Virus record (IMG/VR): IMGVR_UViG_3300028186_000155
Strand: one strand, 5' to 3'
Origin: a virus
Lineage: Duplodnaviria; Caudoviricetes
DNA length: 64,000 bases
Within the stretch, counting starts at the first letter, position 1; every line of letters begins with the position of its first letter. The translations under genes were made by a program, and so were the position numbers. Of the stretch, positions 1 to 64,000 are shown one piece after another. The notes under the pieces were generated by a model. That model had not been told where the DNA came from. It saw only the letters and a program-made list of their open reading frames with translations, and searched no databases.

Positions 1-13
1 CGTTGGTAAATCT

Positions 14-1090
14 GTGACGTTTTTCTATTCGGGAACCGGCACCGTTCTAGTCAAATCCGAAACGCTTGATCAGCAATTGACGATCAGCAGCACTTGCCCA
101 CAAAACAAGGTATTGCCGTGCGGTGATCAGCTGGTTTCGTTCACGGGTGGCGATGTAATCGACGTGGCGTTCGCTACGCCTAAAATCCGTGGTCACGTTT
201 CGGTAAAAATCGAGATTACGGGCACGGTTTCTGCGCTATTCCGATTGGGCACCACCACGGTGCACACCTCGACTCAAACCGAAACGTTTGATGTGATTTG
301 GAATACTGCTGATGGCCTCAGAATCACTTCGACCGGCACCGGAACATTTAAGCTTTACGTGACGTGTGCACAACCAATCTACATCGTTGGCGAAGAAACC
401 AAAACCGAGCGGCAGAATTGCCCGGCTGGCCAAACCGCAAACGGTGTTCCGAATGGTGACACGTTTATTACCGCCACATGGAAGGTTCAAACGTGGTCGG
501 ATGGTTCGACAACCACCACCGCAAAAACTTACGACGGAGTGTGTAAAGTGCCAGAAGCCGCGCCGATAGGAAAACCTCGTTGGGGCACCGCGATGTTTGC
601 CAACCGTTTGTTTACTGGTGGCCCAATTGCCAGTGAAATCACGGAAGAAGAGGCAATGTATGGCGTTGTGGCTAACCCGTCGCCGTCTGGTCGCAATTAC
701 CAACACTGGACCGGCATTCAGCAATTTGCTGATCAGGTTATGACCAACCAATTCGACATGTCGGCCACGGTGCCGGGCATTATTACCCCAACCATTACCG
801 TGGACGATTTCGTTTATGTGATGTGGGATAAACGTGCTGGTTCCAAGGTGAAAATCATCAACCTCGGCAACAATTTCGAGGTGGAATTCGAAGGCGCATT
901 GTGGCGAAACGACCTGCTCGGGAACTACGAAGGGCTGCCGGAATACAACCCGAATCTGCCGATTTATCTGACAGTGCAATACGATGACGGAAACGGTGTG
1001 CGCGACTGGATTATCATTCGCCAAGAAACCACAACGCTCCCTGAATTCTCGCCGCGTACTGACAGCTATTCCATTCAATACGTCGTGTAG
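14..1090 (+). CDS. Putative virion structural/tail-associated protein, 5'-truncated by the window edge
   Basis: Frame is open back to position 2; Thr/Gly-rich beta-type composition; heads the structural cluster. Confidence 0.6.
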
Positions 1091-1098
1091 AGGAATCT

Positions 1099-1728
1099 AT
1101 GACAGGATTAACCAGAATCCCCACGCAGATGATTCGCGCAAAAGGCCAGCGCGATTCGAGTATTCTTGAGGTAAAAAACGAACGATTGTCTGCCACTGCA
1201 CCAACCGATGCCGACGTTTCCGAAATCGAAAAAGTCATTTATGACGAAACGCAGGGCGTGCTTACTTTTACGTTTTACAACGGACAAGAAATGCGCGTTC
1301 CCGGTTTGCCAGTTGCTTCGAAAATTCCTGCCGGGCCTACGGGTCCGCAGGGGTTGCCGGGCATTGACGGAAAAAACGGAAAAGACGGTCGAGACGGTGC
1401 AGTCGGTCCAGCTGGTTGTGAAGGGCCACAAGGTGTAATTGGGCAAACGGGGCCAAAAGGCGAAACGGGGCGAACTGGTCAACCGGGGCCAGCGGGTGCA
1501 ACAGGCCCGCAAGGTCCACAAGGTTTGCAAGGTCCGGTAGGCCCCACAGGTCCACAAGGCCCGGATGGTCCACAGGGGCCACGTGGTGAACAAGGTCCAC
1601 AAGGCCGCCCCGGTCCAAAAGGCCCGGAAGGTTTTATGAACATTATTGTTTCCACAACCGAACCACCTGAAAAAGATCGCGTCGATGGTCTTTTGTGGGT
1701 GAACCCAAGTGCCGATCATTTCTGCTAA
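1099..1728 (+). CDS. Collagen-like (Gly-X-Y) fibre protein, paralog 1
   Basis: SD GAGGA; N-term LTRIPTQMI; about 33 GXY triplets; C-term VSTTEP...LWVNP typical of fibre proteins. Confidence 0.85.
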
Positions 1729-1738
1729 AAGGTGAATT

Positions 1739-2257
1739 ATGGCCGGAGAATTAACACGGTTGCCCGTGTCGATGCTGCGTGCTCGCGGCAAAACCGGGGG
1801 CACACTCAAAAACACAGGCGCATCTGTTCAGGTTTCTTCTACTGACGATGCAGTCCAACCAACGTTGGAAAGTGGCACGCTTTCGATTAACGGCGTGCTG
1901 CAATTGAAAATGACCGATGGATCATATGTAGAAATCGATGGTTTTTATACCGCGAATTCTTTGATTCAAGGTCCAGCTGGCCCGCGTGGTTTTGCCGGTG
2001 AAAACGGGCGTGATGGAACCAACGGGCGTGACGGTGAACAAGGCGCAACAGGTTGCCAAGGCCCGGCAGGTCCACGCGGTGATACTGGCCCCGAAGGTCC
2101 ACGCGGACCCCAAGGGATTCAAGGCCCAGCTGGTCCAAAAGGTGATCCGGGGCCACGCGGTTCTGATGGCTTCGTTCAAGTATTTATCCAAAGCACTGAT
2201 CCGAGTGCGGCAGAAGGATCTGTCGTCAAGGCCGGTGCACTCTGGATCAAACCCTAA
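1739..2257 (+). CDS. Collagen-like fibre protein, paralog 2
   Basis: N-term LTRLPVSML; GXY run; C-term QSTDP...ALWIKP. Confidence 0.85.
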
Positions 2258-2270
2258 AGCAATGCAAATT

Positions 2271-2302
2271 AAGGGACTTTTTTAGTCCCTTTCTTTGTTT
2301 TT
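2271..2302 (+). terminator. Rho-independent terminator
   Basis: AAGGGACT-(T)n-AGTCCCTT stem followed by a T-rich tract. Confidence 0.7.
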
Positions 2303-2304
2303 GG

Positions 2305-2316
2305 GTAATTTAAATA
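2305..2316 (+). promoter_or_regulatory. Candidate late-promoter motif GTAATTTAAATA
   Basis: Directly after a terminator and 28 nt before an ATG; similar motifs at 12209 (+) and 33088 (-). Confidence 0.45.
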
Positions 2317-2343
2317 CAGAATCTTTAATAGCGGGAACTTCAT

Positions 2344-5300
2344 ATGAGTGACTTAGCCGCTCGCTCGCCTAATGGCGCATGGGTGAACATTTGCAGTAGC
2401 GAATGGAAAGTTATGCAGGATGATGGTACGTGGCAGCAGCTTGACCCGCTGAATGACCTGCGCGTGCGTCACGGTTCAAACGATTATTGGCTGCAAATTG
2501 ATTGTGATGATGGTGGCGATTATTGCCCGCCCGAAGAGCTAGCCAAATGCTGGCCGGGGCGTACTGGTAACTTCGAAACTTCCACGTTCAAAATTGCCGG
2601 CCCCACTGGTTTTCAGGTGTGTGATTGCGATGGCAACAATTGCAAAACTTACACCGGCCATACCCCCGATTACAATCAGGTTGGCGGGCGTTTCCGTGCG
2701 ACGGCGCCAATTGTAGAAAATACCGTTGCATATTCGCTGCCCGTTACCTTTGCAGGTAGTGAAGCGGAAATCAACGAGATTTTGGTTTATGCGGGAACCC
2801 GTTCTGGTCATATCGAAGTTTCCTGTTTGGAACTCGACGCCAATGTGCGGGTACGCATTTACAATGATTGTGTGCTGCTCGGTGATTCCGACGTAAGCGG
2901 CAATTATTTCAACGTGTTTTTCAACACCGAACCTGCCGAACTGAAAGAAACCGATTGCGGCGAACCTGTACCCGCAAACAACTTCCTGACGGTTCGTGTG
3001 GATGGTCCGACTGGTGCACGCTGGCAAGTAAAACTGGGTGAGGTAAACATTACTCAAAAAACCAGTTTCCAACGCCCAGCCGCTTGCTTCGGTACGCATG
3101 GCCCGGTGGTGCCTTGCTTCGTCAATGACGACGGCAACTATTTGCAGCAGGATCACACCACTTACGAAAACGTGCACTACATCCCAAACGCTGGCCCGGT
3201 CTACATTGACCTCACGGTTTCCGGCGTAAGTCCTGTGACGTTTGAAGTGTTTTACAATGGCGGGAAAATTGCCGAGCGTACCACCACAAACTCGGCGCAG
3301 GTGCAGACCGTTAGCTCGACTTTGGTGTTCAATCACAACATTGTCGGCGGCGATAACTACGTGGTTATTCGCTACACGGCACCGCGTGGTTACGACACGT
3401 GGTATTACTCGATTTATTGCCCCGGCCTGAAGGGTTCGCGTCTGAATCTGGCGCCTGTTATGAAGGTTCCGCGTGATTTGCCGCTGGATATTCTTTGCCA
3501 GCCATTGAGTCCATCGCTGAATCCGAATTTCGCAATCGTTGGCCAAGGCACGCCACGTGCAGACATTTACTTCGATTATTCTGGTGAATTGGCGGGTGAC
3601 ATTGCATTCGAATATTTTGCGTCGGATGCTGTGCAATTCCTCATTTTCCAAGGCAATTATCCGAACGAAGTTTTGGTGGCCGGTACGCCAGCAACCGTAA
3701 CGGGCCACGGGCGTTTCCACTTCCGGTTTAATCCGGGTGGAGGCAACGTAATGCGCGTGCTGGTCATGGGTCCGTGCTGCCCTGATTGGTCGTTCCAGAT
3801 TTCTGGTGCAATTCCACCACCAATCATTGATATTTTCGACGCGGAAATTCAACGGCCAGCCGGTGGTCAAACTGCGCTGCTTTGCTTCGATGTGAAACTG
3901 CGCAATAAAACCCCGCAGCGTGTTACGTTCGATTGGGATATCACACCGTTGACCGCCATCCCTTCGCCCGAAGGAAATTGCTTGATTACCGAAGTGGTTG
4001 AGCAAAGTCCTTATTGCAACATCGTGGCGACCGGTACGGGGCGCGGTGGTCCCTATGACAACAACACGAACATTGGCTACCCACAAGCGCTGCAAGTTTC
4101 GAGTTCTTTGCACGATCCAAACTGTGCGGTTGGTGGTCAGTATTACGTGATCGAAACCGAGATTGAAATTCCGGCAGACGGCACGTATACGCTGGTCGGT
4201 ACGGCGGACGATAACCTCGACGTTTATCTCGATTGTGAAAAGGTGTTTGCTGGCCCACGATACGAGGATGCATGGCGCGGTACGCATCGCGGATCATTCA
4301 CGGCTAAAGCAGGCTGGCAAACGCTTTCTGCCGTTTATCAAAACGTTCCAAACTGCACCGTTGGTTGGGCGAAATTCGTAATCATTGACGCGGCGGGAAC
4401 CGTGGTATTTGCCACCAACCCCACGACGCAGGTATGGCGCAGCAAGGCCGGTGCTATTTCGGTAGAACCGCCAACGCAAGTGCCGATGAATTACCCAGCA
4501 GATTACAACCCGGTATCGGGCAGTGGTGCGATTGAAAGTTGCACCGATGGCACCCGCGTTTGTGTACCGATTTGCGGTTCTGATCTGGTTGGCCCTGATG
4601 TGCAGCTTCAGCTGAATATCAAAAACATCATTAACGCAGACCTCGGGGATTTGACGGCAATCGGCACCATCAAAAACGGCAACTTCGCGTCGTGTGAACA
4701 AAACACGAACGTCGCTGTTTTGGACGCCGGGCCAGATGAATTCGTGAACCGTGGCGCTCGCAAAATGTACGTGAACAAATTGTCGGGTAATGCTGGCGCC
4801 GTTTACGTCATGGATACCACGATCAACGTGGCAGCCGGTGGTATCTATACCGCGTATTTCTACGGAATCGATACCGCTGAATTGTTCATCGATTGTGCGA
4901 AAATTGCGACCACCACAGCGGCCACTGGTGCGGCGAAAGTTCGATTTGTAATGAATGCTGGCGCCCGTAAGGTCTACATCAATTATTACACCAGTGCATC
5001 GAACGGCAAACGCACGGGCTACGCTGCAATGGCCCTTGTGGATTCGCTGAACCGAATTGTTTATGCGTCGAATGCTGCTGACTGGCGCGGACGCATCATC
5101 GTGCCGGGCACAGAACCAAACTGTTCGCAATTTCCGCCGACCTGTGAAATCTTCGGAAATTCCGTTGAGCAACAATCGCACTCGGGGGCCTCTGGAAACT
5201 ACACCGTTGGTTACGGCGCGATTAAAGTTCGTTCCAGTCTGCACAGCAATTCGCCGCCCGGTTCGGGTACGTGGTCCGTGCAGTACAAACCGCAATTGCC

Positions 5301-5988
5301 CGCAGGAAATTACACGCTGGTTTGGTCGTGCGACGATTCCGGGGCGGCCTACATCAACTGTTCGTTGCTGGCGTCGAAAGGTAGTAACTGGCGGGATATC
5401 CAGCGCAATGCGTTTACTGTGACCGATGGATCAAAACCGACATTGGTAACAATTGCGTATTCCAACGGCGGCGACGTAGCGTGGGCAAACTGGGCAATTC
5501 TGGATGCGGGCGGAAATGCAGTTTCTGTCAGTGGTCCAAACCTGCCGGGCAACTCTTCGGCAGCGGGAAATTATCTGGCAAATATTGCAGGTTCTCCGCT
5601 CGGTGAAACTTACGATCCGGGCCGTAGCCGCGTAGGTTGGATGGTTCACTGGGGTGGTTCGATTTGGGGCACCGGTACAAACTATGCGTGGTGGTCGTGT
5701 GAAAACGAAATTGATATTCCAGCAGATGGCACGTATTACGCGGTAGCAGATGCCGACGATGCGATGGGCCTATACATTGACTGCACTGGGCGGCCCACAA
5801 ACGGTACGCCATTTGTTTTGAGTGCAGGCCGCGTAAAAGTTCACGTGCGTTGCTACAACTACAAAGCAAAAGATGCCAACTGGTTCGGTTTCATTTTGTA
5901 TAAAGCCGATGGTACGCCGGTTTACACCAGCAGGGCCGCAGGTTGGAAAGCAAAACGCGCTGATCTGGATTTCTCGGGCATGAGTTGA
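2344..5988 (+). CDS. Large Cys-rich adhesin/tail-fibre-like protein with a split Calx-beta domain and four PA14/galactose-binding-like repeats
   Basis: Four repeats of I.(PA)GxYT...DD...Y(I/L)DC; Calx-beta halves at about 3820-3957 and 4495-4677. Confidence 0.75.
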   Translation: MSDLAARSPNGAWVNICSSEWKVMQDDGTWQQLDPLNDLRVRHGSNDYWLQIDCDDGGDYCPPEELAKCWPGRTGNFETSTFKIAGPTGFQVCDCDGNNCKTYTGHTPDYNQVGGRFRATAPIVENTVAYSLPVTFAGSEAEINEILVYAGTRSGHIEVSCLELDANVRVRIYNDCVLLGDSDVSGNYFNVFFNTEPAELKETDCGEPVPANNFLTVRVDGPTGARWQVKLGEVNITQKTSFQRPAACFGTHGPVVPCFVNDDGNYLQQDHTTYENVHYIPNAGPVYIDLTVSGVSPVTFEVFYNGGKIAERTTTNSAQVQTVSSTLVFNHNIVGGDNYVVIRYTAPRGYDTWYYSIYCPGLKGSRLNLAPVMKVPRDLPLDILCQPLSPSLNPNFAIVGQGTPRADIYFDYSGELAGDIAFEYFASDAVQFLIFQGNYPNEVLVAGTPATVTGHGRFHFRFNPGGGNVMRVLVMGPCCPDWSFQISGAIPPPIIDIFDAEIQRPAGGQTALLCFDVKLRNKTPQRVTFDWDITPLTAIPSPEGNCLITEVVEQSPYCNIVATGTGRGGPYDNNTNIGYPQALQVSSSLHDPNCAVGGQYYVIETEIEIPADGTYTLVGTADDNLDVYLDCEKVFAGPRYEDAWRGTHRGSFTAKAGWQTLSAVYQNVPNCTVGWAKFVIIDAAGTVVFATNPTTQVWRSKAGAISVEPPTQVPMNYPADYNPVSGSGAIESCTDGTRVCVPICGSDLVGPDVQLQLNIKNIINADLGDLTAIGTIKNGNFASCEQNTNVAVLDAGPDEFVNRGARKMYVNKLSGNAGAVYVMDTTINVAAGGIYTAYFYGIDTAELFIDCAKIATTTAATGAAKVRFVMNAGARKVYINYYTSASNGKRTGYAAMALVDSLNRIVYASNAADWRGRIIVPGTEPNCSQFPPTCEIFGNSVEQQSHSGASGNYTVGYGAIKVRSSLHSNSPPGSGTWSVQYKPQLPAGNYTLVWSCDDSGAAYINCSLLASKGSNWRDIQRNAFTVTDGSKPTLVTIAYSNGGDVAWANWAILDAGGNAVSVSGPNLPGNSSAAGNYLANIAGSPLGETYDPGRSRVGWMVHWGGSIWGTGTNYAWWSCENEIDIPADGTYYAVADADDAMGLYIDCTGRPTNGTPFVLSAGRVKVHVRCYNYKAKDANWFGFILYKADGTPVYTSRAAGWKAKRADLDFSGMS

Positions 5989-5997
5989 TTTTGAGTG

Positions 5998-6016
5998 GGT
6001 GTCCTATGGGCACCCC
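5998..6016 (+). promoter_or_regulatory. Intergenic hairpin upstream of an RBS (stabiliser/processing site)
   Basis: GGGTGTCC-TAT-GGGCACCC with no U-tract. Confidence 0.4.
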
Positions 6017-6035
6017 TTGATAAAGGGTGATTTTA

Positions 6036-8072
6036 ATGGCGAGTAAGTTAACACGAATCCCCACGCAGATGATTTCCACCAAAGGGTCTACCCTCGGGGA
6101 TATCCTGCGTGACACTGGCGAAACTTTCGAACCCAGTCAAGAACGAAAAAACGCAACGGGCGTTCTGAAATCTGGTGAATACGATAGCCAGACCGGTACG
6201 CTGAAACTGACCAACTCTGATGATTCGGTAATTCTCCTTAACGGATTCCCGACCGCTGCAAATATCGGGGTTGGCGCCACGGGTCCAACTGGCCCACAAG
6301 GCGAAAAAGGAACAAATGGTCGTGATGGAAAAGATGGGCGCGATGGTGCACAAGGTTGCATTGGTCCAAAGGGCGATAGTGGTCCCGCTGGCCCTGCTGG
6401 TGGTTATGGTGGTATCGGCCCCCGTGGCCCTGTAGGCCCAACTGGTCCTCAAGGTCCGCAAGGTTTGCCCGGTGAAAAAGGCGATGTTGGTGCAACTGGC
6501 CCAGCAGGCCCTCAAGGCGTTTCTGGTGGTGCTGGTTCGATTGGCCCGACCGGTCCCCAAGGCGTAATCGGTTTGACCGGTGCAACTGGCCCCGAAGGCG
6601 CAAAAGGCGAAACCGGCGCCACGGGTCCAACTGGCCCGCAAGGTTTGCTTGGCCCTACAGGTCCAAACGGTTTGCAAGGTCCAGCGGGTCCAACTGGCCC
6701 GATGGGTGTTGGCGAACGCGGCCCTGCTGGTTCTGCGTCGATTTTCACCAACAGTTCGTGGCTCAGCAACGATGCACGAATTGGCCGTTATTTCTCGCTG
6801 GAATCTGGTGATAAAACGGTCGAAGTTTTCGGTTCGTTCAAATCCAGCACACCGGTACAAGTTTTCGACATTCCATTCGAATACAACGGTGCGGCGGCAC
6901 GTGCTGTTAAGGTCTATATTTCTTTCAACACGTGGAACCCAGCGGCTGCTGGTTCGACCTATACGATCACGCAAAGCGCGACAATTGACGGACAAACTTC
7001 GCATAAATTCACGTTTACTGCGAGCGCCGCAATTGCCAACCTCGATTTCAATTGGCGCGTTGCGATGTTTGATACCAGCCCAACGCCAGACGTGCGCATG
7101 TACGATACGGAACTGGACGTTGCACGTCCGGGCAACCCTGCAATCACCGCCACGCTGAAGTTCCCGGCCCTGCTGTCGGTTGATAGTGAGGAAACGGTTT
7201 TGGTTGACTGGGAAACTGTGTCGGATAATGCGATTGGTTCCGGCATTCCGGTGCCAACCACTCAGCAGCTGTTTGATTCGTGGTACAAATCGGCAGGCCC
7301 TGATTTCTTCGCACCGTCGCAAACCATTCCGTCTAGCTCTGAAGGCGCAACACTGGTCTTCGATAACGGGCGCATTGAAGTTACGCGCAACACTGCAAAC
7401 TATATCGGAATGTTTAGCCCGATTTCTTTCGAGAAATTCGAGTTGCAGGCAACCGTAAGTTCGGCAGACGCAGACGACGACGCAATTGGTTTGGTGGTGG
7501 CGCATGTACGTCAAAACGGGCAAAACCACATGCTGCTGGCCCTGCGAAATCAGGGCGGTTTCGGTGGATTGTCCACCGCTTCACGCAAAAACTTCATGCT
7601 GGTTTATGTGCGTGATAACACCACGGTCAAAGAACTGGGCGCCGTTGACATTGGCGTAACCGAAAACAAATGGAGTGGCAAAACCAGCGTCATGAAAGTG
7701 GTGCGTGACGGTGATTCTGTGCAGTGCTTCGCCTCGCCGTTCAACAGCGCCACTCTGGACGCTACGCCTTTGTCGGTGAATTTGGCATCTGATCCAGATT
7801 TGGCAATGTTCCGCGATAGCTGCCGTTTCGGTTGGTTCGCTGCCTCGCAAGCTGGTTCCGTGTGGCAAAACATTTCGTTCAATTTCGGCACCGCCGATTA
7901 CGTGAGTGCATCTGGTACGCTGGAATTCGCACCGGGCGAAAAAGAAAAAGAAATTCCAATCACAATCTACGGAACGTCCACGCCTAATCCGCCTCAGAAA
8001 ACTGTTTCGGTGCGGCTGTCGAACGCCCGTAACGCCAACATCACGGTTGCAACAGGTGTCGGCACATTCTGA
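6036..8072 (+). CDS. Collagen-like fibre protein, paralog 3, with a C-terminal split Calx-beta domain and an inserted TSP-C/L-type lectin-like domain
   Basis: [10 protein letters not shown]-term; about 50 GXY triplets; [24 protein letters not shown] Calx-beta signature; [13 protein letters not shown] motif. Confidence 0.85.
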
Positions 8073-8080
8073 TGACCGAA

Positions 8081-8107
8081 AGGGGCCGATAACAAGGCCC
8101 CTTTTTT
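8081..8107 (+). terminator. Rho-independent terminator
   Basis: AGGGGCC-loop-GGCCCCT then TTTTT. Confidence 0.75.
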
Positions 8108-8116
8108 GGAGCATTT

Positions 8117-11100
8117 ATGGCAAAAATTCAGGGCGCAACAGCTTACGCCACAACGTCTTACGGTAGTACGCCTTCGCAGGCCATTGACGGGTCCACCCTA
8201 ACGCGCTGGGAATCCAACAACACTTACGCTGCGACCGTAAACGACGTTTTTGTTTTGGGTTTTCCCCGGCGTGTAACCCCTAAGCAAATCCGTTTGCTGT
8301 TCCGTACATGGGGACAAGATTTACACGTTGGTTATTCGCACACTGGCGGCACAGTAAAATCCAGCTACACCGAAATAAAAGTCGTCAACATTGCCACCGA
8401 ACCAAACGACTCTTTGGGCAATAAGTGGAATGTCGTTACCGACAACAACGGTGGTATGGATGTTAGTTCGTCCAACGTATTGCTTCTGCCTGAAAACGAA
8501 ATTGCGGCTCAGTATTGGGCAATCTGGATCAACAACGCAACAGGCGTTGACCGGCTGCGCATTTGGGAAATTTCGCTGCATGATACGGTTGGTGATGAAG
8601 GCATAAACCCAACGCTGCCCAATAGCATTCCAGTGCCTCCTTTCACTGCGTCTCCTAGCCCATACTGGAAGCGCACAGAATATTCCACGCCCGGCCCGTT
8701 TTCACATACGCCAGACGCCGACACTAAACTTATGTTTTTGGTGGCACAAGGCGCGGGTGCTGGTGGTCGAGTTGTTCATAAACTGGATGGATCAATTACG
8801 CCTGTATCCGGTCCCGGCGAAGCCACTACTATTGCGTCCGCAGCCGGAACTATTCTTACTGCAAATGGTGGTGCTAATGACGGCACTGGCGGTTTGCTTT
8901 ATGACGATCGTGGTAAATCTACAGAAAATTGGATTCGATACGATTATCGCGCAGGCATAAATGGCGGTGTAGTTGTGGCTGGTGGTGCATTAGCCTCGCC
9001 AGCTGGCGCTAATACCGGCGTCCTCGGTGCCACAACTGGTGCAAGTTTTATCCTTGTTCCAGCTGGCCAGCCTGTAACCAACACGTTTACAGGCACGTCC
9101 GAAATTAAAGGCACCGTAACCTATGAAAAGTTTGCGCGTGATGCAGCATACGGGCTGAAAAGCCAAGTTACTACTGCAAACGAGAGTGGGTATGTTGAAT
9201 ATTCTTTCCTTGGGTATGCAGGCCGAAACGTCACGATTAACGTCCGTCGCAATATTGGTTATCCGACCATAAATGCGGCTGGTCGCATTCGATTTAACGG
9301 CGTCCTCCGATCTACATTTAGCGGTGTTTCAGAGCAAACCGAAGCCTTTACCTACGCAATGGTTGACGGTGTTAACACCGTCCGGTTGGAATTCGGAAAC
9401 CTGTCACCTGTTCAAGCCGGAACTTTTGCGTCTATCACATCGGTCGTACTTAGTGGTACAGGTGCGCCGGGTGTAAACGCTGGTGGATCGGGCGCATTAA
9501 GCCGTTTGTATATGGCACCTAAGCCATTAACCGGTGTTATTGGTAAAGGCGGTGTTGGTCAAGCTGGTGAGCAACCCAACGTAACAGCTGCACAAAATAG
9601 TACACGGGGTTCTGGTGGTGCACCGGGCGGTAATGGCGGTGACGGTGTAATTGTTGTTTACGAATACAAAGGTTTTATGGCTTATGGCGATTCGCCTTTG
9701 CCTACGTTCGCAAACTACAACGTGGCGCCCGGTACTGAAGTTGCAGGGGCCTCGCGCACCGATTATATCGGGCTAACGAATGGTGGCCAGCGATCTTTTA
9801 CTCACAAACTGCGCGAAAAAACCAAAAACGTTTTCATCATCATGGTGGGTGCTGGCGGTAGCCGCGAACTTGCCTCTATTTCGCAGCCAGATTCAACTGT
9901 AGTTGTGGCCGGTGCCGGTCGTTGGGAAGCCAAAAGTGGCTGGAACTCAACCGGCACCTCTGGCGTGTCTGGCGGCGTTTTTGTATCCGATAATGATTCT
10001 ATCAATTCGGGTGATGGCGTTGCAGGCATTTACGGATACGATACCCTAGCCACATCACCCATTGCAGGTAATTACGGGCGGGGTTCTGGTTCGTATCCGT
10101 ATAAGGGTGCGGGTGGTGCTGGTGCATACGGATTCTTTGCACTTTCCCAAGCTCAAATGGCTAGCCGTTCCATTGATATTTTGGTGGGCAACAACACGGC
10201 TACAACCTATCAGGAATTGCCGGGTGCTGTATTTGTTTTCGAAACAGAATCCGACAACGTTTTGCAGGTTACGCAGGTTGTAGAAGAGCTATTGGTAAAG
10301 GCCTCCGTTTCCAATACGCAAATCACGCAAAGTTCTGAACTGTTGTTTGCGAAATCTCCAATCGCCAATACGCAAACGTCGCAAACCCCGGAATTAATGC
10401 TGGTCAAGGAAGGCGAGCAAAACAACTGGCTGCAAGTTTCGTATGCCAATATCGGTTTTGTTGTAGACGCTGAAGATCCAGCAACTGCCGTGACCCAAAC
10501 CGCTGAACAGCTGCTGGTTAAACAGCCTGTAACGCAAACAATGCTGACCCAAAGTGCGGAAATGATTCTGGCCCGCGTGCCACGTATCCCATACCGCATG
10601 ACGCAGGTGGCAGAACTGGTTTTCGTCTCTGAAATTCCATCGGTTTTCTGGTTGAATTTCGGTGAAGTAAACGATCCGGTAAAAGATCAGATTTATACGT
10701 CGTTGACCGGTCGCGCTACCAGTGTGCAGCCCGGCGCCTATATCCAATTGGAAGGCCCTCACGCCGAAGGCACAACGATGTTTGTGAACGGGGTTGACGT
10801 TGGTTTGTCGTCGCCAATTGCCAATAATGATCGGGTGCAAATTGTTGGTGGCATCCCTAACTGGTGGCAGGCTTCGATTAACGTTTACACCTATTACCTT
10901 GTGAACGGCGAAGTGACCCGCGAACAGGTGGGAATGTGGCTGTTTAAACACGTGGTGCGCACCCCAACCAAACCCCGCGCCTACGCCGCACAATACACCA
11001 ATAACAAATGGCAATTCCTCAAAAATGGATTGTCTACTGCACAGCTGCCAAAATCCATTATTGGCCGTGCCTACGCCGCGCTTTCTAACACGCTTTCCGT

Positions 11101-12211
11101 TCTGGTTAGCCGTGGGTATTCTGCGCTGGGTGCCACGTTGGGCCAGCTGGTTTCCTCGGCACAACAGGCAACCAATAGCCTCGGGCAAATGGTGGTGCAG
11201 GCCAAGCATCAATTGGCTGAAGGTGCGCAGTCCCTCATTACCAAAACTTACGCAGCAGAATTCGAACAAAACGACTTCATTTTGCTGCAAACACAAGACG
11301 ACCAGAACACCGTTACATTCGATTCCGGCGTTGGCGTTGGTGCCGACCGTTTTGATATGACGGTCATTAATCCGAAAGTTAAATACGGCATTGTCCACGA
11401 TGTGGCCCAAGGTGAAATCAACGGCCCCGGCATGGTTCAATTCGAAAATGTTGAATTCATTGAATCGGGTGTTAATTCCGATGCGATGGAGATTGAATTC
11501 GAAACCCCGATTTACGTGGGCGTTGAACTGACAGACTTCCATTTCGAATACAACGCGGTTGGGAAATCCTACAGCGATGTGCAGGAATATGAAGCGGTGT
11601 TGAGTACCGGCTTTGCAGCCCCGTTCCTTATGGGCTTCACCGATACAATTGCCTATTCCGTTCTGCAAGAGTTCGCGTTTGTCGGTGTTCGTTCCGGTGG
11701 TACAGGGCTGGCTGATATCCCGCAAGGAACCGCTGACTTGTCGCAGGTTAAATTCGGGATCGGTGAATTGTTCGGCAATGAGAAATCGCACGGCCACACC
11801 GAGTTTGTGCAGCGGACGCCTGAAGTGCATGGCGCACATGATTTCCACAACTTCCAATCCTTCCCAGTTTATTCCGGTGCAATTGGTATTTCCACGTACA
11901 AAACGGGGATCATCAAACGCACCGAGCACGTGGAACGGGTGCAAATCAGCTGGATCAGGATTAAGGCACAAATGGGCGTGGCACAAAACACTCCATATCG
12001 CCCACAACAAGCCACCAACGGACGCGGTAAAGCCTCGCTGTATCAGGGCTTTGACACGTTGAGCGACGTGCTCGATTTCACTGCGAACTATGACGGTGTG
12101 ACTACCCTGCAAAAGTTCAATGGTTATGTTTATAACCTTGATGTAGACAAAACATTCGTTTGTGAAGTCTATTACAACGGTCCAATCAGTGGCCTCATGC
12201 AAGGTGGTTAA
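8117..12211 (+). CDS. Large tail-fibre/structural protein: N-terminal discoidin (F5/8 type C)-like domain, two Gly-rich domains, ~18-aa TQ repeats
   Basis: PSQAIDGSTLTRWES motif; GAGAGG/GAGGS Gly-rich modules; repeated xQxTQxxExxxxK units. Confidence 0.75.
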   Translation: MAKIQGATAYATTSYGSTPSQAIDGSTLTRWESNNTYAATVNDVFVLGFPRRVTPKQIRLLFRTWGQDLHVGYSHTGGTVKSSYTEIKVVNIATEPNDSLGNKWNVVTDNNGGMDVSSSNVLLLPENEIAAQYWAIWINNATGVDRLRIWEISLHDTVGDEGINPTLPNSIPVPPFTASPSPYWKRTEYSTPGPFSHTPDADTKLMFLVAQGAGAGGRVVHKLDGSITPVSGPGEATTIASAAGTILTANGGANDGTGGLLYDDRGKSTENWIRYDYRAGINGGVVVAGGALASPAGANTGVLGATTGASFILVPAGQPVTNTFTGTSEIKGTVTYEKFARDAAYGLKSQVTTANESGYVEYSFLGYAGRNVTINVRRNIGYPTINAAGRIRFNGVLRSTFSGVSEQTEAFTYAMVDGVNTVRLEFGNLSPVQAGTFASITSVVLSGTGAPGVNAGGSGALSRLYMAPKPLTGVIGKGGVGQAGEQPNVTAAQNSTRGSGGAPGGNGGDGVIVVYEYKGFMAYGDSPLPTFANYNVAPGTEVAGASRTDYIGLTNGGQRSFTHKLREKTKNVFIIMVGAGGSRELASISQPDSTVVVAGAGRWEAKSGWNSTGTSGVSGGVFVSDNDSINSGDGVAGIYGYDTLATSPIAGNYGRGSGSYPYKGAGGAGAYGFFALSQAQMASRSIDILVGNNTATTYQELPGAVFVFETESDNVLQVTQVVEELLVKASVSNTQITQSSELLFAKSPIANTQTSQTPELMLVKEGEQNNWLQVSYANIGFVVDAEDPATAVTQTAEQLLVKQPVTQTMLTQSAEMILARVPRIPYRMTQVAELVFVSEIPSVFWLNFGEVNDPVKDQIYTSLTGRATSVQPGAYIQLEGPHAEGTTMFVNGVDVGLSSPIANNDRVQIVGGIPNWWQASINVYTYYLVNGEVTREQVGMWLFKHVVRTPTKPRAYAAQYTNNKWQFLKNGLSTAQLPKSIIGRAYAALSNTLSVLVSRGYSALGATLGQLVSSAQQATNSLGQMVVQAKHQLAEGAQSLITKTYAAEFEQNDFILLQTQDDQNTVTFDSGVGVGADRFDMTVINPKVKYGIVHDVAQGEINGPGMVQFENVEFIESGVNSDAMEIEFETPIYVGVELTDFHFEYNAVGKSYSDVQEYEAVLSTGFAAPFLMGFTDTIAYSVLQEFAFVGVRSGGTGLADIPQGTADLSQVKFGIGELFGNEKSHGHTEFVQRTPEVHGAHDFHNFQSFPVYSGAIGISTYKTGIIKRTEHVERVQISWIRIKAQMGVAQNTPYRPQQATNGRGKASLYQGFDTLSDVLDFTANYDGVTTLQKFNGYVYNLDVDKTFVCEVYYNGPISGLMQGG

Positions 12212-12219
12212 TTTAATAG
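12209..12219 (+). promoter_or_regulatory. Candidate late-promoter motif TAATTTAATAG
   Basis: Identical 11-mer on the - strand at 33088-33098; 19 nt before an ATG. Confidence 0.45.
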
Positions 12220-12237
12220 AAACGTTGGAGATTTCAC

Positions 12238-12660
12238 ATGGCATTAACACCTGTCAAAAAGCTAAGTGAAGTCGGCAACCGGTTGCGCAAGAATTTTCAG
12301 TTGAAAACCTTGCTGCTTAACCCCAACGCCACGGAAACATTTGTGATTGATTGCGGCAAGTCCGCAATCGTCCAAAGGCTTGAGGTTGACCAACCCTGTG
12401 TGGTCGAGGTATTCGGGACTGAAAGTCACAGTCCCATTCTCGACCAAACACCTTACCGGTTTGTCGCGGTCGCTGGTCATTTAGTCGATGATGGTTCTAC
12501 CACGCTGCGTGATGGAACCGTTATTAAATCGCGGCAATATTCGATTTTCGTGAACCTTGAGACGCCGGGTAGGCCTCAAGTGTATGGACAGATCACGAAT
12601 TCGCAACCGGTTGCCGCTTCGATTACTATCAAACTCATGTACCTTACGGTCGAGGATTAA
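12238..12660 (+). CDS. Putative virion structural protein
   Basis: SD GGAG; position in the structural cluster. Confidence 0.65.
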   Translation: MALTPVKKLSEVGNRLRKNFQLKTLLLNPNATETFVIDCGKSAIVQRLEVDQPCVVEVFGTESHSPILDQTPYRFVAVAGHLVDDGSTTLRDGTVIKSRQYSIFVNLETPGRPQVYGQITNSQPVAASITIKLMYLTVED

Positions 12661-12662
12661 AA

Positions 12663-13820
12663 ATGGGTATCGCAATTCTTAAAGAGGGTTTCCCGACTGC
12701 GGGGAAGGTCACGCTGGATATCATCGATTCCATGCTGGCCAACGGATTTACCGCCATCTATCCAGTGGATGGCACCAACGTCTACGTCAAACCGACTGGC
12801 GCCACTGCTGAAAAATTCATTGTGGTTTTGGAAGCCGGGCCGGATGTTGACCCGCTGAATAAAACCGACGTAACCAAAAAACAACCATGGCGCGTTTCGT
12901 TCAACGTTTCTGATACCGCAACCCTCGGTGTTTTCGTTGGTTCTGACGCTGCGCTGCCTGCCAGTGGTGCGCTGCCATACGTTACCGCTTCCATTACCGA
13001 ATCCAGCGCAATCAACACGCGTATTGTTGGTGCAAAAGGTATTGTTGGTGAGGATTATACGCCACCACGTACCACCTCTAGCCAAAGCGCTCCGTATTTC
13101 GCTTCCGCTGGTCTGCCAGCTTCTTTCCAGCCGCATTGGAAAAACGTCACCGAAGGTTTCATTAACCGCAAAGCTCGCGTTTGGGTAGATATTGCCACAC
13201 AAACCAGCGGCGGCACCGAGCAAGTTCCGGTGGCTCCAACCGATCCGACCAAAGATATCAGCGCCACTTACCCACTGACCTATTACCTCGCAATTACCCC
13301 GCGTGGTTTCTTCCTGTCGATTTGGGAAGGTTCGGCGGCGGATATGAGCGGCACCAACTTCAGCTGGATGCTTGTGCAGCGCCCAGTAAAACGCGATACC
13401 GGCGAAGTTGTCACCGATGGCAAGGCCCCTGTTTTCTGCGTGAACTCGGTTGGCAACCAACTCAACCGTTTTGTGGTGCGCGAATCTGATGTGGTGGATG
13501 CTTCGGCAATTGCCCGTGCTGACGTGGATTCGAAAGACTGCACAGCCATCATCAACTCCAAAAAACAGGTTGGTGTTTCGGAAAATAACCAGTACATCGT
13601 AAACTACCCGTCGCGCCTGAATACCCCGCGCTACGCGTACACCTACGAACTGGATATGATCGGCTACGCGTCTGCTACCGTGATTTCTTCGACCACTGAA
13701 GTTCCACAAAAACTTTACAGCGAAGCAGAAGACCGGACCTATATCGGCCTGCAATCCAACATTGCACAAAACAACGGCATGCGCATTCTGGCCCTGAAGA
13801 AAGGCGCGGGCATCGCGTAA
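12663..13820 (+). CDS. Putative virion structural protein, paralog A
   Basis: Shares LEAGP.VDPLNKT, QRPV.RDTG, PSRLNT.RYAYTYELDM with the next gene; strongly biased codon usage. Confidence 0.75.
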   Translation: MGIAILKEGFPTAGKVTLDIIDSMLANGFTAIYPVDGTNVYVKPTGATAEKFIVVLEAGPDVDPLNKTDVTKKQPWRVSFNVSDTATLGVFVGSDAALPASGALPYVTASITESSAINTRIVGAKGIVGEDYTPPRTTSSQSAPYFASAGLPASFQPHWKNVTEGFINRKARVWVDIATQTSGGTEQVPVAPTDPTKDISATYPLTYYLAITPRGFFLSIWEGSAADMSGTNFSWMLVQRPVKRDTGEVVTDGKAPVFCVNSVGNQLNRFVVRESDVVDASAIARADVDSKDCTAIINSKKQVGVSENNQYIVNYPSRLNTPRYAYTYELDMIGYASATVISSTTEVPQKLYSEAEDRTYIGLQSNIAQNNGMRILALKKGAGIA

Positions 13821-13832
13821 GGAGCAATTTAA

Positions 13833-14888
13833 ATGGCAGTTTCTGGATTCTACGTTCGTCGCAGCGGTTACACGCATGTTGGCGAACTGATGCTGGCGGT
13901 AATTACCGACCTGACAAACAACGGTTTCACCGCACGTTTCCCTACCCCATGGGTTCCGCCCGTTGACGCGACCGGTCGTGCGAAATTCAAAGTCACCCTT
14001 GAGGCCGGGCCACTGGTTGACCCGCTCAACAAAACCGAACTCGAAAACAAACAACCATGGCGCGTGCAAATCGAAGTTTTCGATAAACACACTTGCGGCA
14101 TTACTGTTGGTTCGCAGCAAGCCCTGCGCGTTGACGGTTCAGCCTCCTACGGCACCGCTGGTTCTGGCTCTTCGAAAACTCTGACCGGCCCCGTGGGTGC
14201 GATTGGTGGTTATTACACCAAAAACAATACCACTCTCGCCACGTTCGCACCGGACGTGACGAAGCCCGATGAAGCGTTTTTGAACCGCACTTCTCGCGTG
14301 GTGATGAATACCACCGATTTGTCGGATTCTTTCCCGATGACCTACAGCCTGTCGATTACCAATCGCGGGATTTCTCTGTGTGTTTGGGAAGACTTCGTTT
14401 CGGATTCGGGCGCCGTCGCAATTTCGTGGTTTGTTGTTCAGCGTCCGGTTAACCGTGACACTGGCGCCACCATCGAAGCCGGTAAGGCCCCGGTGTTCTG
14501 CCTGTATGGTGTGAACAACAAAATCATGCGTTTCGTTGTGCGTGAATCTGACGTGCTGCGTCCGTCTGATCCGGTTAGCGCCACCGCCGATTCGGATTAC
14601 AACAACGCAATTATCAACGGGATGGAACAAGTTTCCATTTCCGAGGGTAACAAATACGTTGTTAACTTCCCGTCGCGCCTCAACACCACGCGTTACGCCT
14701 ACACCTACGAACTCGACATGCTGGGTTATACCAGTGCCGACGTAGTTTCGGAAAACACCGACGTTCCGCTGCGCGTATACGGCGAAGCTGCTGATCGCAA
14801 ATACGTTTCGCTGATGGCAAACGGTGCGAATAACACCGGTATGCGGATCGTAACCATCAAGGAAGGTGGCGGCATTTCGCTGTCGTAA
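13833..14888 (+). CDS. Putative virion structural protein, paralog B
   Basis: Clear tandem paralog of 12663-13820; SD AGGAG. Confidence 0.75.
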   Translation: MAVSGFYVRRSGYTHVGELMLAVITDLTNNGFTARFPTPWVPPVDATGRAKFKVTLEAGPLVDPLNKTELENKQPWRVQIEVFDKHTCGITVGSQQALRVDGSASYGTAGSGSSKTLTGPVGAIGGYYTKNNTTLATFAPDVTKPDEAFLNRTSRVVMNTTDLSDSFPMTYSLSITNRGISLCVWEDFVSDSGAVAISWFVVQRPVNRDTGATIEAGKAPVFCLYGVNNKIMRFVVRESDVLRPSDPVSATADSDYNNAIINGMEQVSISEGNKYVVNFPSRLNTTRYAYTYELDMLGYTSADVVSENTDVPLRVYGEAADRKYVSLMANGANNTGMRIVTIKEGGGISLS

Positions 14889-14910
14889 CATGGGGAAATA
14901 AAGCCCCTCG

Positions 14911-14940
14911 AAGGGGACTCTTTGCAGTCCCCTTTTTTAT
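14911..14940 (+). terminator. Rho-independent terminator with an overlapping alternative hairpin
   Basis: AAGGGGACT-CTTTGC-AGTCCCCTT-TTTT. Confidence 0.75.
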
Positions 14941-14957
14941 TTCGTTTGGAGAACACT

Positions 14958-16025
14958 ATGTCTCTTCTGCAACAAGACGGTTTCGACCACTACGGCACCA
15001 CGGCACTACAGACCCCAACCACCGTGGCGGCAATTGCTCTGACTTCCGGGGGTTTCGTGCAGCCCACGGGCACCTGTTCTTGCGCCACCGGTTATGGCAA
15101 AAACACGGGTTCGCTAGGTGTTGGTTTGACTGCCAGCACCACCGATTTGATTTGGCTGAAAAAACCAATCAAACCTGAATCGTTTTTCGCAACCGGCGCC
15201 GCGTACACTCCGACTATCCGCGTGGTGCATGCATTCGCCGCACGTTTCGTTCTGGCTCCGACCGGCAACCTGCAATTCGCCCGTATTGCTGGGGTAAACG
15301 TTTCGATTGGCTCCGACTGGTACATTTACGTCGATGGCGTGAACACCAACTATCAGTGCGAACTGAATATCTGGAACTTCGTTGAACTGGTGGTGGATAT
15401 CGCCAACAACAAATTCGAACTCTGGATGACCGATGTAAAGGTTTACGAAAAAACCATCACCGGATACACCCTCGATTTTTGGGAAATCCGAGCGCAATAT
15501 ACCTCGGGCGGTACTGCCCATTTGGTTCTGCACGTAGACGACCACCACATGCTCGACGGCGCAGGCCAGTACAACAACGAACGAATCGGAAAATGCGCAA
15601 CAATTACCCGATATCCAACCGCTGATGCAACGGTGCAAATGACCCCGGATACCGGCACCGCAAACTTCAGCCGGGTGAATCAGGCAACCCCTGATGGCGA
15701 TACGTCGTATGTGTCTTCGAACAAATCCGGCGTCACCGACCTTTACACCAACACCACTTCGTTTGAAACGGTGGATGACGCGGCTGTGCGTGCCATCACC
15801 ATTGCACCATCTGCCCGTATGGTTGAACCGGATTCGCTGTCCGTAACTGCCGTGGTTGACGTTGACGGTGTGCAGGCCACTGGCTACCGGATGAAACTGA
15901 AAGCTGCGCAATATACTTCGATGAAACACATTTTCGAAGTCAACCCAAAAACCAATCTGCCTTGGACCCCAACCGAGGCGCAAAACGTGAAATTCGGCCA
16001 ACGCATTCTGCCTAAGCCGACCTGA
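14958..16025 (+). CDS. Putative tail protein with a ConA/lectin-like beta-sandwich
   Basis: SD GGAG; DGFDHY N-term; WNFVEL motif; C-term NPKTNLPWT. Confidence 0.7.
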   Translation: MSLLQQDGFDHYGTTALQTPTTVAAIALTSGGFVQPTGTCSCATGYGKNTGSLGVGLTASTTDLIWLKKPIKPESFFATGAAYTPTIRVVHAFAARFVLAPTGNLQFARIAGVNVSIGSDWYIYVDGVNTNYQCELNIWNFVELVVDIANNKFELWMTDVKVYEKTITGYTLDFWEIRAQYTSGGTAHLVLHVDDHHMLDGAGQYNNERIGKCATITRYPTADATVQMTPDTGTANFSRVNQATPDGDTSYVSSNKSGVTDLYTNTTSFETVDDAAVRAITIAPSARMVEPDSLSVTAVVDVDGVQATGYRMKLKAAQYTSMKHIFEVNPKTNLPWTPTEAQNVKFGQRILPKPT

Positions 16026-16039
16026 TAAGGGGATGGTTT

Positions 16040-17422
16040 ATGGCCGTTATTTTTGCTGACGATTTTCAACAGTGGGGAAATTCCGGCAACATCGGTAGTG
16101 CTAGTGCCGAGCCGTTTTTGGTGCCGGAATTCTCCTCCTATAACGTAATCCAGCCACGATTCCAAGCACTTGGATTTTACCCGGCTGTCGGTATGCGCGG
16201 GACCAACGGTGGTACATGGGCTGTTCCATCAGTGTTTTACTCAACTACCTATGGCGGCCTAGCCATTCACCACAACAAAGGCACTATTGCCCCAATCTAC
16301 AACTTCCCCGGCGCCGTTGGTTTGCGTAAAACCATTCGACCGTCGGGGGATATTTTGTATTTTAGTGCGTGCATTGAATTGGTGGGTGGTACTGTTTATC
16401 AGAATGGCACAATTTTCCAGTTTGGATCAGAAGCTTCACCACTTTCTGCCTTCACCAACACTCAAGCCATGCCCGGATCTTTCCTGTATACCGTGGGCAT
16501 AAATGGTGACGGATTCTACACGTTTAACGGCGTAGCAACCACAGTGCAGGCCTTCTACCGGCCCGCATCGGTGAAAGCTTTTATTGACGTTGTTTTTGGT
16601 CCGGGCTACATGGAATTGTGGATCAATAATGAAATGATTATCCGACAAAATCGGGTAACGTTGCCAGTCACCGAAATCTCCATTGCACCAACCGATGATC
16701 GGGCGGTTTTGCTGATTCTGCGCAGTCTGATGATTTGCGACAATTCCGGTGGATTCGGCCAGCGCATGGGGCGGAAAATTGTACAGACCTTCCCGGTCAC
16801 AACTACAGGTGCGCTCGAATCGACTTTGAACGTAACCGGCACCCCCACTGCTGTACAGACATTGGGTAGGTTTGCCACTGACATAAACACCGAGAAAGAT
16901 ACCACGATGTTCGGCAGTTTGGTTAGTTCTGCGCCCTATGTGAAAAACGAATTTGGGGCCACGCGCCCCTCTTCCACGCTTAAACCATATACGGCGTTCG
17001 TAAATTTGCAGGCCAAGCGGTTGACGCCTGCTGCCGATGGTTTAGGTTTATTGCCATTCGTGACAATTGCCGGAACAAAAGTCTACGGACAAATAACGAT
17101 CCCAACCTCGACGTGGAAACAACTCACGACCGAAGTTCCGATTGCCGCTGCGCAGACTTTCACCGCCGTAACTTTTGGCTACGAACATGACTACAAAGAT
17201 CAGAATAAAATCTGGATCGATGATCGTGCGAAGGTCGATGTTTATGGGGATGCGGCGTCCGGTTCGTTTGTGCCGCCCGGTTTCCTCGGCAATCCGATTA
17301 TTGCAGCCCCACTGCCAATGGAAACTGCAACACTCGGCGCCTACGTTTTCGACTACGCAGTTTCGACCCTGACACAAACAAAAACTGATGTGACTAACTT
17401 GTCGTATCAGCAGGATCAATAG
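16040..17422 (+). CDS. Putative tail protein, distant paralog of 14958-16025
   Basis: DDFQQW N-term parallels DGFDHY; similar ELW motif and domain order. Confidence 0.65.
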   Translation: MAVIFADDFQQWGNSGNIGSASAEPFLVPEFSSYNVIQPRFQALGFYPAVGMRGTNGGTWAVPSVFYSTTYGGLAIHHNKGTIAPIYNFPGAVGLRKTIRPSGDILYFSACIELVGGTVYQNGTIFQFGSEASPLSAFTNTQAMPGSFLYTVGINGDGFYTFNGVATTVQAFYRPASVKAFIDVVFGPGYMELWINNEMIIRQNRVTLPVTEISIAPTDDRAVLLILRSLMICDNSGGFGQRMGRKIVQTFPVTTTGALESTLNVTGTPTAVQTLGRFATDINTEKDTTMFGSLVSSAPYVKNEFGATRPSSTLKPYTAFVNLQAKRLTPAADGLGLLPFVTIAGTKVYGQITIPTSTWKQLTTEVPIAAAQTFTAVTFGYEHDYKDQNKIWIDDRAKVDVYGDAASGSFVPPGFLGNPIIAAPLPMETATLGAYVFDYAVSTLTQTKTDVTNLSYQQDQ

Positions 17423-17430
17423 GAATTTCT

Positions 17431-18819
17431 ATGGCCTTCGTGACAATTGATAACCCCGGTGGGATTATGCACCACGGCGGGCAGATGGCATGGACCACGA
17501 TTAGCGATACCCGTATCGCCATGGTCACAATTACCGCCGATTTCAAAGCACTGATTCAGGAAATCAATCAGGTAAATGGGGCGCCTGTTGTGGGCGTTCC
17601 CTCGTTTATTGCGCAGCTTGGAACGTCTGGTTTGAATGCAGGCTATCCGTTCCGGCCAAAAATTCGATCCATGGGAAATGATCGGGTGTTCGTTATGGTT
17701 CCCGCGTCGTGGGATTTAATACCCACGACGGAACGCGCACGCGGATGGGGATGCAGCCTATCAGCCGCAGCTAGTGAGCGCGCCGTTATTCGTATGCCGA
17801 ACCTGTACAGCTGTTACGTGATGGAGCGAAACGGTAGCGGACAATATACGGTCAAATCAAGTGCACAAATCAATACAACACCTAGCGGATTTACCGAAAC
17901 TATTTCGGTACATTATGCCCTAACAATTGCCGAAGCTTCTGGCACACAAGTTGTTGTAAAAAGAGCGTGCAGCAGACCTAACCAGACCTACTACGGCCTA
18001 GCTGGGTACACCATCACAATTCCCGTTACTGACGGGGTATTGGGTACACCAGTCGGTACAATGGACGGCCCCAGCCTAATTAACTACAACGCCAGTTACG
18101 CGAACAACATGCAGATTTTTGAATATAAAAATGTTCGAGATTTGCAAGGACGGCCCGTAGAAATTCGGGCAGTGATTCCCACATCCTCTTCGTCATTCGA
18201 AATGACCAACACCAAAATGGTTTGGCGTCCGCCAATCACAACTGGCGTTGGTGAGGCTTGCCATCTGATTGCTGGTGGTGTTTATGCAGGTTCTTATTCG
18301 TACCGTTCAGCCCCAGCGTTGGCCTATGTTCAGCCAAATTCCTTAGTTCCTCTTTCGGCTGATGCTCAGGGCGATTATTACGCTTGCGGAGGGTCAACCA
18401 CAACAGCATCTTGTGTGTACAATGCAAATCAAATTTCAACGGGTGATATATTGATCAATCCGCTGGATACAGGGTTTGTGCACAGTTCGGGTGTCGTGTG
18501 TGTTGTAGGTGGTAAAAATACCATCAGCGTACCTTACACCGTATTTGAAAACGACGTGGCCATGCACGTTTGGCAGGCGTATGCGGAAACGGTTACGGAC
18601 ACTGTACTGCCTTTGCAATTGTCATTCCGCCTGCCTGTAGGTCAGGGTCAATATAGTGGCCCGTTCGATCCAATCAAAACACCGTACTATTATAAAGAAC
18701 GGATGAATAACAATCGAATTCTGCATAAAGTTGACGATTCGCATTTCTGGCTGATTGGCTGCTTCATGGCCGACGCTAACTCGGCGCCTAAACTCGGTGT
18801 TATTTCTGTGAGCGTGTAA
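17431..18819 (+). CDS. Putative tail-associated protein (beta-rich)
   Basis: SD AGGA; long ORF in the structural operon. Confidence 0.6.
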   Translation: MAFVTIDNPGGIMHHGGQMAWTTISDTRIAMVTITADFKALIQEINQVNGAPVVGVPSFIAQLGTSGLNAGYPFRPKIRSMGNDRVFVMVPASWDLIPTTERARGWGCSLSAAASERAVIRMPNLYSCYVMERNGSGQYTVKSSAQINTTPSGFTETISVHYALTIAEASGTQVVVKRACSRPNQTYYGLAGYTITIPVTDGVLGTPVGTMDGPSLINYNASYANNMQIFEYKNVRDLQGRPVEIRAVIPTSSSSFEMTNTKMVWRPPITTGVGEACHLIAGGVYAGSYSYRSAPALAYVQPNSLVPLSADAQGDYYACGGSTTTASCVYNANQISTGDILINPLDTGFVHSSGVVCVVGGKNTISVPYTVFENDVAMHVWQAYAETVTDTVLPLQLSFRLPVGQGQYSGPFDPIKTPYYYKERMNNNRILHKVDDSHFWLIGCFMADANSAPKLGVISVSV

Positions 18820-18820
18820 A

Positions 18821-20719
18821 ATGGCCCTACTGAAAAGTAATGCGCTGCCAAACTCAATTGTGGCGCACGGATTAAATCACCTGCTGGCCTATCAGTCGGG
18901 TGAGGTGAAACGCTATCGGAAAGAAGCTGACAATTCGTTGCTGCTGCGCCAGACATACCTGCTGGCCGATGTGAAACGTCTGGCAATTTCCGAAGATGGC
19001 TTGTGCATGGCGGCGCAAACCGCAACACAAACGCACCGTCTGCACATGCCTACCGACGATCCGTTGGCGACGACGGGTGCCATGGCTATTTCCGATTCGA
19101 ATTTCCTGATTGTTTTGCAGCCAACGGCTGTGCAGGTAATTCGCGAAACTACTGTGCTTTTGACGGCGACCACCACCGTTGCCGATAAAGTTTGTTGCGG
19201 CCTGAATTCATTCGTTGTCTACAACAGCGCACGCACCTTGACCGGCACCTATACCGGTTTTGTTTTGACCAACACCGCGCAAGCAAAAACCCTGATGCAT
19301 GTGGCCCATACGGGTTCGGATAAATTCGCGTTTTTCTACAGCGACGGCTCCGTTACGCTTTCTGGCACCACGCGCACCGCGAAAGTTTTGCGCAATCACC
19401 GGCACATTGGTCAACACGTGGTGGCGAATGACGGCACCGACGAATGGACGTATATGCGGAAATTTCCGCTAACTGCGCCAGTTAAATTGCGTCCCTATGT
19501 GGAACCACCAGCCCCAGCTGATTTTTTCACCACAGATACAGGTGGCGCACCGCTCACTTACACAATTCAGAAAACTGCTGGTGCAAGTGTTGACGAACCT
19601 GCGCAAATAGGTACGGCCTCTTACACTTTGCAACATGGAAATCAGGATTCCATAACAATTCTTTTGGACCAACCAATAAACTTGGCTGCGACCGATTGGA
19701 CGTTGGAATGGACAACACTTAATCAGTCAGCAGCGGATGGTTCGTATTACGCAGAAATTGCGATGCTTCCCGCTGCTGGAAATTTGGGTGTTGTTGCGCG
19801 TTACGGCGATGGGGGCTACGGCAACCGCCTACAGTTTGGCGGCTTAATGAGCGCACAAACCAACGTATGGAACGCAAACTACACGAAAGCTACGTTGAAC
19901 GGCGTTCTGCGAAAATGCGTAATGGTAAAACAGGGCACAACTGTTTCGGTGTACATTAACGACGTTCGTCAAAACCTAGCAATCGGCACCACGTCCACTT
20001 ACGACCAAACCACATTCACCATTGACACCGATATAACGGCCATCAAACGGATCGTTCTCGGTGCAACGCCTTCTGGCGGAGGCACAATTGGTGCGATTCG
20101 CGGCCCGGTTAAATTGAGCCTTTCTGCAAAACGACCAACACCAGAACCATTCTCGCTATTTAAATCTGATGGTTCTCTGGCAACCGGCGTAACCAACAGT
20201 GGAGCAACTGTTGCGCCAAATCTGATTACATTCTCAGGTACTTCGTATTTGTCTATGCCCGGTTCGGATGCACTCGTTCCGCGTACAGATGATTTCGAAA
20301 TTGACTACGAAGTTTTGTACACTTCGATGCCTGCTGCGGTTTCTGGTACGTCACTACAGCCTGTGATGTACTGGGGTAACTGGGCAACACCCGGCCAGCC
20401 TGTGAATATGGATATGTACTACATCAACACAGCGCCTGCCCGACACGGTTTCCTAACGTCTCACGATACCTCACAATTCCTGACACACAACGTGCAAATG
20501 AGTGTTGGCCAATGGTACGCATTTAAATGGGCACGTAAAAGCGGAGTGCTGAAATTCTACATCGACGGGACCGAAGTAGCCTCGCAAGATTTCCCGTATG
20601 ACATTACCTATAAATCAACACAGCCTTTGGTGTTTGGCCGCCGCCGTGGCGGAACCTCTGGTACGGTTTATTGGTATGCTCAGATGCAGCTGCGGAAATT
20701 TACAATCAAAATCGGGTGA
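18821..20719 (+). CDS. Tail fibre/receptor-binding protein with two LamG/ConA-like domains
   Basis: DWTLEW...VSVYIND and DFEIDY...GQWY...LKFYIDG LamG-like motifs. Confidence 0.75.
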   Translation: MALLKSNALPNSIVAHGLNHLLAYQSGEVKRYRKEADNSLLLRQTYLLADVKRLAISEDGLCMAAQTATQTHRLHMPTDDPLATTGAMAISDSNFLIVLQPTAVQVIRETTVLLTATTTVADKVCCGLNSFVVYNSARTLTGTYTGFVLTNTAQAKTLMHVAHTGSDKFAFFYSDGSVTLSGTTRTAKVLRNHRHIGQHVVANDGTDEWTYMRKFPLTAPVKLRPYVEPPAPADFFTTDTGGAPLTYTIQKTAGASVDEPAQIGTASYTLQHGNQDSITILLDQPINLAATDWTLEWTTLNQSAADGSYYAEIAMLPAAGNLGVVARYGDGGYGNRLQFGGLMSAQTNVWNANYTKATLNGVLRKCVMVKQGTTVSVYINDVRQNLAIGTTSTYDQTTFTIDTDITAIKRIVLGATPSGGGTIGAIRGPVKLSLSAKRPTPEPFSLFKSDGSLATGVTNSGATVAPNLITFSGTSYLSMPGSDALVPRTDDFEIDYEVLYTSMPAAVSGTSLQPVMYWGNWATPGQPVNMDMYYINTAPARHGFLTSHDTSQFLTHNVQMSVGQWYAFKWARKSGVLKFYIDGTEVASQDFPYDITYKSTQPLVFGRRRGGTSGTVYWYAQMQLRKFTIKIG

Positions 20720-20735
20720 ATAAAAGGAAGTATTT

Positions 20736-21503
20736 ATGTTGGGGCGGCTTGTTCTAGCGACATTAATTTATTGGTATAGCGCAGTTATCGGGGCCACTGA
20801 ACTGTACGTGCAATCGAAAGCGATTTCGGATCTGTACGGCACGGTTTTTCTGGAAAAACTCGATGCAAAAAACGTGGTGTTTCTTGAGCGGCAAGCAAAA
20901 CCTAAAGAGGTTGAGCATGCCGTGCACGAATATGCAGCGGCGCACAAGTTCGATCACATCACAGTAATTGGCCAGCGCCAGAATCTCGAAGGCACCTACC
21001 TACCGGTGTTGACGCAATTCGAAGTGCCGCCGATTTTAAATGGAATGCCAGTCTATCTTCTCCAAGGAAAAAGTCGCCTTGAGCAAGACCGCAAAAAGCT
21101 TTTCGAGCACCTGAAGCCCGAAGAGTTTTTGGTCACAAATGACTACGATCTGCGCAAGGCCCTTGTGGCCCTGCGTTCTAAAAATCCGGGCTTCGTGGTG
21201 ATCAATGTTTTCTCGATCCTCGATGCGTGGAATGATAAAAGATCGTACAAAATGATTGAAGAAACTGTCATTGCACATCACAACCGCCACGTAGAAGTCG
21301 GGGTTTGTTATCCCGGTTTCAAAACGGCGTTAGCGGTCGGCCCAACCACCGATCCGCTGGATGTGCAGACAGTCATCGCTCAAGGGAAATCTGCGAGCGT
21401 TTGTGCAAATCTCGACCGTCTGCGTTTGCTAGATAGACTGGATCTTTATACGCAGTCGGCAGGGAAATTCTACCGTGTTAAATCTCGGACGGAACACGAT
21501 TAG
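20736..21503 (+). CDS. Exported protein, possibly periplasmic-binding-protein-like
   Basis: N-terminal signal peptide; alpha/beta pattern (HITVIG, VYLLQG, FVVINV). Confidence 0.5.
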   Translation: MLGRLVLATLIYWYSAVIGATELYVQSKAISDLYGTVFLEKLDAKNVVFLERQAKPKEVEHAVHEYAAAHKFDHITVIGQRQNLEGTYLPVLTQFEVPPILNGMPVYLLQGKSRLEQDRKKLFEHLKPEEFLVTNDYDLRKALVALRSKNPGFVVINVFSILDAWNDKRSYKMIEETVIAHHNRHVEVGVCYPGFKTALAVGPTTDPLDVQTVIAQGKSASVCANLDRLRLLDRLDLYTQSAGKFYRVKSRTEHD

Positions 21504-21759
21504 CAAGGCGCTGATTCTGGCCATTGGTGGGGTTCTGGTTTGGGCGGCATTGTCGTTCGGCTGGGACCGCATCGAACAACCTACGGTTAGAGAATCGTAT
21601 GAATGCGTCGCGAAAATCTGTAACGATTTGCCGGGTGCCGGTGAAGCGTGCACAGTTCAAAAACCAAAAATAACTAAAATAACAATCAGCGACTACGAAG
21701 GAGCTGTGACAGTACGATTTACCCCAACCACAGATAGGTGCGCCGATGGGAGCGATTGA
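21475..21759 (+). CDS. Small membrane-anchored protein with a Cys-containing exported domain
   Basis: One TM helix (ALILAIGGVLVWAALSF) and 4 Cys. Confidence 0.55.
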   Translation: MLNLGRNTISKALILAIGGVLVWAALSFGWDRIEQPTVRESYECVAKICNDLPGAGEACTVQKPKITKITISDYEGAVTVRFTPTTDRCADGSD

Positions 21760-22228
21760 CGTTCTTTACTCCAGTCCGATCCCGGTTAGCTTGGCGATTG
21801 GATTCAACCTGATATTACTGTGTGTCGGATGGTTCTACGTGCTGCCCTTGCAAGAGGAAGTGAAATCGCTACGAAAGCGAGCGGAGAATTTCGACAACAG
21901 CTACCTTCAAAGTGTTGACGCAATTAAGAAAATGCAAGACGTTCTGGACGAAATTCATGATGCTGTTCGGCATCCTGATACGCAGGCCTTAACGTCTCTG
22001 GCGGTTGTATGCGATTCGATCATGACGCAGATGAACGATATTCGTAACAATTTAGGTAAGGAAGACCCGAGGGATCGTGCCGAGCTACTGAACTTGCTTG
22101 AGTCTGTTGAACGTAATTCGGAACGTATTCTGCGCACAGTTTCTGACGTAAGCGATAAACAAAGTCAAGTTACAGGCTTAATGCTTGGATTAGGCATGCA
22201 GCGTGGCAACCCACCACGCGGCGTTTGA
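21746..22228 (+). CDS. Membrane-anchored coiled-coil protein
   Basis: N-terminal TM followed by heptad-rich helices. Confidence 0.65.
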   Translation: MGAIDVLYSSPIPVSLAIGFNLILLCVGWFYVLPLQEEVKSLRKRAENFDNSYLQSVDAIKKMQDVLDEIHDAVRHPDTQALTSLAVVCDSIMTQMNDIRNNLGKEDPRDRAELLNLLESVERNSERILRTVSDVSDKQSQVTGLMLGLGMQRGNPPRGV

Positions 22229-22235
22229 GGCTCAT

Positions 22236-23018
22236 ATGGCACCCTTCATACCCAACAACATTCGTTTTCGTTCCGTGGCCGCATATTCCCTTGAGCATTT
22301 TTACGCTGCAAAGTCGTACATGCTCAACGTGGTCATTAACGAGCAAAACCAGTTCAGCGAAGTGGCAAAGGAAACTCTGCTTCTGCTGTTCAATTCCTAC
22401 AGCAAATGGGCCACCGATGTAGAGGCCATTTTGCTGAATCGTCCGACGCTGACCCGTAAGGAAATCGACCTCACGTTAGACGCCGAGCAAGCAATTCAAT
22501 TACGCCACCGGGTAATTTTCGAACAGCATACGGACCTGTTTAATCCGAAGTTTGTCGAAGTCTGGTGGCAGGTGAATGCTCACACAAGAAAAGCGTTTCA
22601 TACGCTGATCAGAAGTGTTGAGGGGCAATCGCACCTTGAGGCCTACCCGATCATCATGTCGGCGCTAGGCTCCACCCTGCAAAACTGCATGTACGAACTT
22701 TACGAAATCGATTGTTTATTCGGTTCTGATTTCGTGGAAGATCGGTGCAGCACCAACCGCTCCAACACCAACCGCATGGTTTTGTACGTGGACAATTACG
22801 CCCTTGATTACTTTTACAAAACGGGCGTGTTCATGTGTGAAGAAAGGATTCGATACTACAACACCATTGCATGCCGCCGTCTGCCTACCCTAGTGAAAAA
22901 CCATTCCACCTGTAACCTCAGTTACTCCGGTGTAATCGAAGGGGATGAACCGCTGGCCACCCTTTTGAAAAAATGCGCGGAATACGTCGATATCATCGAT
23001 GTGGAAACGCAGCACTAA
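22236..23018 (+). CDS. Hypothetical helical protein
   Basis: SD GAGG; ATG at 22236. Confidence 0.65.
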   Translation: MAPFIPNNIRFRSVAAYSLEHFYAAKSYMLNVVINEQNQFSEVAKETLLLLFNSYSKWATDVEAILLNRPTLTRKEIDLTLDAEQAIQLRHRVIFEQHTDLFNPKFVEVWWQVNAHTRKAFHTLIRSVEGQSHLEAYPIIMSALGSTLQNCMYELYEIDCLFGSDFVEDRCSTNRSNTNRMVLYVDNYALDYFYKTGVFMCEERIRYYNTIACRRLPTLVKNHSTCNLSYSGVIEGDEPLATLLKKCAEYVDIIDVETQH

Positions 23019-23045
23019 CCAGCAAACACACAGAGGCACTAAAAC

Positions 23046-24068
23046 ATGGCACAAATCAATGGTAACTTGAGCGTCGTTGGCGAAGTCCTCGGCCTCAAAC
23101 TGGAAAAACTGGCGGCTGACCCTACCGGCGGCGGTCTGGTTGAATCTCGCGTTTGGTACAACACTGTCACCAAAGCCCTGAAACTCTACAACGGCACCGA
23201 AGCCGTTTCGATTGGCGGCGGCCTGACTCAGGAAGAATTGGAAACTGCGCTGGTTCCTTACGCGCAAACTTCCGATGTGAACACCGCCATTTCCAACGCT
23301 GTGCAGGATCTGGTTTCCGGCACCGAAATGCAGGGCGCAATCGACAACGCGCTGGCTGGCCTCGATTTCCAAGAAGACGTATTGGGTCTGGAAAGCGATT
23401 TCACCAACGTTGCCGGTCGCTACATCTACGTTGACGGCACCACTTTCGCAACCGGCGTTGCTGCCGCTGCTGGTGATATCGTGGTCGTGGACGCAGCCGG
23501 TGTGATTACCGCAAATGCCTACGACGTTTCCGACGCTGGTCCGGGCGCTCTGGTATGGAACCGCGAAACTGTCAACTTCTTCCGCTGGAACGGCACCAAC
23601 TGGGCTGAATTCGGCGGTCTGGTAGGCTTCACCGCTGGTGACGGTCTGGAAAAAGTTGGCGATGTTGTTTCGGTAAAAGCATCGAACGCTTCCATCGTTG
23701 TTGCTGCCGGTGGTATTTCGGTTGGCGACCTGTCGGCCACCTACGTGACCCCGGCTGCGCTGGCCACCGCCACCGAGAATTTCATCACTGAAACCGATAT
23801 CGAGCCGGTTGCTGCCGTCGTAAACAATCTGCAAATTCAGGTTGGTGGTTCGTACTACACCAGCACCACCGTAGCAGCTGCTGTCGAGCACACTTTCACC
23901 CACGCTATCGGCGTCCGCTGGCCGCTGGTGCAAGTGGTGGACAAGGCAACCAACAAAGTAATCATCCCTGACGAAATCGAATTCACTTCGACTACTCAGT
24001 TCGTGGTTCGCCTCGGCACCGCCATCGACGTGATCGTGACTGCATACGCGCTGCAACCCGCTGCCTAA
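23046..24068 (+). CDS. Abundant virion structural/fibre protein
   Basis: SD GAGG; strongly biased codons; RVWYNT, TAGDGL, TFTHAIG motifs typical of phage fibre/decoration proteins. Confidence 0.7.
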   Translation: MAQINGNLSVVGEVLGLKLEKLAADPTGGGLVESRVWYNTVTKALKLYNGTEAVSIGGGLTQEELETALVPYAQTSDVNTAISNAVQDLVSGTEMQGAIDNALAGLDFQEDVLGLESDFTNVAGRYIYVDGTTFATGVAAAAGDIVVVDAAGVITANAYDVSDAGPGALVWNRETVNFFRWNGTNWAEFGGLVGFTAGDGLEKVGDVVSVKASNASIVVAAGGISVGDLSATYVTPAALATATENFITETDIEPVAAVVNNLQIQVGGSYYTSTTVAAAVEHTFTHAIGVRWPLVQVVDKATNKVIIPDEIEFTSTTQFVVRLGTAIDVIVTAYALQPAA

Positions 24069-24084
24069 TCCGTAGCGTCTAGGG

Positions 24085-24112
24085 AAGGGGCTTCGGCCCC
24101 TTTTCTTTTTTC
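24085..24112 (+). terminator. Rho-independent terminator (cUUCGg tetraloop)
   Basis: AAGGGGC-TTCG-GCCCCTT-TTCTTTTTT. Confidence 0.85.
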
Positions 24113-24130
24113 AAAATCGGGGGAGATTTT

Positions 24131-24301
24131 ATGATTGTTTGGATTGACGCAAAACCTACGAAAAACGGCACCACCAAACGCCGTATGAAACGCCTTACCA
24201 AAGGAAAAATTCTGAATCGCCAAGATACTATTGACGACGAAGGTCTGACCGCTGGCCAAGGTCGTGGGCCGGAAACTCCATTCCATAAGCAGGGCCTGTG
24301 A
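24131..24301 (+). CDS. Small basic protein, 56 aa (not in the ORF track)
   Basis: SD GGGGAG; MIVWIDAKPTKNGTTKRRMKRL...HKQGL*; abuts the next ATG. Confidence 0.55.
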   Translation: MIVWIDAKPTKNGTTKRRMKRLTKGKILNRQDTIDDEGLTAGQGRGPETPFHKQGL

Positions 24302-24303
24302 CA

Positions 24304-24567
24304 ATGGAAACAATTAAAAAATGGGGCAAATGGATTATTGGTGGACTGATGTTCGTGGTTGCTTTGGCATCCGTGATATTCGCCCGCCGTCCAAAACCAG
24401 AACCCATCACCGACACTTACAAGGGCGACCGACTTGAAGAGCAAGTAACACTGGCTCCGATAGAGGAACAGCATAAACAAATTGCGGAAACTTTGAAGCC
24501 GCAACCACCTACGGTTTCGAAGGATATGCAAAGCGCGATTAACGCGTGGAAAACAGCGGGAGATTAG
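24304..24567 (+). CDS. Single-TM membrane protein (i-spanin-like candidate)
   Basis: KKWGKW then a TM and a short helical tail; lysis-cassette context. Confidence 0.5.
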   Translation: METIKKWGKWIIGGLMFVVALASVIFARRPKPEPITDTYKGDRLEEQVTLAPIEEQHKQIAETLKPQPPTVSKDMQSAINAWKTAGD

Positions 24568-24569
24568 CC

Positions 24570-25070
24570 GTGGAATTCCTGATCAAAAGCATCGAAAAGG
24601 TAATCGAAGTTCCCCTCGAAGACGCACTGGGGTATTTCTTCTGCACGCTGTGTGGCGTGCTTATCAGCTGGATTTACAAGTGCCGCCGTGAAGGCATCAA
24701 AGTGGGCAGCTACTGGCTGGAAAACGTCGGTGCTTCCATCGGCGTGATCAGCGGTGCAATTGCTGCATTTTTGCTGACCATCATCACCGAGCCGGGTGTG
24801 GGGAAAATCACCTATCTGGCAATCGGTATGGCCGCAGATTCCATGCTGAACAAACCGCCGCTGCCTCTCGCAGTGCGCACAGCAATGGAAAAGATTGAGG
24901 CCGCACAAAATGAAATGGGTTCTGGTGGTCCTAGCATTATTGTTCCTCCCGGCGTGCGGAAGCGTGACGACACAACCGCAGCCGTCGAACATGCAACTGA
25001 AAAAGTTGGAAAAAATTACGTTGCAGGCGTCCCTACCGGAAAGGCCGATTCCGACGCCGTTGGTGGTTGA
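24570..25070 (+). CDS. Putative holin (2-3 TM)
   Basis: GTG start with SD GGGAG; hydrophobic segments; adjacent to a lipoprotein and a peptidase. Confidence 0.55.
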   Translation: MEFLIKSIEKVIEVPLEDALGYFFCTLCGVLISWIYKCRREGIKVGSYWLENVGASIGVISGAIAAFLLTIITEPGVGKITYLAIGMAADSMLNKPPLPLAVRTAMEKIEAAQNEMGSGGPSIIVPPGVRKRDDTTAAVEHATEKVGKNYVAGVPTGKADSDAVGG

Positions 25071-25359
25071 CGGAAAAGATTGGGCTGGGTTTTCTGTGAC
25101 CCAGCTTGATCAGCTTAGCGATTATGCAAAACAGGCCTCGGCAAACACCAAAGGCCTGAACCTGCTGACCCAAGCGCATAACCAGACAATTGAACAATAT
25201 AATTTGATGGTAGATATTGCGAAACAGCAGGAAGCCCGCGCCAACGAGTATCAAGCCCGTTACGTGCAGGAATTTGAGGATCACCAAAGCGATAGGCGTT
25301 GGTGGCAGATTGAAAAAATCTTTTGGCAGACGTTGGCCATTGTTGGCCTAGCGCTGTAG
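24910..25359 (+). CDS. Lipoprotein, spanin-like (o-spanin or unimolecular spanin)
   Basis: MKWVLVVLALLFLPA-C lipobox; coiled coil; hydrophobic C-term IFWQTLAIVGLAL. Confidence 0.65.
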   Translation: MKWVLVVLALLFLPACGSVTTQPQPSNMQLKKLEKITLQASLPERPIPTPLVVDGKDWAGFSVTQLDQLSDYAKQASANTKGLNLLTQAHNQTIEQYNLMVDIAKQQEARANEYQARYVQEFEDHQSDRRWWQIEKIFWQTLAIVGLAL

Positions 25360-25371
25360 AGGGGAAGGGCA

Positions 25372-25815
25372 ATGCGGATTAGCGAACATTTTACCGATCT
25401 TGACGTAGGCTTCGACCTGCTGGCGCAGAAATCGAAGATCGACAACACACCGCCACGTGCCGCACTTCTGGCAGCGGAAAAGGTTGCAGAAAATATTCTG
25501 GAACCCTTGCGTGAACAGTTCGATTTTCGTATTGTTAGCTGGTATCGAAGCGCGGCCCTAGAACGGGAATATTGCAAGGGCAGTTATTACGACTGGCTGC
25601 GCGAAGCCGGGTTGCCGTTCAACGAAACCAATTGGGCACGTTATCTGGCGGACAAGCAGCACATTTTGGGCTGCGCTGTGTCGCTGATTTCCAACCAAAG
25701 CACAGCCGTTTTCGAATGGCTGCAAACCCAAACTTTCGACGTATTGCAGATGCGCGGCAATTACATCCACGTGTCGTGGGTCGAAGGTGCTAACCGTAAG
25801 ATCGTACTTAGCTAA
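25372..25815 (+). CDS. Peptidase M15A-like protein (endolysin-like)
   Basis: ISEHFT, LEPLRE, SWYRS, H..G.A, IHVS motifs. Confidence 0.7.
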   Translation: MRISEHFTDLDVGFDLLAQKSKIDNTPPRAALLAAEKVAENILEPLREQFDFRIVSWYRSAALEREYCKGSYYDWLREAGLPFNETNWARYLADKQHILGCAVSLISNQSTAVFEWLQTQTFDVLQMRGNYIHVSWVEGANRKIVLS

Positions 25816-25825
25816 GGAAAAAATC

Positions 25826-26035
25826 ATGGCCGACAAAAATCACTGGTTCCACAGCAAATCCCCAGCTGCCCAAAAAGCCTACATCGCCGCGCACCCGAAC
25901 AGCGTCTACGCCAAGCAGGCCAAGCACGCACGCGGTGACGCCCAGCGTGAGCGTAGCGCCAAGGCCCGCCGTGCTGCACACAATGCACGCATGTCCGGGC
26001 GTAAAATCGCTAAGGCCCTGAACAATCCTGAATAA
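25826..26035 (+). CDS. Small basic protein
   Basis: SD AAGGA; WF..KS...QKAYI..HPNS motif; Arg/Lys/Ala-rich. Confidence 0.65.
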   Translation: MADKNHWFHSKSPAAQKAYIAAHPNSVYAKQAKHARGDAQRERSAKARRAAHNARMSGRKIAKALNNPE

Positions 26036-26042
26036 CAGGCAC

Positions 26043-26081
26043 AAAAAAGCCCCCGGTCCATTGCGGATACGGGGGCTTTTT
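26043..26081. terminator. Bidirectional rho-independent terminator at the convergent strand switch
   Basis: AAAAAAGCCCCCG...CGGGGGCTTTTT. Confidence 0.85.
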
Positions 26082-26091
26082 CGTTTACTGG

Positions 26092-26664
26092 TTAATCAAC
26101 CCATTTGTTTCGCAACATCACAGCCAGCGATTCAGCCGTGTGATTATGTGCCGTCATGTAGGCCAACAATTTGTCGATGTTGAAACCTTTTTGCTCGCAC
26201 AAGCAATGCACCAGTGCATGGCTGCCTTGTTCCAGATATTGCAGGAACACATCATCGACCTTTTCGTCCGTACCTTCACCCGGAGCCATGAATTGTTGGC
26301 GGCGAGTCAGTTCCGAAGCTGGCAAGTATGGACGGTGAATGGCCTTGAGCAACGACATGTAGAAACGGTCGAGTTTTCCCCACATCATCAGTTCTTTATC
26401 GAGGTACACATAGGTCGGGAAAAACGACGTGATTTCCATCGCGTCAATTTTCTTGATCATGGGGCCGGTGTAAACCATGATTTGACGGCTGTTGAAAAAC
26501 TGCGCGTCATTGCCTTCACCCACATGGATACGGGCGAACGGCTCGCCAACGCACGCATGTGCAAAGCGCTGTGATCCGCTCTCGGTATAAGCTGGCCACA
26601 GTTGCAGCATGCCGTCGTTATTCAGGATGCGGTTCAACTGTTCACGACTTACAATCAATGCCAT
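26092..26664 (-). CDS. Hypothetical protein
   Basis: SD GAGGA; last gene of the - strand arm. Confidence 0.7.
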   Translation of the reverse strand: MALIVSREQLNRILNNDGMLQLWPAYTESGSQRFAHACVGEPFARIHVGEGNDAQFFNSRQIMVYTGPMIKKIDAMEITSFFPTYVYLDKELMMWGKLDRFYMSLLKAIHRPYLPASELTRRQQFMAPGEGTDEKVDDVFLQYLEQGSHALVHCLCEQKGFNIDKLLAYMTAHNHTAESLAVMLRNKWVD

Positions 26665-26673
26665 TTCTGTTCC

Positions 26674-26997
26674 TCAAAATCCCAAAAGGTTTGGTGTTTC
26701 AGATTCGACTGGTTTAGGTTTGATCAGCCGCTGTTTTTTCATGTAGCGCAGCACGTCTTCTGGATCGGGCGCCACTATTTCCACCAGCCTGCAATCTTTC
26801 ATATCGGCGGGCAACATTATCATGGTCATGCTGCCTTCACGACAAACGTATTTGACCGGGTTGCGTTGGTTGTTGAAACCAGAATCGTAGCACTGCACCC
26901 AGCGGGGTTTATCCAACGCTTCGGGGTCGGCCTTATACACCCAATAGCGTTTGCCCGGTTCACCCTTCAGCGGGTGTATAAGATCGACCTTTGCCAT
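26674..26997 (-). CDS. Hypothetical protein
   Basis: Tight packing with neighbours. Confidence 0.65.
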   Translation of the reverse strand: MAKVDLIHPLKGEPGKRYWVYKADPEALDKPRWVQCYDSGFNNQRNPVKYVCREGSMTMIMLPADMKDCRLVEIVAPDPEDVLRYMKKQRLIKPKPVESETPNLLGF

Positions 26998-27000
26998 AGC

Positions 27001-27276
27001 TTAAACGAGCCTCAGACGGGGTTTAGGGGTGCAGGTGACGACCACCATGGGCACAGGGCTATCTAGCTCTGTATACGGCTCTACGGTGGCCACAAGGCCT
27101 AGCCGCGCAGCCATGGGGCCGACTACCGGCGCGCACGTCGCCTGTACGATCCACGGGCCTAGACCATCGACCAGCATATCCGCGTACATCAGGCCAAGTT
27201 CAAAGCCCGAGCGCTGTTCATTGCTGGTGATCAGGTTTAGAAAATCCAACGGATCATTATCGATTTCATTGTCCAT
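27001..27276 (-). CDS. Hypothetical protein
   Basis: TGATG overlap with the upstream gene. Confidence 0.6.
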   Translation of the reverse strand: MDNEIDNDPLDFLNLITSNEQRSGFELGLMYADMLVDGLGPWIVQATCAPVVGPMAARLGLVATVEPYTELDSPVPMVVVTCTPKPRLRLV

Positions 27277-27959
27277 CAATCGTCGTCGCTCAGGGTCTTC
27301 ATGAGGGCCTTCCATTCGCGGAATTTCTTCATGAGTTTTTCGTCCGCTTTTTTCTCTTCCTCAAGCGCCAGCGCCAAGTCTTCAACTTTGGACGCGATGG
27401 TTTTCAGGCGAGTGGCCAAATCGGTGCCGAGGTCCATCAGTTCAGTTGCTACGCCGGACAGCAGTTCGAGGGTGTTGTCGGATTTTGCGGACATTTCAGT
27501 TTCCTTAACAGCGGACACAGGTTCGGTTTTTACAGCAGTAGTCACAACGGGTGCCACGACTTTCGGAGGGCCAGAACGATCCAGATTAATTTCTGGAATT
27601 TCCGGCTCTGGATCAGGATTGTCGAGTTTTTCTTTCAGCACCTTCCAAGCGGTAAGGTCGCCAAGCCGTGGGTTTTTCAATTCCTCTTCCTCCGCCGGTT
27701 CGCGCAGTTCGCGCACTTTCAACGGCACGCGCAAAAACGAATGGCGCGAAACCTCTTTGATCAAACCACGATCTTTCAGGCCGCCCAGTGCACCACGCAC
27801 CCTTTTGTAATCCGATTGGCTTTTGCCACCAACCAGCAGATGCCGGTGAATTTGTTCGGCGGTCCATGGATCTTGGATTGGCACCTGATCAAACACTTTT
27901 TGTTCCAGCGAATTACACCCGTTTAACAGGATGCGCTGCTTTTCCCGTGTAATGGACAT
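27276..27959 (-). CDS. Winged-helix-like N-terminal domain plus C-terminal coiled coil
   Basis: WTAEQIH...VRGALGGLKDRGLIKEV pattern. Confidence 0.55.
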   Translation of the reverse strand: MSITREKQRILLNGCNSLEQKVFDQVPIQDPWTAEQIHRHLLVGGKSQSDYKRVRGALGGLKDRGLIKEVSRHSFLRVPLKVRELREPAEEEELKNPRLGDLTAWKVLKEKLDNPDPEPEIPEINLDRSGPPKVVAPVVTTAVKTEPVSAVKETEMSAKSDNTLELLSGVATELMDLGTDLATRLKTIASKVEDLALALEEEKKADEKLMKKFREWKALMKTLSDDD

Positions 27960-27975
27960 GGTACAGCCTTGCTCC

Positions 27976-28650
27976 TTATTCCCTGTTGTATGTAGGGAGG
28001 TATTTACAGTCTTCCTCGGATACGTCCATGATCAGTGCAAAGAACGCTCGCGATACAGGCACGCCCATGCGCACGTAATCGATCAGACCGCTAGGCCATT
28101 TCCAGCCTTTGTATTCGTATTCGCCATTACCGCGATTTACTTTAGTCAACCGGCACAGGCTGCAACCACGATAGCGCTTTTCCTGCGCCAGTGTGTCTTC
28201 AACGTCGGCCAGACGATTGATAAATTCCTGCACGTCAAATTCAGGAATGTTCCAAACGACGGGCCACGGGTAATTCTCGCCTTCGCGGGCGGCGCGGTTT
28301 AGCATGTTGATACCGGCACCCACGAAGGTTGGAACGTCTTCGTGCTGGCGCCAATAACCTTCAACCTTTTCAGGGAATTTCGAATCGCCGTTTGCGTGTT
28401 GGAACGCACGGCACTGGGCGAACACGTCGATTTTCTTCTGTTTGGAAATATCCGGCGCTTCGATCAGCACGAAATCGCAACCGGCGTGATCTTCCTCGCA
28501 CACTTCGAAAATTCCGTCATATCCGGTGTACGTGAGTTGGCAAGGATAAATTCCATCGCACACGCGCACCACATCCTTTTCACCTTTTTGGTTGAACAGC
28601 CAGTAGTAGCCGGGATTCCCTTTCAGTTCATACCACTTGAGAATTTTCAC
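27976..28650 (-). CDS. Hypothetical protein with a YRGxSxCR...WPxGL domain
   Basis: RYRGCSLCR...GNGEY...WKWPSGLIDYV. Confidence 0.65.
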   Translation of the reverse strand: MKILKWYELKGNPGYYWLFNQKGEKDVVRVCDGIYPCQLTYTGYDGIFEVCEEDHAGCDFVLIEAPDISKQKKIDVFAQCRAFQHANGDSKFPEKVEGYWRQHEDVPTFVGAGINMLNRAAREGENYPWPVVWNIPEFDVQEFINRLADVEDTLAQEKRYRGCSLCRLTKVNRGNGEYEYKGWKWPSGLIDYVRMGVPVSRAFFALIMDVSEEDCKYLPTYNRE

Positions 28651-28997
28651 TGGATCAATTCCCGCTCGGTGGTCTTAATCGAATCTTTGCAGATTGCGAA
28701 ATGCGCCATATTCAACACAGCCTGCACCTTCGAAGCTTGTTCCCCCAGCACGCCGGGTGCAGCGGGGCTGGATACCTTGAACTTGCCGTCGTCCAGATAC
28801 ATGCGCACGCTGGCCAGAATTTCGTGGTCTTCTTTGCGCACAATGATGATACCGACGAATTTCTGATCCTTGCCGTCTTTATCCTGAATCGATCCACGGT
28901 TGAACTGGCCAGCACACTCGACCGGGAAAGACTGGTCAGCCAGCTTGATGATCTTTTCCAGAATTTCCTGATAACGCTCTTCGTTAGGATGTATCAT
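28647..28997 (-). CDS. Hypothetical protein
   Basis: ATGA overlap; SD GAGG. Confidence 0.6.
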   Translation of the reverse strand: MIHPNEERYQEILEKIIKLADQSFPVECAGQFNRGSIQDKDGKDQKFVGIIIVRKEDHEILASVRMYLDDGKFKVSSPAAPGVLGEQASKVQAVLNMAHFAICKDSIKTTERELIQ

Positions 28998-29323
28998 TGT
29001 ACCCTCATTATCAGTCGTTTGATTGTCTGCGCGTGGCACCGTTTGGGCCAGCAATGACAGCGCAGCAACAGATTGATTCCTTGCCTATGCATTTTGCGAT
29101 ATTTCTGCACCCGGCTCCAATACTTGCCTTTCTTACGCATTTGCTCTTCGGCCCATGCGTCGTACAGGTCACAGCTTTTTGTGCGTGATCCGGTTTCGCT
29201 GATCGGAAATTTGTTGCCGAAAATAGTTTGCCGATCAACCCTAACATCAAACCAGCCGTCGCGGGGGCCGTCACTAACCTTGCCGATCATGACAAGGCCA
29301 GTGCTTGGAAATAACCCGGCCAT
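28994..29323 (-). CDS. DUF4326-like protein
   Basis: DR.TIFGNKF...Y...LRCHCWPKRCHA motif. Confidence 0.7.
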   Translation of the reverse strand: MAGLFPSTGLVMIGKVSDGPRDGWFDVRVDRQTIFGNKFPISETGSRTKSCDLYDAWAEEQMRKKGKYWSRVQKYRKMHRQGINLLLRCHCWPKRCHAQTIKRLIMRVQ

Positions 29324-30081
29324 TAGTGGTACACGTCGAATTCCGCGAACGTGTATTCCGTGCGCCCCAACAGCTGGTCGTAAACCTCACAATCAGGCAG
29401 GTAATCCAGATGATCATCCGATTTTTCATGCACACGATTTACCGCAAATTGACGTATGCGCGTTTCCACATTCGGCTCTTTGAAAATCGAAGCCAATTCC
29501 CTGCGGTTGTGGCAAGTGTTGGACAGGTGCAGCACGCCGTCTTTTTCACCACAGCGAACGGCGTAGGTTCCCGGCTTCATGCGGCTGCTAACCGGGCCAA
29601 AGAATGCCCGCACGCTGGTGCCACAATCGGGCAGCTGACCAATTCGCACACAGTCATTGCCGCGATAATCGGTAGTCACGGTAGCCAGCACCAGATCGAC
29701 GCCCGGCGCGCTTACGCGGTAGCCCGGCAAATGGTTGGTGATGCATGACGTGTAAACCAGCTGCATTTTCGCGTGAGTTTTGAATTCTTCCAGTGCACGA
29801 TTGGCGTAATTTTCATACGACGACCAATCGGCAACAATGCGGTCCAGCGTGTGACTGATACGCTCAAGCGCATCAGCCAACTCTTCGGTTTCCGGTTGCA
29901 CAACATCGGAATAGCTGTGCACCACGAACACGCTGAAACCGCCCAAGAATTTTTCTTTGAGGAAAACCGTCATCATTGGATGCTTGAGCGTGTGGCTCAA
30001 CACATCTTCCTGCACGAATTTATGATCCGAATTAGGACCAAAAAGACGTTCGACTCTCGCCATAAATTCTTGAGCGTTCAT
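29323..30081 (-). CDS. Hypothetical protein (family with 31182-31871)
   Basis: N-term MNAQEFMARVERLFG. Confidence 0.65.
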   Translation of the reverse strand: MNAQEFMARVERLFGPNSDHKFVQEDVLSHTLKHPMMTVFLKEKFLGGFSVFVVHSYSDVVQPETEELADALERISHTLDRIVADWSSYENYANRALEEFKTHAKMQLVYTSCITNHLPGYRVSAPGVDLVLATVTTDYRGNDCVRIGQLPDCGTSVRAFFGPVSSRMKPGTYAVRCGEKDGVLHLSNTCHNRRELASIFKEPNVETRIRQFAVNRVHEKSDDHLDYLPDCEVYDQLLGRTEYTFAEFDVYH

Positions 30082-30085
30082 GTGA

Positions 30086-30802
30086 TTACCCGCGCTTGGA
30101 CGGAACGAATTTGATACCGTTTTCGGTACGTTCGAACTGGCCGCTGGTGAACAGGATGCCGGTGCCGAGGCGCCACATGGATTGCACTTCGCCTTCAACT
30201 ACTTCGGTGATTGGGCGAGTGTCGATATCCGACCATTTTTCAACCTGCTGGAATTTCTTGCCCTGCCACAGCGAGAAACCATCGTGAGCCACGCGCAGCA
30301 TGCACACGTCGGGGAATTCGCGCAGAACGAAATCGCAGAACGGATACGCTTTTTCATAGGACGGACGGCGGATCACTTCGTGGCGGAAAGCGTTGGTCGG
30401 CACGGTGGCCAGCAGTTCCTCGGCCATTACCACGGCGCCACGATGCCAGACGTTGGCGGTCGCTGCACGCTTGGCCATGATGGTCAGGAAGTTTTCGTCT
30501 TGACCTACGCGGAAATAGTTCACGCAATCCGAATATTTCTCGGCGCCCGAACGGTAGCTCACATGCAGGTGCTGTTGCGCAGGGTTAACGGTGATGGTCA
30601 CGGCGCCCAGTCGGCCAGTGTTACGGAACGACCAGCAGAACGGGTGTTTCAGCTGCGATTCTTTTTCAAACTTTTCGGTGACGGTGTATGCGTCACGGGT
30701 CTGGATCAGTTCGGCAACTTTCATCAGGAAATCAGCGAGGCTGAAATCCGGGGCGCCGATGCACTTGAAAACGTCCATTGCTTGTTGTGCTGCTTGGGTC
30801 AT
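30086..30802 (-). CDS. Hypothetical protein
   Basis: SD AAGGA; downstream of a promoter motif. Confidence 0.7.
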   Translation of the reverse strand: MTQAAQQAMDVFKCIGAPDFSLADFLMKVAELIQTRDAYTVTEKFEKESQLKHPFCWSFRNTGRLGAVTITVNPAQQHLHVSYRSGAEKYSDCVNYFRVGQDENFLTIMAKRAATANVWHRGAVVMAEELLATVPTNAFRHEVIRRPSYEKAYPFCDFVLREFPDVCMLRVAHDGFSLWQGKKFQQVEKWSDIDTRPITEVVEGEVQSMWRLGTGILFTSGQFERTENGIKFVPSKRG

Positions 30803-30846
30803 GGTAGTTCCTTAGTCTTGCGATTGGATGGGTAGAACAGGTGTTG

Positions 30847-31185
30847 CTAGTGGATGTTTACAGTTTTCTCGCGGCCCGTGGTCGGCTCTGGAATGGCACC
30901 AGCATCATACAGGCCGTTGATAAAGCCCACGATGTACGACTTGCACATTTGTGACATGTTGTCAGGCGCTGCTGTGATCACATATTCGCCGTTATCCTGC
31001 ATGTGCAGCCGCAATTCCAGATCGGTACAGTTGTGCGAATACAGAACCAAATCTGCGCTTTTCCATCCGGGTTTCCCTTTGTGCTGTTCGCAGCTGGTGC
31101 GCGGGCTGAACATAACGTCGGGGCAGTCGTCGCGCAGCCCTTTCATGATCGCGGTGATTACGTCAATTGGGGACATTACACTCAT
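30847..31185 (-). CDS. Hypothetical protein
   Basis: ATGA overlap. Confidence 0.6.
   Translation of the reverse strand: MSVMSPIDVITAIMKGLRDDCPDVMFSPRTSCEQHKGKPGWKSADLVLYSHNCTDLELRLHMQDNGEYVITAAPDNMSQMCKSYIVGFINGLYDAGAIPEPTTGREKTVNIH
30856..30866 (-). promoter_or_regulatory. AAACTGTAAAC candidate phage promoter, copy 1
   Basis: Exact 11-mer, one of 7 co-oriented copies. Confidence 0.65.
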
Positions 31186-31871
31186 ACGGTTGTTTCCATG
31201 ATTTCGATGTATGGATTTTCACCACCTGCTGGTTCAACGTAGCGCGCATTGGTCACGAACAAATCTGCACGACGCGGAACGTATTTGCTGCGCATAGTAT
31301 TTTTGTCGGTGATCGGCACCATCATCATTTCATCGACGCTTCCAGCTTTGTTCAGTCCACGGCGATACTCTGGCGGATTAAAGCCGTTGGCTTCGAGCGC
31401 TTTGTTAGAAGGTTCGTAGTTGATGTAATCTCCATAGATTTCAAACAATGCAATCTCGGAATTTGCCAACACCACTTTTACCGCTGGGCGTGCACCGTTG
31501 TGGCGTTTGTACTCAACCGCGCATTTGCGAATCTTTTCGAGTTCTGCAATGTGCTGCTCGATCTTTTCCAGATCGGTGCTGTGACGGCGAGCCTGAATCT
31601 GTGTCGCGAATTCCATCTGCTCGAAAACATCGGTGAAATCTTGGGATGGCCCGGCAGACCGTGCCGCCAAGTGGCGGGGTCTTAACTCCAGCACATGCCC
31701 GCGTACCGCGTATTCTACGCGGTCATAATGCCCTGTCGGGCCGAAAACTGTAGGGACCAAATGTACGAGGCCCAAATGGCTACGCACCTGCATATATTCA
31801 GAATCATCTTCGAAGTGGAAGGCTTGACCAAACAGTGCTTCACACTTCTTTTTGAAATCTTGGAAATTCAT
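31182..31871 (-). CDS. Hypothetical protein
   Basis: N-term MNFQDFKKKCEALFG; SD AAGGA. Confidence 0.65.
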   Translation of the reverse strand: MNFQDFKKKCEALFGQAFHFEDDSEYMQVRSHLGLVHLVPTVFGPTGHYDRVEYAVRGHVLELRPRHLAARSAGPSQDFTDVFEQMEFATQIQARRHSTDLEKIEQHIAELEKIRKCAVEYKRHNGARPAVKVVLANSEIALFEIYGDYINYEPSNKALEANGFNPPEYRRGLNKAGSVDEMMMVPITDKNTMRSKYVPRRADLFVTNARYVEPAGGENPYIEIMETTV

Positions 31872-31891
31872 GGTGCAAAAATCCTTTTCGA

Positions 31892-32191
31892 TTAGCCGTG
31901 GTGAATGAGGTAGCCGCTGGTTGGACCCAAAATGGTTTTCAGGAAAATTTCCATGGTGGTCCACAGTTCTTGGCTGCCTGCATTTTCGAGGTGTTCGACC
32001 TCTACTTGGCAATTGGAGAAAATGCGCAGCACCACACGCCCACGTTTGTTGAAGACTTCCAGCTGCACGCAGGTTGGACTACCCTTCGGCAAATCACCTA
32101 TCAGGTTGCCACTGGTTAAGGTGTAGTCGATATTATACGCAGCCATTTTAGTGACCAGCGTGGTTGCCACCATGAAAGGATTTACGTTCAT
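31892..32191 (-). CDS. Hypothetical protein
   Basis: Tight packing. Confidence 0.6.
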   Translation of the reverse strand: MNVNPFMVATTLVTKMAAYNIDYTLTSGNLIGDLPKGSPTCVQLEVFNKRGRVVLRIFSNCQVEVEHLENAGSQELWTTMEIFLKTILGPTSGYLIHHG

Positions 32192-32192
32192 T

Positions 32193-32471
32193 TCAATGCA
32201 CCTGTATGAATCCGCGATCCAGCAACTTTTTGATCATGAGTTCCATCAAAACTTTTGACGGGTCATCAGGATTGCAGCGCAAGATTTCGACCGTGCCGTT
32301 TGCCTTGACGGTCAGGCCAAATTCCGCGTCGGTTTCAGGAATCAAAACCTCGAAGGTGTGCGCCTCTTTGCCTTCGACCGGTTCGATGTTGCAAAAGAAA
32401 ACGCCGTATTGATCGGGTATCTGCTCTTGCAGTTGCTCGCACACTGCATGGGTATTCAGTTTGATATCCAT
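32193..32471 (-). CDS. Hypothetical protein
   Basis: SD AGGAG before MDIKLN. Confidence 0.65.
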   Translation of the reverse strand: MDIKLNTHAVCEQLQEQIPDQYGVFFCNIEPVEGKEAHTFEVLIPETDAEFGLTVKANGTVEILRCNPDDPSKVLMELMIKKLLDRGFIQVH

Positions 32472-32521
32472 ATTTTCTCCTGCCAGAAAGTGCAATGGCG
32501 CCCAAAAGGACGCCATTTTGA

Positions 32522-33043
32522 TTATGCAGCTTTCTTGATTTTCTTCGGTTTGATCTTGGCAGGTTTCAGCGCCTTGATCTTTGGCTTGTCTTTCTTCGGC
32601 AACTTTTTGATTTCGTCCAGCAGCTTGTGGTGCTCGCGGCTCAGTTTGTCGCGGGCTTCCGGTAGGCTGAACCACTTGCGTTTCCGCATGTGTTTTTCTT
32701 GCCAGTCATCGAGTGCCGTATGGAAATCCATCGCGTACATGACGACGTTCTGTTTCATCCCGTCTTTCTTGTACTCAAATTTACCAATTTTCTTGGTAAC
32801 GGTTCCGGTGACTCCCGCCTCTTCGAAGCATTCTTTTGCCGCGTTTTCACGGGCATTCAAATGCTTCTCCTGCCCGCCTTTGGTGAAGCCCCACCACGCG
32901 CCTTTCTTCAGCTTTTTCACCAGCAAAACTTGGCGAATGCCGTCTTTGTCGCGGTACGGAATACAACCCGATTGTTCGCGGACTTTTTCCTTCTTTTTGG
33001 CCGACTTCGCGGTGGCCAATTGGAGTTCAACCTGCATTTCCAT
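32522..33043 (-). CDS. Nudix hydrolase (DIPP/Ap6A-like) with Lys-rich tails
   Basis: QSGCIPYR...VLLV...WGFTKGG.E......NAAKECFEEAG Nudix box. Confidence 0.85.
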   Translation of the reverse strand: MEMQVELQLATAKSAKKKEKVREQSGCIPYRDKDGIRQVLLVKKLKKGAWWGFTKGGQEKHLNARENAAKECFEEAGVTGTVTKKIGKFEYKKDGMKQNVVMYAMDFHTALDDWQEKHMRKRKWFSLPEARDKLSREHHKLLDEIKKLPKKDKPKIKALKPAKIKPKKIKKAA

Positions 33044-33087
33044 ACAGCCCCTTGTTAGTTAATGGTCGCGACCTTAAAGATCGCTCC

Positions 33088-33124
33088 CTATTAAATTACT
33101 GCCTACAAGGTATGTTTACAGTTT
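33088..33124 (-). promoter_or_regulatory. Tandem AAACTGTAAAC (33114-33124) and GTAATTTAATAG (33088-33099) motifs, followed by a leader hairpin
   Basis: Both recurrent motifs lie upstream of the Nudix gene; GCGATCT-TTA-AGGTCGC hairpin follows. Confidence 0.6.
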
Positions 33125-33303
33125 TAGTGACCGGCTTCACGCATGTCATCCACTGCACGCTGCACAGCTGCGATGAAAGAGTAGTTTTCAGTGTTCCACG
33201 ACCAGAAGTTAGTCATGCCCGGATGTGAAATTGTCCGGGTGCGGAAACAAACCGTGAGTTCGTAGGTTGCCAGCTGGATAACTGCCCATTCGTATTTGCT
33301 CAT
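33124..33303 (-). CDS. Small protein, 59 aa (not in the ORF track), paralog of 33300-33485
   Basis: MSKYEWAVIQLATYELTVCFRTRTISHPGMTNFWSWNT...; ATGA overlap. Confidence 0.7.
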   Translation of the reverse strand: MSKYEWAVIQLATYELTVCFRTRTISHPGMTNFWSWNTENYSFIAAVQRAVDDMREAGH

Positions 33304-33485
33304 GTGCGGCGTTCCTCGACGTATGCAACGGCTTCGACCATGGCTTCGATTAGTCCCGCAGTATCAATCGAATTCCACGTCCAATAACGGGTGTGGCCGG
33401 GGCATTTGATGGTGCCCATAGCGAAGTTGATATACATGCCGTATTTCATGGCCTGCGCCAATGCCCAATTCCCATCGTAAATCAT
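33300..33485 (-). CDS. Small protein, 61 aa
   Basis: WA..Q...Y.....F...TI..PG....W.WN shared with the downstream ORF. Confidence 0.7.
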   Translation of the reverse strand: MIYDGNWALAQAMKYGMYINFAMGTIKCPGHTRYWTWNSIDTAGLIEAMVEAVAYVEERRT

Positions 33486-34360
33486 TTATCTTCCTCAACT
33501 GGCTCGCTGAATATGAGGGTGTACCCTGTGTATTCATTGTTAGTCAAATCAAGCAGCGGCATAAAGAACGGCGAATCGCAAACCTGCCAGCTAACCACCT
33601 TCGTGGTTTTGATACCGACAATTCCATGACGCAAAACCATGTCGGCAAAAGCGCTAGGTTTTAGCAGGGTCAGCAGTTCGGTATTGTTGGCAAATGGAAT
33701 GTATTTGCGCAGTGCAAACGACGGGCGTTTCTCTTCCAACAACAGCGGAATTTCCGAAGCGACATTGACGCTCAGGCGCAGGCCGTGGCGCGTGTGGAAC
33801 TCTTCGAAGTCTTCCGGTTCGTCATAGGCGCCCGGCTCGCCTTCCAAACGGTTTTTGTTAGGCTCCAGCCATTTAATCCCGTCAAAATATACCGAAAACA
33901 TCCCATCGGTAAACGTGCTGGTGTCACGGCCAAGGCCAAAGATTTCATGATCACCCAGCATGACCGACGCGCTGTGCGGATACCCTTTCGGATCGAGGAC
34001 CACCTTGGCTTCGGTTTTCACCTGATTCAGAATAACTTGAACGTCGGACAAAAACGTGGCCCACAATTGGTCAAAATTGAGGTTGGTTTCCGCACTCTTG
34101 GTCAGGATTCCGAATAGCGCGCTGGTCGTCATTTCCTCTGGCAGTTCTTTACACCCTTCGACAAACGCGGTACATCGCTCGCGGTTTGCCGGAACTTCCA
34201 ACCACGTAACTTTTACGCCGTTGAGTTCCATGGTCACAGGCGGCAAATAACCTTGCTGTCGTTCATCGTGGGGCCACGGGCTTCTGATGCTGAAGCCGTT
34301 GGCAATCAAACCCTCGATAAGGTTCACCCGGTGCCGCGTTACAATTTGAGTGCTCGACAT
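33482..34360 (-). CDS. Hypothetical protein (family with 40674-42316)
   Basis: TAATG overlap; C-term F..xxLxxG(I/L)V motif. Confidence 0.7.
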   Translation of the reverse strand: MSSTQIVTRHRVNLIEGLIANGFSIRSPWPHDERQQGYLPPVTMELNGVKVTWLEVPANRERCTAFVEGCKELPEEMTTSALFGILTKSAETNLNFDQLWATFLSDVQVILNQVKTEAKVVLDPKGYPHSASVMLGDHEIFGLGRDTSTFTDGMFSVYFDGIKWLEPNKNRLEGEPGAYDEPEDFEEFHTRHGLRLSVNVASEIPLLLEEKRPSFALRKYIPFANNTELLTLLKPSAFADMVLRHGIVGIKTTKVVSWQVCDSPFFMPLLDLTNNEYTGYTLIFSEPVEEDK

Positions 34361-34671
34361 TATTTTTGAATCCTTCCGTGGCCATAAGTGCTGTACTGTT
34401 CGAACAAATCGGCGTCCTGTTTCCCACGCGATTTCAAATTCAGTGATTCCGATTCGCCCTCGCAACTCATGCCACTTTTGCCGAAATTGCAGAACCCTGC
34501 GCTGATGGCGCCGCCCGGACTCATGTCGCTGTATCTGTCGCGCAGCATTACGCGCTTCGACGCTTCACACATGTCGGCATGGGTCAGGTATTTCGGGAAC
34601 ATCACAGGGACTTCGAATTCGTCACCCTGTCTGTTGATTGCCTTGAAAACGATGTATTTGAACGCACTCAT
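34360..34671 (-). CDS. Hypothetical phage protein
   Basis: KYIVF...EVPVMFP...H...SAGFC...GESESL..KSR...D motif. Confidence 0.7.
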   Translation of the reverse strand: MSAFKYIVFKAINRQGDEFEVPVMFPKYLTHADMCEASKRVMLRDRYSDMSPGGAISAGFCNFGKSGMSCEGESESLNLKSRGKQDADLFEQYSTYGHGRIQK

Positions 34672-34672
34672 T

Positions 34673-34987
34673 TTAATTGCTGCTCCGTGCTGTGATGCGG
34701 ATGGTTTGGCGTTTCAGGTCAATCAAATTGTCTCGCAGGCTATCGCGCTCGGTGGTCAGCAGGTTGATACGGCGGGTGTGCTGATCCATCGTCTTTTCCA
34801 CGAAATCAATCAGGTAAAGCTGCGCTTCCAATTCGGTGGCGAACGCTACCTGTTTGGTGGCCGTGTTGTTGTTCCATGCACGCCAGCCACCGCCTTCGAA
34901 ATATTGCGGAATGAACATGTCTTTTTCGCTGATGCCGGGGGCTGGTACGCGGGCAAAAACACGGAACGGAAATTCTGGTTTATTCAT
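34673..34987 (-). CDS. Hypothetical protein
   Basis: Tight packing. Confidence 0.6.
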   Translation of the reverse strand: MNKPEFPFRVFARVPAPGISEKDMFIPQYFEGGGWRAWNNNTATKQVAFATELEAQLYLIDFVEKTMDQHTRRINLLTTERDSLRDNLIDLKRQTIRITARSSN

Positions 34988-35390
34988 CTTTAGAAATACC
35001 TTTCAAGCGGAACACTGCACGACTGCCGTCAGGTTTGGTGCAGACTGTGCGATATGGGTTTTCCTGATCCGCATAGCTAACGTTGCGGAAACCTTCCTGA
35101 ATCCAGCCTTTTTCAAGGCACAGGCGCTGGGCCTCGAAACGTTCGGCCCAAAGCACACGCCGCTCGTAACGATCTTTACCGTTTACTGGTGGTGGAATAT
35201 CGTGCAGGATGAAATTTTCTTCCTCGATACGTTCGCGCTCTTCACGCTTGGCTTTAACCACAGCATCGCGGATTGCAGCGCTCTCGGCACTCTCTGCTTT
35301 TTCCTTGGCCTTCACGCCCTTATCTTGATAGGGATATTTGCCGTCACAACCAGCCAGCAAAACCAGTGCAAACACCACCAAATATTTCAT
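34980..35390 (-). CDS. Lipoprotein, paralog 3
   Basis: MKYLVVFALVLLAG-CD lipobox. Confidence 0.75.
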   Translation of the reverse strand: MKYLVVFALVLLAGCDGKYPYQDKGVKAKEKAESAESAAIRDAVVKAKREERERIEEENFILHDIPPPVNGKDRYERRVLWAERFEAQRLCLEKGWIQEGFRNVSYADQENPYRTVCTKPDGSRAVFRLKGISKDE

Positions 35391-35647
35391 TGCTGGCCAT
35401 TCCTTTTCAGGTAGATAACGGTGCCATCTTTCTGGCGACAAACGGCGCGGTAGCTTTCTGGCCCGCCGCTGCGCAGGTAGTTGCTGGTTTCGAACAGCAT
35501 GCCCATACGCTGGCAGATGCCTTGGGCTTCCCATTTCGCATCCCAATTCAGGCGCGTTTCTTTGGATTTATCAACGCCTCGCGAAGGTCGATCAAGGGCA
35601 TCGCAGCCAGTCAGCAACAGTGCGGCAACCACCATCAAATATTTCAT
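35387..35647 (-). CDS. Lipoprotein, paralog 2
   Basis: MKYLMVVAALLLTG-CD lipobox. Confidence 0.75.
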   Translation of the reverse strand: MKYLMVVAALLLTGCDALDRPSRGVDKSKETRLNWDAKWEAQGICQRMGMLFETSNYLRSGGPESYRAVCRQKDGTVIYLKRNGQQ

Positions 35648-35955
35648 TCTGCCACCTCGAATTGTTCCACCGGCTGATTTTCAAGCATACAGGTGGCGCG
35701 GGGTTTCATGTCGTCAACGCCCGGCACCAAACCGATGTAAACCATGTCACGATCAGCGCAAATTTTCTGTGCCTTCAGCGTGCGTTCAAACTGGCCCTTG
35801 CGGTATTCTTGACGCTCCGCCACATAGCGTTGGGCTGCTGCAATTCGGTCGGCGCGTTTTTGGTCACGATCTACCATGCTTTGATATTCTTTTTCAGCGC
35901 CCGAATCACAACCAACCAGAACCAGTGCGGCCATCACGGCCATCAGAATTTTCAT
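35644..35955 (-). CDS. Lipoprotein, paralog 1
   Basis: MKILMAVMAALVLVG-CD lipobox. Confidence 0.75.
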   Translation of the reverse strand: MKILMAVMAALVLVGCDSGAEKEYQSMVDRDQKRADRIAAAQRYVAERQEYRKGQFERTLKAQKICADRDMVYIGLVPGVDDMKPRATCMLENQPVEQFEVAE

Positions 35956-36004
35956 TGTACCTAAATCCTTGAAGGTGCCCACACCACGCAGGCACCTGTT
36001 TATC

Positions 36005-36015
36005 GTTTACAGTTT
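36005..36015 (-). promoter_or_regulatory. AAACTGTAAAC copy 3, followed by an AGGTGCC...GGCACCT leader hairpin
   Basis: Exact motif 50 nt upstream of the lipoprotein triplet. Confidence 0.65.
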
Positions 36016-36247
36016 ATTTGTCGCGGTAGCGAGCGTCACGGTCACGCACGAAGCAACGCGCACGGCGCCATGCATCTTGCGCCAGTTCACCAATCAACAT
36101 CACGAACACGAACAGGCCCATAAAGAACATGAAAAGCGGGGTCCACCATGCACGCCCGCCCGGTGGATAATGGTCGTTGCGCGTGTCGTACACAAACCAA
36201 AACGCGTAGGCCAACCACGCCCCTACAATCAGCAAAAGGAAAATCAT
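36014..36247 (-). CDS. Small 2-TM membrane protein
   Basis: Two hydrophobic Trp-rich segments; ATGA overlap. Confidence 0.65.
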   Translation of the reverse strand: MIFLLLIVGAWLAYAFWFVYDTRNDHYPPGGRAWWTPLFMFFMGLFVFVMLIGELAQDAWRRARCFVRDRDARYRDK

Positions 36248-37614
36248 TCGAAATCTCCCATGTCGTCATCGTCATGATCCACATCGTCAATCAAAACGTG
36301 CGGGATGAAACGTTCGTTGCTGGTGCCCAAAACCGGTTCGTCAAATTCACGAATACACAGTGTGGCAGCCGACGCTTCACGCAGCGAACGGTAATCGGTT
36401 GCACGATCCGGGCACATGAACATGCCGACGATGAAACTGTTACGGCCATCGACCTTGTACGGCGCTTTATATTCCTGATAAACCACATCAGAACCGCCGT
36501 AAATTCCATCGGTCGAGAACTGGTGTTCACCGTTGGCGCGATAGATCACGATGTTGTTGGACATGCGACCGATCACAGGCTTTTGCACATACGCATTTTT
36601 GCCCACAAAACGATCCGGTTTCATGTAAGTGCGCAGCACTGGAACCGTCGCATATTTGTCCGCGAAATTCTGATCGTTTTCCATCAGGTAAGTGACGTAG
36701 GCCCAAATGCCTTTGTTGGACGTAAACCAACGCCACGCCGGTTCCATGATAGTGACGTTACGCGCCCAGTTTTCCCACTGCTGATAGGCAATCGGGCAGG
36801 CCTCGACCATTTCTTCCCACGGCACCAGCGCGAAGATAACCGACAACGGCGTGTCGCCGTATTTCCACGGGTTTTCGCGGTCGGTCAGATCGAACTCGAT
36901 ATCCTTGCTCGAAATGAACAGGCAATCGTTTTCCTCGCCCATGATTTGCGCCACGACTTCCGAAGTGGCTTGCACCTCGAAACTTTCGTCGTCAAACACC
37001 ACAGCCGCCGTGCCGGGAATCTCACCCATTTCCGCAAACAGATCGGATGCCAGCGGGAAATAGGAATTCAACTGCAATTCCGAATCGCCGGTCACAGCTA
37101 CGCACACTTCGTTTTGCAACGAAACGGATTCCAGCAGCATGGTCGGGGTATCGCCGTTAAATTCGTAGATACCTTCGATCTTTTCCGTGACTGGGTTCAT
37201 CACGGCGTCAAAGCGACCGTAGATCGACTGGCGCGCCGAACTGTTGTCGCGATAGGTCCATTTTGCGTAGTCGATGAAATACGGGTGCTTGCGCAGGAAA
37301 TCGCAGCCCATATATTCCATGATGGTGCTTTCGGATTCGTTGAACAGGTGGCCCACAGCCTCGACCAGCATTGCGTAAGCGGCTTCAAACGTGAGTTCAA
37401 TATCGCGGCACGAACTCAGGTTGAAATTGTAGACCGGCAGGTTGTGTTTGTTGTTCATGGGGAACGAGAAATAATCGCGAACCGTCTGATAAAATTCTGC
37501 GTCGGCTTCCGCTTCTGGCTTCGGCATTTCGCGCCAGAATGCTTGAGTCCATGGCAGTTCGTTAACCATGAAATCGTTGAGTTCGAAAGATACTTCGTGA
37601 TACGTGCAATGCAT
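36244..37614 (-). CDS. Glutathionylspermidine-synthase-like ATP-grasp ligase (YgiC/YjfC family)
   Basis: IYGRFD, EFNGDTPT.LLES, PWE, EPAW...SNKGIWA, KPVIGR, VYQEY, IRE...FIPH motifs. Confidence 0.9.
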   Translation of the reverse strand: MHCTYHEVSFELNDFMVNELPWTQAFWREMPKPEAEADAEFYQTVRDYFSFPMNNKHNLPVYNFNLSSCRDIELTFEAAYAMLVEAVGHLFNESESTIMEYMGCDFLRKHPYFIDYAKWTYRDNSSARQSIYGRFDAVMNPVTEKIEGIYEFNGDTPTMLLESVSLQNEVCVAVTGDSELQLNSYFPLASDLFAEMGEIPGTAAVVFDDESFEVQATSEVVAQIMGEENDCLFISSKDIEFDLTDRENPWKYGDTPLSVIFALVPWEEMVEACPIAYQQWENWARNVTIMEPAWRWFTSNKGIWAYVTYLMENDQNFADKYATVPVLRTYMKPDRFVGKNAYVQKPVIGRMSNNIVIYRANGEHQFSTDGIYGGSDVVYQEYKAPYKVDGRNSFIVGMFMCPDRATDYRSLREASAATLCIREFDEPVLGTSNERFIPHVLIDDVDHDDDDMGDFE

Positions 37615-37653
37615 GATCTATTCCTTGAGAAATTGGAAGGGTGAAACGGGGAA

Positions 37654-38325
37654 TTAACCCCCGCCACCACCTTTGGCACCTGCACCACCGCCACCGCTGT
37701 GCATTGCGGACTTCACGCGGGCTTGCGTAGCCTGCTGTACCGTGGCTGGGGCACTGCTAGGGCTGGCGCGCCATTGCGATACGCGATTCTGCATATTCTG
37801 GCGATAATTCGGGCTGGCCATAACCGCATTGCGATTGCTGTTCATCAGGGCGCTGGTGTAAATGGCAGAACCACCATTCCGGCATTTACGGCGTTCGTCG
37901 CGATTGTCACAACGTTGCGTGGTCATCGGCGCATGCTGCTGTTGATATTGCTGATAGCCGCCCGATTGATTCATGGATTTTGCCAACGCGTAACCGCCCA
38001 GCGCACCGAGTGCCGCACCGCCCACCATTGGCCAGATGGAATTGCTGCTGGTGCCGTCCGCTTCTTCACGCACAACGTTCAAGACTTTTTCGCCTTTTTC
38101 GTTGACGGAATAATACACGTCTTTTACCGACGGATCTTTAGATTGAAGTTCACGCAACGCGGCCTGTGCGTCTTCCTGATCAGCAGCCATTTGCTTGCGC
38201 GTTGCTTCTGATGCCTGTTCGTCAACATACGCCTTTTCTTCATCGGGATAGGCCCCGCTATCGTCACACCCGCCCAGCAAAGCCAATGCTGCGGCGCCTG
38301 CGGCCAACAGAACTTTGTTGCTCAA
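37654..38325 (-). CDS. Lipoprotein with Gly-rich C-tail (YgiB/DUF1190-like partner)
   Basis: ALLGG-CDD lipobox; WPMVGGAALGALGGY hydrophobic Gly motif; C-term SGGGGAGAKGGGGG; directly upstream of the ligase. Confidence 0.7.
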   Translation of the reverse strand: MSNKVLLAAGAAALALLGGCDDSGAYPDEEKAYVDEQASEATRKQMAADQEDAQAALRELQSKDPSVKDVYYSVNEKGEKVLNVVREEADGTSSNSIWPMVGGAALGALGGYALAKSMNQSGGYQQYQQQHAPMTTQRCDNRDERRKCRNGGSAIYTSALMNSNRNAVMASPNYRQNMQNRVSQWRASPSSAPATVQQATQARVKSAMHSGGGGAGAKGGGGG

Positions 38326-38525
38326 TTCTTTTTCCTCAGTTTTTTAACCAGATTGTCTTTAATGATCCACACGTCCATCAGGAACATTGTGGGCTGCCAA
38401 ATGTACATGGCGAGAAAAACAATGGGCCACGCCCACCATTTCACATCGTGGTTGATCCAGCTGTACCGAAAACCCCACGCGGCCCAGCAGGTCCACAGAA
38501 CGATCAGCCACCAATACCACGCCAT
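38322..38525 (-). CDS. Small 2-TM membrane protein
   Basis: MAWYWWLIV...WWAWPIVFL. Confidence 0.65.
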   Translation of the reverse strand: MAWYWWLIVLWTCWAAWGFRYSWINHDVKWWAWPIVFLAMYIWQPTMFLMDVWIIKDNLVKKLRKKN

Positions 38526-38527
38526 GC

Positions 38528-38872
38528 CTAATCCCTTTTGATTTTGGTGAACTGGATAGCTTCCAAATCGACTGCACCACAATATTTGTGCAGAAAATCG
38601 TAAGCCCGTTGGTCGATCAGCATAACCTCGGATTGCGGCCAAGTGATTACATCCAACGGCTCGCGAACTAGATCGTTAACCGAGACTGCGATTTCTACCG
38701 GCTCTTCGTCACAAACGGAAATGTAACGGTAACGTTCGTAGCTATCGCATTTCAGTAAGACGCCCAAATATTCAAACTCGGGATCTACTTCGAGCGGCTT
38801 CCCTTCAGCATAGGACGCCAGTATCCCGGCAGCCTCGACCAACTTAATGTGGCCTTCGTGCAAAACGTTCAT
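38528..38872 (-). CDS. Hypothetical protein
   Basis: SD AGGA. Confidence 0.65.
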   Translation of the reverse strand: MNVLHEGHIKLVEAAGILASYAEGKPLEVDPEFEYLGVLLKCDSYERYRYISVCDEEPVEIAVSVNDLVREPLDVITWPQSEVMLIDQRAYDFLHKYCGAVDLEAIQFTKIKRD

Positions 38873-38884
38873 TCCACGTTTCCT

Positions 38885-38895
38885 GTTTACAGTTT
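38885..38895 (-). promoter_or_regulatory. AAACTGTAAAC copy 4
   Basis: Exact motif overlapping a stop codon; heads the ligase operon. Confidence 0.55.
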
Positions 38896-39909
38896 GTGGA
38901 TCAGCGCCAGCAACTGCGCGTTGTGCTCGGGGCCTTGCGGAACTTTGATGATTTCGCCGTTTTCGTTCTGCCCTTTTTCGTAGCGGTAGGTAACGGTTTC
39001 ATCCGGGTAGAATGAGCACGACCACCAAACGTTAGTGTTTTCTTCATAGGGCAGCATCAGGCCGACGTAGCCCTCATGATCCAGACTGGGCATTACACGC
39101 TTACGCGAATGCACGGCCAGATTTTCGCGCACGTATTCGAAGAATTCACGCGCCAACCTCAACGAATCGGGCAACGGTGCTGGCAGGTCTTCGAACCAAC
39201 CGTCTTCGAGTTTTCCGTAGGCCACATATTCAGCTTCAACACCGGCCCAAACTTTCTGGAACCACTCTTCTTTTTCGCGTGCTTGCTGCTGCATCGACAA
39301 TTCCATCAATTCAGCTTCGGCGCGTTCAATGTCGGCCTCTGTTTGGTGCGGTAAACCAGCCATCACCATTTCGCCACAAACCGGGCAGTGGTGCATGCCC
39401 ATTGGTTCACCGCTCAGCATTTCCGGGTGCCCTTGGCAATGGCCCTCAACGTTGCGGTGTACGCGGTAAATGAACGTGCGTACCGAACCCTTGGCCGAGC
39501 CTTCGAAAATGCGGTGCGACACGTGGTATTGCGTCCAGTCGTGCGGTAGTGCGTGGGTAAACGCACCGATCAAACGCATTTGCAAATCCTGCAATTCCGG
39601 TGTGAATTTGCCACCCAGTTTGAACACGTAGGTCATGCATGCATTGGGCAGGCCTTCGATATCCATCCAGTAATCTTTGCCGCCCTTGTAGCTAAACGGC
39701 ACGCGGCTTTCTTCCATCACGATTGCATCAAACGTGACCTGCAATGTGGAGCCGTCAAACTCGGGGTTTTGGTAGCCCCACAGGGTTTGGCGCTCTTCGC
39801 CCTTGAAAATCATTTGGTCGATGATCGAAGAATTGAAATCGCGAAATTCCATTGGTAGATCCTCAGAAAATTTGAACATTCTCGATTTGACGGGATTCGT
39901 TATTGCCAC
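38887..39909 (-). CDS. Hypothetical protein with a central Zn-binding-like motif
   Basis: HCQGHP...GMHHCPVCGEMVMAGLPH. Confidence 0.7.
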   Translation of the reverse strand: MAITNPVKSRMFKFSEDLPMEFRDFNSSIIDQMIFKGEERQTLWGYQNPEFDGSTLQVTFDAIVMEESRVPFSYKGGKDYWMDIEGLPNACMTYVFKLGGKFTPELQDLQMRLIGAFTHALPHDWTQYHVSHRIFEGSAKGSVRTFIYRVHRNVEGHCQGHPEMLSGEPMGMHHCPVCGEMVMAGLPHQTEADIERAEAELMELSMQQQAREKEEWFQKVWAGVEAEYVAYGKLEDGWFEDLPAPLPDSLRLAREFFEYVRENLAVHSRKRVMPSLDHEGYVGLMLPYEENTNVWWSCSFYPDETVTYRYEKGQNENGEIIKVPQGPEHNAQLLALIHKL

Positions 39910-40096
39910 CGGGACCGTCGTTAGAGAAACATTTGCGAGACTGCGCGTTGAGGTAGTCCGCCGGAGTCTTAAATTTCAGGCCCGGCCCCACGTCTTCGCT
40001 CGCAAATTCTCGGTGAAACGAATACTCCAACTGCCGTAGCCGTTTGCAGATTTTGAACGTCACCAGCACATGACGGAAAGGGGAAGGTGCTTTCAT
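39863..40096 (-). CDS. Hypothetical small protein
   Basis: ATGA overlap with the Arc-like gene; fills the gap. Confidence 0.4.
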   Translation of the reverse strand: MKAPSPFRHVLVTFKICKRLRQLEYSFHREFASEDVGPGLKFKTPADYLNAQSRKCFSNDGPGGNNESRQIENVQIF

Positions 40097-40677
40097 TCGT
40101 GGGGGTCTTCCAGCGTGGAGTACGCAACGTTCCAAAGGTTGCCGTTGGAACCTTCAACCGACGCCCGGAATTTCTCGGGGGAGAACGCCACTCTATGATC
40201 AACGTCAACCCAAATTTTACGCAGAATACCCAGCTTGTATTTGTCACCCGATTTGAATTTGACGGGCATGCCTTCTGTTGGGCGGAACACTGGTTTCTGC
40301 ACAGCGACCACCTGCCCCATCGGATCGGCAGCATCAAGCGTTTTCGGCATGGCCAGAATTGCACGCAATTCATTTTCGAATTCTTTGCCGTCAATTTCGT
40401 TGACGTACCTATCAAGTTCGATTGCGCTACTGAACCACGAACCGTTTTCCAGCAGACGCAGCACCACACGTTCCAGAGCATCGGCGCGGGCATCGGATGG
40501 CAACAGCTGCTCACCGATTTTCAGGCCGTTTTCTTCGGCCTCGATACAGGCGTCCAGCCACGCACTGATTTGGCTGTTCATCGACCGGTGGTTGCGGTTG
40601 GCCAATCGCTGGATTTTGTCGCGCATTTCACCGTCATACATGCGCACGTTGAATTTAGCTACGACAGGCCGTTTCAT
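40093..40677 (-). CDS. Arc-family ribbon-helix-helix DNA-binding protein with a C-terminal extension
   Basis: KFNVRM...MRDKI...A..NHRSMNSQI. Confidence 0.8.
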   Translation of the reverse strand: MKRPVVAKFNVRMYDGEMRDKIQRLANRNHRSMNSQISAWLDACIEAEENGLKIGEQLLPSDARADALERVVLRLLENGSWFSSAIELDRYVNEIDGKEFENELRAILAMPKTLDAADPMGQVVAVQKPVFRPTEGMPVKFKSGDKYKLGILRKIWVDVDHRVAFSPEKFRASVEGSNGNLWNVAYSTLEDPHE

Positions 40678-41489
40678 TCGGTAACTCGCTGGTTGAGGCC
40701 GCTGGAACGGCGCAGTTTGATTTTGAGATATTTACGGGTTTCTGGCTGCGGGTTGAACAGCAGGTGTGCCGCTTCGTCATGCGAAATGATTTGCACCGGA
40801 GCCGCTACCACTCGCGCACTAGCCAGCCCATATTTGAAGAGCAACGGGCCGAACTGATGCAGTGGGCCGGTGGTGTAAATTTTGTCGTTGTCGATTATCG
40901 TAACCTGATCTTTGGACCTGTAGCGTTTCGGGAATTGGCCGCTGTCAGTTTGCAGGATTTCGATTACTTGACCAGCCGACGTAATTTCGTGCTCTTCATC
41001 ACCATATTCCATGAACGATTGGCCTTCATGGTAAAAGATAGTGAAAATCGGATCGCCTTTTGCTTCGGCCATCAGGCGGAACGACACGTGCCATGCGTTG
41101 TACCAATCGGTAGTGGCACGCATGTGCGCAGACCCGACCTTGCAGGGTTTGTCCGTTGGATGCAGACGCACGCCGAGCGATTCAATGCGATTTTCTACAT
41201 CGGTAATCAGTGCTCTGAAATCGTCACGCTCAGCCTTCATGGTCGCCAAGCACTTTTCGATATATTCCAGCACTTCCTGATCAGGGACCGTATCAAAGAA
41301 CGTCTTGGCCTCAGCGACCGAGCCATCCAACATGATGCGCATGGTGTTACCGTATGACGTGACGTTGATTTTCAGCCGGTCAAACACAAACGAATAACCG
41401 GTGCGGGTAACGAAACCGAGGTCCAGCAATTTCTGACCCAGTTCTGCACGGGAACCCAAGTTAGTTTGTTTCTGCTTTGCAAGCTTCAT
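40674..41489 (-). CDS. Hypothetical protein (paralog family)
   Basis: QFGPLLFKYGL motif. Confidence 0.7.
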   Translation of the reverse strand: MKLAKQKQTNLGSRAELGQKLLDLGFVTRTGYSFVFDRLKINVTSYGNTMRIMLDGSVAEAKTFFDTVPDQEVLEYIEKCLATMKAERDDFRALITDVENRIESLGVRLHPTDKPCKVGSAHMRATTDWYNAWHVSFRLMAEAKGDPIFTIFYHEGQSFMEYGDEEHEITSAGQVIEILQTDSGQFPKRYRSKDQVTIIDNDKIYTTGPLHQFGPLLFKYGLASARVVAAPVQIISHDEAAHLLFNPQPETRKYLKIKLRRSSGLNQRVTE

Positions 41490-42316
41490 TAAATGTCATC
41501 CATCACTTTGTCGGCTAAGGCTTTGACTTCCATGAACATGCCCCGGTTGACCGGCATGCGGAAACGATATTCGTAATACTCTTTTGTGACTGGTTTGCCA
41601 CCCAGCAACAACTCGTTGAGCGCTTTGTCTTCCGATTGGCGAATCACAACGCCTTCCCGCTTGTGGCAACCGACCAAACCGAATTGGAAAAACAGCGGTT
41701 TGAAATCGCAGGCCGGGCGGTACGAGAACATCGATTTACCTTTGAACACTAGCGGCGACGATTCGTCTGGCCAGTCATCGAAGTCCTGACCCAACAGACG
41801 TTTGGTAACGTCTTGTTCGCAGGTGACTACCTGATCATAGAAAGCATGATCAAACAGGAAATCTTTGCCACGAATCGACATAGAAAACATTTCCTCTTCA
41901 CCGTTCATGTAACCACGGCAGAAGAAACCTAGAGTGAACGGCCAGTTGGTGGTTTTCTTGAACTTACCAATTACGCCCATGGTGCGCGCCCAGTATTGGA
42001 CTTCGACCGTGAGCGCCACAAATTCCTCAAGGCGTTTATTGAAAATCGCCATTTCGCTATCGATGTAGGCCACGATTTCATCGATTGGCACCGGGACACG
42101 GCGCTGGGTATTGTGATTGTAGCTGTCCCAATCCTTGCAGACTTCGATTTCGACCACGACGCCGTATTGGTTGATACGCACCGACAAATCGGTATCGGTT
42201 TTATGCTGCCACAGGTAGCCGCCGTCCGAATCGTCTTTATCGATTTTGAAGCCGTGACCACGCAGGCAATCGTTAAGCTTTTTCGAGCGAGTCATAGCGG
42301 GGTGTTGGTAGCTCAT
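41489..42316 (-). CDS. Hypothetical protein (paralog family)
   Basis: DFKPLFFQFGLVG motif. Confidence 0.7.
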   Translation of the reverse strand: MSYQHPAMTRSKKLNDCLRGHGFKIDKDDSDGGYLWQHKTDTDLSVRINQYGVVVEIEVCKDWDSYNHNTQRRVPVPIDEIVAYIDSEMAIFNKRLEEFVALTVEVQYWARTMGVIGKFKKTTNWPFTLGFFCRGYMNGEEEMFSMSIRGKDFLFDHAFYDQVVTCEQDVTKRLLGQDFDDWPDESSPLVFKGKSMFSYRPACDFKPLFFQFGLVGCHKREGVVIRQSEDKALNELLLGGKPVTKEYYEYRFRMPVNRGMFMEVKALADKVMDDI

Positions 42317-42855
42317 TTCTTCAGATCCTTGACGTATTTGTTGACGGCACGTTTTGCAGCAGCCTTGAGTTTCGGCACGGAGTCAAACCGCTTATGCCTT
42401 GCGCCTTTTACCGAACTTGTGCGGAGCGTATAAACATCCCGGCTTTCAGCACCCATGCTAACCACTTCGATTCCGTCGATCAGGATGCCCGCAATGTCTG
42501 GACACTCTGCTGGTGCGTCCAGTCGAAACGTATGGCCCGGCACCGTGACGTTTTCCAGAATCTGCTGGCGCACTTCAGCGAAATTTTGAATGATGGAATC
42601 AGCTTCGAGTTTTGCATCATCCAGCACCCGGCAAATAGCAGGCACAGATTCATCGGTAAATGTTCGTTGCACCAGCCCTTCCAGAACAATCGGGGATTTG
42701 TCCGCATTTTGTGGATCGCGGAAAATCTCCAACGCACCATCGAAATAAGCGGCGTGTACGACTGGCAGTTTCTTGTGGTGCGTAAAACCCAACTTGGATC
42801 GGGCATGCTTGACCACACGCTCGAAATCCTTCTGCGTGTAGCCGGTCATTTGCAC
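42313..42855 (-). CDS. Hypothetical protein
   Basis: ATGA overlap. Confidence 0.65.
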   Translation of the reverse strand: MQMTGYTQKDFERVVKHARSKLGFTHHKKLPVVHAAYFDGALEIFRDPQNADKSPIVLEGLVQRTFTDESVPAICRVLDDAKLEADSIIQNFAEVRQQILENVTVPGHTFRLDAPAECPDIAGILIDGIEVVSMGAESRDVYTLRTSSVKGARHKRFDSVPKLKAAAKRAVNKYVKDLKK

Positions 42856-43472
42856 ATGTCCTTGTAGGAAATCACATCAGAGTTTTTGCCGTTGTCCATA
42901 AAGAACGAATAGGCCTCAGCACGCGGCAGCGGGTAGCGCCCCGGCTCTGCATCTTTCACGTTGACTTTCGGGTGCGTGCCATCACTCATGTGGGCCAAAA
43001 CCGATACGCCATTGTTGGGCATATCCACAAAGGTTTTTTCTTCCATGTGGCGCAGATCATACAGGCGCCAGTTGAAAATGGTGAAATAGCGATACGAATA
43101 TTCGCGATTGCCCTTGACCGTCCGATCACCCACTTTGAAGATGCATTGCGTTTCGTGCGAACCGTATTTGTTCCAGTCCTGCACCACTTCGCCACGGTAG
43201 GCCCAGCCGATGGCCCCCAGCAGCGCCAGCAGGCCCACGAAGCACGCAAAGATCCAAGCGCGTACCATCCACTTGCCAAACGCGATACGGCTTTTGTCGG
43301 CCTTCGCCTGCGCGGTGCCGAGGCTGGCGACGTGTTCTGCCTCGCTGGCGAGATTTGCCGCCAACACCTCGATTTCTTCCGGCGTTAACGGAGGCAGCGC
43401 CCGGTCCGCTGCGTCTGGGACGTGCGGTGGCAATTCTTGATCTTTGTTCAGTTCGTCATTGATTTTCGACAT
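42846..43472 (-). CDS. Single-TM membrane protein
   Basis: WIFACFVGLLALLGAIGWAY TM segment. Confidence 0.65.
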   Translation of the reverse strand: MSKINDELNKDQELPPHVPDAADRALPPLTPEEIEVLAANLASEAEHVASLGTAQAKADKSRIAFGKWMVRAWIFACFVGLLALLGAIGWAYRGEVVQDWNKYGSHETQCIFKVGDRTVKGNREYSYRYFTIFNWRLYDLRHMEEKTFVDMPNNGVSVLAHMSDGTHPKVNVKDAEPGRYPLPRAEAYSFFMDNGKNSDVISYKDMCK

Positions 43473-43508
43473 GTCCAGCCCTTCCCCTGTGTGTCCCACA
43501 ATTGATCC

Positions 43509-44057
43509 TTAATATTTATCAGCGAAAAATTCAATCTTCGCCCTGTGTTTTTCAAACAGTTCTTGATCAGTAGTCCATACCAGATCAGTGTTGGTAAAGA
43601 CGTGCGTTTTCTCGCAAACGAACTGGCACTGCCGCACATTGCCAATGGCCGCCGAGTGCGCCCAGCGCATAACCATCATCAGCCGCGTAAGATTCACCAG
43701 CGGCGACGTGTAGGCCACGTGGTACACGTTCGCATTCTGGCGCGGGATATGGTTGTACAGGATAGACAGGCTGGTGCCCTCTACCCAAAACAAATTCGTT
43801 GGCTGTTCGAGGAAATATTTCTGCGGAAGCCAGCCCTGCTTCTTAACCAGAATTTTCTTTCTGATGCTGTGAATAAATTCCAGCAGGTTTTGATCTTGGC
43901 GAAAGGCAGCGCCTTCCACTAAATGCTTTAGACGGGCCAGTGTCCCGTCCATAGCTGCGCGTGCATCCCGAATGGCAATCCACTGTTCTTTTGATACGCG
44001 TGGTCGCTTTTCGGGGCTTACTTGCTGCGCTTGTGAACCTTGATTCACCTGTTCCAT
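43509..44057 (-). CDS. Hypothetical protein
   Basis: SD AAGGA. Confidence 0.65.
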   Translation of the reverse strand: MEQVNQGSQAQQVSPEKRPRVSKEQWIAIRDARAAMDGTLARLKHLVEGAAFRQDQNLLEFIHSIRKKILVKKQGWLPQKYFLEQPTNLFWVEGTSLSILYNHIPRQNANVYHVAYTSPLVNLTRLMMVMRWAHSAAIGNVRQCQFVCEKTHVFTNTDLVWTTDQELFEKHRAKIEFFADKY

Positions 44058-44075
44058 TTAGGCTTTCCTTGTACC

Positions 44076-44453
44076 CTAGATTTTTCGCCCAATTGTCGTT
44101 GGGTCTTCGGAATCGCTGATGTATTGATAGCCGCCCTTGTTGTACAGGGGCGCAGTGCGTTTCTTTTTGCGTTCGATTTCTTCCTGTGCCGCCTGTTCAC
44201 GTGCAGCCCAGTCTTCACCCTCGACCAGAAAAACGCCTTCCTCGGTCACGGTCAGTTTTTTCGCACTCGGCAAATGTCCAACGTCCGACGTGCGATATTC
44301 GAGTTTAAGGGACGATCCATCGTCCACTTTCTTTGCAGCTTTTGGCAAAGAACCATCGGCATTACGGCCCAGCTGTTTTGCCAGCTTTGCACGGGCCGCC
44401 GCTTCCTGTTGTTCTTTGCGCTTGCGTTCTTGTTGCTGCTTTTTGGTCAGCAT
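44076..44453 (-). CDS. Basic phage protein with an APxYNKGxYQY motif
   Basis: KKKRTAPLYNKGGYQYI, a motif I recall from many myoviruses. Confidence 0.7.
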   Translation of the reverse strand: MLTKKQQQERKRKEQQEAAARAKLAKQLGRNADGSLPKAAKKVDDGSSLKLEYRTSDVGHLPSAKKLTVTEEGVFLVEGEDWAAREQAAQEEIERKKKRTAPLYNKGGYQYISDSEDPTTIGRKI

Positions 44454-44455
44454 GT

Positions 44456-44779
44456 TTACTCCCGCGTTTTGAACTCGGTTTTATTGAGAATGATGGTAGC
44501 CTTATCCTTGTTTACAGTTTGGGTCACAGGCTGCTGCACAGGGGCCGGTGCGTCCACGTCTTCGGCAGAACGAATCAGGATTTCGTCACGCAGGCCACGC
44601 GAACCGAACTCGATGCCACCAATGGTCAGCGAGGATTGGCAGGTGTAGAAAATGGTTTGACCTACGGCCCAGCCAGCGGCCACGATTGGCCATGGGAATT
44701 TCACCTGCTCCAGATCCACTTTCGGATCAAACATCATCACAGCTTCTTTGCCTTCGATTTTGACAACAACGTATTTCAT
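44456..44779 (-). CDS. Hypothetical protein, diverged paralog of 34360-34671
   Basis: MKYVVV...EAVMMF...IVAAGW...GSRGLRD. Confidence 0.6.
   Translation of the reverse strand: MKYVVVKIEGKEAVMMFDPKVDLEQVKFPWPIVAAGWAVGQTIFYTCQSSLTIGGIEFGSRGLRDEILIRSAEDVDAPAPVQQPVTQTVNKDKATIILNKTEFKTRE
44510..44520 (-). promoter_or_regulatory. AAACTGTAAAC copy 5
   Basis: Exact motif 57 nt upstream of the ATG at 44453. Confidence 0.6.
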
Positions 44780-44786
44780 GTGGACC

Positions 44787-45020
44787 TCAATGGTGTGCAG
44801 CGTTTTCGAGAAGATCAGTCATGTCGTCATAACTGATGAACGCTTTGTTTTGTTCGATGGTGAAACTGCCGTTATCGACAGTAGCGATTATTTCAAAGTC
44901 GCCGGATAGTTGTCGCGGAACTGCTGCAACAAAGAAATCGCCGTAGCGGTGGATATCGGCTGCTCGGACTTGATCGATAAACAGCGTTTCGGATCGCGAA
45001 GCATATACGCGAAGTACCAT
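44787..45020 (-). CDS. Hypothetical protein
   Basis: SD GGAG before MVLRV. Confidence 0.6.
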   Translation of the reverse strand: MVLRVYASRSETLFIDQVRAADIHRYGDFFVAAVPRQLSGDFEIIATVDNGSFTIEQNKAFISYDDMTDLLENAAHH

Positions 45021-45039
45021 GGTTGTTTCTCCAGACGTT

Positions 45040-45771
45040 TCATTTAGGTTGCTCCCCTGTTTGCTCCAAAGCAAAATCTTTGGTGCGAGTAAATTGGTGT
45101 GACCTTGGTGAATTGAAATCGGTGCAGCTGAAATGCTCTGTGTCTTTGGCCCACGTGTTGAACTTCGAATAAAATCCATAACCGAGGGTGACTGGCTTTT
45201 GTTTGTGCGGCACCCGCCCCAGCAGCATATCTACCGAGAACGTTTCACCCATCGGCCACTCTTTAGCCATTTGACGAACCGCGTCCTGCAATTGCTGTTG
45301 CGTCATGCGGCGCAGTGCCAGTGGATCACGTGGCTTTTTGTTGGCGCGTCCCTTGGGCAGCGGCGCTTCTACGTCGCTAATGCGCTGGAACAGGTTGCCA
45401 TTTTGTGCCGGGATTATGCGGAACTCTTCGTGACGGCGAACCCACTGCGCGAACACAGAATGCCAGTAGCCGGGCACCTTCAGTGAACTGAATTGGTTAC
45501 GGCTATGCAGGCGAATCACAAGGTCATACAGGCTAAACATCATGCCCATTTTTATTGTGCGGGCCACCGGGACCAGTTCAGTCCATTCGAGGCTATCCAG
45601 CGGCACGGCCTGTTTTTCATACAGGTCTTCAGTGGTCGCCAAATGTTGCTCAAGAATTTTGCTAATCGCCTGTTCGACCGTTTCGCCTGTGCGCTCGCAA
45701 TGATCGGCCAGCGCACGGTGCAGGTCTTCACCAATATCCAGCTTCAACAAAACTTTTTTATCTTGTTCCAT
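45040..45771 (-). CDS. RHH domain plus two DUF1413-like winged-helix repeats (DNA-binding)
   Basis: LKLDIGEDLHRAL...CERTG.TVEQAI; repeats GxxFS(L/V)xxL...GY...F..W. Confidence 0.6.
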   Translation of the reverse strand: MEQDKKVLLKLDIGEDLHRALADHCERTGETVEQAISKILEQHLATTEDLYEKQAVPLDSLEWTELVPVARTIKMGMMFSLYDLVIRLHSRNQFSSLKVPGYWHSVFAQWVRRHEEFRIIPAQNGNLFQRISDVEAPLPKGRANKKPRDPLALRRMTQQQLQDAVRQMAKEWPMGETFSVDMLLGRVPHKQKPVTLGYGFYSKFNTWAKDTEHFSCTDFNSPRSHQFTRTKDFALEQTGEQPK

Positions 45772-45857
45772 TGTTCCTCCTTAGAGGCTGCCCCACATGC
45801 CGAACAGCCGATCCATTTCGCCCAGTGCATTCCCCTGCTGCACCGGCACCGCCTGTT

Positions 45858-46052
45858 TTACGGCAGGTGTTCCCACTCGGCTAGGATTAACCGGACTTTT
45901 AGATTGCGCCTTAGCACCTTGCATTCTTTCGGTGTGAACTGCCGGGCGCGTAATCTGCTTTTGCATGATAAAATCTTAGTCTCTTGAATTGCGAAAATAT
46001 ATTCGCCCGATGGCAACCGGGCTACATAGCGTTTACAGTTTTCCCTGTCCAC
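45858..46052 (-). CDS. Hypothetical small protein (alternative frame 45781-45966 possible)
   Basis: Fills the gap; frame ambiguous. Confidence 0.35.
   Translation of the reverse strand: MDRENCKRYVARLPSGEYIFAIQETKILSCKSRLRARQFTPKECKVLRRNLKVRLILAEWEHLP
46031..46041 (-). promoter_or_regulatory. AAACTGTAAAC copy 6
   Basis: Exact motif overlapping a stop codon. Confidence 0.55.
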
Positions 46053-46281
46053 TGCGCACCACCTTGCGCGACCAGAACAACAGGGCCACCATGGTGCCCT
46101 GAATGATGGTGATCAGGCCGTGAATTATCAAAAGTAGCCAGCGCGTTTCGTTATCAGCGGCCAAGGATTCCGCACGGAGGAAACAGATGCTGGCAATCAT
46201 CAGCAAACCCATCATTATCGCAATGGGCCATACGTTGTGCATTACAGCTTTTGCCACGCCTTTTTGTCGTTCGTTGTACAT
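46033..46281 (-). CDS. 2-TM membrane protein
   Basis: Two hydrophobic segments. Confidence 0.65.
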   Translation of the reverse strand: MYNERQKGVAKAVMHNVWPIAIMMGLLMIASICFLRAESLAADNETRWLLLIIHGLITIIQGTMVALLFWSRKVVRSGQGKL

Positions 46282-46988
46282 CAGTAAGCCCCTTCGTGCG
46301 GTGGCAGATTTTGCAGGCTCAGGGCACGCACAGCGGCTTCACGTGCGGGCAGCGTGCGGGTCCAGATGATCTTGCCGGGATCGGTGAACATTTTCGCCTG
46401 TTTCAGGAAGCCGATTTGCAATTCGATTGCGTCGGCCACGTCCACGTTCATTTCTTCGCACAGGTCGAACATGACGTGTTGCACGCAACGCGGTTCACAG
46501 CTTTCCATCAGGTCGGCATCGCGCAGCACTTTTTCCATCAAATTTTGCGGTGGGTTCGGGAAGCCGTGCGCAAACTCGGTGCAGCGGATCATGTTTTCAA
46601 TCCGGCCCAACGAAACACCGCCGAAGTAATCTTGCACGCACTCTGCTTGCCGTAGCCCGTGGATAGCGATTTGGATATTTTTGCTATCGGGACCACCACC
46701 GGTATGGCCGAAATCGTGGAACAGCGCGGCGCACAACGTTTGCGAAATTTCGTGACGCAGGCGCCAGCCCATTGCGGCAAACAATTCGAGGCAGCGGTGT
46801 GCCACACGGATGCAGTGATCGACGTTGTGGTACGGCTGGTGCGTGTCGAATTGCGGCTTTTGCACATACTCGAAAATCGCACCCATTTTGTATTCGTCAA
46901 TCGCGGCCTCAAACATGGCACGGCGATAGGTAGCGGCCACGTCCAGTTCAGCGTCCAGAACTGCTACGGTTTTTTCACTGTACGACAT
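46281..46988 (-). CDS. HD-domain metal-dependent phosphohydrolase
   Basis: YHNVDH...AALFHDFGHTG...IRCT...LRDADL. Confidence 0.85.
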   Translation of the reverse strand: MSYSEKTVAVLDAELDVAATYRRAMFEAAIDEYKMGAIFEYVQKPQFDTHQPYHNVDHCIRVAHRCLELFAAMGWRLRHEISQTLCAALFHDFGHTGGGPDSKNIQIAIHGLRQAECVQDYFGGVSLGRIENMIRCTEFAHGFPNPPQNLMEKVLRDADLMESCEPRCVQHVMFDLCEEMNVDVADAIELQIGFLKQAKMFTDPGKIIWTRTLPAREAAVRALSLQNLPPHEGAY

Positions 46989-47006
46989 TTTGGTTCACCT
47001 CTTGGG

Positions 47007-47210
47007 TTATTTGCCTTTTTGCCCGGCTGTGTAAGCTGCGCGCATCACCATGAACATACCCAACATCAGGATGCACATAATGGTGCCCATTGCCTTGTGC
47101 GCACGGCCCTTGGAGAAATCGATCATGCAATCGACCGCCATCCCGATAAGGCCAACCCAGCACACATGCCACCAGCCAATGATCGGCAATTTACTCAGCA
47201 GCTTTTGCAT
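47007..47210 (-). CDS. Small 2-TM membrane protein
   Basis: Two hydrophobic segments. Confidence 0.55.
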   Translation of the reverse strand: MQKLLSKLPIIGWWHVCWVGLIGMAVDCMIDFSKGRAHKAMGTIMCILMLGMFMVMRAAYTAGQKGK

Positions 47211-48147
47211 TCTTTTTGGCCTTCAATTCTTTTTCGTAACCGGCGCCGATGTGCTCCAGCCGTTGGGCCGTGCCTTTCTTGTCGTGCCATTTGTTGTGCT
47301 TCATTACGCGATTGACCGCTGCTTTGTGGTCGTATTTCTTTTCGCGCTCTTTGGTGTACAACTTGGTCAGCAGATCATCCGGGTTGTACCGATAAATATG
47401 CGCTTCGTCCCACACGATGAATTTCCGTTCCAGATCGAAATCGAAATGGTGGTCGCTATTGATTGGTGATCGAGGTTTGGTGCGCACCACACGCATAGGA
47501 TTTCGGGGCAAAGAATCGCAGATGAACCGTTCCATATTTTTCATCGAGGCTTCCATGTCAATGGAGTCCTCCAGACACACGGTAAACGGCTTGCCCAGTT
47601 CTGCCAGTCGTTTGTATACCTGCAATTGATGCGCATACATGGGCGGACGGCCAGCGCTGTAAAGCGGCAATCCGCCGCTCAAGTAACCGCCGGGAAGCAG
47701 GCCGGGATCGAAACCCATAATCGGAATGCGTGGCTCGGATTTTACACCCAGTCTCTCGCGAATCCATTCAAGGCTGTTTGCAAATTCTTGCGCCATTTTT
47801 TCACACTCCACATTGGTGCCTTGCACAGGGTGATTGCGCAGGAAACTGAATGGGCCGTCGTCAATTTCGCTACGGTGGCCGACGCAATCCCACATGCCGG
47901 TTTTGCCCGCGCCTTTTGGAATGTTCATGGTTTGCCATTGCCGTGGACGGGACCGGGCGAAGAGGCGTTCCCTAGCTTGCCAGTTGGTGCGGGCAGGAGG
48001 TTGCCAGCGATAATCACCAAACACCACCATGTTGCGTATACGATCCCACAGGGCTTTGGCTTCGGGTGCATTCAGTTCCATCGGGGTTTTACCGATCAGC
48101 CCAATGTAATCGACTGCCCGGAAATCACGATCATGGTTTTGTTCCAC
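47191..48147 (-). CDS. Hypothetical protein with scattered NTPase-like motifs
   Basis: GAGKT and IVWDEAH. Confidence 0.6.
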   Translation of the reverse strand: MEQNHDRDFRAVDYIGLIGKTPMELNAPEAKALWDRIRNMVVFGDYRWQPPARTNWQARERLFARSRPRQWQTMNIPKGAGKTGMWDCVGHRSEIDDGPFSFLRNHPVQGTNVECEKMAQEFANSLEWIRERLGVKSEPRIPIMGFDPGLLPGGYLSGGLPLYSAGRPPMYAHQLQVYKRLAELGKPFTVCLEDSIDMEASMKNMERFICDSLPRNPMRVVRTKPRSPINSDHHFDFDLERKFIVWDEAHIYRYNPDDLLTKLYTKEREKKYDHKAAVNRVMKHNKWHDKKGTAQRLEHIGAGYEKELKAKKNAKAAE

Positions 48148-48322
48148 GTTCTGCCTCTTTTTTCAGTTCTGCAATTTTGGTCAGTGCTTGGGCCACCAGA
48201 CGCTGGCGCAGTTTCGGCGGCACATACGCATAGTCACGATTGAGCCGGGCCGCAACCGCTTTGCCGTCCAGCCCTTCGGCCAAAAGTTTGGCAATGGATT
48301 CCGCCATTTGATCAACGACCAT
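48131..48322 (-). CDS. Small hypothetical protein
   Basis: TGATG overlap. Confidence 0.55.
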   Translation of the reverse strand: MVVDQMAESIAKLLAEGLDGKAVAARLNRDYAYVPPKLRQRLVAQALTKIAELKKEAERGTKP

Positions 48323-48747
48323 CAGCGATTCACACCGTAGCTAACGGCCAGCTTGTTGATACCACGGCGGAAAGAATCGGTGTAAAACTCGACACGATAC
48401 GGACGCTCCAGCACGTTGAATGCGTCGTAGAAATCAATGCTTGGGCCATCCTCGGGGCACGCCAGATGCAACACCACATAAGGGCGCTCGGTGCTGCGTG
48501 CACGCAACGCATTTACAGAACGTTCAATTTCGCGAATTGCGATTTCCACCAGTTCGATTGCCGAGTCGCTATGGACCACGCAACCGTCGAAGGTGAAGAC
48601 GTGCAGGCCTCGCGCTTCGTCGTAGGAATACAGCGGCGTTTCTGTAGCGGTCTTCAGCGGTGAATCATTGAACAGCGTAGGCACCACGTCGAGGAAGAAA
48701 ATGCATGGGAAGAAAGGTTTTTTGCCGTCGTATTTCAGAAGATCCAT
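48322..48747 (-). CDS. Hypothetical protein
   Basis: TAATG overlap at MDLLKY. Confidence 0.65.
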   Translation of the reverse strand: MDLLKYDGKKPFFPCIFFLDVVPTLFNDSPLKTATETPLYSYDEARGLHVFTFDGCVVHSDSAIELVEIAIREIERSVNALRARSTERPYVVLHLACPEDGPSIDFYDAFNVLERPYRVEFYTDSFRRGINKLAVSYGVNR

Positions 48748-48926
48748 TACAACACCTTTTGCAGAATTTGTTTGATGATGTGAACAGTTGCGAACATGCC
48801 GACCGCCATGTGCATCGGGGTCAACTGGTGCCAATAGGTTTTGGTGCGCCAGCCGTGGAACAGGTAGAAGCCCGCGAAGCTATACATGCCGTACAGCAGC
48901 CACCGCCAGATATCCCAGTCATCCAT
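48747..48926 (-). CDS. Small membrane protein, 59 aa (not in the ORF track)
   Basis: MDDWDIWRWLLYGMYSFAGFYLF...QKVL*; overlaps both neighbours. Confidence 0.55.
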   Translation of the reverse strand: MDDWDIWRWLLYGMYSFAGFYLFHGWRTKTYWHQLTPMHMAVGMFATVHIIKQILQKVL

Positions 48927-49446
48927 GATAATAAAAATCCATGCGCATCTGGCTATGGTTCACGCACAGGTCGATTATTTCAGAGCGCTTTTTGCCTTTG
49001 AAGCTATCTCGGAATTCTGTGAGCATGCGGCCCATCGCGTCTGCACCTTTCCCATCGCGCCCGGTGCCCCAGTCCTTATCCCAATCGGCTTTGTGCACCA
49101 ACCGCCCTTTGGTTTCCAGTAGGGCTAACAGGCGGATAGGGTTTTGCAAATACGCTTCACGAATCGCGATTTTCATCGTGTCGTAACGCTTCGATTTTTG
49201 ATCCTTGCGTTCCTTGCCCTTCGCCTTGGGGCCGCCGAAATGTTTGGCCTTGTAGGGATCAAAGGAATTTAGGATTTTGGTGCGCAGTTCTTTTTCGCTC
49301 GGGTCCAGCGAATAAAACTGGTACATGTGTTCGATGGATTTGAACAGCCGTTTCTTGTAGAAAAACGGCGAGGGCCACATCGCGCTCCACATCGGATTTT
49401 CATACGAGTTAAATTCGATGATCGGTACAGTCGTTTTCTTCGCCAC
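48919..49446 (-). CDS. NADAR (YbiA-like) family protein
   Basis: S..WPSPF...F.SIEH.YQ...P..AK.FG...QNP...LLET...D..WG.G.DG.G...G..L...R. Confidence 0.8.
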   Translation of the reverse strand: MAKKTTVPIIEFNSYENPMWSAMWPSPFFYKKRLFKSIEHMYQFYSLDPSEKELRTKILNSFDPYKAKHFGGPKAKGKERKDQKSKRYDTMKIAIREAYLQNPIRLLALLETKGRLVHKADWDKDWGTGRDGKGADAMGRMLTEFRDSFKGKKRSEIIDLCVNHSQMRMDFYYHG

Positions 49447-49585
49447 TTAAACCTTGCCCTTTTTCTGGTGTGCCGTCCGGGTTGAGTTTCACCCAGCGCG
49501 CTTCGATATGCGGCCACGGGTGGTATGGATTCGGTTCAACAAAGTGAACCTTTACTGCCGGAAATAAGCTGGGGAGTTTATCCAT
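49409..49585 (-). CDS. Small hypothetical protein, 58 aa (not in the ORF track)
   Basis: MDKLPSLFPAVKVHFVEPNPYHPWPH...; fills the gap. Confidence 0.4.
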   Translation of the reverse strand: MDKLPSLFPAVKVHFVEPNPYHPWPHIEARWVKLNPDGTPEKGQGLSGEENDCTDHRI

Positions 49586-49637
49586 TTTTCATTGTACCTT
49601 TGGAGTGGGGCACCACAAGGGCACCCCAAACGATTAA

Positions 49638-50387
49638 TCAGTCACCACCGCCGCCACCGCCACCGGAATCACCGCCAGAATCGCCACCGCCGCCCCAGCC
49701 CCCGGAACGGTCGCTAGTGCTAGGCGAATCATCATGGCGCGAAGGCGTATAGGACGGCGCAGGGGCCTCATGGCGCGTTTCTGCCATAGGTTCGCGGTAT
49801 CCACGCGTTTCTGCCATAGGTTCGCGGTATCCAACCGAGGGCTGGTGCAACGCGTTGCCGGTGATTTGCTCGCGCTGTTCCGGCGTAACCTTCAGCGTGT
49901 GCGTTTCTACGCTGGCGCGCCGGTTGCCCACTGTCAGGTCGCCAGGGTAGCCCTGTGCACGCTCTAGCGCATCGTCGTAAACACCGTTGACGTTTTGCGT
50001 TACCGCAATGTGCGTTGCCATCAGAATTGCAGAATCATCTGGCGGCGTGCTTTGGATTTGACCGCTGCGGTATTGCTGGCCATAACGCGCCACCTTTTCC
50101 GCTAGGTGACGTTCCGGGTGCTGGACCGGCTGGGGCTGCTCGCGCTGCAATCGGCTCAGACGGTCCGTCACTTCGAAATATTCGCGGCGCACCGAATTGA
50201 TTTCGTTTTGCAGGCCTTCGATTTGTTTGTTCTTTGCCGCCAGTTCGCGGTTTACGCGCAGCAGTTCAGCCGCTTGTGATTCGTAGCCCAGTGCCAGCAG
50301 TTTGTAGTGCGACTGGAACTCGCGGAAACGGCGGGTGCCGAACAGCTTGTCGAACCAGTAAAAATTACGCGGTTTTTGGTGATCCAT
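49638..50387 (-). CDS. Coiled-coil protein with a Gly/Ser/Asp-rich C-terminal tail
   Basis: SD GAGGA; C-term SGGWGGGGDSGGDSGGGGGGD. Confidence 0.7.
   Translation of the reverse strand: MDHQKPRNFYWFDKLFGTRRFREFQSHYKLLALGYESQAAELLRVNRELAAKNKQIEGLQNEINSVRREYFEVTDRLSRLQREQPQPVQHPERHLAEKVARYGQQYRSGQIQSTPPDDSAILMATHIAVTQNVNGVYDDALERAQGYPGDLTVGNRRASVETHTLKVTPEQREQITGNALHQPSVGYREPMAETRGYREPMAETRHEAPAPSYTPSRHDDSPSTSDRSGGWGGGGDSGGDSGGGGGGGD
49774..49833. repeat. Perfect 30-bp tandem duplication (GYREPMAETR x2)
   Basis: cgcgtttctgccataggttcgcggtatcca twice. Confidence 0.95.
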
Positions 50388-50401
50388 CAGTTTTCCTCTG
50401 C

Positions 50402-51289
50402 TTATTGTGCGCAATCATCTTGATCATCATCGTCGCATTCTTCGAGGTCGTAGCCGTAGCCAGCCTCTGCGAAATAATCCTTGCTGATTTCGTCTTGTTC
50501 GGTCAGTCCGTTGAGGTGATCAACGAACAGTTTGGTCCAGTTTTCGAACTTCACACCCGGATAGGTTTCGTACAGCTTTTGGGCCGCAACTGGCGGAATG
50601 AAATCGACGCCTTTTTCACGATTGCCTACCGTCACTCCGTCTTTCAGACGCAGACGCCACGCGATAGCCAGATGCAGACGGCCTACGTTGTCGCTATTGT
50701 CGAAAATCAGGCCTTCGAAATGCAGGGTTGCCAAATCCGCCAGATCATCCAGCGTGGCAGTCAGCCGTTCTTTCGCCGTGCCTTCTGCCCGGTAGGCGCT
50801 GAATTTTTCACCGTGAACGAAGAACGTCATTTCTTCGAATGCTTCGCGCATGATGTTTTGCAGAGAAGTTTCCAGCAGGTTCGGAATACTGGTATTGCGG
50901 TGTGTTACAGGGTCGCGCAGATAACGCACGTCCACCGCGTCGAGGTGGCCGCCCGGCATGCCCGAACCTTTGCCTTGCAGATCGGATTCGCCGTTGCCTT
51001 CACGTGCACGCATGTAGGCGTTCAGTTCCGGCAGGTAATGCGGCGTACCAGCCTGCTCTACCGTGAAGTAGTTCAGCCATTGCGCGTAATCGCGGTTGCC
51101 TTTGAACGATTCGCCCCAGTGCAAAGATTCGTCAAGGTCTTCGCGCTGGCCAATGATGAACCCGCGACGAACCAAACCGGAGAATTGTTCCCAGTCCACT
51201 TTTACGAAGCCGGTTTGACCCATGCCGAGTTGCGGAATGTCACGCAGAACGGTGCGGCGAATCGCGCCAATGAATTCTGGATATTTCAT
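50402..51289 (-). CDS. Hypothetical protein
   Basis: SD AGGA; acidic tail. Confidence 0.75.
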   Translation of the reverse strand: MKYPEFIGAIRRTVLRDIPQLGMGQTGFVKVDWEQFSGLVRRGFIIGQREDLDESLHWGESFKGNRDYAQWLNYFTVEQAGTPHYLPELNAYMRAREGNGESDLQGKGSGMPGGHLDAVDVRYLRDPVTHRNTSIPNLLETSLQNIMREAFEEMTFFVHGEKFSAYRAEGTAKERLTATLDDLADLATLHFEGLIFDNSDNVGRLHLAIAWRLRLKDGVTVGNREKGVDFIPPVAAQKLYETYPGVKFENWTKLFVDHLNGLTEQDEISKDYFAEAGYGYDLEECDDDDQDDCAQ

Positions 51290-51296
51290 GTTGGTT

Positions 51297-51353
51297 CCTA
51301 GATACAGGGCGGCCCCCTTTGGACCGCTCGCCTGTACCTAGTGTTTACAGTTT
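51297..51353 (-). promoter_or_regulatory. AAACTGTAAAC copy 7 (51343-51353) plus a long leader hairpin abutting the SD
   Basis: TAGGTACAGG-CGA-GCGGTCC-AAAGG-GGGCCGC-CCTGTATCTA then GGAACCAACATG. Confidence 0.65.
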
Positions 51354-51356
51354 TAC

Positions 51357-51848
51357 TTAGTCGCCCAGTCGAGTGGACATGGAAGCGCAACGGAAACGCA
51401 CGTTATGCCCGTTCAATGCGTCGGCCATCGCATCACTGGTTTCAACCGAGAACGGAACCACCATTCCGGCCCCCGTGGTGCAACCCAGCTTGAACGTGCG
51501 TTGCAGATCAGCATAAATCCACAGCTGCTGCTCCACCGGCAAATTGTCAGAAATATTCTGAACCATTGTCGATATTTGTTCCGGGGTTTTGCCTGCCAGA
51601 TCGGGAACCATCAAACGCTGGCCGAACTGCTGGTAACGTTGCAACATCCCTTCACCGTCATCCACGATTTTTTCGAGACGTTCCAACAATTGCGCTGGCG
51701 TGGATTCATCGTGCAGATACAGCAAAACCGTGTTGGGCACATCCCATGCAAAATACAGGTCGGCAAACAGGGTCATTAACACCGCGTTGGTGGCACCTGC
51801 GCCCGGTTGGGTAACACCAACGATGATTTCAGGTTTTACGTTTTTCAT
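51357..51848 (-). CDS. Degenerate RecA/DnaB-like P-loop protein 1
   Basis: IIVGVTQPGAGAT...VLLYLHDESTPAQLLERL. Confidence 0.55.
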   Translation of the reverse strand: MKNVKPEIIVGVTQPGAGATNAVLMTLFADLYFAWDVPNTVLLYLHDESTPAQLLERLEKIVDDGEGMLQRYQQFGQRLMVPDLAGKTPEQISTMVQNISDNLPVEQQLWIYADLQRTFKLGCTTGAGMVVPFSVETSDAMADALNGHNVRFRCASMSTRLGD

Positions 51849-52360
51849 TTGCTCAGGGTTCCGGTGGCGCGGGCGAAATCAACCATTTGGTGTGCACTCA
51901 TGCGCAGGTTTGCGACACGTACCACCACATTCGGGTTTTCTTCCAGCAGGCGGTCGAGTTCGATGCTTTGCATTTCGTCGGTCAGTGTGACCTGTACGTC
52001 TTTGCCTTTGGCGCGGATGTTGGTCATGCCCGGAGCGTCCAGATAAATGTTGATTTCTTTATCTGCGAATTTTTCGGTCATGTGCTTGATGGCGCCGAAC
52101 ACGTGGCCGCATTCGAGGGCGAAAGCGAAATTCAAAACACCCTTCTTTTCGTCCAGACGCTCCAGCCCGAATTTGGTGACGAATTGTTGGGCCAGATTAT
52201 CCGGCGAACTTTCATCGGAAATCAGCATGTGTACCGAGTCGCGAACGTCCAACTGGCTTTCCAGCTGGCGCATGCAGGAAGACGACAGGCCGCCGTGGGT
52301 CATGCCGAAAGAAACAATACGTGGGATCATGGTTTTACTCTCCAGTTTTTGGTTCAACAA
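51845..52360 (-). CDS. Degenerate P-loop paralog 2
   Basis: IVSFGMTHGGLS...HMLISDESSPDNLAQQF...INIYLD. Confidence 0.5.
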   Translation of the reverse strand: MLNQKLESKTMIPRIVSFGMTHGGLSSSCMRQLESQLDVRDSVHMLISDESSPDNLAQQFVTKFGLERLDEKKGVLNFAFALECGHVFGAIKHMTEKFADKEINIYLDAPGMTNIRAKGKDVQVTLTDEMQSIELDRLLEENPNVVVRVANLRMSAHQMVDFARATGTLSK

Positions 52361-52766
52361 TCAGGGTGACTTTTTGGAACAGATCCGAGGCAATTTGCCG
52401 CTGGATTGTTTGCGAAGCGATGTAGACCGGCAACGCGCCGTTGCAGTCCAGATCCGGGTCAGCCACGATGTGCTCAGGCATCCAGTAAATCACATGCAGC
52501 GGCCTTACCTCGGGACCGGCCCACAGCGCCTGTAGTTCTTTGGCCTTTTGTTCGATGTTGGAAACACCGTGGCAAATCACCATGTCGCGGGCCAGTACGC
52601 CGTTGTTATCGATGGCATGCCGTAGGTTATGTGGCAGACTCAGCGGGTTCCAAACGACGATCACCAGCAGGTCATTTTTCAGCAGGCGTTCACCGATCTT
52701 TTTGCCGATGATGAACAGGCATTCGTCGTGGGAACAATCGCTGTAAATCGAAATCTTTTTAGCCAT
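52335..52766 (-). CDS. Hypothetical protein, possible paralog 3
   Basis: LVIVVWNPLSLPHNL...LHVIYW; ATG at 52766. Confidence 0.5.
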   Translation of the reverse strand: MAKKISIYSDCSHDECLFIIGKKIGERLLKNDLLVIVVWNPLSLPHNLRHAIDNNGVLARDMVICHGVSNIEQKAKELQALWAGPEVRPLHVIYWMPEHIVADPDLDCNGALPVYIASQTIQRQIASDLFQKVTLIVEPKTGE

Positions 52767-53469
52767 TGACTTCATCCTGCATTTTGCTGATGCCGCATTC
52801 CTTGATGCTGGTAATTGCATCGTAGGCTTCGGCTTCGGTGGCAAACATGTCACGCCCCAATACGCGGGTGCCGACGTACAGATAGCTTTGTTCCTGCGAT
52901 TTAACTGGTTTGTCTTCACCAACAACCAGCGCCCAACCGTGGCGGCTATATGGGCCTTCGCCATTAGCGATCAGGAACGGCTTTATCTTCGATTCACCAG
53001 CCGCCACGGACATTGCAATGTCGGACGCGGCGATAACGGATACTGGCTTTTTGCGCTGGCGCTCTTTTTCACGGTTAAAACGCAGCGTGCGGTCGCGGGC
53101 TTTGCGTTCCTCTTCGGCCATTTCTTTTGCATCTTCGGCGTCGAGTTTTATGATTTCTTCACCGACCATGATTTGCTTGGCCAGTTCTGATGCGTGCACG
53201 GTGCCGCTGAACATACCGGAATTCACGACAACCTTTTTCGCTTTGACCGCCATGCCCGGCTCACGGTCCAAAGCCGATTTAGGCACGACGCCCAGCAGCC
53301 AGCTAACAGAAACCTCGGCGTCAACGCGCATTTGGTGCGCCTGCTGCAATTTGCTTTGCAGGCCTTCGGTCATGGCCGACATTACGTCGCGCATCAAGCT
53401 TGGATCTTCTGCCACGCTATCCGCAACATAGCGCAGGAAAACCATGCGTTGTTCGTGATTCATTGCCAT
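52759..53469 (-). CDS. Hypothetical protein
   Basis: TAATG overlap. Confidence 0.7.
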   Translation of the reverse strand: MAMNHEQRMVFLRYVADSVAEDPSLMRDVMSAMTEGLQSKLQQAHQMRVDAEVSVSWLLGVVPKSALDREPGMAVKAKKVVVNSGMFSGTVHASELAKQIMVGEEIIKLDAEDAKEMAEEERKARDRTLRFNREKERQRKKPVSVIAASDIAMSVAAGESKIKPFLIANGEGPYSRHGWALVVGEDKPVKSQEQSYLYVGTRVLGRDMFATEAEAYDAITSIKECGISKMQDEVNG

Positions 53470-54230
53470 TACTTCTCTTCCTGTACGGGTTGGGCCGCGA
53501 TTGCTACGTCGTGGGTTTTGGTCAGCACGAAAATATCCCACGTTTCTGGTTCAAATTCGGGCAGCACATATTGGCTGGTGGTGTGGATCGTGGCCTTGGC
53601 CGGAATGAACGTAAACGGCCCGCCCTCCAAGAAATTGCCGTGTGCCTCGGGCGCATGCCCATTGGTGTAGCTGCTGCCAATAGGCGAACCCAGCGCGTTG
53701 ATCATGCTGCTGAAATGCCGGGTGAAAACGCGTTCCGACTGGCTATCGTACCAATCGCAATTGACCACGTAATATTCTTCACCGGCCAGATATTTGTGGA
53801 ACGGTTCACGTCCCAAAATATTCAGACGCACATACGCATGAATGCGCAAACGGTGGTCGCCCTCACCTGCATGCGAATCGCCTTTGATCCCCACGGTGAA
53901 AATGATCCAGTAAGGGGCCTTCGTCATTTCCCGCGCTTTGGTCGCATACAGAATTGCGGTGCAGAAAATGCGCAACTCACGGGCAAACGCCGCGTGCTCT
54001 TCCGGGCTTTTCGGTTCGTGCAGCTGTTCGTGGTAGCGCTCGCCCACCAGCCCCTGATGGTTCACTTCCGGCGCCCACATTTCGCAGGTGCGTTTCTTGA
54101 ACACGATGCGGAATTCTTCCGCCTTAAATTCGATGCCCCAGCGGGTTGGCAATTCCTCGAAATTGATTTTCTCGCCTACGAGGAATTCACGCACGACCTG
54201 AATGTGGTTATGCAGAATATGCTTACTCAT
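53469..54230 (-). CDS. Hypothetical protein
   Basis: Overlap packing. Confidence 0.7.
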   Translation of the reverse strand: MSKHILHNHIQVVREFLVGEKINFEELPTRWGIEFKAEEFRIVFKKRTCEMWAPEVNHQGLVGERYHEQLHEPKSPEEHAAFARELRIFCTAILYATKAREMTKAPYWIIFTVGIKGDSHAGEGDHRLRIHAYVRLNILGREPFHKYLAGEEYYVVNCDWYDSQSERVFTRHFSSMINALGSPIGSSYTNGHAPEAHGNFLEGGPFTFIPAKATIHTTSQYVLPEFEPETWDIFVLTKTHDVAIAAQPVQEEK

Positions 54231-55356
54231 GGTTTTCTTCCTTTTCCTCGGTTTTGACTTTCATGTCGTTGATGATTTGAGACATGAACATTTCCCGGTC
54301 GCGCACCTCAAACAATTCGCGACGGGCTTTCATCTTGCCCTCTTCCTCAACAACCCACAGCAGGTACAGATTGCCGCGACCGTCTACGCAGGTAAACAGG
54401 GTGCCCAAAATTTCCTTGCGGTTGCTCAGGGTTTTCTTCCGATGCAGTACCAACTCATGCAGGCCGTTGGTGAACTGGCCGACATACTTCGGCAGCATGT
54501 CGCACAGGTGCTCTTGGAATTGCACGATCCAGCTTTTTGCGGGTGCCGAAAACTCGATGGGTTCCCTTGGCTGCAACGCTTCGATCAGGCCGTTAACGCA
54601 ATTCAATGCGCTTTCGTGCTGGTGGCGTTCGTATTTGTAAACGGTGGTGCTGCCCAGCACGTTGATTTTTACGCCGTCCGTTTCCAGATCGTGCACCACC
54701 GTAATCTGGTTGGCAATTCCGTAAACCACCTGTTCGGAATCGGCCTTGTAATCGAATTGTCGCCCGTGGGATTCTGCGAGATTTTCCAACCCGTAGGCCA
54801 GCGAACATGCTTCGAACGGATTTGGCGAAAACTCTTCCGCGTATTCCGTGATGAATGCAGCACGGGCGTAACGATGCTGCACACCATCGGCCTGCACACG
54901 GCGAATCTTGACGGCCTGCGCAGCCATTACAGCATGATCCCGGCGCACGGGACGCATTGCCTTGATACCGTCAACGCCTTTCACCCGCACGCCCAGCGAC
55001 AACGACAGCACGTCGATTTCGCCATTCAGGTAATGCGTGAAGTTTTCCACGGTTAGACCGCTGAATGGGTAGGCCTCGACCACAACCACTTCGGCCTTGT
55101 CGCGATCCGCGTAGCCTTGATGGAACGCCCAGCTAATCAGCGCCTGATTAACGACCTTCGGGTGGTAATGGCCCAGTGCGCCTTCGTGTGGCGTGATGGA
55201 ACCGAGATATTCAGCACGCAGCACGCCCATTGCGGTATAAACCATGATGTGCAAATTGCACGGGGCGAACGGGCGGTTGTTGAGGAAACAAATGTTGTAG
55301 AATTCCTGCAACGTGTCGCCACAAAAAGCAATGTGCTGGTCCGGTGTCATGCTCAT
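54223..55356 (-). CDS. Hypothetical protein
   Basis: ATGA overlap; 377 aa. Confidence 0.7.
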   Translation of the reverse strand: MSMTPDQHIAFCGDTLQEFYNICFLNNRPFAPCNLHIMVYTAMGVLRAEYLGSITPHEGALGHYHPKVVNQALISWAFHQGYADRDKAEVVVVEAYPFSGLTVENFTHYLNGEIDVLSLSLGVRVKGVDGIKAMRPVRRDHAVMAAQAVKIRRVQADGVQHRYARAAFITEYAEEFSPNPFEACSLAYGLENLAESHGRQFDYKADSEQVVYGIANQITVVHDLETDGVKINVLGSTTVYKYERHQHESALNCVNGLIEALQPREPIEFSAPAKSWIVQFQEHLCDMLPKYVGQFTNGLHELVLHRKKTLSNRKEILGTLFTCVDGRGNLYLLWVVEEEGKMKARRELFEVRDREMFMSQIINDMKVKTEEKEENHE

Positions 55357-55763
55357 GAGTGCTGTTCCTTGTACTGCTCGATAAATTGTTCACGCAGGGA
55401 TTCGGCTTCCGCCCGTTTCTGTTCCCAATTGCGCAGGTAGGTGTTTTCTGTGCCGACGTACAAAATGTGCGGTTTGTTCGTGGCTGGATTGCAGACTGCA
55501 AAGCGATGCTTGATTTGCTTGCCGTCCGTGACCATGTAATGGGTGATCCCAACAGGTAAATCACCCGCTTTGTTTGGTCGCGCTTTTGTTTCGATTTTTC
55601 GATGCAGCGTTTCGTCTGCATCCGGTTCCAGTTCGCGCAGGGCAGCGTCATACGATTGCTCGCGGCTGCCATACACCGAATCTAAAAACCGTTGGCGCCG
55701 GGTTCCTAGCGCCTTGGGAATGTACCAACCGTTTTGCTGGCTGTTACGGCAAACACTTTTCAT
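55353..55763 (-). CDS. AP2-domain-like DNA-binding protein
   Basis: RF.DSVYG.REQSY..A, LPVGIT and a second AP2-like unit. Confidence 0.6.
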   Translation of the reverse strand: MKSVCRNSQQNGWYIPKALGTRRQRFLDSVYGSREQSYDAALRELEPDADETLHRKIETKARPNKAGDLPVGITHYMVTDGKQIKHRFAVCNPATNKPHILYVGTENTYLRNWEQKRAEAESLREQFIEQYKEQHS

Positions 55764-56389
55764 GGCTTTGCATAATAAATACTCACATTGGTGGCTGGGA
55801 TTTCAGCGCGGATAAATTCGCCGGACAGATGCAGCGCAATGCCGTGCATGCGCAATTCTGCATCAAGGTCCAGCAGGGTTTTCTGGTCGCTGCTACGGAC
55901 CACAAAACTTTTTTCGTGAATCTGTGTGAGGTTCCACACGTAGCGCCCCACATGCAACAGACCACGCCGGGCGTCGTAATGCACCTCGGGCCTCAGTTCG
56001 TTCTTGTAAAAGAACTGGCGGCCTACAGGCACTTCGTCAACATCGACCCCGAATAGCTCTTTGATTCTACGGCGGCTAACAGGCTTCAGGAGGCGTTTTG
56101 CGCGTGCCCACTGGCTAACTGTCTCAGGCTTCGCAATCGCGCTCAAATCGTGCCCTGCGCGCCCCAGTTCGAGGATGTGGTAGGCATACAGGGCCAACCG
56201 CCATTCGTTCTCGAAGTCAGGCAGGTTTGAAATGGCTTTCACTTCGTCCAGCGTGGGCAGATAAAGCCCAGTTCCATAAGCGGTTAATGCAGCGGTCGCC
56301 CGCTCTACATCCCAGCCCATTTTATTTGCATACGATTCGATAATGGACCGGTTACTGGCCATAGCCCCAACCGATAGATTGAACATCAT
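55760..56389 (-). CDS. Hypothetical protein
   Basis: SD GAGG. Confidence 0.65.
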   Translation of the reverse strand: MMFNLSVGAMASNRSIIESYANKMGWDVERATAALTAYGTGLYLPTLDEVKAISNLPDFENEWRLALYAYHILELGRAGHDLSAIAKPETVSQWARAKRLLKPVSRRRIKELFGVDVDEVPVGRQFFYKNELRPEVHYDARRGLLHVGRYVWNLTQIHEKSFVVRSSDQKTLLDLDAELRMHGIALHLSGEFIRAEIPATNVSIYYAKP

Positions 56390-56455
56390 GTAAACCTCTT
56401 AGAATCGCTACAGATTGCCGTTTGAAAAATGAGATAAAGGGTGTTGCGTACCGAT

Positions 56456-56491
56456 AAAAAAGTAGGGCCGCCCAAACCGGCACGGCCCCTT
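56456..56491 (-). terminator. Rho-independent terminator
   Basis: AGGGCCG...CGGCCCT-ACTTTTTT on the - strand. Confidence 0.75.
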
Positions 56492-56494
56492 GCA

Positions 56495-58456
56495 TCAGAT
56501 GAACACGATGCTATGCATGTATTCGTCCGCGTCCTTGTTGTTCTGGTGGAACGCGTTGTAAGCAGCCTGCGACAGCGGCAATTCCAGTTCATTGCGTTCG
56601 TTGAGGAACGCGCCGTGCAGTTGCGCCCCGCGTGGGAACGGTGGGGCCAGATCGTTGATGTGGTCCGCGTAGCTGGCCGCGCCTTTGGTAGGGCCATTGG
56701 CCGCCATGGTATCCAGATTCAGCACGTGGAATTCGGCCTCTTCACCAACGTGCAGATTGAACGCCGCGAAGCGCTCCACCGCATTGGCTTTACGCATCAC
56801 AATACCACGCGTGGTTTGTGCGGCCAGCAGCAGGAATTGCGAAGCGCTGTAAAGGTTGCCGTTGCCTGTGATCGTGATTTCGTTGGAATAGGCTTGGTCG
56901 TAGAACGCGGCAGGCGTGTAGTTGGTCTTGCTCTCCAAATGGAATTCCACACCAGCCACGTGATCGTTTTCGAAACCGAGATTTTTGTGCATGATTTCGC
57001 CCAGTTGATCGCTGGTCATTACGTCGAAAAGACGGAACACCTGTTCAACCGATTCGCACAGCCCTTTGGTGTTGGCGTACATCACGTAACCGCCCCCGGA
57101 TTCCTCGACAAAAACTTCGGCGCGGTTTTCGGTCACGCGTGCCTTGAAATTGCAGGTTTCCAGATTCCACCAAACGCGGGCGCCGTCTTCGTCCAGAATC
57201 TGCTCGGATTCGAGTTCATGACGCAGCGTGTTAGGCCACAGTTCCATCATGGCGCGGAAGCCCGGACCGTTCACCAGTTCGGCGTAAACGTTGCGGTGAA
57301 CGTTTGCAGGCATTTCATCCATGATGGCCGCGAAATCCTTGGACAGGTGCTGCACCCGATCCAAATCACGCTTAGTGAAGAAATCGTAAATTTCGTCACC
57401 CTCGGAAAACGCAGCGGCCCGCACGGCCTTGCGTGGCGCGTGGAATTCTTCATCAAGCACAGAGCCATCCATGACGTAAATGCCACGGTCGTGCATGTCG
57501 TTCAGCGCGTCATAGCTGGGAAGCGAAGCCATGTTGTCGGAAAGCCACCGGCCAACTGGCGCCGCCGAAAACATTTGCTGAATTTCCGCGTGTTGCTCAG
57601 GCGACAGGCGCGCATAGTTGCGCTGTAGAACAGCCTTGCGATAAAGCACGTCGATTTGCTGCCTCGGGTGCTTGTCCTGCATGGCATCAAGCATGCTGCC
57701 CGAAAATTCGTTGAGCATGTCCGAATCACCTTCGACCACGTGCGCGTAAATATCGGCTTCACGGCGGTTGAAAGTAGTGTCGCAATACGCTTCCAGATCG
57801 CTATGGTGTTCGAGCCATACATTGCTGAAAACGAACGAAGGTTTTTTCACTTTCTCGACCACGGTTTTTGCTCCCCCGACAGGTGCGTTCTTTTTGTCGT
57901 CTTCGGACAACGGCGGCAAAGATTTTTTGCCCTGCGCTTTCACAGGCTTTTCATCGACCGCGCTTTCGTCTTTGGCACCGGTAGGCTTGGCGAATTCCGA
58001 TTGAGGAACAACGGAATATTTCAGCAGGTCCAAATCGAATTCGTCTTCGAGTGCCAGCAAAGTTTTGTCGCTCGGCAGCGAATGCTGGGTAAGCCACGAA
58101 TTGACGGTTTCGCGCTTGAATCGCTTGCGCAGCTGGTCGATTACCTCGGTGCCTGCCTTGTTCAGGCCGTAGGCTACAAGGGCCTTCATGTAAAGCCCGT
58201 AGACGTTGACCTGCTGCCCCTTGAGGATTTTGGCCATCGCGTCCAAATCTTCCGCCACCAGCGTCAACAGCTTTTGCGGCTCGCCATCGGTGTACGCGGC
58301 ATAGGCGCGGAATTCATCGTCGCCCGTTTTCGCCAGCGCATCGGTAAAGCCCTTGAGCGTTTTGTAACGCAGCTTCCACATGTTGGCGAAAGTGGGTTGC
58401 TCTTTTGGGGTGATTTTCTTGTCGGTGGCTTTGTTGAGGGCTACGCGATTTTTCAT
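56495..58456 (-). CDS. Large hypothetical protein (653 aa) with a Lys-rich linker
   Basis: SD AGGAG; biased codons; own terminator. Confidence 0.8.
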   Translation of the reverse strand: MKNRVALNKATDKKITPKEQPTFANMWKLRYKTLKGFTDALAKTGDDEFRAYAAYTDGEPQKLLTLVAEDLDAMAKILKGQQVNVYGLYMKALVAYGLNKAGTEVIDQLRKRFKRETVNSWLTQHSLPSDKTLLALEDEFDLDLLKYSVVPQSEFAKPTGAKDESAVDEKPVKAQGKKSLPPLSEDDKKNAPVGGAKTVVEKVKKPSFVFSNVWLEHHSDLEAYCDTTFNRREADIYAHVVEGDSDMLNEFSGSMLDAMQDKHPRQQIDVLYRKAVLQRNYARLSPEQHAEIQQMFSAAPVGRWLSDNMASLPSYDALNDMHDRGIYVMDGSVLDEEFHAPRKAVRAAAFSEGDEIYDFFTKRDLDRVQHLSKDFAAIMDEMPANVHRNVYAELVNGPGFRAMMELWPNTLRHELESEQILDEDGARVWWNLETCNFKARVTENRAEVFVEESGGGYVMYANTKGLCESVEQVFRLFDVMTSDQLGEIMHKNLGFENDHVAGVEFHLESKTNYTPAAFYDQAYSNEITITGNGNLYSASQFLLLAAQTTRGIVMRKANAVERFAAFNLHVGEEAEFHVLNLDTMAANGPTKGAASYADHINDLAPPFPRGAQLHGAFLNERNELELPLSQAAYNAFHQNNKDADEYMHSIVFI

Positions 58457-58470
58457 GGTGTTACTCCTAA

Positions 58471-58500
58471 AGTGGGGACCGCCAACAGGGCGTGGTCCCC
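58471..58500 (-). promoter_or_regulatory. Leader hairpin directly upstream of the SD
   Basis: GGGGACC-ACGCC-CTGTT-GGC-GGTCCCC then ACTTTAGGAG. Confidence 0.5.
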
Positions 58501-58510
58501 TTTCTGAAAT

Positions 58511-59320
58511 TTACTTGTTGTTGAGTTCTTGCGCTGCCAGTTCGGCAAAGCGGGAATCCACTTCACACAATTGTTTCAGGTAGCGTTTCGGGAAATTGTT
58601 AATCGACTGGGCGCCGCTGTACAGTTCGTGGCTCGACTTGTACATGCTGGTCATGTCGTGGAAGAAAAGCAATTCGCCAACCGTCATGCGGTAATAGCGG
58701 GTCATGCCGAAATTCGGAATTGCCTCACACAGGCGCCCCCACACTTCGGGAATGTCACGACCGATCATCATTTCCTCAAACTGGGTTTTGCTCATGAGTT
58801 TGAGAATGTGCACATGGCCGAAACGCTGCACCGTGTTCTCAAACCAGCGGGCGCGGAATTCTTGCTGAATGATGCCCTCGATGTACTCGACACGCTCGCC
58901 GGTTTCGTCCGCAATGATTTGGATGTGTTCGGCGGTCGGTACGTGCGTGCCGTTGTGCTTGAACAGCTGGTAGCGCAGCGCAGGCAACGGCAGGGCCATA
59001 AAGGTCGATTGGTAGAGGTTCACGAAATCAGTGAACGGCGTAGCGGTGTCGCTTCCCTCGAAATACGGGCCGACCTGATAAACGTGTGAACGGTCGGTTT
59101 TCGCTTTCTTGCCTCGGATGATCCATTGCTTGGCGGAACCCAGTTCGCGCTGGTCGAGAATCATCCAGACGTTTGGGCAGGCCTGCTTGAAAAGCAAATC
59201 GGCTTCATCCTTGGACAGCGCCATAACGTGCGCTTCCATTTTGGTGACTGCCGGGGTCAGCACGGTGAAAATGAAATGGAAGTGTTTCAGCGAATGCGTG
59301 GTGCGGGAAAGCGTAGCCAT
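58511..59320 (-). CDS. Hypothetical protein
   Basis: SD GAGG. Confidence 0.7.
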   Translation of the reverse strand: MATLSRTTHSLKHFHFIFTVLTPAVTKMEAHVMALSKDEADLLFKQACPNVWMILDQRELGSAKQWIIRGKKAKTDRSHVYQVGPYFEGSDTATPFTDFVNLYQSTFMALPLPALRYQLFKHNGTHVPTAEHIQIIADETGERVEYIEGIIQQEFRARWFENTVQRFGHVHILKLMSKTQFEEMMIGRDIPEVWGRLCEAIPNFGMTRYYRMTVGELLFFHDMTSMYKSSHELYSGAQSINNFPKRYLKQLCEVDSRFAELAAQELNNK

Positions 59321-59338
59321 TGTGAACCTCGTAGGGGC

Positions 59339-59596
59339 CTAGTTATTAATCAACAGTGCAAAGCAAACAACGAACGCCACCATATTGAAGCGTTCGAATC
59401 GGGCAGTCCAACGGTCGGTATTGCGCCCTACAAAAAGCAGCGACACAACCGAAAGCAGGATTCCCAAGGTGCCGATAATGGCGTGCGCCATTTGGCTATT
59501 AAACGGAACGGCAATCCAGCACAGGCTCAGCAATCCAACGACGATGCCTGAATGGGGGCGCATAAGCAGTGCCCGCGTAGTTTTCATTGTACCCAT
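59339..59596 (-). CDS. Small 3-TM membrane protein
   Basis: Three hydrophobic segments; lies downstream of the structured RNA. Confidence 0.65.
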   Translation of the reverse strand: MGTMKTTRALLMRPHSGIVVGLLSLCWIAVPFNSQMAHAIIGTLGILLSVVSLLFVGRNTDRWTARFERFNMVAFVVCFALLINN

Positions 59597-59604
59597 GGAA
59601 ACTT

Positions 59605-59703
59605 CCCTTAATCCGTGAGGGTGTAGGTAACAGGCAGCAAATGCCCAGCCACCAATCTGACAGACGGTCGCCCATCTGTCAACACTTGCCCACGGATCAA
59701 GGG
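59605..59703 (-). ncRNA. Candidate structured RNA (three-way junction), 5' leader or small RNA
   Basis: 15-bp closing stem plus 4-bp extension, 10-bp GCGA-tetraloop hairpin, third hairpin; G-U pairs work only on the - strand. Confidence 0.6.
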
Positions 59704-59765
59704 CTTAGGCCCCAATGGGAGCGGCTATAGGCCTGTGCACACGCGCACGCGTATACAGGGCAGGG

Positions 59766-60245
59766 TTAGGCCGGGTCAACCCCTGCACCGGCTTCCTTGG
59801 CGTGCTCCAGCTTGGCCGCCACCTGCGCCAGTTGAACCACGGTGTATTGCTCGGGCGACATGAGATTGGCCAACCCGGCGTCAATGGTGAACCACTCGCG
59901 CTTGCGCAATTGGAACTCTTCCCAATCGCAATAGGAAGCGAACGAAGCGCGGAAATAAATCTCGCGCTGGATCTTTGCCGGGTGATCGTCGGTTGCTTCG
60001 TAGGACAATACTTCGTCGTAAATCTTTTCACGCAGGAAAACTTCCATGCCTGCCTCTTCACGGGTTTCCTTCTGCGCGTTTTGTGCCTCGGTCAAACCTT
60101 CCTCCAAACCACCTTTGGGCAAAACCCACAGGCCGGGGAATTTCAGTGACGTGACCAGCAACACTTTATTGGTATCGTAGGAAATGACGGCAACGCCGGT
60201 AGCGGTGCGGCTATAGTTCAGGTCTTCAGATTTAACGACGTTCAT
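59766..60245 (-). CDS. Nudix hydrolase (DIPP/Ap6A-like), second copy
   Basis: VLLVTS...WVLPKGGLE......NAQKETREEAG. Confidence 0.85.
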   Translation of the reverse strand: MNVVKSEDLNYSRTATGVAVISYDTNKVLLVTSLKFPGLWVLPKGGLEEGLTEAQNAQKETREEAGMEVFLREKIYDEVLSYEATDDHPAKIQREIYFRASFASYCDWEEFQLRKREWFTIDAGLANLMSPEQYTVVQLAQVAAKLEHAKEAGAGVDPA

Positions 60246-60953
60246 TTAGCAGTCTCCAATGTAATCAGTAACGAAGGGTCCGAAATTGCGGTTGAGCGCA
60301 TCACGCAAAGGCTTCACGCAACGCACCACAAAGCCAAAATCTTTCAGGTCGAAATAAAGTTCGTAGGGCACGGGGCCTGCCATATTCCACAGCTTCACAC
60401 ACTGGTTAATCAGTGCGATGCGGAATGTGTGGTTGCCTCGCAGGTGCATGTAGCCTATGGCCGTCATGTGATTGATAGTATCGTGCACCGCCTGTTCTAC
60501 AAGCCGAATGTATTGGCGAACATGCGCAGAGTCCAACGGATTATATCCATTGTCTTTCAGGATGCTGCGAAGCCGGTCTACACTATTTCCGACGTTTTCG
60601 ATGATGGATGCAACGACCACCAAATCAAACATGGGCATAGCGTGGCCGGATTCCACGCTGGGGCAAACCACCGCACCAATCCCCGGATACATGTGAAAAA
60701 ACGACCAACCATTTCTGTCTAATTGGTCCCTCACCGCTTTCGTCAGGTAACGCGGCCTTTCTGACCAATACATCCGAAATTCATCACGCTTCCAGCCATT
60801 CGACAAATAATGCATGATGGCTCGATTGAACAGAATTTGTGAATCTGGCTGTTCTTTGATCGGCACCAAAAACCCCATACCGCGTTCGACCTTGTGGGCC
60901 AAACACTCTTCTAGGTCGAAAGAGATTTTGTACAGCGGAATAGACAAATTCAC
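60246..60953 (-). CDS. Hypothetical protein
   Basis: GTGA overlap. Confidence 0.65.
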   Translation of the reverse strand: MNLSIPLYKISFDLEECLAHKVERGMGFLVPIKEQPDSQILFNRAIMHYLSNGWKRDEFRMYWSERPRYLTKAVRDQLDRNGWSFFHMYPGIGAVVCPSVESGHAMPMFDLVVVASIIENVGNSVDRLRSILKDNGYNPLDSAHVRQYIRLVEQAVHDTINHMTAIGYMHLRGNHTFRIALINQCVKLWNMAGPVPYELYFDLKDFGFVVRCVKPLRDALNRNFGPFVTDYIGDC

Positions 60954-61333
60954 ACGGTGCCCCTTTCGTCCTGAAGTTCGGTGTAGATTTCACGTGCAAT
61001 GCGTTCGATTTGTCGCTGGCGTTTGCCACGCTTGGCAATCTTCATTTTCTCACGGCGTTTGCGCACCACACGATCATGCAGCAACATGCCTGCAACCCAA
61101 CCGGCGCCAGCACCAAACGAGGCAAATAGCGCGTAGTACGGATTGGGCAAATCACGCGTGGCACCCACAACAAAAAGCGTGACCAAAATTTCGCAAGCAT
61201 TCATCAGGGTGCCGGTGATGCCAGCCGCCGTTTTGTGGCCGCTGGAAACTGCCTTGCTCTGAAAACCACGAAGCAACGTCGTGACGAACAAAACGCACGC
61301 CATGGCCAGCACCACAAAAACGGTATGATTCAT
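60950..61333 (-). CDS. Multi-TM membrane protein
   Basis: Three hydrophobic segments; FGAGAGWVAGM. Confidence 0.7.
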   Translation of the reverse strand: MNHTVFVVLAMACVLFVTTLLRGFQSKAVSSGHKTAAGITGTLMNACEILVTLFVVGATRDLPNPYYALFASFGAGAGWVAGMLLHDRVVRKRREKMKIAKRGKRQRQIERIAREIYTELQDERGTV

Positions 61334-61944
61334 TTCGGTTCCTTACCCAAAATGTGCACTTGATCACTCGGCAAAATGGTCAGCCGGTCATCCGTGAAAA
61401 AATCATCCATCAGGCCGCTTTGAATGTCTTTGTACACACGCAGGCGCCAGTTCTGGAATTTGTCAGGTTCTGCACCTTCAGGCAGTGGCCGCGCCAGATC
61501 GTTTTCGATCACACCAATTTCCAGCATCAGTGCAGCTTCGATGGCGCCGGTCAGCTGCTGCATTTCTCTGCGGGCGTAGAGGGGGATTGCGTGGGCAAAG
61601 ATTTCCATTTGCACCGTGACGAATCCGCCGTCGAAATACACCCAGCAATTACGCGTGGCGTTGTCGCACATCCGCTTCGATTTCTTCCAGAATTCATCAG
61701 GCGGCATGCCTTCCAGCTGCTGATATTCTGGTTGTTGTGCGTGCCAGCAGAAACGGGCGGCAGGAATCAATACGTCTTGGCGCCACCACTCGCGCATATC
61801 GTGCTGCGCCTGTTCCCGGCCACGCAGGGCCTTGCCGTTCGGTTGGAATTTGAACCGCGCTTCCATATCCGGCGAAGGGAAACGGAAGGTAACGATGTGA
61901 GGCCGTGCACTGATAGGTATCAGATCGGAGATATTAACGTTCAT
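61330..61944 (-). CDS. Hypothetical protein
   Basis: Overlap packing. Confidence 0.7.
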   Translation of the reverse strand: MNVNISDLIPISARPHIVTFRFPSPDMEARFKFQPNGKALRGREQAQHDMREWWRQDVLIPAARFCWHAQQPEYQQLEGMPPDEFWKKSKRMCDNATRNCWVYFDGGFVTVQMEIFAHAIPLYARREMQQLTGAIEAALMLEIGVIENDLARPLPEGAEPDKFQNWRLRVYKDIQSGLMDDFFTDDRLTILPSDQVHILGKEPK

Positions 61945-62266
61945 ATTTTTTGGCCTCTTTCTCTCGGGCGTTGCGGTCTTCGATAAACTCGCGGTACTTT
62001 CGATATTTCACACGTAGCTTGTCCGAATTATTGGGCGTACACGACATGGTTAGCGAAATGGAAAGTTTGTAGCAAACCACGTCGGCCTCGGAATCGTAGG
62101 TACGTTGCACGTCCGTGACGCCGGGGCCGTTAACACCGTTGTCGAACATGTAGGGCGAATTTTCAACCCATTGGTTGGTGACGGTTTCCGCACGCGCATT
62201 GGACGCGATCACCAGCAACACGGAAATCAGCAGGATGGTCAACCAGTGTTTTTCTAACATTTTCAT
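61934..62266 (-). CDS. Exported protein, paralog A
   Basis: Signal peptide ending ARA; YD.E..VVCY...SC. Confidence 0.65.
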   Translation of the reverse strand: MKMLEKHWLTILLISVLLVIASNARAETVTNQWVENSPYMFDNGVNGPGVTDVQRTYDSEADVVCYKLSISLTMSCTPNNSDKLRVKYRKYREFIEDRNAREKEAKKYER

Positions 62267-62268
62267 TC

Positions 62269-62544
62269 CTAGAGGCCGAGGTTCTCTTCGATGGTTTGGC
62301 GCCACTTGACGGCAGAGCATGCGAACATTCCGCTTTTGTTTAGCTCGTAGCACACAACACCAGTCTGTTGGTCGTAATAGCGGACAACGGTCGTTGATCC
62401 GACTTCGAAACGCTGGCCCTTGATTGGGTTCTCCGCGTGGGCGGCATTGGCCTCAACTTTGGAGCCTTGGCCGAACACCGACCACACAGCCAGCATCAGA
62501 CATGCGGCGCCCAACGCACCAAAACAAAACGTCGTGTCTTTCAT
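62269..62544 (-). CDS. Exported/membrane-anchored protein, paralog B
   Basis: N-terminal hydrophobic segment; YDQQTGVVCY...AC. Confidence 0.65.
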   Translation of the reverse strand: MKDTTFCFGALGAACLMLAVWSVFGQGSKVEANAAHAENPIKGQRFEVGSTTVVRYYDQQTGVVCYELNKSGMFACSAVKWRQTIEENLGL

Positions 62545-63011
62545 GAAAGTTGCTCCAAAATTTCCTTTCCGACCAATTCTGCTGCTTCCTCGACCACACG
62601 CATAACGATCATGTCTAAAACTTTGTCCACCAGATCAGCGTGGGCCTGTGCTTCTTTAGCCGTGCTAAACAGTTGACCCGTAGAAAGGCCGTGCGGCAAT
62701 CCAGCTTTTTCCAGATCGAAACCACCCGTGATCCGCACGTACCAACCACCGCTGTAGTAAATGTGGGTCCAGCGGCTTTCGCGGCCCTTGTTCCCATCAC
62801 GGACCGTCACGCCCGAAATCGGTTTAACCAATTTTGGGTCCAAACAGTCGATAGGCGGGTACGGGGGAATGTACACCTGCACGCGTGACGTTTGTTCCTC
62901 ACGTACACATATTAGCTTCCCGCAACACTCGCTGATAAAATTCGGGACTGTATAACTCTGCAATTTCTGGTTGCAGTACGGGCACTTCAGAACTTCCGGC
63001 AAGGTGTTCAT
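62541..63011 (-). CDS. Zn-ribbon-containing hypothetical protein
   Basis: CPYC...CCG. Confidence 0.6.
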   Translation of the reverse strand: MNTLPEVLKCPYCNQKLQSYTVPNFISECCGKLICVREEQTSRVQVYIPPYPPIDCLDPKLVKPISGVTVRDGNKGRESRWTHIYYSGGWYVRITGGFDLEKAGLPHGLSTGQLFSTAKEAQAHADLVDKVLDMIVMRVVEEAAELVGKEILEQLS

Positions 63012-63150
63012 AATGGGTTCTCAGGATCTTGGTAAGTGCGCCGCACCAACGGCAGCGCACAGAAATTTCAGCTTGAGCAAACAGGGACGCGACTTCGGGG
63101 CTAACGTAAATTCGCCGCCGACACGATCCACAGTTAGATATCTGGATCAT
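62899..63150 (-). CDS. Small Zn-ribbon protein
   Basis: CGSC...CRWC. Confidence 0.5.
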   Translation of the reverse strand: MIQISNCGSCRRRIYVSPEVASLFAQAEISVRCRWCGALTKILRTHYEHLAGSSEVPVLQPEIAELYSPEFYQRVLREANMCT

Positions 63151-63640
63151 TCTGGTCCAGTTTATATTTCTTGATCCCTTTGAGAACCATGCGGTGCAGG
63201 TGTTCGTTTTCCTGCTCCAGCATTTGCATCATGTACGAACCGGTAAATTCGTAACCCGTTTCTTTGACCTGCACCATCGCATTGGTGTGCAGGATGTAAA
63301 TCAGAAATTCGCCGTCGTGTGTGCCATATACGCCGCACGGCAGCAGGTCAACGTAGGGCGGTTCATCTTTGATCGGAATTTCCAGTAGCAGGCGGTAGCG
63401 GTGGGCATTGTCTTGCTTGATGTGGGAAGCATCCAGCAAATGCGTGTAGCCGAACCAGTGATCTTTGTTGCGCTCTTCTCGGCGGAAAGCCAGCTTTTTC
63501 AACACTTCGCCATGGGGCAGGCGCCCGCGCAAGGTAAGGCACGATGACAGATCCATGTGGTCTTTTGGATTCTGCACACCGCCAACCGAAATGTCACCTT
63601 GGGCGTTCCGTTTGATTTGTACAATTTGTGTGAAATGCAT
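63134..63640 (-). CDS. Hypothetical protein
   Basis: SD AGGA. Confidence 0.65.
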   Translation of the reverse strand: MHFTQIVQIKRNAQGDISVGGVQNPKDHMDLSSCLTLRGRLPHGEVLKKLAFRREERNKDHWFGYTHLLDASHIKQDNAHRYRLLLEIPIKDEPPYVDLLPCGVYGTHDGEFLIYILHTNAMVQVKETGYEFTGSYMMQMLEQENEHLHRMVLKGIKKYKLDQNDPDI

Positions 63641-63658
63641 GGGATTTCCTAAATGGGT

Positions 63659-63880
63659 TTAGACTTGTTTAAGTCGCTCAATTGCCTTGGCCTGTGCCGT
63701 AGCAATTAGTGGCCGATATTGTTCGGCCCGTTCTTCCAGCAGACGTTTGCGCGCCTCATGGAAGTTTTGGAATTTCATTTCCCGTGCCAGCGTTTCCTGC
63801 GCCAACGTGATCTTGGCCCCGGTCGCTTTACGAATTTGTCTGGCACTGAATTTGAAAAGGTCTATTGCATCGTTGATCAT
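63659..63880 (-). CDS. Small helical protein (Glyoxalase_8-like N-terminal domain?)
   Basis: SD GGAG; ARQIRK...AQETLAREMKFQNFH pattern. Confidence 0.45.
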   Translation of the reverse strand: MINDAIDLFKFSARQIRKATGAKITLAQETLAREMKFQNFHEARKRLLEERAEQYRPLIATAQAKAIERLKQV

Positions 63881-63890
63881 TTTCGCTCCG

Positions 63891-63998
63891 CTACCGGCGC
63901 CACCACCGTTTCTTTTCCTTTTGCTCTTCAGGGGTTTTTGCCCGGCCTTCATAGATCGGCACCATGTGGCTAACAGAGTCAACGTGCTGCGCAATTAC
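63891..63998 (-). CDS. 3' end of a gene entering from the right edge
   Basis: Open frame ...KEKKRWWRR*. Confidence 0.45.
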   Translation of the reverse strand, partial: VIAQHVDSVSHMVPIYEGRAKTPEEQKEKKRWWRR

Positions 63999-64000
63999 TT

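What the first reader, a model, noticed from the sequence alone, without database searches (positions are those of the whole stretch)
36014..38895. Phage-encoded YgiB/YgiC-like peptide-ligase system with two private membrane proteins
Seen: promoter motif, then hypothetical, Trp-rich 2-TM, Gly-tailed Asp+2 lipoprotein, GSP-synthase-like ATP-grasp ligase with catalytic motifs intact (GRFD, ExNxDTP) and no amidase domain, and another Trp-rich 2-TM gene; the lipoprotein triplet follows. Knowledge: bacterial ygiB-ygiC and yjfM-yjfC pairs have this architecture, are linked to envelope stress, and the ligase substrate is unknown. Inference: the phage runs a membrane-associated amide-ligation system, perhaps modifying the Gly-rich tail or a polyamine/peptide, to stabilise the envelope or counter defence. 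This is the strongest multi-gene 'system' candidate in the window.
Basis: partly seen in the sequence, partly recalled or inferred. Interest (0 to 1): 0.7.

Follow-up and report, generated by a model that had tools for sequence, protein, structure and literature searches.

The report
Phage lipoprotein plus peptide-polyamine ligase pair
A giant Pseudomonas-type phage carries its own divergent version of the bacterial YgiB-YgiC envelope gene pair (a lipoprotein with a glycine-rich tail plus an enzyme that joins polyamines to peptide ends); the lipoprotein's tail end is the likeliest target, which would be testable by mass spectrometry.

Summary
Only two form a conserved system: the lipoprotein (37654-38325) and the ATP-grasp ligase (36244-37614).

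**Conservation**
- Both genes are present and adjacent in all 30 loci of this phage clade. 69 of 78 viral loci with a GSP_synth homologue have a comparable lipoprotein upstream, as do most of 80 bacterial loci.
- Phages acquired the pair at least three times.

**The two proteins**
- The ligase has the YgiC/YjfC fold, intact invariant motifs and no amidase domain. It forms a separate phage clade.
- The partner is not a Pfam DUF1190 member, but it has the same layout. That layout is a lipobox, an acidic outer domain, a W-P glycine-zipper segment, and a basic domain ending in small residues (GG in 52% of relatives).

**Lineage-specific extras**
- The two Trp-rich 2-TM genes and the 114-aa gene are extras, found in 4, 2 and 3 of the 30 loci.
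- The two 2-TM genes are not paralogues.

**Best reading (about 0.45)**
The ligase amidates the partner's C-terminal glycine with a host polyamine, to condition the infected cell's envelope. The topology needed for this is unproven.

The scan has found this module before on other DNA, in at least 13 genomes. The ligase gene is already annotated in Lu11, HRDY3 and phiPMW. I class it as a new variant of a known kind.

The parts
38885..38895 (-). AAACTGTAAAC motif, a probable phage promoter element, at the head of the transcription unit
   Evidence: 7 exact minus-strand copies in the window, against 1.3 expected for the search at up to 1 mismatch. Matches the core of Lu11's annotated putative middle/late promoter. 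Promoter function is inferred.
38528..38872 (-). 114-aa soluble protein of unknown function; a lineage-specific passenger
   Evidence: ORF. No Pfam, NCBIfam or PHROG hit. Homologue in only 3 of 30 related loci, including Lu11 gp279.
38322..38525 (-). 67-aa Trp-rich two-helix membrane protein (2TM-a); a lineage-specific add-on
   Evidence: ORF. Found only in HRDY3 and one IMG/VR contig. Not similar to 2TM-b.
37654..38325 (-). 223-aa lipoprotein partner. It has a lipobox Cys followed by Asp-Asp, an acidic outer domain, a W-P glycine-zipper segment, and a basic helical domain with a free Gly tail. It is the proposed ligase substrate.
   Evidence: phrog_13808 at 5.6e-41. Directly upstream of the ligase in 30 of 30 clade loci and in all 17 Pseudomonas phage records. 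AF2 model pLDDT 76, with residues 211-222 disordered. Net charge -10 before and +11 after the hydrophobic segment.
36244..37614 (-). 456-aa ATP-grasp acid-amine ligase of the GSP_synth family (YgiC/YjfC type), with no amidase domain
   Evidence: Pfam PF03738 at 1.5e-36. phrog_6215 at 1.5e-94. Invariant motifs shared with YgiC and YjfC. AF2 pLDDT 91. Foldseek top hit YjfC 7UK6, E 2e-23, TM 0.82.
36014..36247 (-). 77-aa two-helix membrane protein (2TM-b), translationally coupled to the ligase stop; a clade-level positional companion
   Evidence: ATGA overlap with the ligase. Sequence homologues in 4 of 30 loci. A small 1-2 TM ORF sits at the same coupled position in most of the closest jumbo-phage loci (L094, L095, L097, L098, L100, L104; L099 adjacent), plus Lu11 gp276 and HRDY3.
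35974..36015 (-). Second AAACTGTAAAC copy (36005-36015) and a GGTGCC/GGCACC hairpin (35974-35996). They end the unit and head the lipoprotein triplet.
   Evidence: Sequence read; motif count.

Best explanation
This is a phage version of the bacterial YgiB-YgiC / YjfM-YjfC envelope module. The working unit is two genes.

**The partner.** It is made as a lipoprotein. Its acidic N-terminal domain faces the periplasm. A W-P glycine-zipper segment sits in the inner membrane. A strongly basic helical domain, ending in about 12 flexible Gly residues, most likely stays on the cytoplasmic side.

**The ligase.** It is a cytoplasmic ATP-grasp enzyme. It would activate the partner's C-terminal glycine carboxylate as an acyl phosphate and join it to a host polyamine (spermidine or putrescine). 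This is the same chemistry that glutathionylspermidine synthetase performs on the glycine carboxylate of glutathione.

**The product.** It would be a membrane-anchored protein with a cationic polyamine cap. I infer that it conditions the inner membrane or envelope of the infected cell (ion balance, membrane stability or exclusion of other phages).

**What is shown and what is inferred.** Shown here: gene order, conservation of the pair, fold and motif integrity, tail composition, and the charge asymmetry. Inferred: enzyme activity, polyamine as the amine, the tail as the acyl substrate, the topology, and the role in infection.
For: **Pair conservation**
- Lipoprotein and ligase are adjacent in 30 of 30 phage-clade loci and in 17 of 17 Pseudomonas phage records.
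- 69 of 78 IMG/VR loci with a ligase homologue have a lipobox protein with a G/S-rich tail upstream.
- Most of 80 bacterial loci have the same arrangement. 16 of 17 sampled partners (15 from those loci plus E. coli YgiB and YjfM) are Pfam DUF1190.

**Independent acquisitions**
- The seven-phage clade has SH-aLRT 100 and lies outside the cellular sequences.
- The Aeromonas T4-like phages and RSL1 nest separately inside bacterial clades.
- Each has its own lipoprotein. 44RR2.8t ORF096 is DUF1190 at 1.9e-21. RSL1 ORF051 ends in AGG.

**C-termini**
- Bacterial upstream ORFs, chosen by position only, end in two small residues in 52 of 74 cases and in GG in 26 of 74. Controls give 114 of 967 and 13 of 967.
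- Of 163 family members, 85 end in GG and 135 end in two small residues.

**Ligase**
- Invariant R/D, E-N-D-T-P and K-P-R-N motifs.
- Fold match to YjfC, YgiC and the GspS synthetase domain.
- YgiC and YjfC have peptide-spermidine ligase activity with an unknown physiological substrate (PMC11762307; RefSeq names).
- A phage hss gene is clustered with a gss homologue, which links the family to polyamines (PMC9992855).

**Topology**
- In all 32 members of the phage partner alignment the N-terminal part is acidic and the C-terminal part is basic. The medians are -10.5 and +10. This is the positive-inside pattern.
- The residue at +2 after the lipobox Cys is Asp or Glu in all 19 aligned members, 28 of the 32 in the wider alignment and 94 of the 148 lipobox-bearing relatives.
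- Glycine-zipper Pfam hits occur in distant members.
Against: - No experiment ties the tail to the enzyme, and I could not read the primary enzymology paper.
- The mid segment is only weakly hydrophobic. The simple Hessa sum is about +5 kcal/mol, and about +6.8 in DUF1190. It may therefore not stop transfer. The tail would then be periplasmic and out of reach of an ATP-dependent enzyme, unless it is modified before export.
- Short partner forms (RSL1 ORF051 and several bacterial ones) lack the hydrophobic segment.
- The AF2 model folds most of the 'tail' into helices, leaving only about 12 free residues.
- Some partners end in E, RR or other residues.
- The held record encodes no polyamine synthesis genes.
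Confidence: 0.45

Rival explanations
1. The ligase makes a small-molecule conjugate: a free peptide-polyamine, glutathionylspermidine, or a homospermidine analogue. This would buffer or redirect the host polyamine or thiol pool. The lipoprotein would then be a membrane anchor, sensor or regulator of the enzyme, not its substrate.
For: - The characterised activity of YgiC and YjfC is on peptides in vitro.
- GspS and TryS are equally close by sequence.
- Li et al. proposed glutathionylhomospermidine for the clustered hss-gss genes.
- The topology problem disappears under this reading.
Against: - YgiC and YjfC lack glutathionylspermidine synthetase activity (Sui 2012, as cited).
- The NCBIfam Gss equivalog scores 28.8 bits against a cut-off of 882.
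- This reading does not explain why the partner's C-terminus is held to Gly or other small residues across phyla and across three phage acquisitions.
Confidence: 0.27
2. The ligase modifies some other envelope molecule or protein, for example a host protein C-terminus, a lipid amine or a cell-wall component. The lipoprotein would recruit it to the membrane or present the target.
For: - YgiC is recovered in inner-membrane fractions in a proteomics study.
- The neighbours are membrane proteins: small TM proteins, a K+ channel-type protein in VPMCC14, a Na+/H+ exchanger in SYP, and a Band-7 protein in 44RR2.8t.
Against: No candidate target is conserved with the pair. Only the lipoprotein is always present.
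Confidence: 0.15
3. The two genes are functionally unrelated passengers. The lipoprotein would be a superinfection-exclusion or receptor-masking protein like its neighbours. The ligase would be an independent auxiliary metabolic gene inherited alongside it.
For: - The next unit is a lipoprotein triplet.
- Lu11 gp275, nearby, is annotated as Cor-like.
- Phage accessory regions are mosaics.
Against: - Adjacency is kept in three independent phage lineages and in several bacterial phyla.
- The identities of the two proteins fall together across the clade.
Confidence: 0.05

Closest known systems
E. coli YgiB-YgiC (downstream of tolC) and YjfM-YjfC (end of the yjfIJKLMC cluster): a DUF1190 lipoprotein plus a peptide--spermidine ligase (PDB 7UK8/7UKA and 7UK6/7UK7)
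   Same: - Gene order is lipoprotein then ligase.
- The ligase fold and invariant motifs match.
- There is no amidase domain.
- The partner has a lipobox, a W-x-P glycine-zipper segment, and a basic Ser/Gly-rich C-terminal part ending in GG.
- The setting is the cell envelope, and membrane or ion-transport genes lie nearby in some relatives.
   Different: - The ligase is only 22-23% identical, carries about 60 extra N-terminal residues and an acidic C-tail, and forms its own phage clade outside the sampled cellular sequences.
- The partner fails the DUF1190 HMM. It lacks the four-Cys domain and the RGGFG motif, and instead has a helix plus three-strand 'KDPSVKDVYY' domain.
- It is expressed from a phage promoter-like motif.
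- No PspA, DUF350 or DUF2491 genes accompany it.
Annotated 'glutathionylspermidine synthase' genes of Pseudomonas phages Lu11 (gp277), HRDY3, phiPMW (gp102) and Delftia phage PhiW-14 (gp91)
   Same: They are direct homologues, at 64%, 58%, 37% and 32% identity. Each has the same lipoprotein family immediately upstream.
   Different: The published notes call the function unclear and do not mention the partner (PMC5587285). The window phage is a new relative, not an identical genome (79.9% DNA identity over 14% of a 4-kb query).
Bifunctional glutathionylspermidine synthetase/amidase (E. coli Gss) and trypanothione synthetase
   Same: The ATP-grasp synthetase fold and the acyl-phosphate chemistry on a C-terminal glycine carboxylate with a polyamine nucleophile (the chemistry is from established knowledge of Gss).
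   Different: There is no CHAP amidase domain. The NCBIfam Gss equivalog is far below its cut-off. Gss has no partnered lipoprotein.

Membership tests
GSP_synth ATP-grasp ligases (Pfam PF03738), YgiC/YjfC type | Profile match above the curated cut-off | tested here: met
   126.8 bits against a cut-off of 29.3, E 1.5e-36, profile positions 27-370 of 371. phrog_6215 at 1.5e-94.
GSP_synth ATP-grasp ligases (Pfam PF03738), YgiC/YjfC type | Fold of the solved YgiC and YjfC structures | tested here: met
   AF2 model pLDDT 91.3, pTM 0.91. Foldseek: 7UK6 at E 2e-23 with target TM 0.82; 7UK8 at E 3e-20 with TM 0.76; GspS 2IO8 at E 5.8e-22.
GSP_synth ATP-grasp ligases (Pfam PF03738), YgiC/YjfC type | Conserved active-site motifs kept | tested here: met
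   R134, D136, E151, N153, D155, T156, P157, K345, P346, R350, N354, R422 and E423 are invariant across the six phage enzymes, YgiC and YjfC. Most of them stay invariant across 29 phage and bacterial sequences. The role of each residue was not assigned here.
GSP_synth ATP-grasp ligases (Pfam PF03738), YgiC/YjfC type | Stand-alone synthetase with no N-terminal amidase (CHAP) domain | tested here: met
   456 aa with one Pfam family only. The N-terminal 60 residues are modelled as part of the same fold.
GSP_synth ATP-grasp ligases (Pfam PF03738), YgiC/YjfC type | Branches within the cellular YgiC/YjfC clade | tested here: not met
   With the Gss C-domain as outgroup, the seven-phage clade (SH-aLRT 100, stem length 1.44) lies outside the 85 YgiC/YjfC-like sequences (82 cellular and 3 phage; SH-aLRT 90). 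The program warns of long-branch effects. It is a separate subfamily.
GSP_synth ATP-grasp ligases (Pfam PF03738), YgiC/YjfC type | ATP-dependent peptide-spermidine ligase activity | not testable with these tools
   Needs an enzyme assay. The activity is reported for YgiC and YjfC only.
DUF1190 lipoproteins (Pfam PF06693; YgiB/YjfM) | Profile match | tested here: not met
   No PF06693 hit at E up to 10 for the window protein or for four phage homologues. None anywhere in the record at E up to 1. YgiB itself scores 2.9e-55.
DUF1190 lipoproteins (Pfam PF06693; YgiB/YjfM) | Four-cysteine N-terminal domain and the RGGFG motif near the C-terminus | tested here: not met
   Present in alignment A2. 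Absent from the phage family alignment A3, which instead has a KDPSVKDVYY...GEK...VVRE domain.
DUF1190 lipoproteins (Pfam PF06693; YgiB/YjfM) | Remote homology by profile-profile comparison | tested here: inconclusive
   hhalign gives 95% probability, E 2.6e-8, with the signal peptides included. With the signal peptides removed it gives only 15-32% probability, P about 4e-4. 2 of 61 distant family members hit PF06693 weakly. One nearby Atlas cluster has DUF1190 on 14% of its members.
DUF1190 lipoproteins (Pfam PF06693; YgiB/YjfM) | Shared layout: lipobox, W-x-P glycine-zipper segment, basic C-terminal part ending in small residues, gene directly upstream of the ligase | tested here: met
Bifunctional glutathionylspermidine synthetase/amidase (Gss) | Equivalog-level match and an amidase domain | tested here: not met
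   NCBIfam NF007801 scores 28.8 bits against a cut-off of 882 and covers only residues 285-395. There is no amidase domain.

The most novel reading that the evidence does not exclude
The polyamine-capped, flexible tail of the membrane-anchored partner acts as a tethered cationic plug or gate for cation pathways at the inner face of the membrane. This would be analogous to polyamine block of inward-rectifier K+ channels. The phage would use it to hold membrane potential and ion balance through infection.

The reading is suggested by two observations. Ion-transport genes sit directly downstream of the ligase: a K+ channel-type protein in Vibrio phage VPMCC14 and a Na+/H+ exchanger in phage SYP. 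A K+ channel is also reported in the bacterial operons. In this reading the coupled small 2-TM protein of the jumbo clade would be the local partner.
Probability: 0.06. Interest if true: 0.85.

Novelty: new variant of a known kind. Interest (0 to 1): 0.45.

Why it matters
The physiological substrate of the YgiC/YjfC ligases is an open question. They are widespread in bacteria and are tied to the Cpx and Psp envelope stress responses.

Phages have taken up the lipoprotein-ligase pair at least three times and kept only these two genes together. That marks the pair as a self-sufficient unit and points to the lipoprotein's glycine end as the substrate.

If that is right, it would define a new protein modification in bacteria: a C-terminal polyamine amide. 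It would also define a new way for phages to alter the host envelope. The phage pair is a compact two-gene system in which to test this by co-expression and mass spectrometry.

If it is wrong, the locus is just another annotated 'glutathionylspermidine synthase' auxiliary gene with a conserved neighbour.

Tried and rejected
- **Small proteins.** Pfam, NCBIfam and PHROG searches of the 114-aa protein and both 2-TM proteins found nothing.
- **2-TM paralogy.** Rejected. BLASTP between 2TM-a and 2TM-b gives E 4.7.
- **The 2-TM and 114-aa genes as core parts.** Rejected. They occur in 2, 4 and 3 of 30 loci.
- **DUF1190 membership of the partner.** No HMM match. The profile-profile signal mostly vanished once the signal peptides were removed.
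- **Known fold for the partner.** Foldseek found no match at E 0.001 or better (best 0.38). VIA-align gave a best Z of 4.5. I take these as uninformative, not as proof of a new fold.
- **Mid segment as a confident TM helix.** A simple Hessa sum of about +5 kcal/mol does not support this on its own. Charge asymmetry is the only positive topology evidence.
- **Polyamine biosynthesis genes.** None found in the held 195-kb record, which is 63% complete.
- **Recent capture from a host.** Rejected. The best genome contigs identity is 27-31%.
- **Link to the protein at 49638-50414.** It ends in Asp and nothing connects it to the module. Not pursued.
- **Link to DNA hypermodification.** PhiW-14 has putrescinyl-thymine (my own knowledge). 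I considered this and set it aside, because the conserved partner is a lipoprotein and most carriers are not known for such DNA. It was not tested.
- **Tools and papers.** Pederick 2023 and Sui 2012 are not held in the library, so their content is cited only through reviews.
Full report
**Setting**

The window is part of a 194.9-kb IMG/VR virus record, estimated 63% complete. Its nearest named relatives are the jumbo Pseudomonas phages HRDY3 (313 kb) and Lu11 (280 kb). The ligase is 64% and 58% identical to theirs, but the DNA is barely alignable.

**Observation**

All genes are on the minus strand. An 11-mer, AAACTGTAAAC, sits at 38885-38895 and overlaps the stop of the preceding 340-aa gene. 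It occurs seven times exactly on this strand, where 1.3 matches are expected by chance for the search at up to one mismatch. It matches the core of the element that the Lu11 authors annotated as a putative middle/late promoter.

Behind it come five tightly packed genes:
- a 114-aa soluble protein (38528-38872);
- a 67-aa Trp-rich two-helix protein (38322-38525);
- a 223-aa lipoprotein (37654-38325), whose TTG start overlaps the previous stop;
- a 456-aa ligase (36244-37614), with an AAGGAA ribosome-binding site;
- a 77-aa two-helix protein (36014-36247) that overlaps the ligase stop by ATGA.

A second copy of the 11-mer and a hairpin follow. Then comes the lipoprotein triplet.

**The ligase**

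- It matches Pfam GSP_synth at 126.8 bits (cut-off 29.3) and nothing else.
- It aligns end to end with E. coli YgiC and YjfC at 22-23% identity. The Y-G-R-F-D and E-x-N-x-D-T-P motifs and later K-P...R...N and R-E positions are invariant.
- The AlphaFold model is confident (pLDDT 91, pTM 0.91).
- Its best structural matches are YjfC (7UK6, E 2e-23, TM 0.82), the synthetase domain of E. coli GspS, and YgiC.
- It has no amidase domain, and the NCBIfam Gss equivalog is far below its cut-off.
- No close cellular homologue exists among 185,579 species genomes. The best identity is 27-31%.

I built a quick maximum-likelihood tree of 93 sequences, rooted on the Gss C-domain. The window enzyme groups with HRDY3, Lu11, phiPMW, SYP, PhiW-14 and Vibrio phage VPMCC14 (SH-aLRT 100). 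This group sits on a long stem outside all sampled cellular YgiC/YjfC-like sequences. The Aeromonas T4-like phages and Ralstonia phage RSL1 branch separately inside bacterial clades. So phages took up this enzyme at least three times. The long-branch warning means the exact position of the main phage clade is unsure.

**The partner**

- The lipoprotein belongs to phrog_13808 (5.6e-41).
- It lies directly upstream of the ligase in all 17 Pseudomonas phage records that have the ligase.
- It also does so in all 30 loci of the phage clade that I could fetch.
- PhiW-14 gp89 and VPMCC14 gp094 are members too.
- The family is small: 140 clusters at 50% identity among 1.84 billion proteins.
- Pfam DUF1190 does not recognise it.
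- A profile-profile comparison with a DUF1190 alignment gave 95% probability. That fell to 15-32% once the signal peptides were removed.
- The four-Cys domain and the RGGFG motif of DUF1190 are absent.

I therefore do not file it as a DUF1190 member.

The layout is nevertheless the same as in YgiB and YjfM:
- a lipobox;
- a small outer domain;
- a W-(x)-P motif running into a GxxxGxxxG glycine zipper;
- a basic region that ends in small residues.

Some distant members hit the Pfam glycine-zipper families.

**The pairing is general**

- In 80 bacterial loci found with the ligase, the ORF that ends at the ligase start is usually a lipobox protein with a Gly/Ser tail. 16 of 17 sampled partners (15 from those loci plus E. 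coli YgiB and YjfM) are DUF1190.
- In 78 viral loci, 69 have such a protein upstream.
- The independently acquired phage copies have their own partners. 44RR2.8t ORF096 is a true DUF1190 (1.9e-21) ending in GSSGG. RSL1 ORF051 ends in HASAGG.
- Bacterial upstream ORFs, chosen by position alone, end in two small residues in 52 of 74 cases and in GG in 26 of 74. Control ORFs of the same loci give 114 of 967 and 13 of 967.
- Of 163 members of the phage partner family, 85 end in GG and 135 end in two small residues.

**The other genes are not part of the core**

- By sequence, the 114-aa gene occurs in 3 of 30 loci, 2TM-a in 2 and 2TM-b in 4.
- The two 2-TM proteins are not similar to each other (E 4.7).
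- A small one- or two-helix ORF is coupled to the ligase stop in most of the closest jumbo-phage loci. In PhiW-14 and phiPMW a small TM ORF lies between the lipoprotein and the ligase. A small membrane companion is thus a recurring positional feature, but one that evolves fast.
- In two other lineages the gene after the ligase is an ion transporter. In VPMCC14 it is a K+ channel-type protein (Ion_trans_2, 2.9e-11). In SYP it is a Na+/H+ exchanger (3.8e-57).
- This echoes the K+ channel described in the bacterial PspA-linked operons (PMC11237479).

**Mechanism**

Glutathionylspermidine synthetase activates the glycine carboxylate of glutathione and joins it to spermidine. This is established knowledge. 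YgiC and YjfC do not use glutathione, but they ligate spermidine to peptides in vitro. Their natural substrate is unknown (PMC11762307; RefSeq product names). A phage homospermidine synthase clustered with a gss homologue independently ties the family to polyamines (PMC9992855).

The one thing that always travels with the enzyme is a protein whose free end is Gly or another small residue. The simplest reading is that this end is the acyl substrate.

**Topology**

The obstacle is topology. The enzyme needs ATP and is cytoplasmic, while a lipoprotein is exported.

Two results bear on this:
- Against: the mid segment is only weakly hydrophobic, about +5 kcal/mol on the Hessa scale. Short partner forms lack it altogether.
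- For: in all 32 members of the phage partner alignment, the part before the segment is acidic (median -10.5) and the part after it is basic (median +10). YgiB-type proteins show the same pattern. This is the pattern expected for an N-out, C-in membrane protein.

The AlphaFold model (pLDDT 76) folds residues 141-210 into three helices and leaves only the last 12 residues free.

I put the tail-amidation model at about 0.45. Modification before export is a fallback variant.

**Role for the phage**

The role is inferred only from context. The bacterial modules respond to Cpx and sit with PspA paralogues. The phage copies sit among lipoproteins, a Cor-like gene, rI and Band-7 genes, and ion transporters. 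Conditioning of the inner membrane or envelope during infection is the most economical guess.

**Novelty**

- The ligase gene is already annotated in Lu11, HRDY3, phiPMW and PhiW-14, with the comment that its function is unclear.
- I found no paper that describes the phage lipoprotein partner or proposes the tail as substrate.
- Earlier notes of this scan reached the same reading on at least 13 other genomes, including another giant Pseudomonas-type phage.
- What I add here:
  - the separate phage clade with a non-DUF1190 partner family;
  - the count of three acquisitions;
  - the charge-dipole argument for topology;
  - the demotion of the two 2-TM genes.

Noticed in passing
window 34980-35982 (minus strand): Three tandem small lipoproteins follow the module behind the second AAACTGTAAAC copy and a hairpin. 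The first most likely starts at the ATG at 35955, not at the GTG at 35982. Lu11 has a gene annotated as a Cor-like exclusion protein at the corresponding place (gp275).
   Followed up: partly
window, minus strand: 30856, 33114, 36005, 38885, 44510, 46031, 51343: Seven exact copies of AAACTGTAAAC, all on the coding strand and at gene starts where I checked. They match the core of Lu11's annotated middle/late promoter, so this is probably the phage's own promoter element.
   Followed up: partly
L089:3697-4353 (Vibrio phage VPMCC14 gp096) and L004:4767-6023 (Pseudomonas phage SYP gp178): A K+ channel-type protein (with a TVGFGD filter; Ion_trans_2 at 2.9e-11) and a Na+/H+ exchanger (3.8e-57) lie directly downstream of the ligase in two phage lineages. 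This parallels the K+ channel reported in the bacterial operons.
   Followed up: partly
L090:67-1875 (Aeromonas phage 44RR2.8t ORF098-ORF096): In T4-like Aeromonas phages the DUF1190 lipoprotein is preceded by a Band-7/SPFH protein (annotated as a lipoprotein) and a small protein with a pilin-type N-methylation motif. The block lies beside rI (lysis inhibition).
   Followed up: partly
window 49638-50414 (minus strand): A 258-aa coiled-coil-like protein with a repeated YREPMAETR unit and a Gly-rich tail ending in GGGGGGGD. It ends in Asp and nothing links it to the module.
   Followed up: no
window 36244-36290 (ligase C-terminus): The ligases of the three close relatives compared (this window, HRDY3 and Lu11) end in a strongly acidic tail (DDVDHDDDDMGDFE here). 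The smaller-phage enzymes lack it. It could pair with the basic C-terminal domain of the partner.
   Followed up: no

Follow-up and report, generated by a model that had tools for sequence, protein, structure and literature searches.

A promoter cassette enclosed by an upstream anti-SD arm ahead of a small membrane-protein gene in a Lu11/HRDY3-like Pseudomonas jumbo phage

The locus, its fold and the gene behind it

Why would a phage bury the Shine-Dalgarno (SD) sequence of a small membrane-protein gene in the closing helix of a large RNA fold? The window analyzed here, a stretch of 64,000 nt in all, comes from a Lu11/HRDY3-like Pseudomonas jumbo phage, and the region in question matches phages Lu11 and HRDY3. 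Gene order is alike in both phages: a NUDIX gene, then a gap of 150-160 nt, then a small hypothetical gene. In the window, all on the minus strand, a NUDIX hydrolase gene (59766-60245; PF00293, phrog_10313) lies upstream of the element, and a gene encoding an 85-aa protein with three predicted membrane helices, which is confined to this phage group, follows at 59339-59596. A preliminary description made from the sequence had proposed that the gap encodes a novel cis-regulatory RNA with a three-way junction.

The fold itself is as had been described: on the minus strand, both the minimum free energy and the centroid structures are exactly the proposed one. It consists of a 15-bp closing helix (59703-59689 pairs with 59619-59605) extended by a 4-bp inner helix, a 10-bp middle hairpin with a GCGA loop (59681-59658), and a third helix of 6 + 5 bp (59653-59626). 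Folding of 59600-59710 gives -58.5 kcal/mol on the minus strand (z -7.0, with none of 200 shuffles as stable) and -40.9 kcal/mol on the plus strand (z -3.75). This strand asymmetry is strong in the element's subclade and in the locus labeled L068, small in L003, L059, and L061, and near zero in L004, L060, and L066. Counting gave six G-U pairs, where about six had been reported (two in the closing helix, one in the middle hairpin, and three in the third helix); AAGGG, with its last base at 59605, is indeed separated by 8 nt from the AUG at 59596; and the two further hairpins upstream were located at 59757-59736 and 59722-59709. No tRNA was found. An Rfam search, which the preliminary description had suggested, returned no match at the gathering threshold and only chance hits (E 1-3).

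The ORF downstream encodes, as had been read, a protein of 85 aa with three hydrophobic segments. It has 15 relatives among 1.8 billion representatives, and no function emerged from Pfam, PHROGs, NCBIfam, Atlas features, or viral and Atlas fold searches, in which the only matches were a likely self-family (98 aa, 33% identity) or generic helical bundles. We considered a class I holin with a dual start, for which the three segments and Met1/Met4 are present, but rejected it because the charge distribution is unfit, there is no charged tail, no basic residue lies between the Met1 and Met4 starts, and no holin family or fold matches. The likeness to a type I toxin that had been suggested does not hold for the protein either, which with 85 aa and three segments is unlike a short single-helix toxin. 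No opposite-strand promoter for an antisense RNA is conserved on inspection of the alignment. Two genes upstream of the NUDIX gene, a separate 127-aa membrane protein (60950-61333, minus strand; phrog_30210) displays a weak holin profile match (phrog_7045, E 3e-5).

Codons 1-5 of the membrane gene are nucleotide-invariant in 13/16 orthologs because they hold a second repeated motif, GGTACAATGAAA (59582-59593, minus strand, codons 2-5). This motif is present at about nine gene starts here, versus about one expected by chance, and in 11 copies, all on one strand, in HRDY3. It may be a translational operator. Copies of the form GG(T/G/A)ACAA(T/G)GAAA lie over or just before starts on the minus strand at 59582-59593, 49587-49598, 44064-44075, 35950-35961, and 28992-29003, with further copies at G000 4875, 11574, 18057, and 32356, all on one strand. 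They are candidates for either a translational operator or a third promoter class, and their AAGGA variant resembles a CsrA/RsmA site. Elsewhere in the window, 1400-2150 and 6280-6720 (plus strand) contain 9-nt periodic repeats typical of collagen-like Gly-X-Y stretches.

The promoter cassette inside the fold

A local search of 195 kb of this genome revealed two more copies of the 3' end of the element, and relatives were shown by pattern searches to have 4-8 of them per genome; about a dozen metagenome matches to the pattern were left out as probable chance. By its sequence, the element belongs to a family of repeated cassettes made up of a predicted sigma70-type promoter, a leader hairpin, and a CTCACG box with the SD. 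In each copy TTGAC is separated by 17-18 nt from an extended -10, behind which come a short GC hairpin, a linker rich in A and C, and a box CTCACG-n-TWAGGGAAGTTT, usually 5-8 nt ahead of an AUG; the order promoter-hairpin-box is the same in 32 other copies. Cassette copies were seen at G000 +16924 and -168339, and in L006, L009-L016, L019, L023, L024, L026, and L028-L037. It follows from this layout that the promoter forms the middle hairpin, that the third helix is topped by the leader hairpin, and that the box with its SD makes up the closing helix on its 3' side.

With the membrane protein as bait, 19 orthologous loci were gathered. The -35 hexamer TTGACA (59677-59682, minus strand) is invariant in all of them, the extended -10 TG-n-CAGATT (59654-59662, minus strand) keeps C(-12), A(-11), and T(-7) throughout, and the spacer is always 17-18 nt. 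Some orthologs have a near-consensus -10, such as CATAAT in L068. Column identity is 1.0 for the -35, 0.97 for the box, 0.94 for the upstream arm, 0.62 for the arm flank, and 0.55 for the spacer. Thus, the putative sigma70-type promoter, which the preliminary description had set aside for its poor -10 (CAGATT), is the most deeply conserved part of the element (19/19 orthologs). From the spacing only, transcription is predicted to start at about 59647-59645, downstream of both the upstream arm and the middle hairpin. The latter is nothing other than the -35, the 17-nt spacer, and the extended -10 folded back, and it is strong in one subclade only (-9 to -17 kcal/mol, compared with -3 to -4 in L003 and Lu11, and 0 to -7 in paralogs). 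A divergent promoter using this middle palindrome was also considered and rejected, since inspection of the alignment revealed that its -10 is not conserved.

The leader hairpin, GGGCA/TGCCY (59632-59646, minus strand), is common to most cassette copies and would form the 5' end of the internal transcript; its lower extension, in which 59653-59648 pairs with 59631-59626, is possible on read-through RNA only. The box, CTCACG-n-TAAGGGAAGTTT (59599-59619, minus strand), provides the 3' arm of the closing helix and includes the SD, TAAGGG, at 59610-59605. In some copies (the G -168270 group, L014, L055, and L062) no start codon follows the box, and in L014 and L055 it pairs with a downstream CTTCCC. 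The box being kept where no start codon follows, or where it is paired downstream, indicates that it is not just an SD.

Upstream of many paralogs there is a hairpin with a U-tract, and strong terminators lie between cassette units. A shared terminator-like GC hairpin followed by TTTGTCGTTTCT precedes L006, L009, L010, L011, L019, L023, L024, L028, L033, and L036. One type of copy (G000 168180-168340, minus strand; L016, L017, L029, L035, and L037) has a highly conserved long leader and two AAGGGAAG repeats, the first of which no AUG follows; it is a candidate structured leader or small RNA. As for the two hairpins at the upstream end of the element, the one at 59709-59722 (minus strand) is small and not conserved in sequence. 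The other (59736-59757, minus strand) is a CGCG-rich palindrome that constitutes a separate repeat outside the closing helix, present upstream of many cassette copies and missing in several orthologs. Such TATACGCG-type palindromes precede many cassette promoters (59736-59757; L006, L011, L019, L021, L028, and L036) and are arranged in tandem where the Lu11 record begins (L006). The palindrome at 59736-59757 is flanked by similar GGCCTAA-CCCT sequences (59772-59762 and 59711-59700) and resembles an insertion with a duplicated target.

The upstream arm and SD sequestration

What sets this copy apart is an anti-box/anti-SD arm (59689-59703, minus strand; conserved core CCCTTGATCCG at 59703-59693), which is an inverted copy of its own locus's box variant with an 11-nt core upstream of the -35. 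It matches the variable middle of that box (GATTAA, found in no paralog) rather than the family-invariant ends. In 11 orthologous loci the arm-box duplex reaches -23 to -31 kcal/mol (z -4 to -7); these loci form one clade of about seven lineages and do not represent independent events. In the same test the best of the 32 other cassette copies has -16.7 kcal/mol, and none reaches z -3. The duplex is intermediate in L066 and L021 and weak in distant loci; the arm is weak in L021, L064, L067, and L068 and lost in Lu11 and L039, although in all six the membrane gene is still first. By computation, 10.5-11.3 kcal/mol are needed to open the SD on read-through RNA versus 2.8 on RNA from the internal promoter, and the difference exceeds 5 kcal/mol in 9/14 orthologs versus 0/32 paralogs. 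Across the clade the outer 11 bp of the closing helix are kept by sequence identity; since the 3' arm is nearly invariant, the pairing could be inherited rather than selected. A two-sided change, from C-G to U-A and from G-U to G-C, is present in the distant ortholog L066.

The arm probably has to sit upstream of the -35 because the whole cassette from -35 to box must stay intact. The three-way appearance would then result from two inner hairpins that shorten the 70 nt between the arms; an anti-SD arm that embraces a promoter cassette can thus produce a striking junction. The arm lies 62 nt from the NUDIX stop here, and it overlaps or abuts that stop in L066, L068, and L069, where terminating ribosomes could open it. 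A possible second clamp at the paralog L024/L026/L045 was not counted, as it is further upstream and involves a box-like sequence on the opposite strand. In the Lu11 clade (L002:5613-5909, L064:2001-2306), which has lost the clamp, an extra leader hairpin has been gained, and the membrane protein has acquired an N-terminal extension of 13-15 aa with Met4 changed to Ser.

The nearest source of read-through into the element would be the NUDIX mRNA. No U-tract terminator was found after the NUDIX gene at this locus, and the terminator-like sites located 1.0, 1.2, and 5 kb upstream of the element are weak. CTGTAAA, which by the Lu11 annotation is the core of a putative middle/late promoter and is frequent before genes in this genome too, occurs on the same strand at upstream distances of 7.2, 8.7, and 12.7 kb (in L066, at 1.6 kb); it is absent from the element, including just before the arm. 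Another cassette copy lies 20 kb upstream. This phage group encodes a sigma70-like factor (PMC7412058). Metatranscriptome runs yielded flat contigs of up to 179 kb over the stretch, which may contain DNA and from which no starts or levels are readable; in run X8 there is a gap over the element, one of several in that run. Two other places in the window (both minus strand) are similar: at 51285-51350 a CTGTAAA motif runs directly into a long hairpin that extends at its base to the next gene's SD, and at 33040-33121 such a motif is followed by a branched fold closing over the next gene's SD region.

A proposed switch, its rivals and known systems

We favor, as a reading with somewhat better than even prospects, promoter-bypassed translational silencing as in T4 e/soc/49/I-TevI, with a host-type promoter. 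In brief, (i) the host sigma70-type promoter inside the fold would start a short mRNA near 59646; (ii) this mRNA would carry only the leader hairpin and the box, leaving the SD nearly open, and the membrane protein would be made; (iii) on RNA reading through from the NUDIX gene, the upstream arm is computed to pair with the emerging box and SD; and (iv) on such long transcripts the first gene would be silent, and downstream genes with SDs of their own would still be translated. Other cassette copies would often be insulated by a terminator instead. The internal promoter would thereby supply the simplest release mechanism for the hidden SD. Because it is of host type, the switch is possibly early-on and late-off. 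Read-through from CTGTAAA-type middle/late promoters would have the protein made early and later switched off, the reverse of T4, which is the most tentative step; read-through could come late, acting as an off switch, or early, limiting dose. A more elaborate scheme strikes us as doubtful, namely that the CTCACG box is a phage RNA signal (for a regulator or for antitermination) on every early cassette, that on read-through RNA of the middle/late type the clamp hides this box together with the SD, that the membrane protein is made early only, and that a second operator covers the start codon.

Does the RNA act instead through its shape? A riboswitch responding to a ligand or to temperature, or a small RNA that is excised and has a specific three-way junction, would fit a fold that is very stable and strand-biased in this sequence and belongs to no Rfam family. 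However, the covariation looked for at the suggestion of the preliminary description does not rise above shuffles: in 13 aligned orthologs the score equals theirs (200/500 as high). In the same alignment 8-27% of cells have the 4-bp inner helix paired, and neither the GNRA loop nor the junction nucleotides are conserved. Forcing the SD open in silico, at a cost of 12 kcal/mol, brings up no competing fold, and at 55 °C the SD is predicted to be still held closed by about 8 kcal/mol. As the bases that are conserved are explained by promoter and box, we regard such a sensor or small RNA as highly improbable. Of the novel cis-regulatory RNA first proposed, what stands is a cis helix hiding the SD of the three-helix protein gene, its outer 11 bp kept in the clade; the riboswitch, the thermometer, and the defined three-way-junction RNA are unsupported. 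The fold is real and clade-conserved, and it is neither a new RNA class nor a conserved three-way-junction RNA. That the arm is a neutral relic of an inverted box duplication agrees with the loss of pairing in the Lu11 clade and, again, with the lack of covariation, but sits poorly with an arm identity of 0.94 versus 0.55-0.63 in neighboring unconstrained stretches, kept although the membrane proteins are only about 42-82% identical among these phages; we give this explanation very little credence.

The remaining alternatives assign the arm another role. Arm and box could be inverted DNA sites flanking the promoter, which a phage regulator loops or blocks, with the RNA fold as a by-product: the arm is an inverted box copy, site centers are about 85 bp apart (84-86 bp in the clade), the distance of the arm from the -35 stays at 10-11 nt, also in Lu11, which has lost the pairing, and covariation does not exceed shuffles. 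Yet what the arm retains of the box is the variable middle rather than the invariant ends, distant orthologs have a spacing of 90-91 bp, A-U never occurs at the G-U position (12 G-U, 1 G-C), and no other cassette copy has a second site, so that we consider this unlikely. To the same degree unlikely, in our view, is that the main effect of the clamp on read-through RNA is to mask the CTCACG box, which would serve as an RNA signal (an antitermination or regulator site), SD hiding being secondary. The boxes retained in copies with no start codon after them (the G -168270 group, L014, L055, and L062), the strong terminators between cassette units, and the arm's coverage of the CACGG half too (in L069, of that half only) speak for masking; no binding factor was identified, however, CsrA was not found in three records, and in most copies the box is at normal SD distance from the AUG. 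Finally, the long helix could be a processing or stability element, either an RNase III site or a 3' barrier of the NUDIX mRNA, uncoupling the two messages. A helix of 15 + 4 bp is long enough for RNase III, and every aligned ortholog has an unpaired UAA just ahead of it. But the conserved contiguous pairs number only 10-11, and a cut in the helix would destroy the SD region, which amounts to silencing again; we hold this to be quite unlikely.

Promoter-bypassed silencing invites comparison with three known systems. In type I toxin mRNAs (hok, tisB, and aapA) the SD of a small membrane protein is sequestered and the primary mRNA is translationally closed. The element likewise concerns a small membrane-protein gene with its SD hidden on a long RNA; release here, however, would be by promoter choice and not by processing, and no antisense RNA gene was seen. 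In Cluster K mycobacteriophages, SAS/ESAS is a repeated, oriented motif before start codons that contains the SD and is conserved beyond it (PMC3203893). The cassette box is similarly a repeat of fixed orientation that occurs at the starts of several genes and whose conservation extends past the SD, an analogy of function only: its sequence is unrelated, it goes together with a leader hairpin and a predicted sigma70 promoter, and an anti-box arm is present in this copy alone.

The closest parallel is with the T4 leaders that sequester ribosome-binding sites, those of e, soc, 49, I-TevI/II/III, and segB, and of Aeh1 mobE, in which transcription from a promoter located inside the 5' arm or past it yields an RNA without that arm, and short hairpins together with late (or middle) promoters block early translation of late genes (PMC3014915, PMC2988022). 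The element shares with them an SD that is computed to be paired on read-through RNA and a predicted start downstream of the 5' arm. It differs in that its internal promoter is not of the phage late/middle type but of the sigma70 type, with a full host-type -35/-10, in that about 70 nt, including two hairpins, separate its arms, and in that its polarity may be reversed. If the reading is correct, the 85-aa membrane protein would be marked as one whose dose or timing matters, the element would offer a possible way of switching an early gene off without ending its operon, as well as a small entry into gene regulation of Lu11/PaBG-like phages, and T4-style promoter-bypassed silencing would extend to an unrelated group of jumbo phages and to a host-type promoter.
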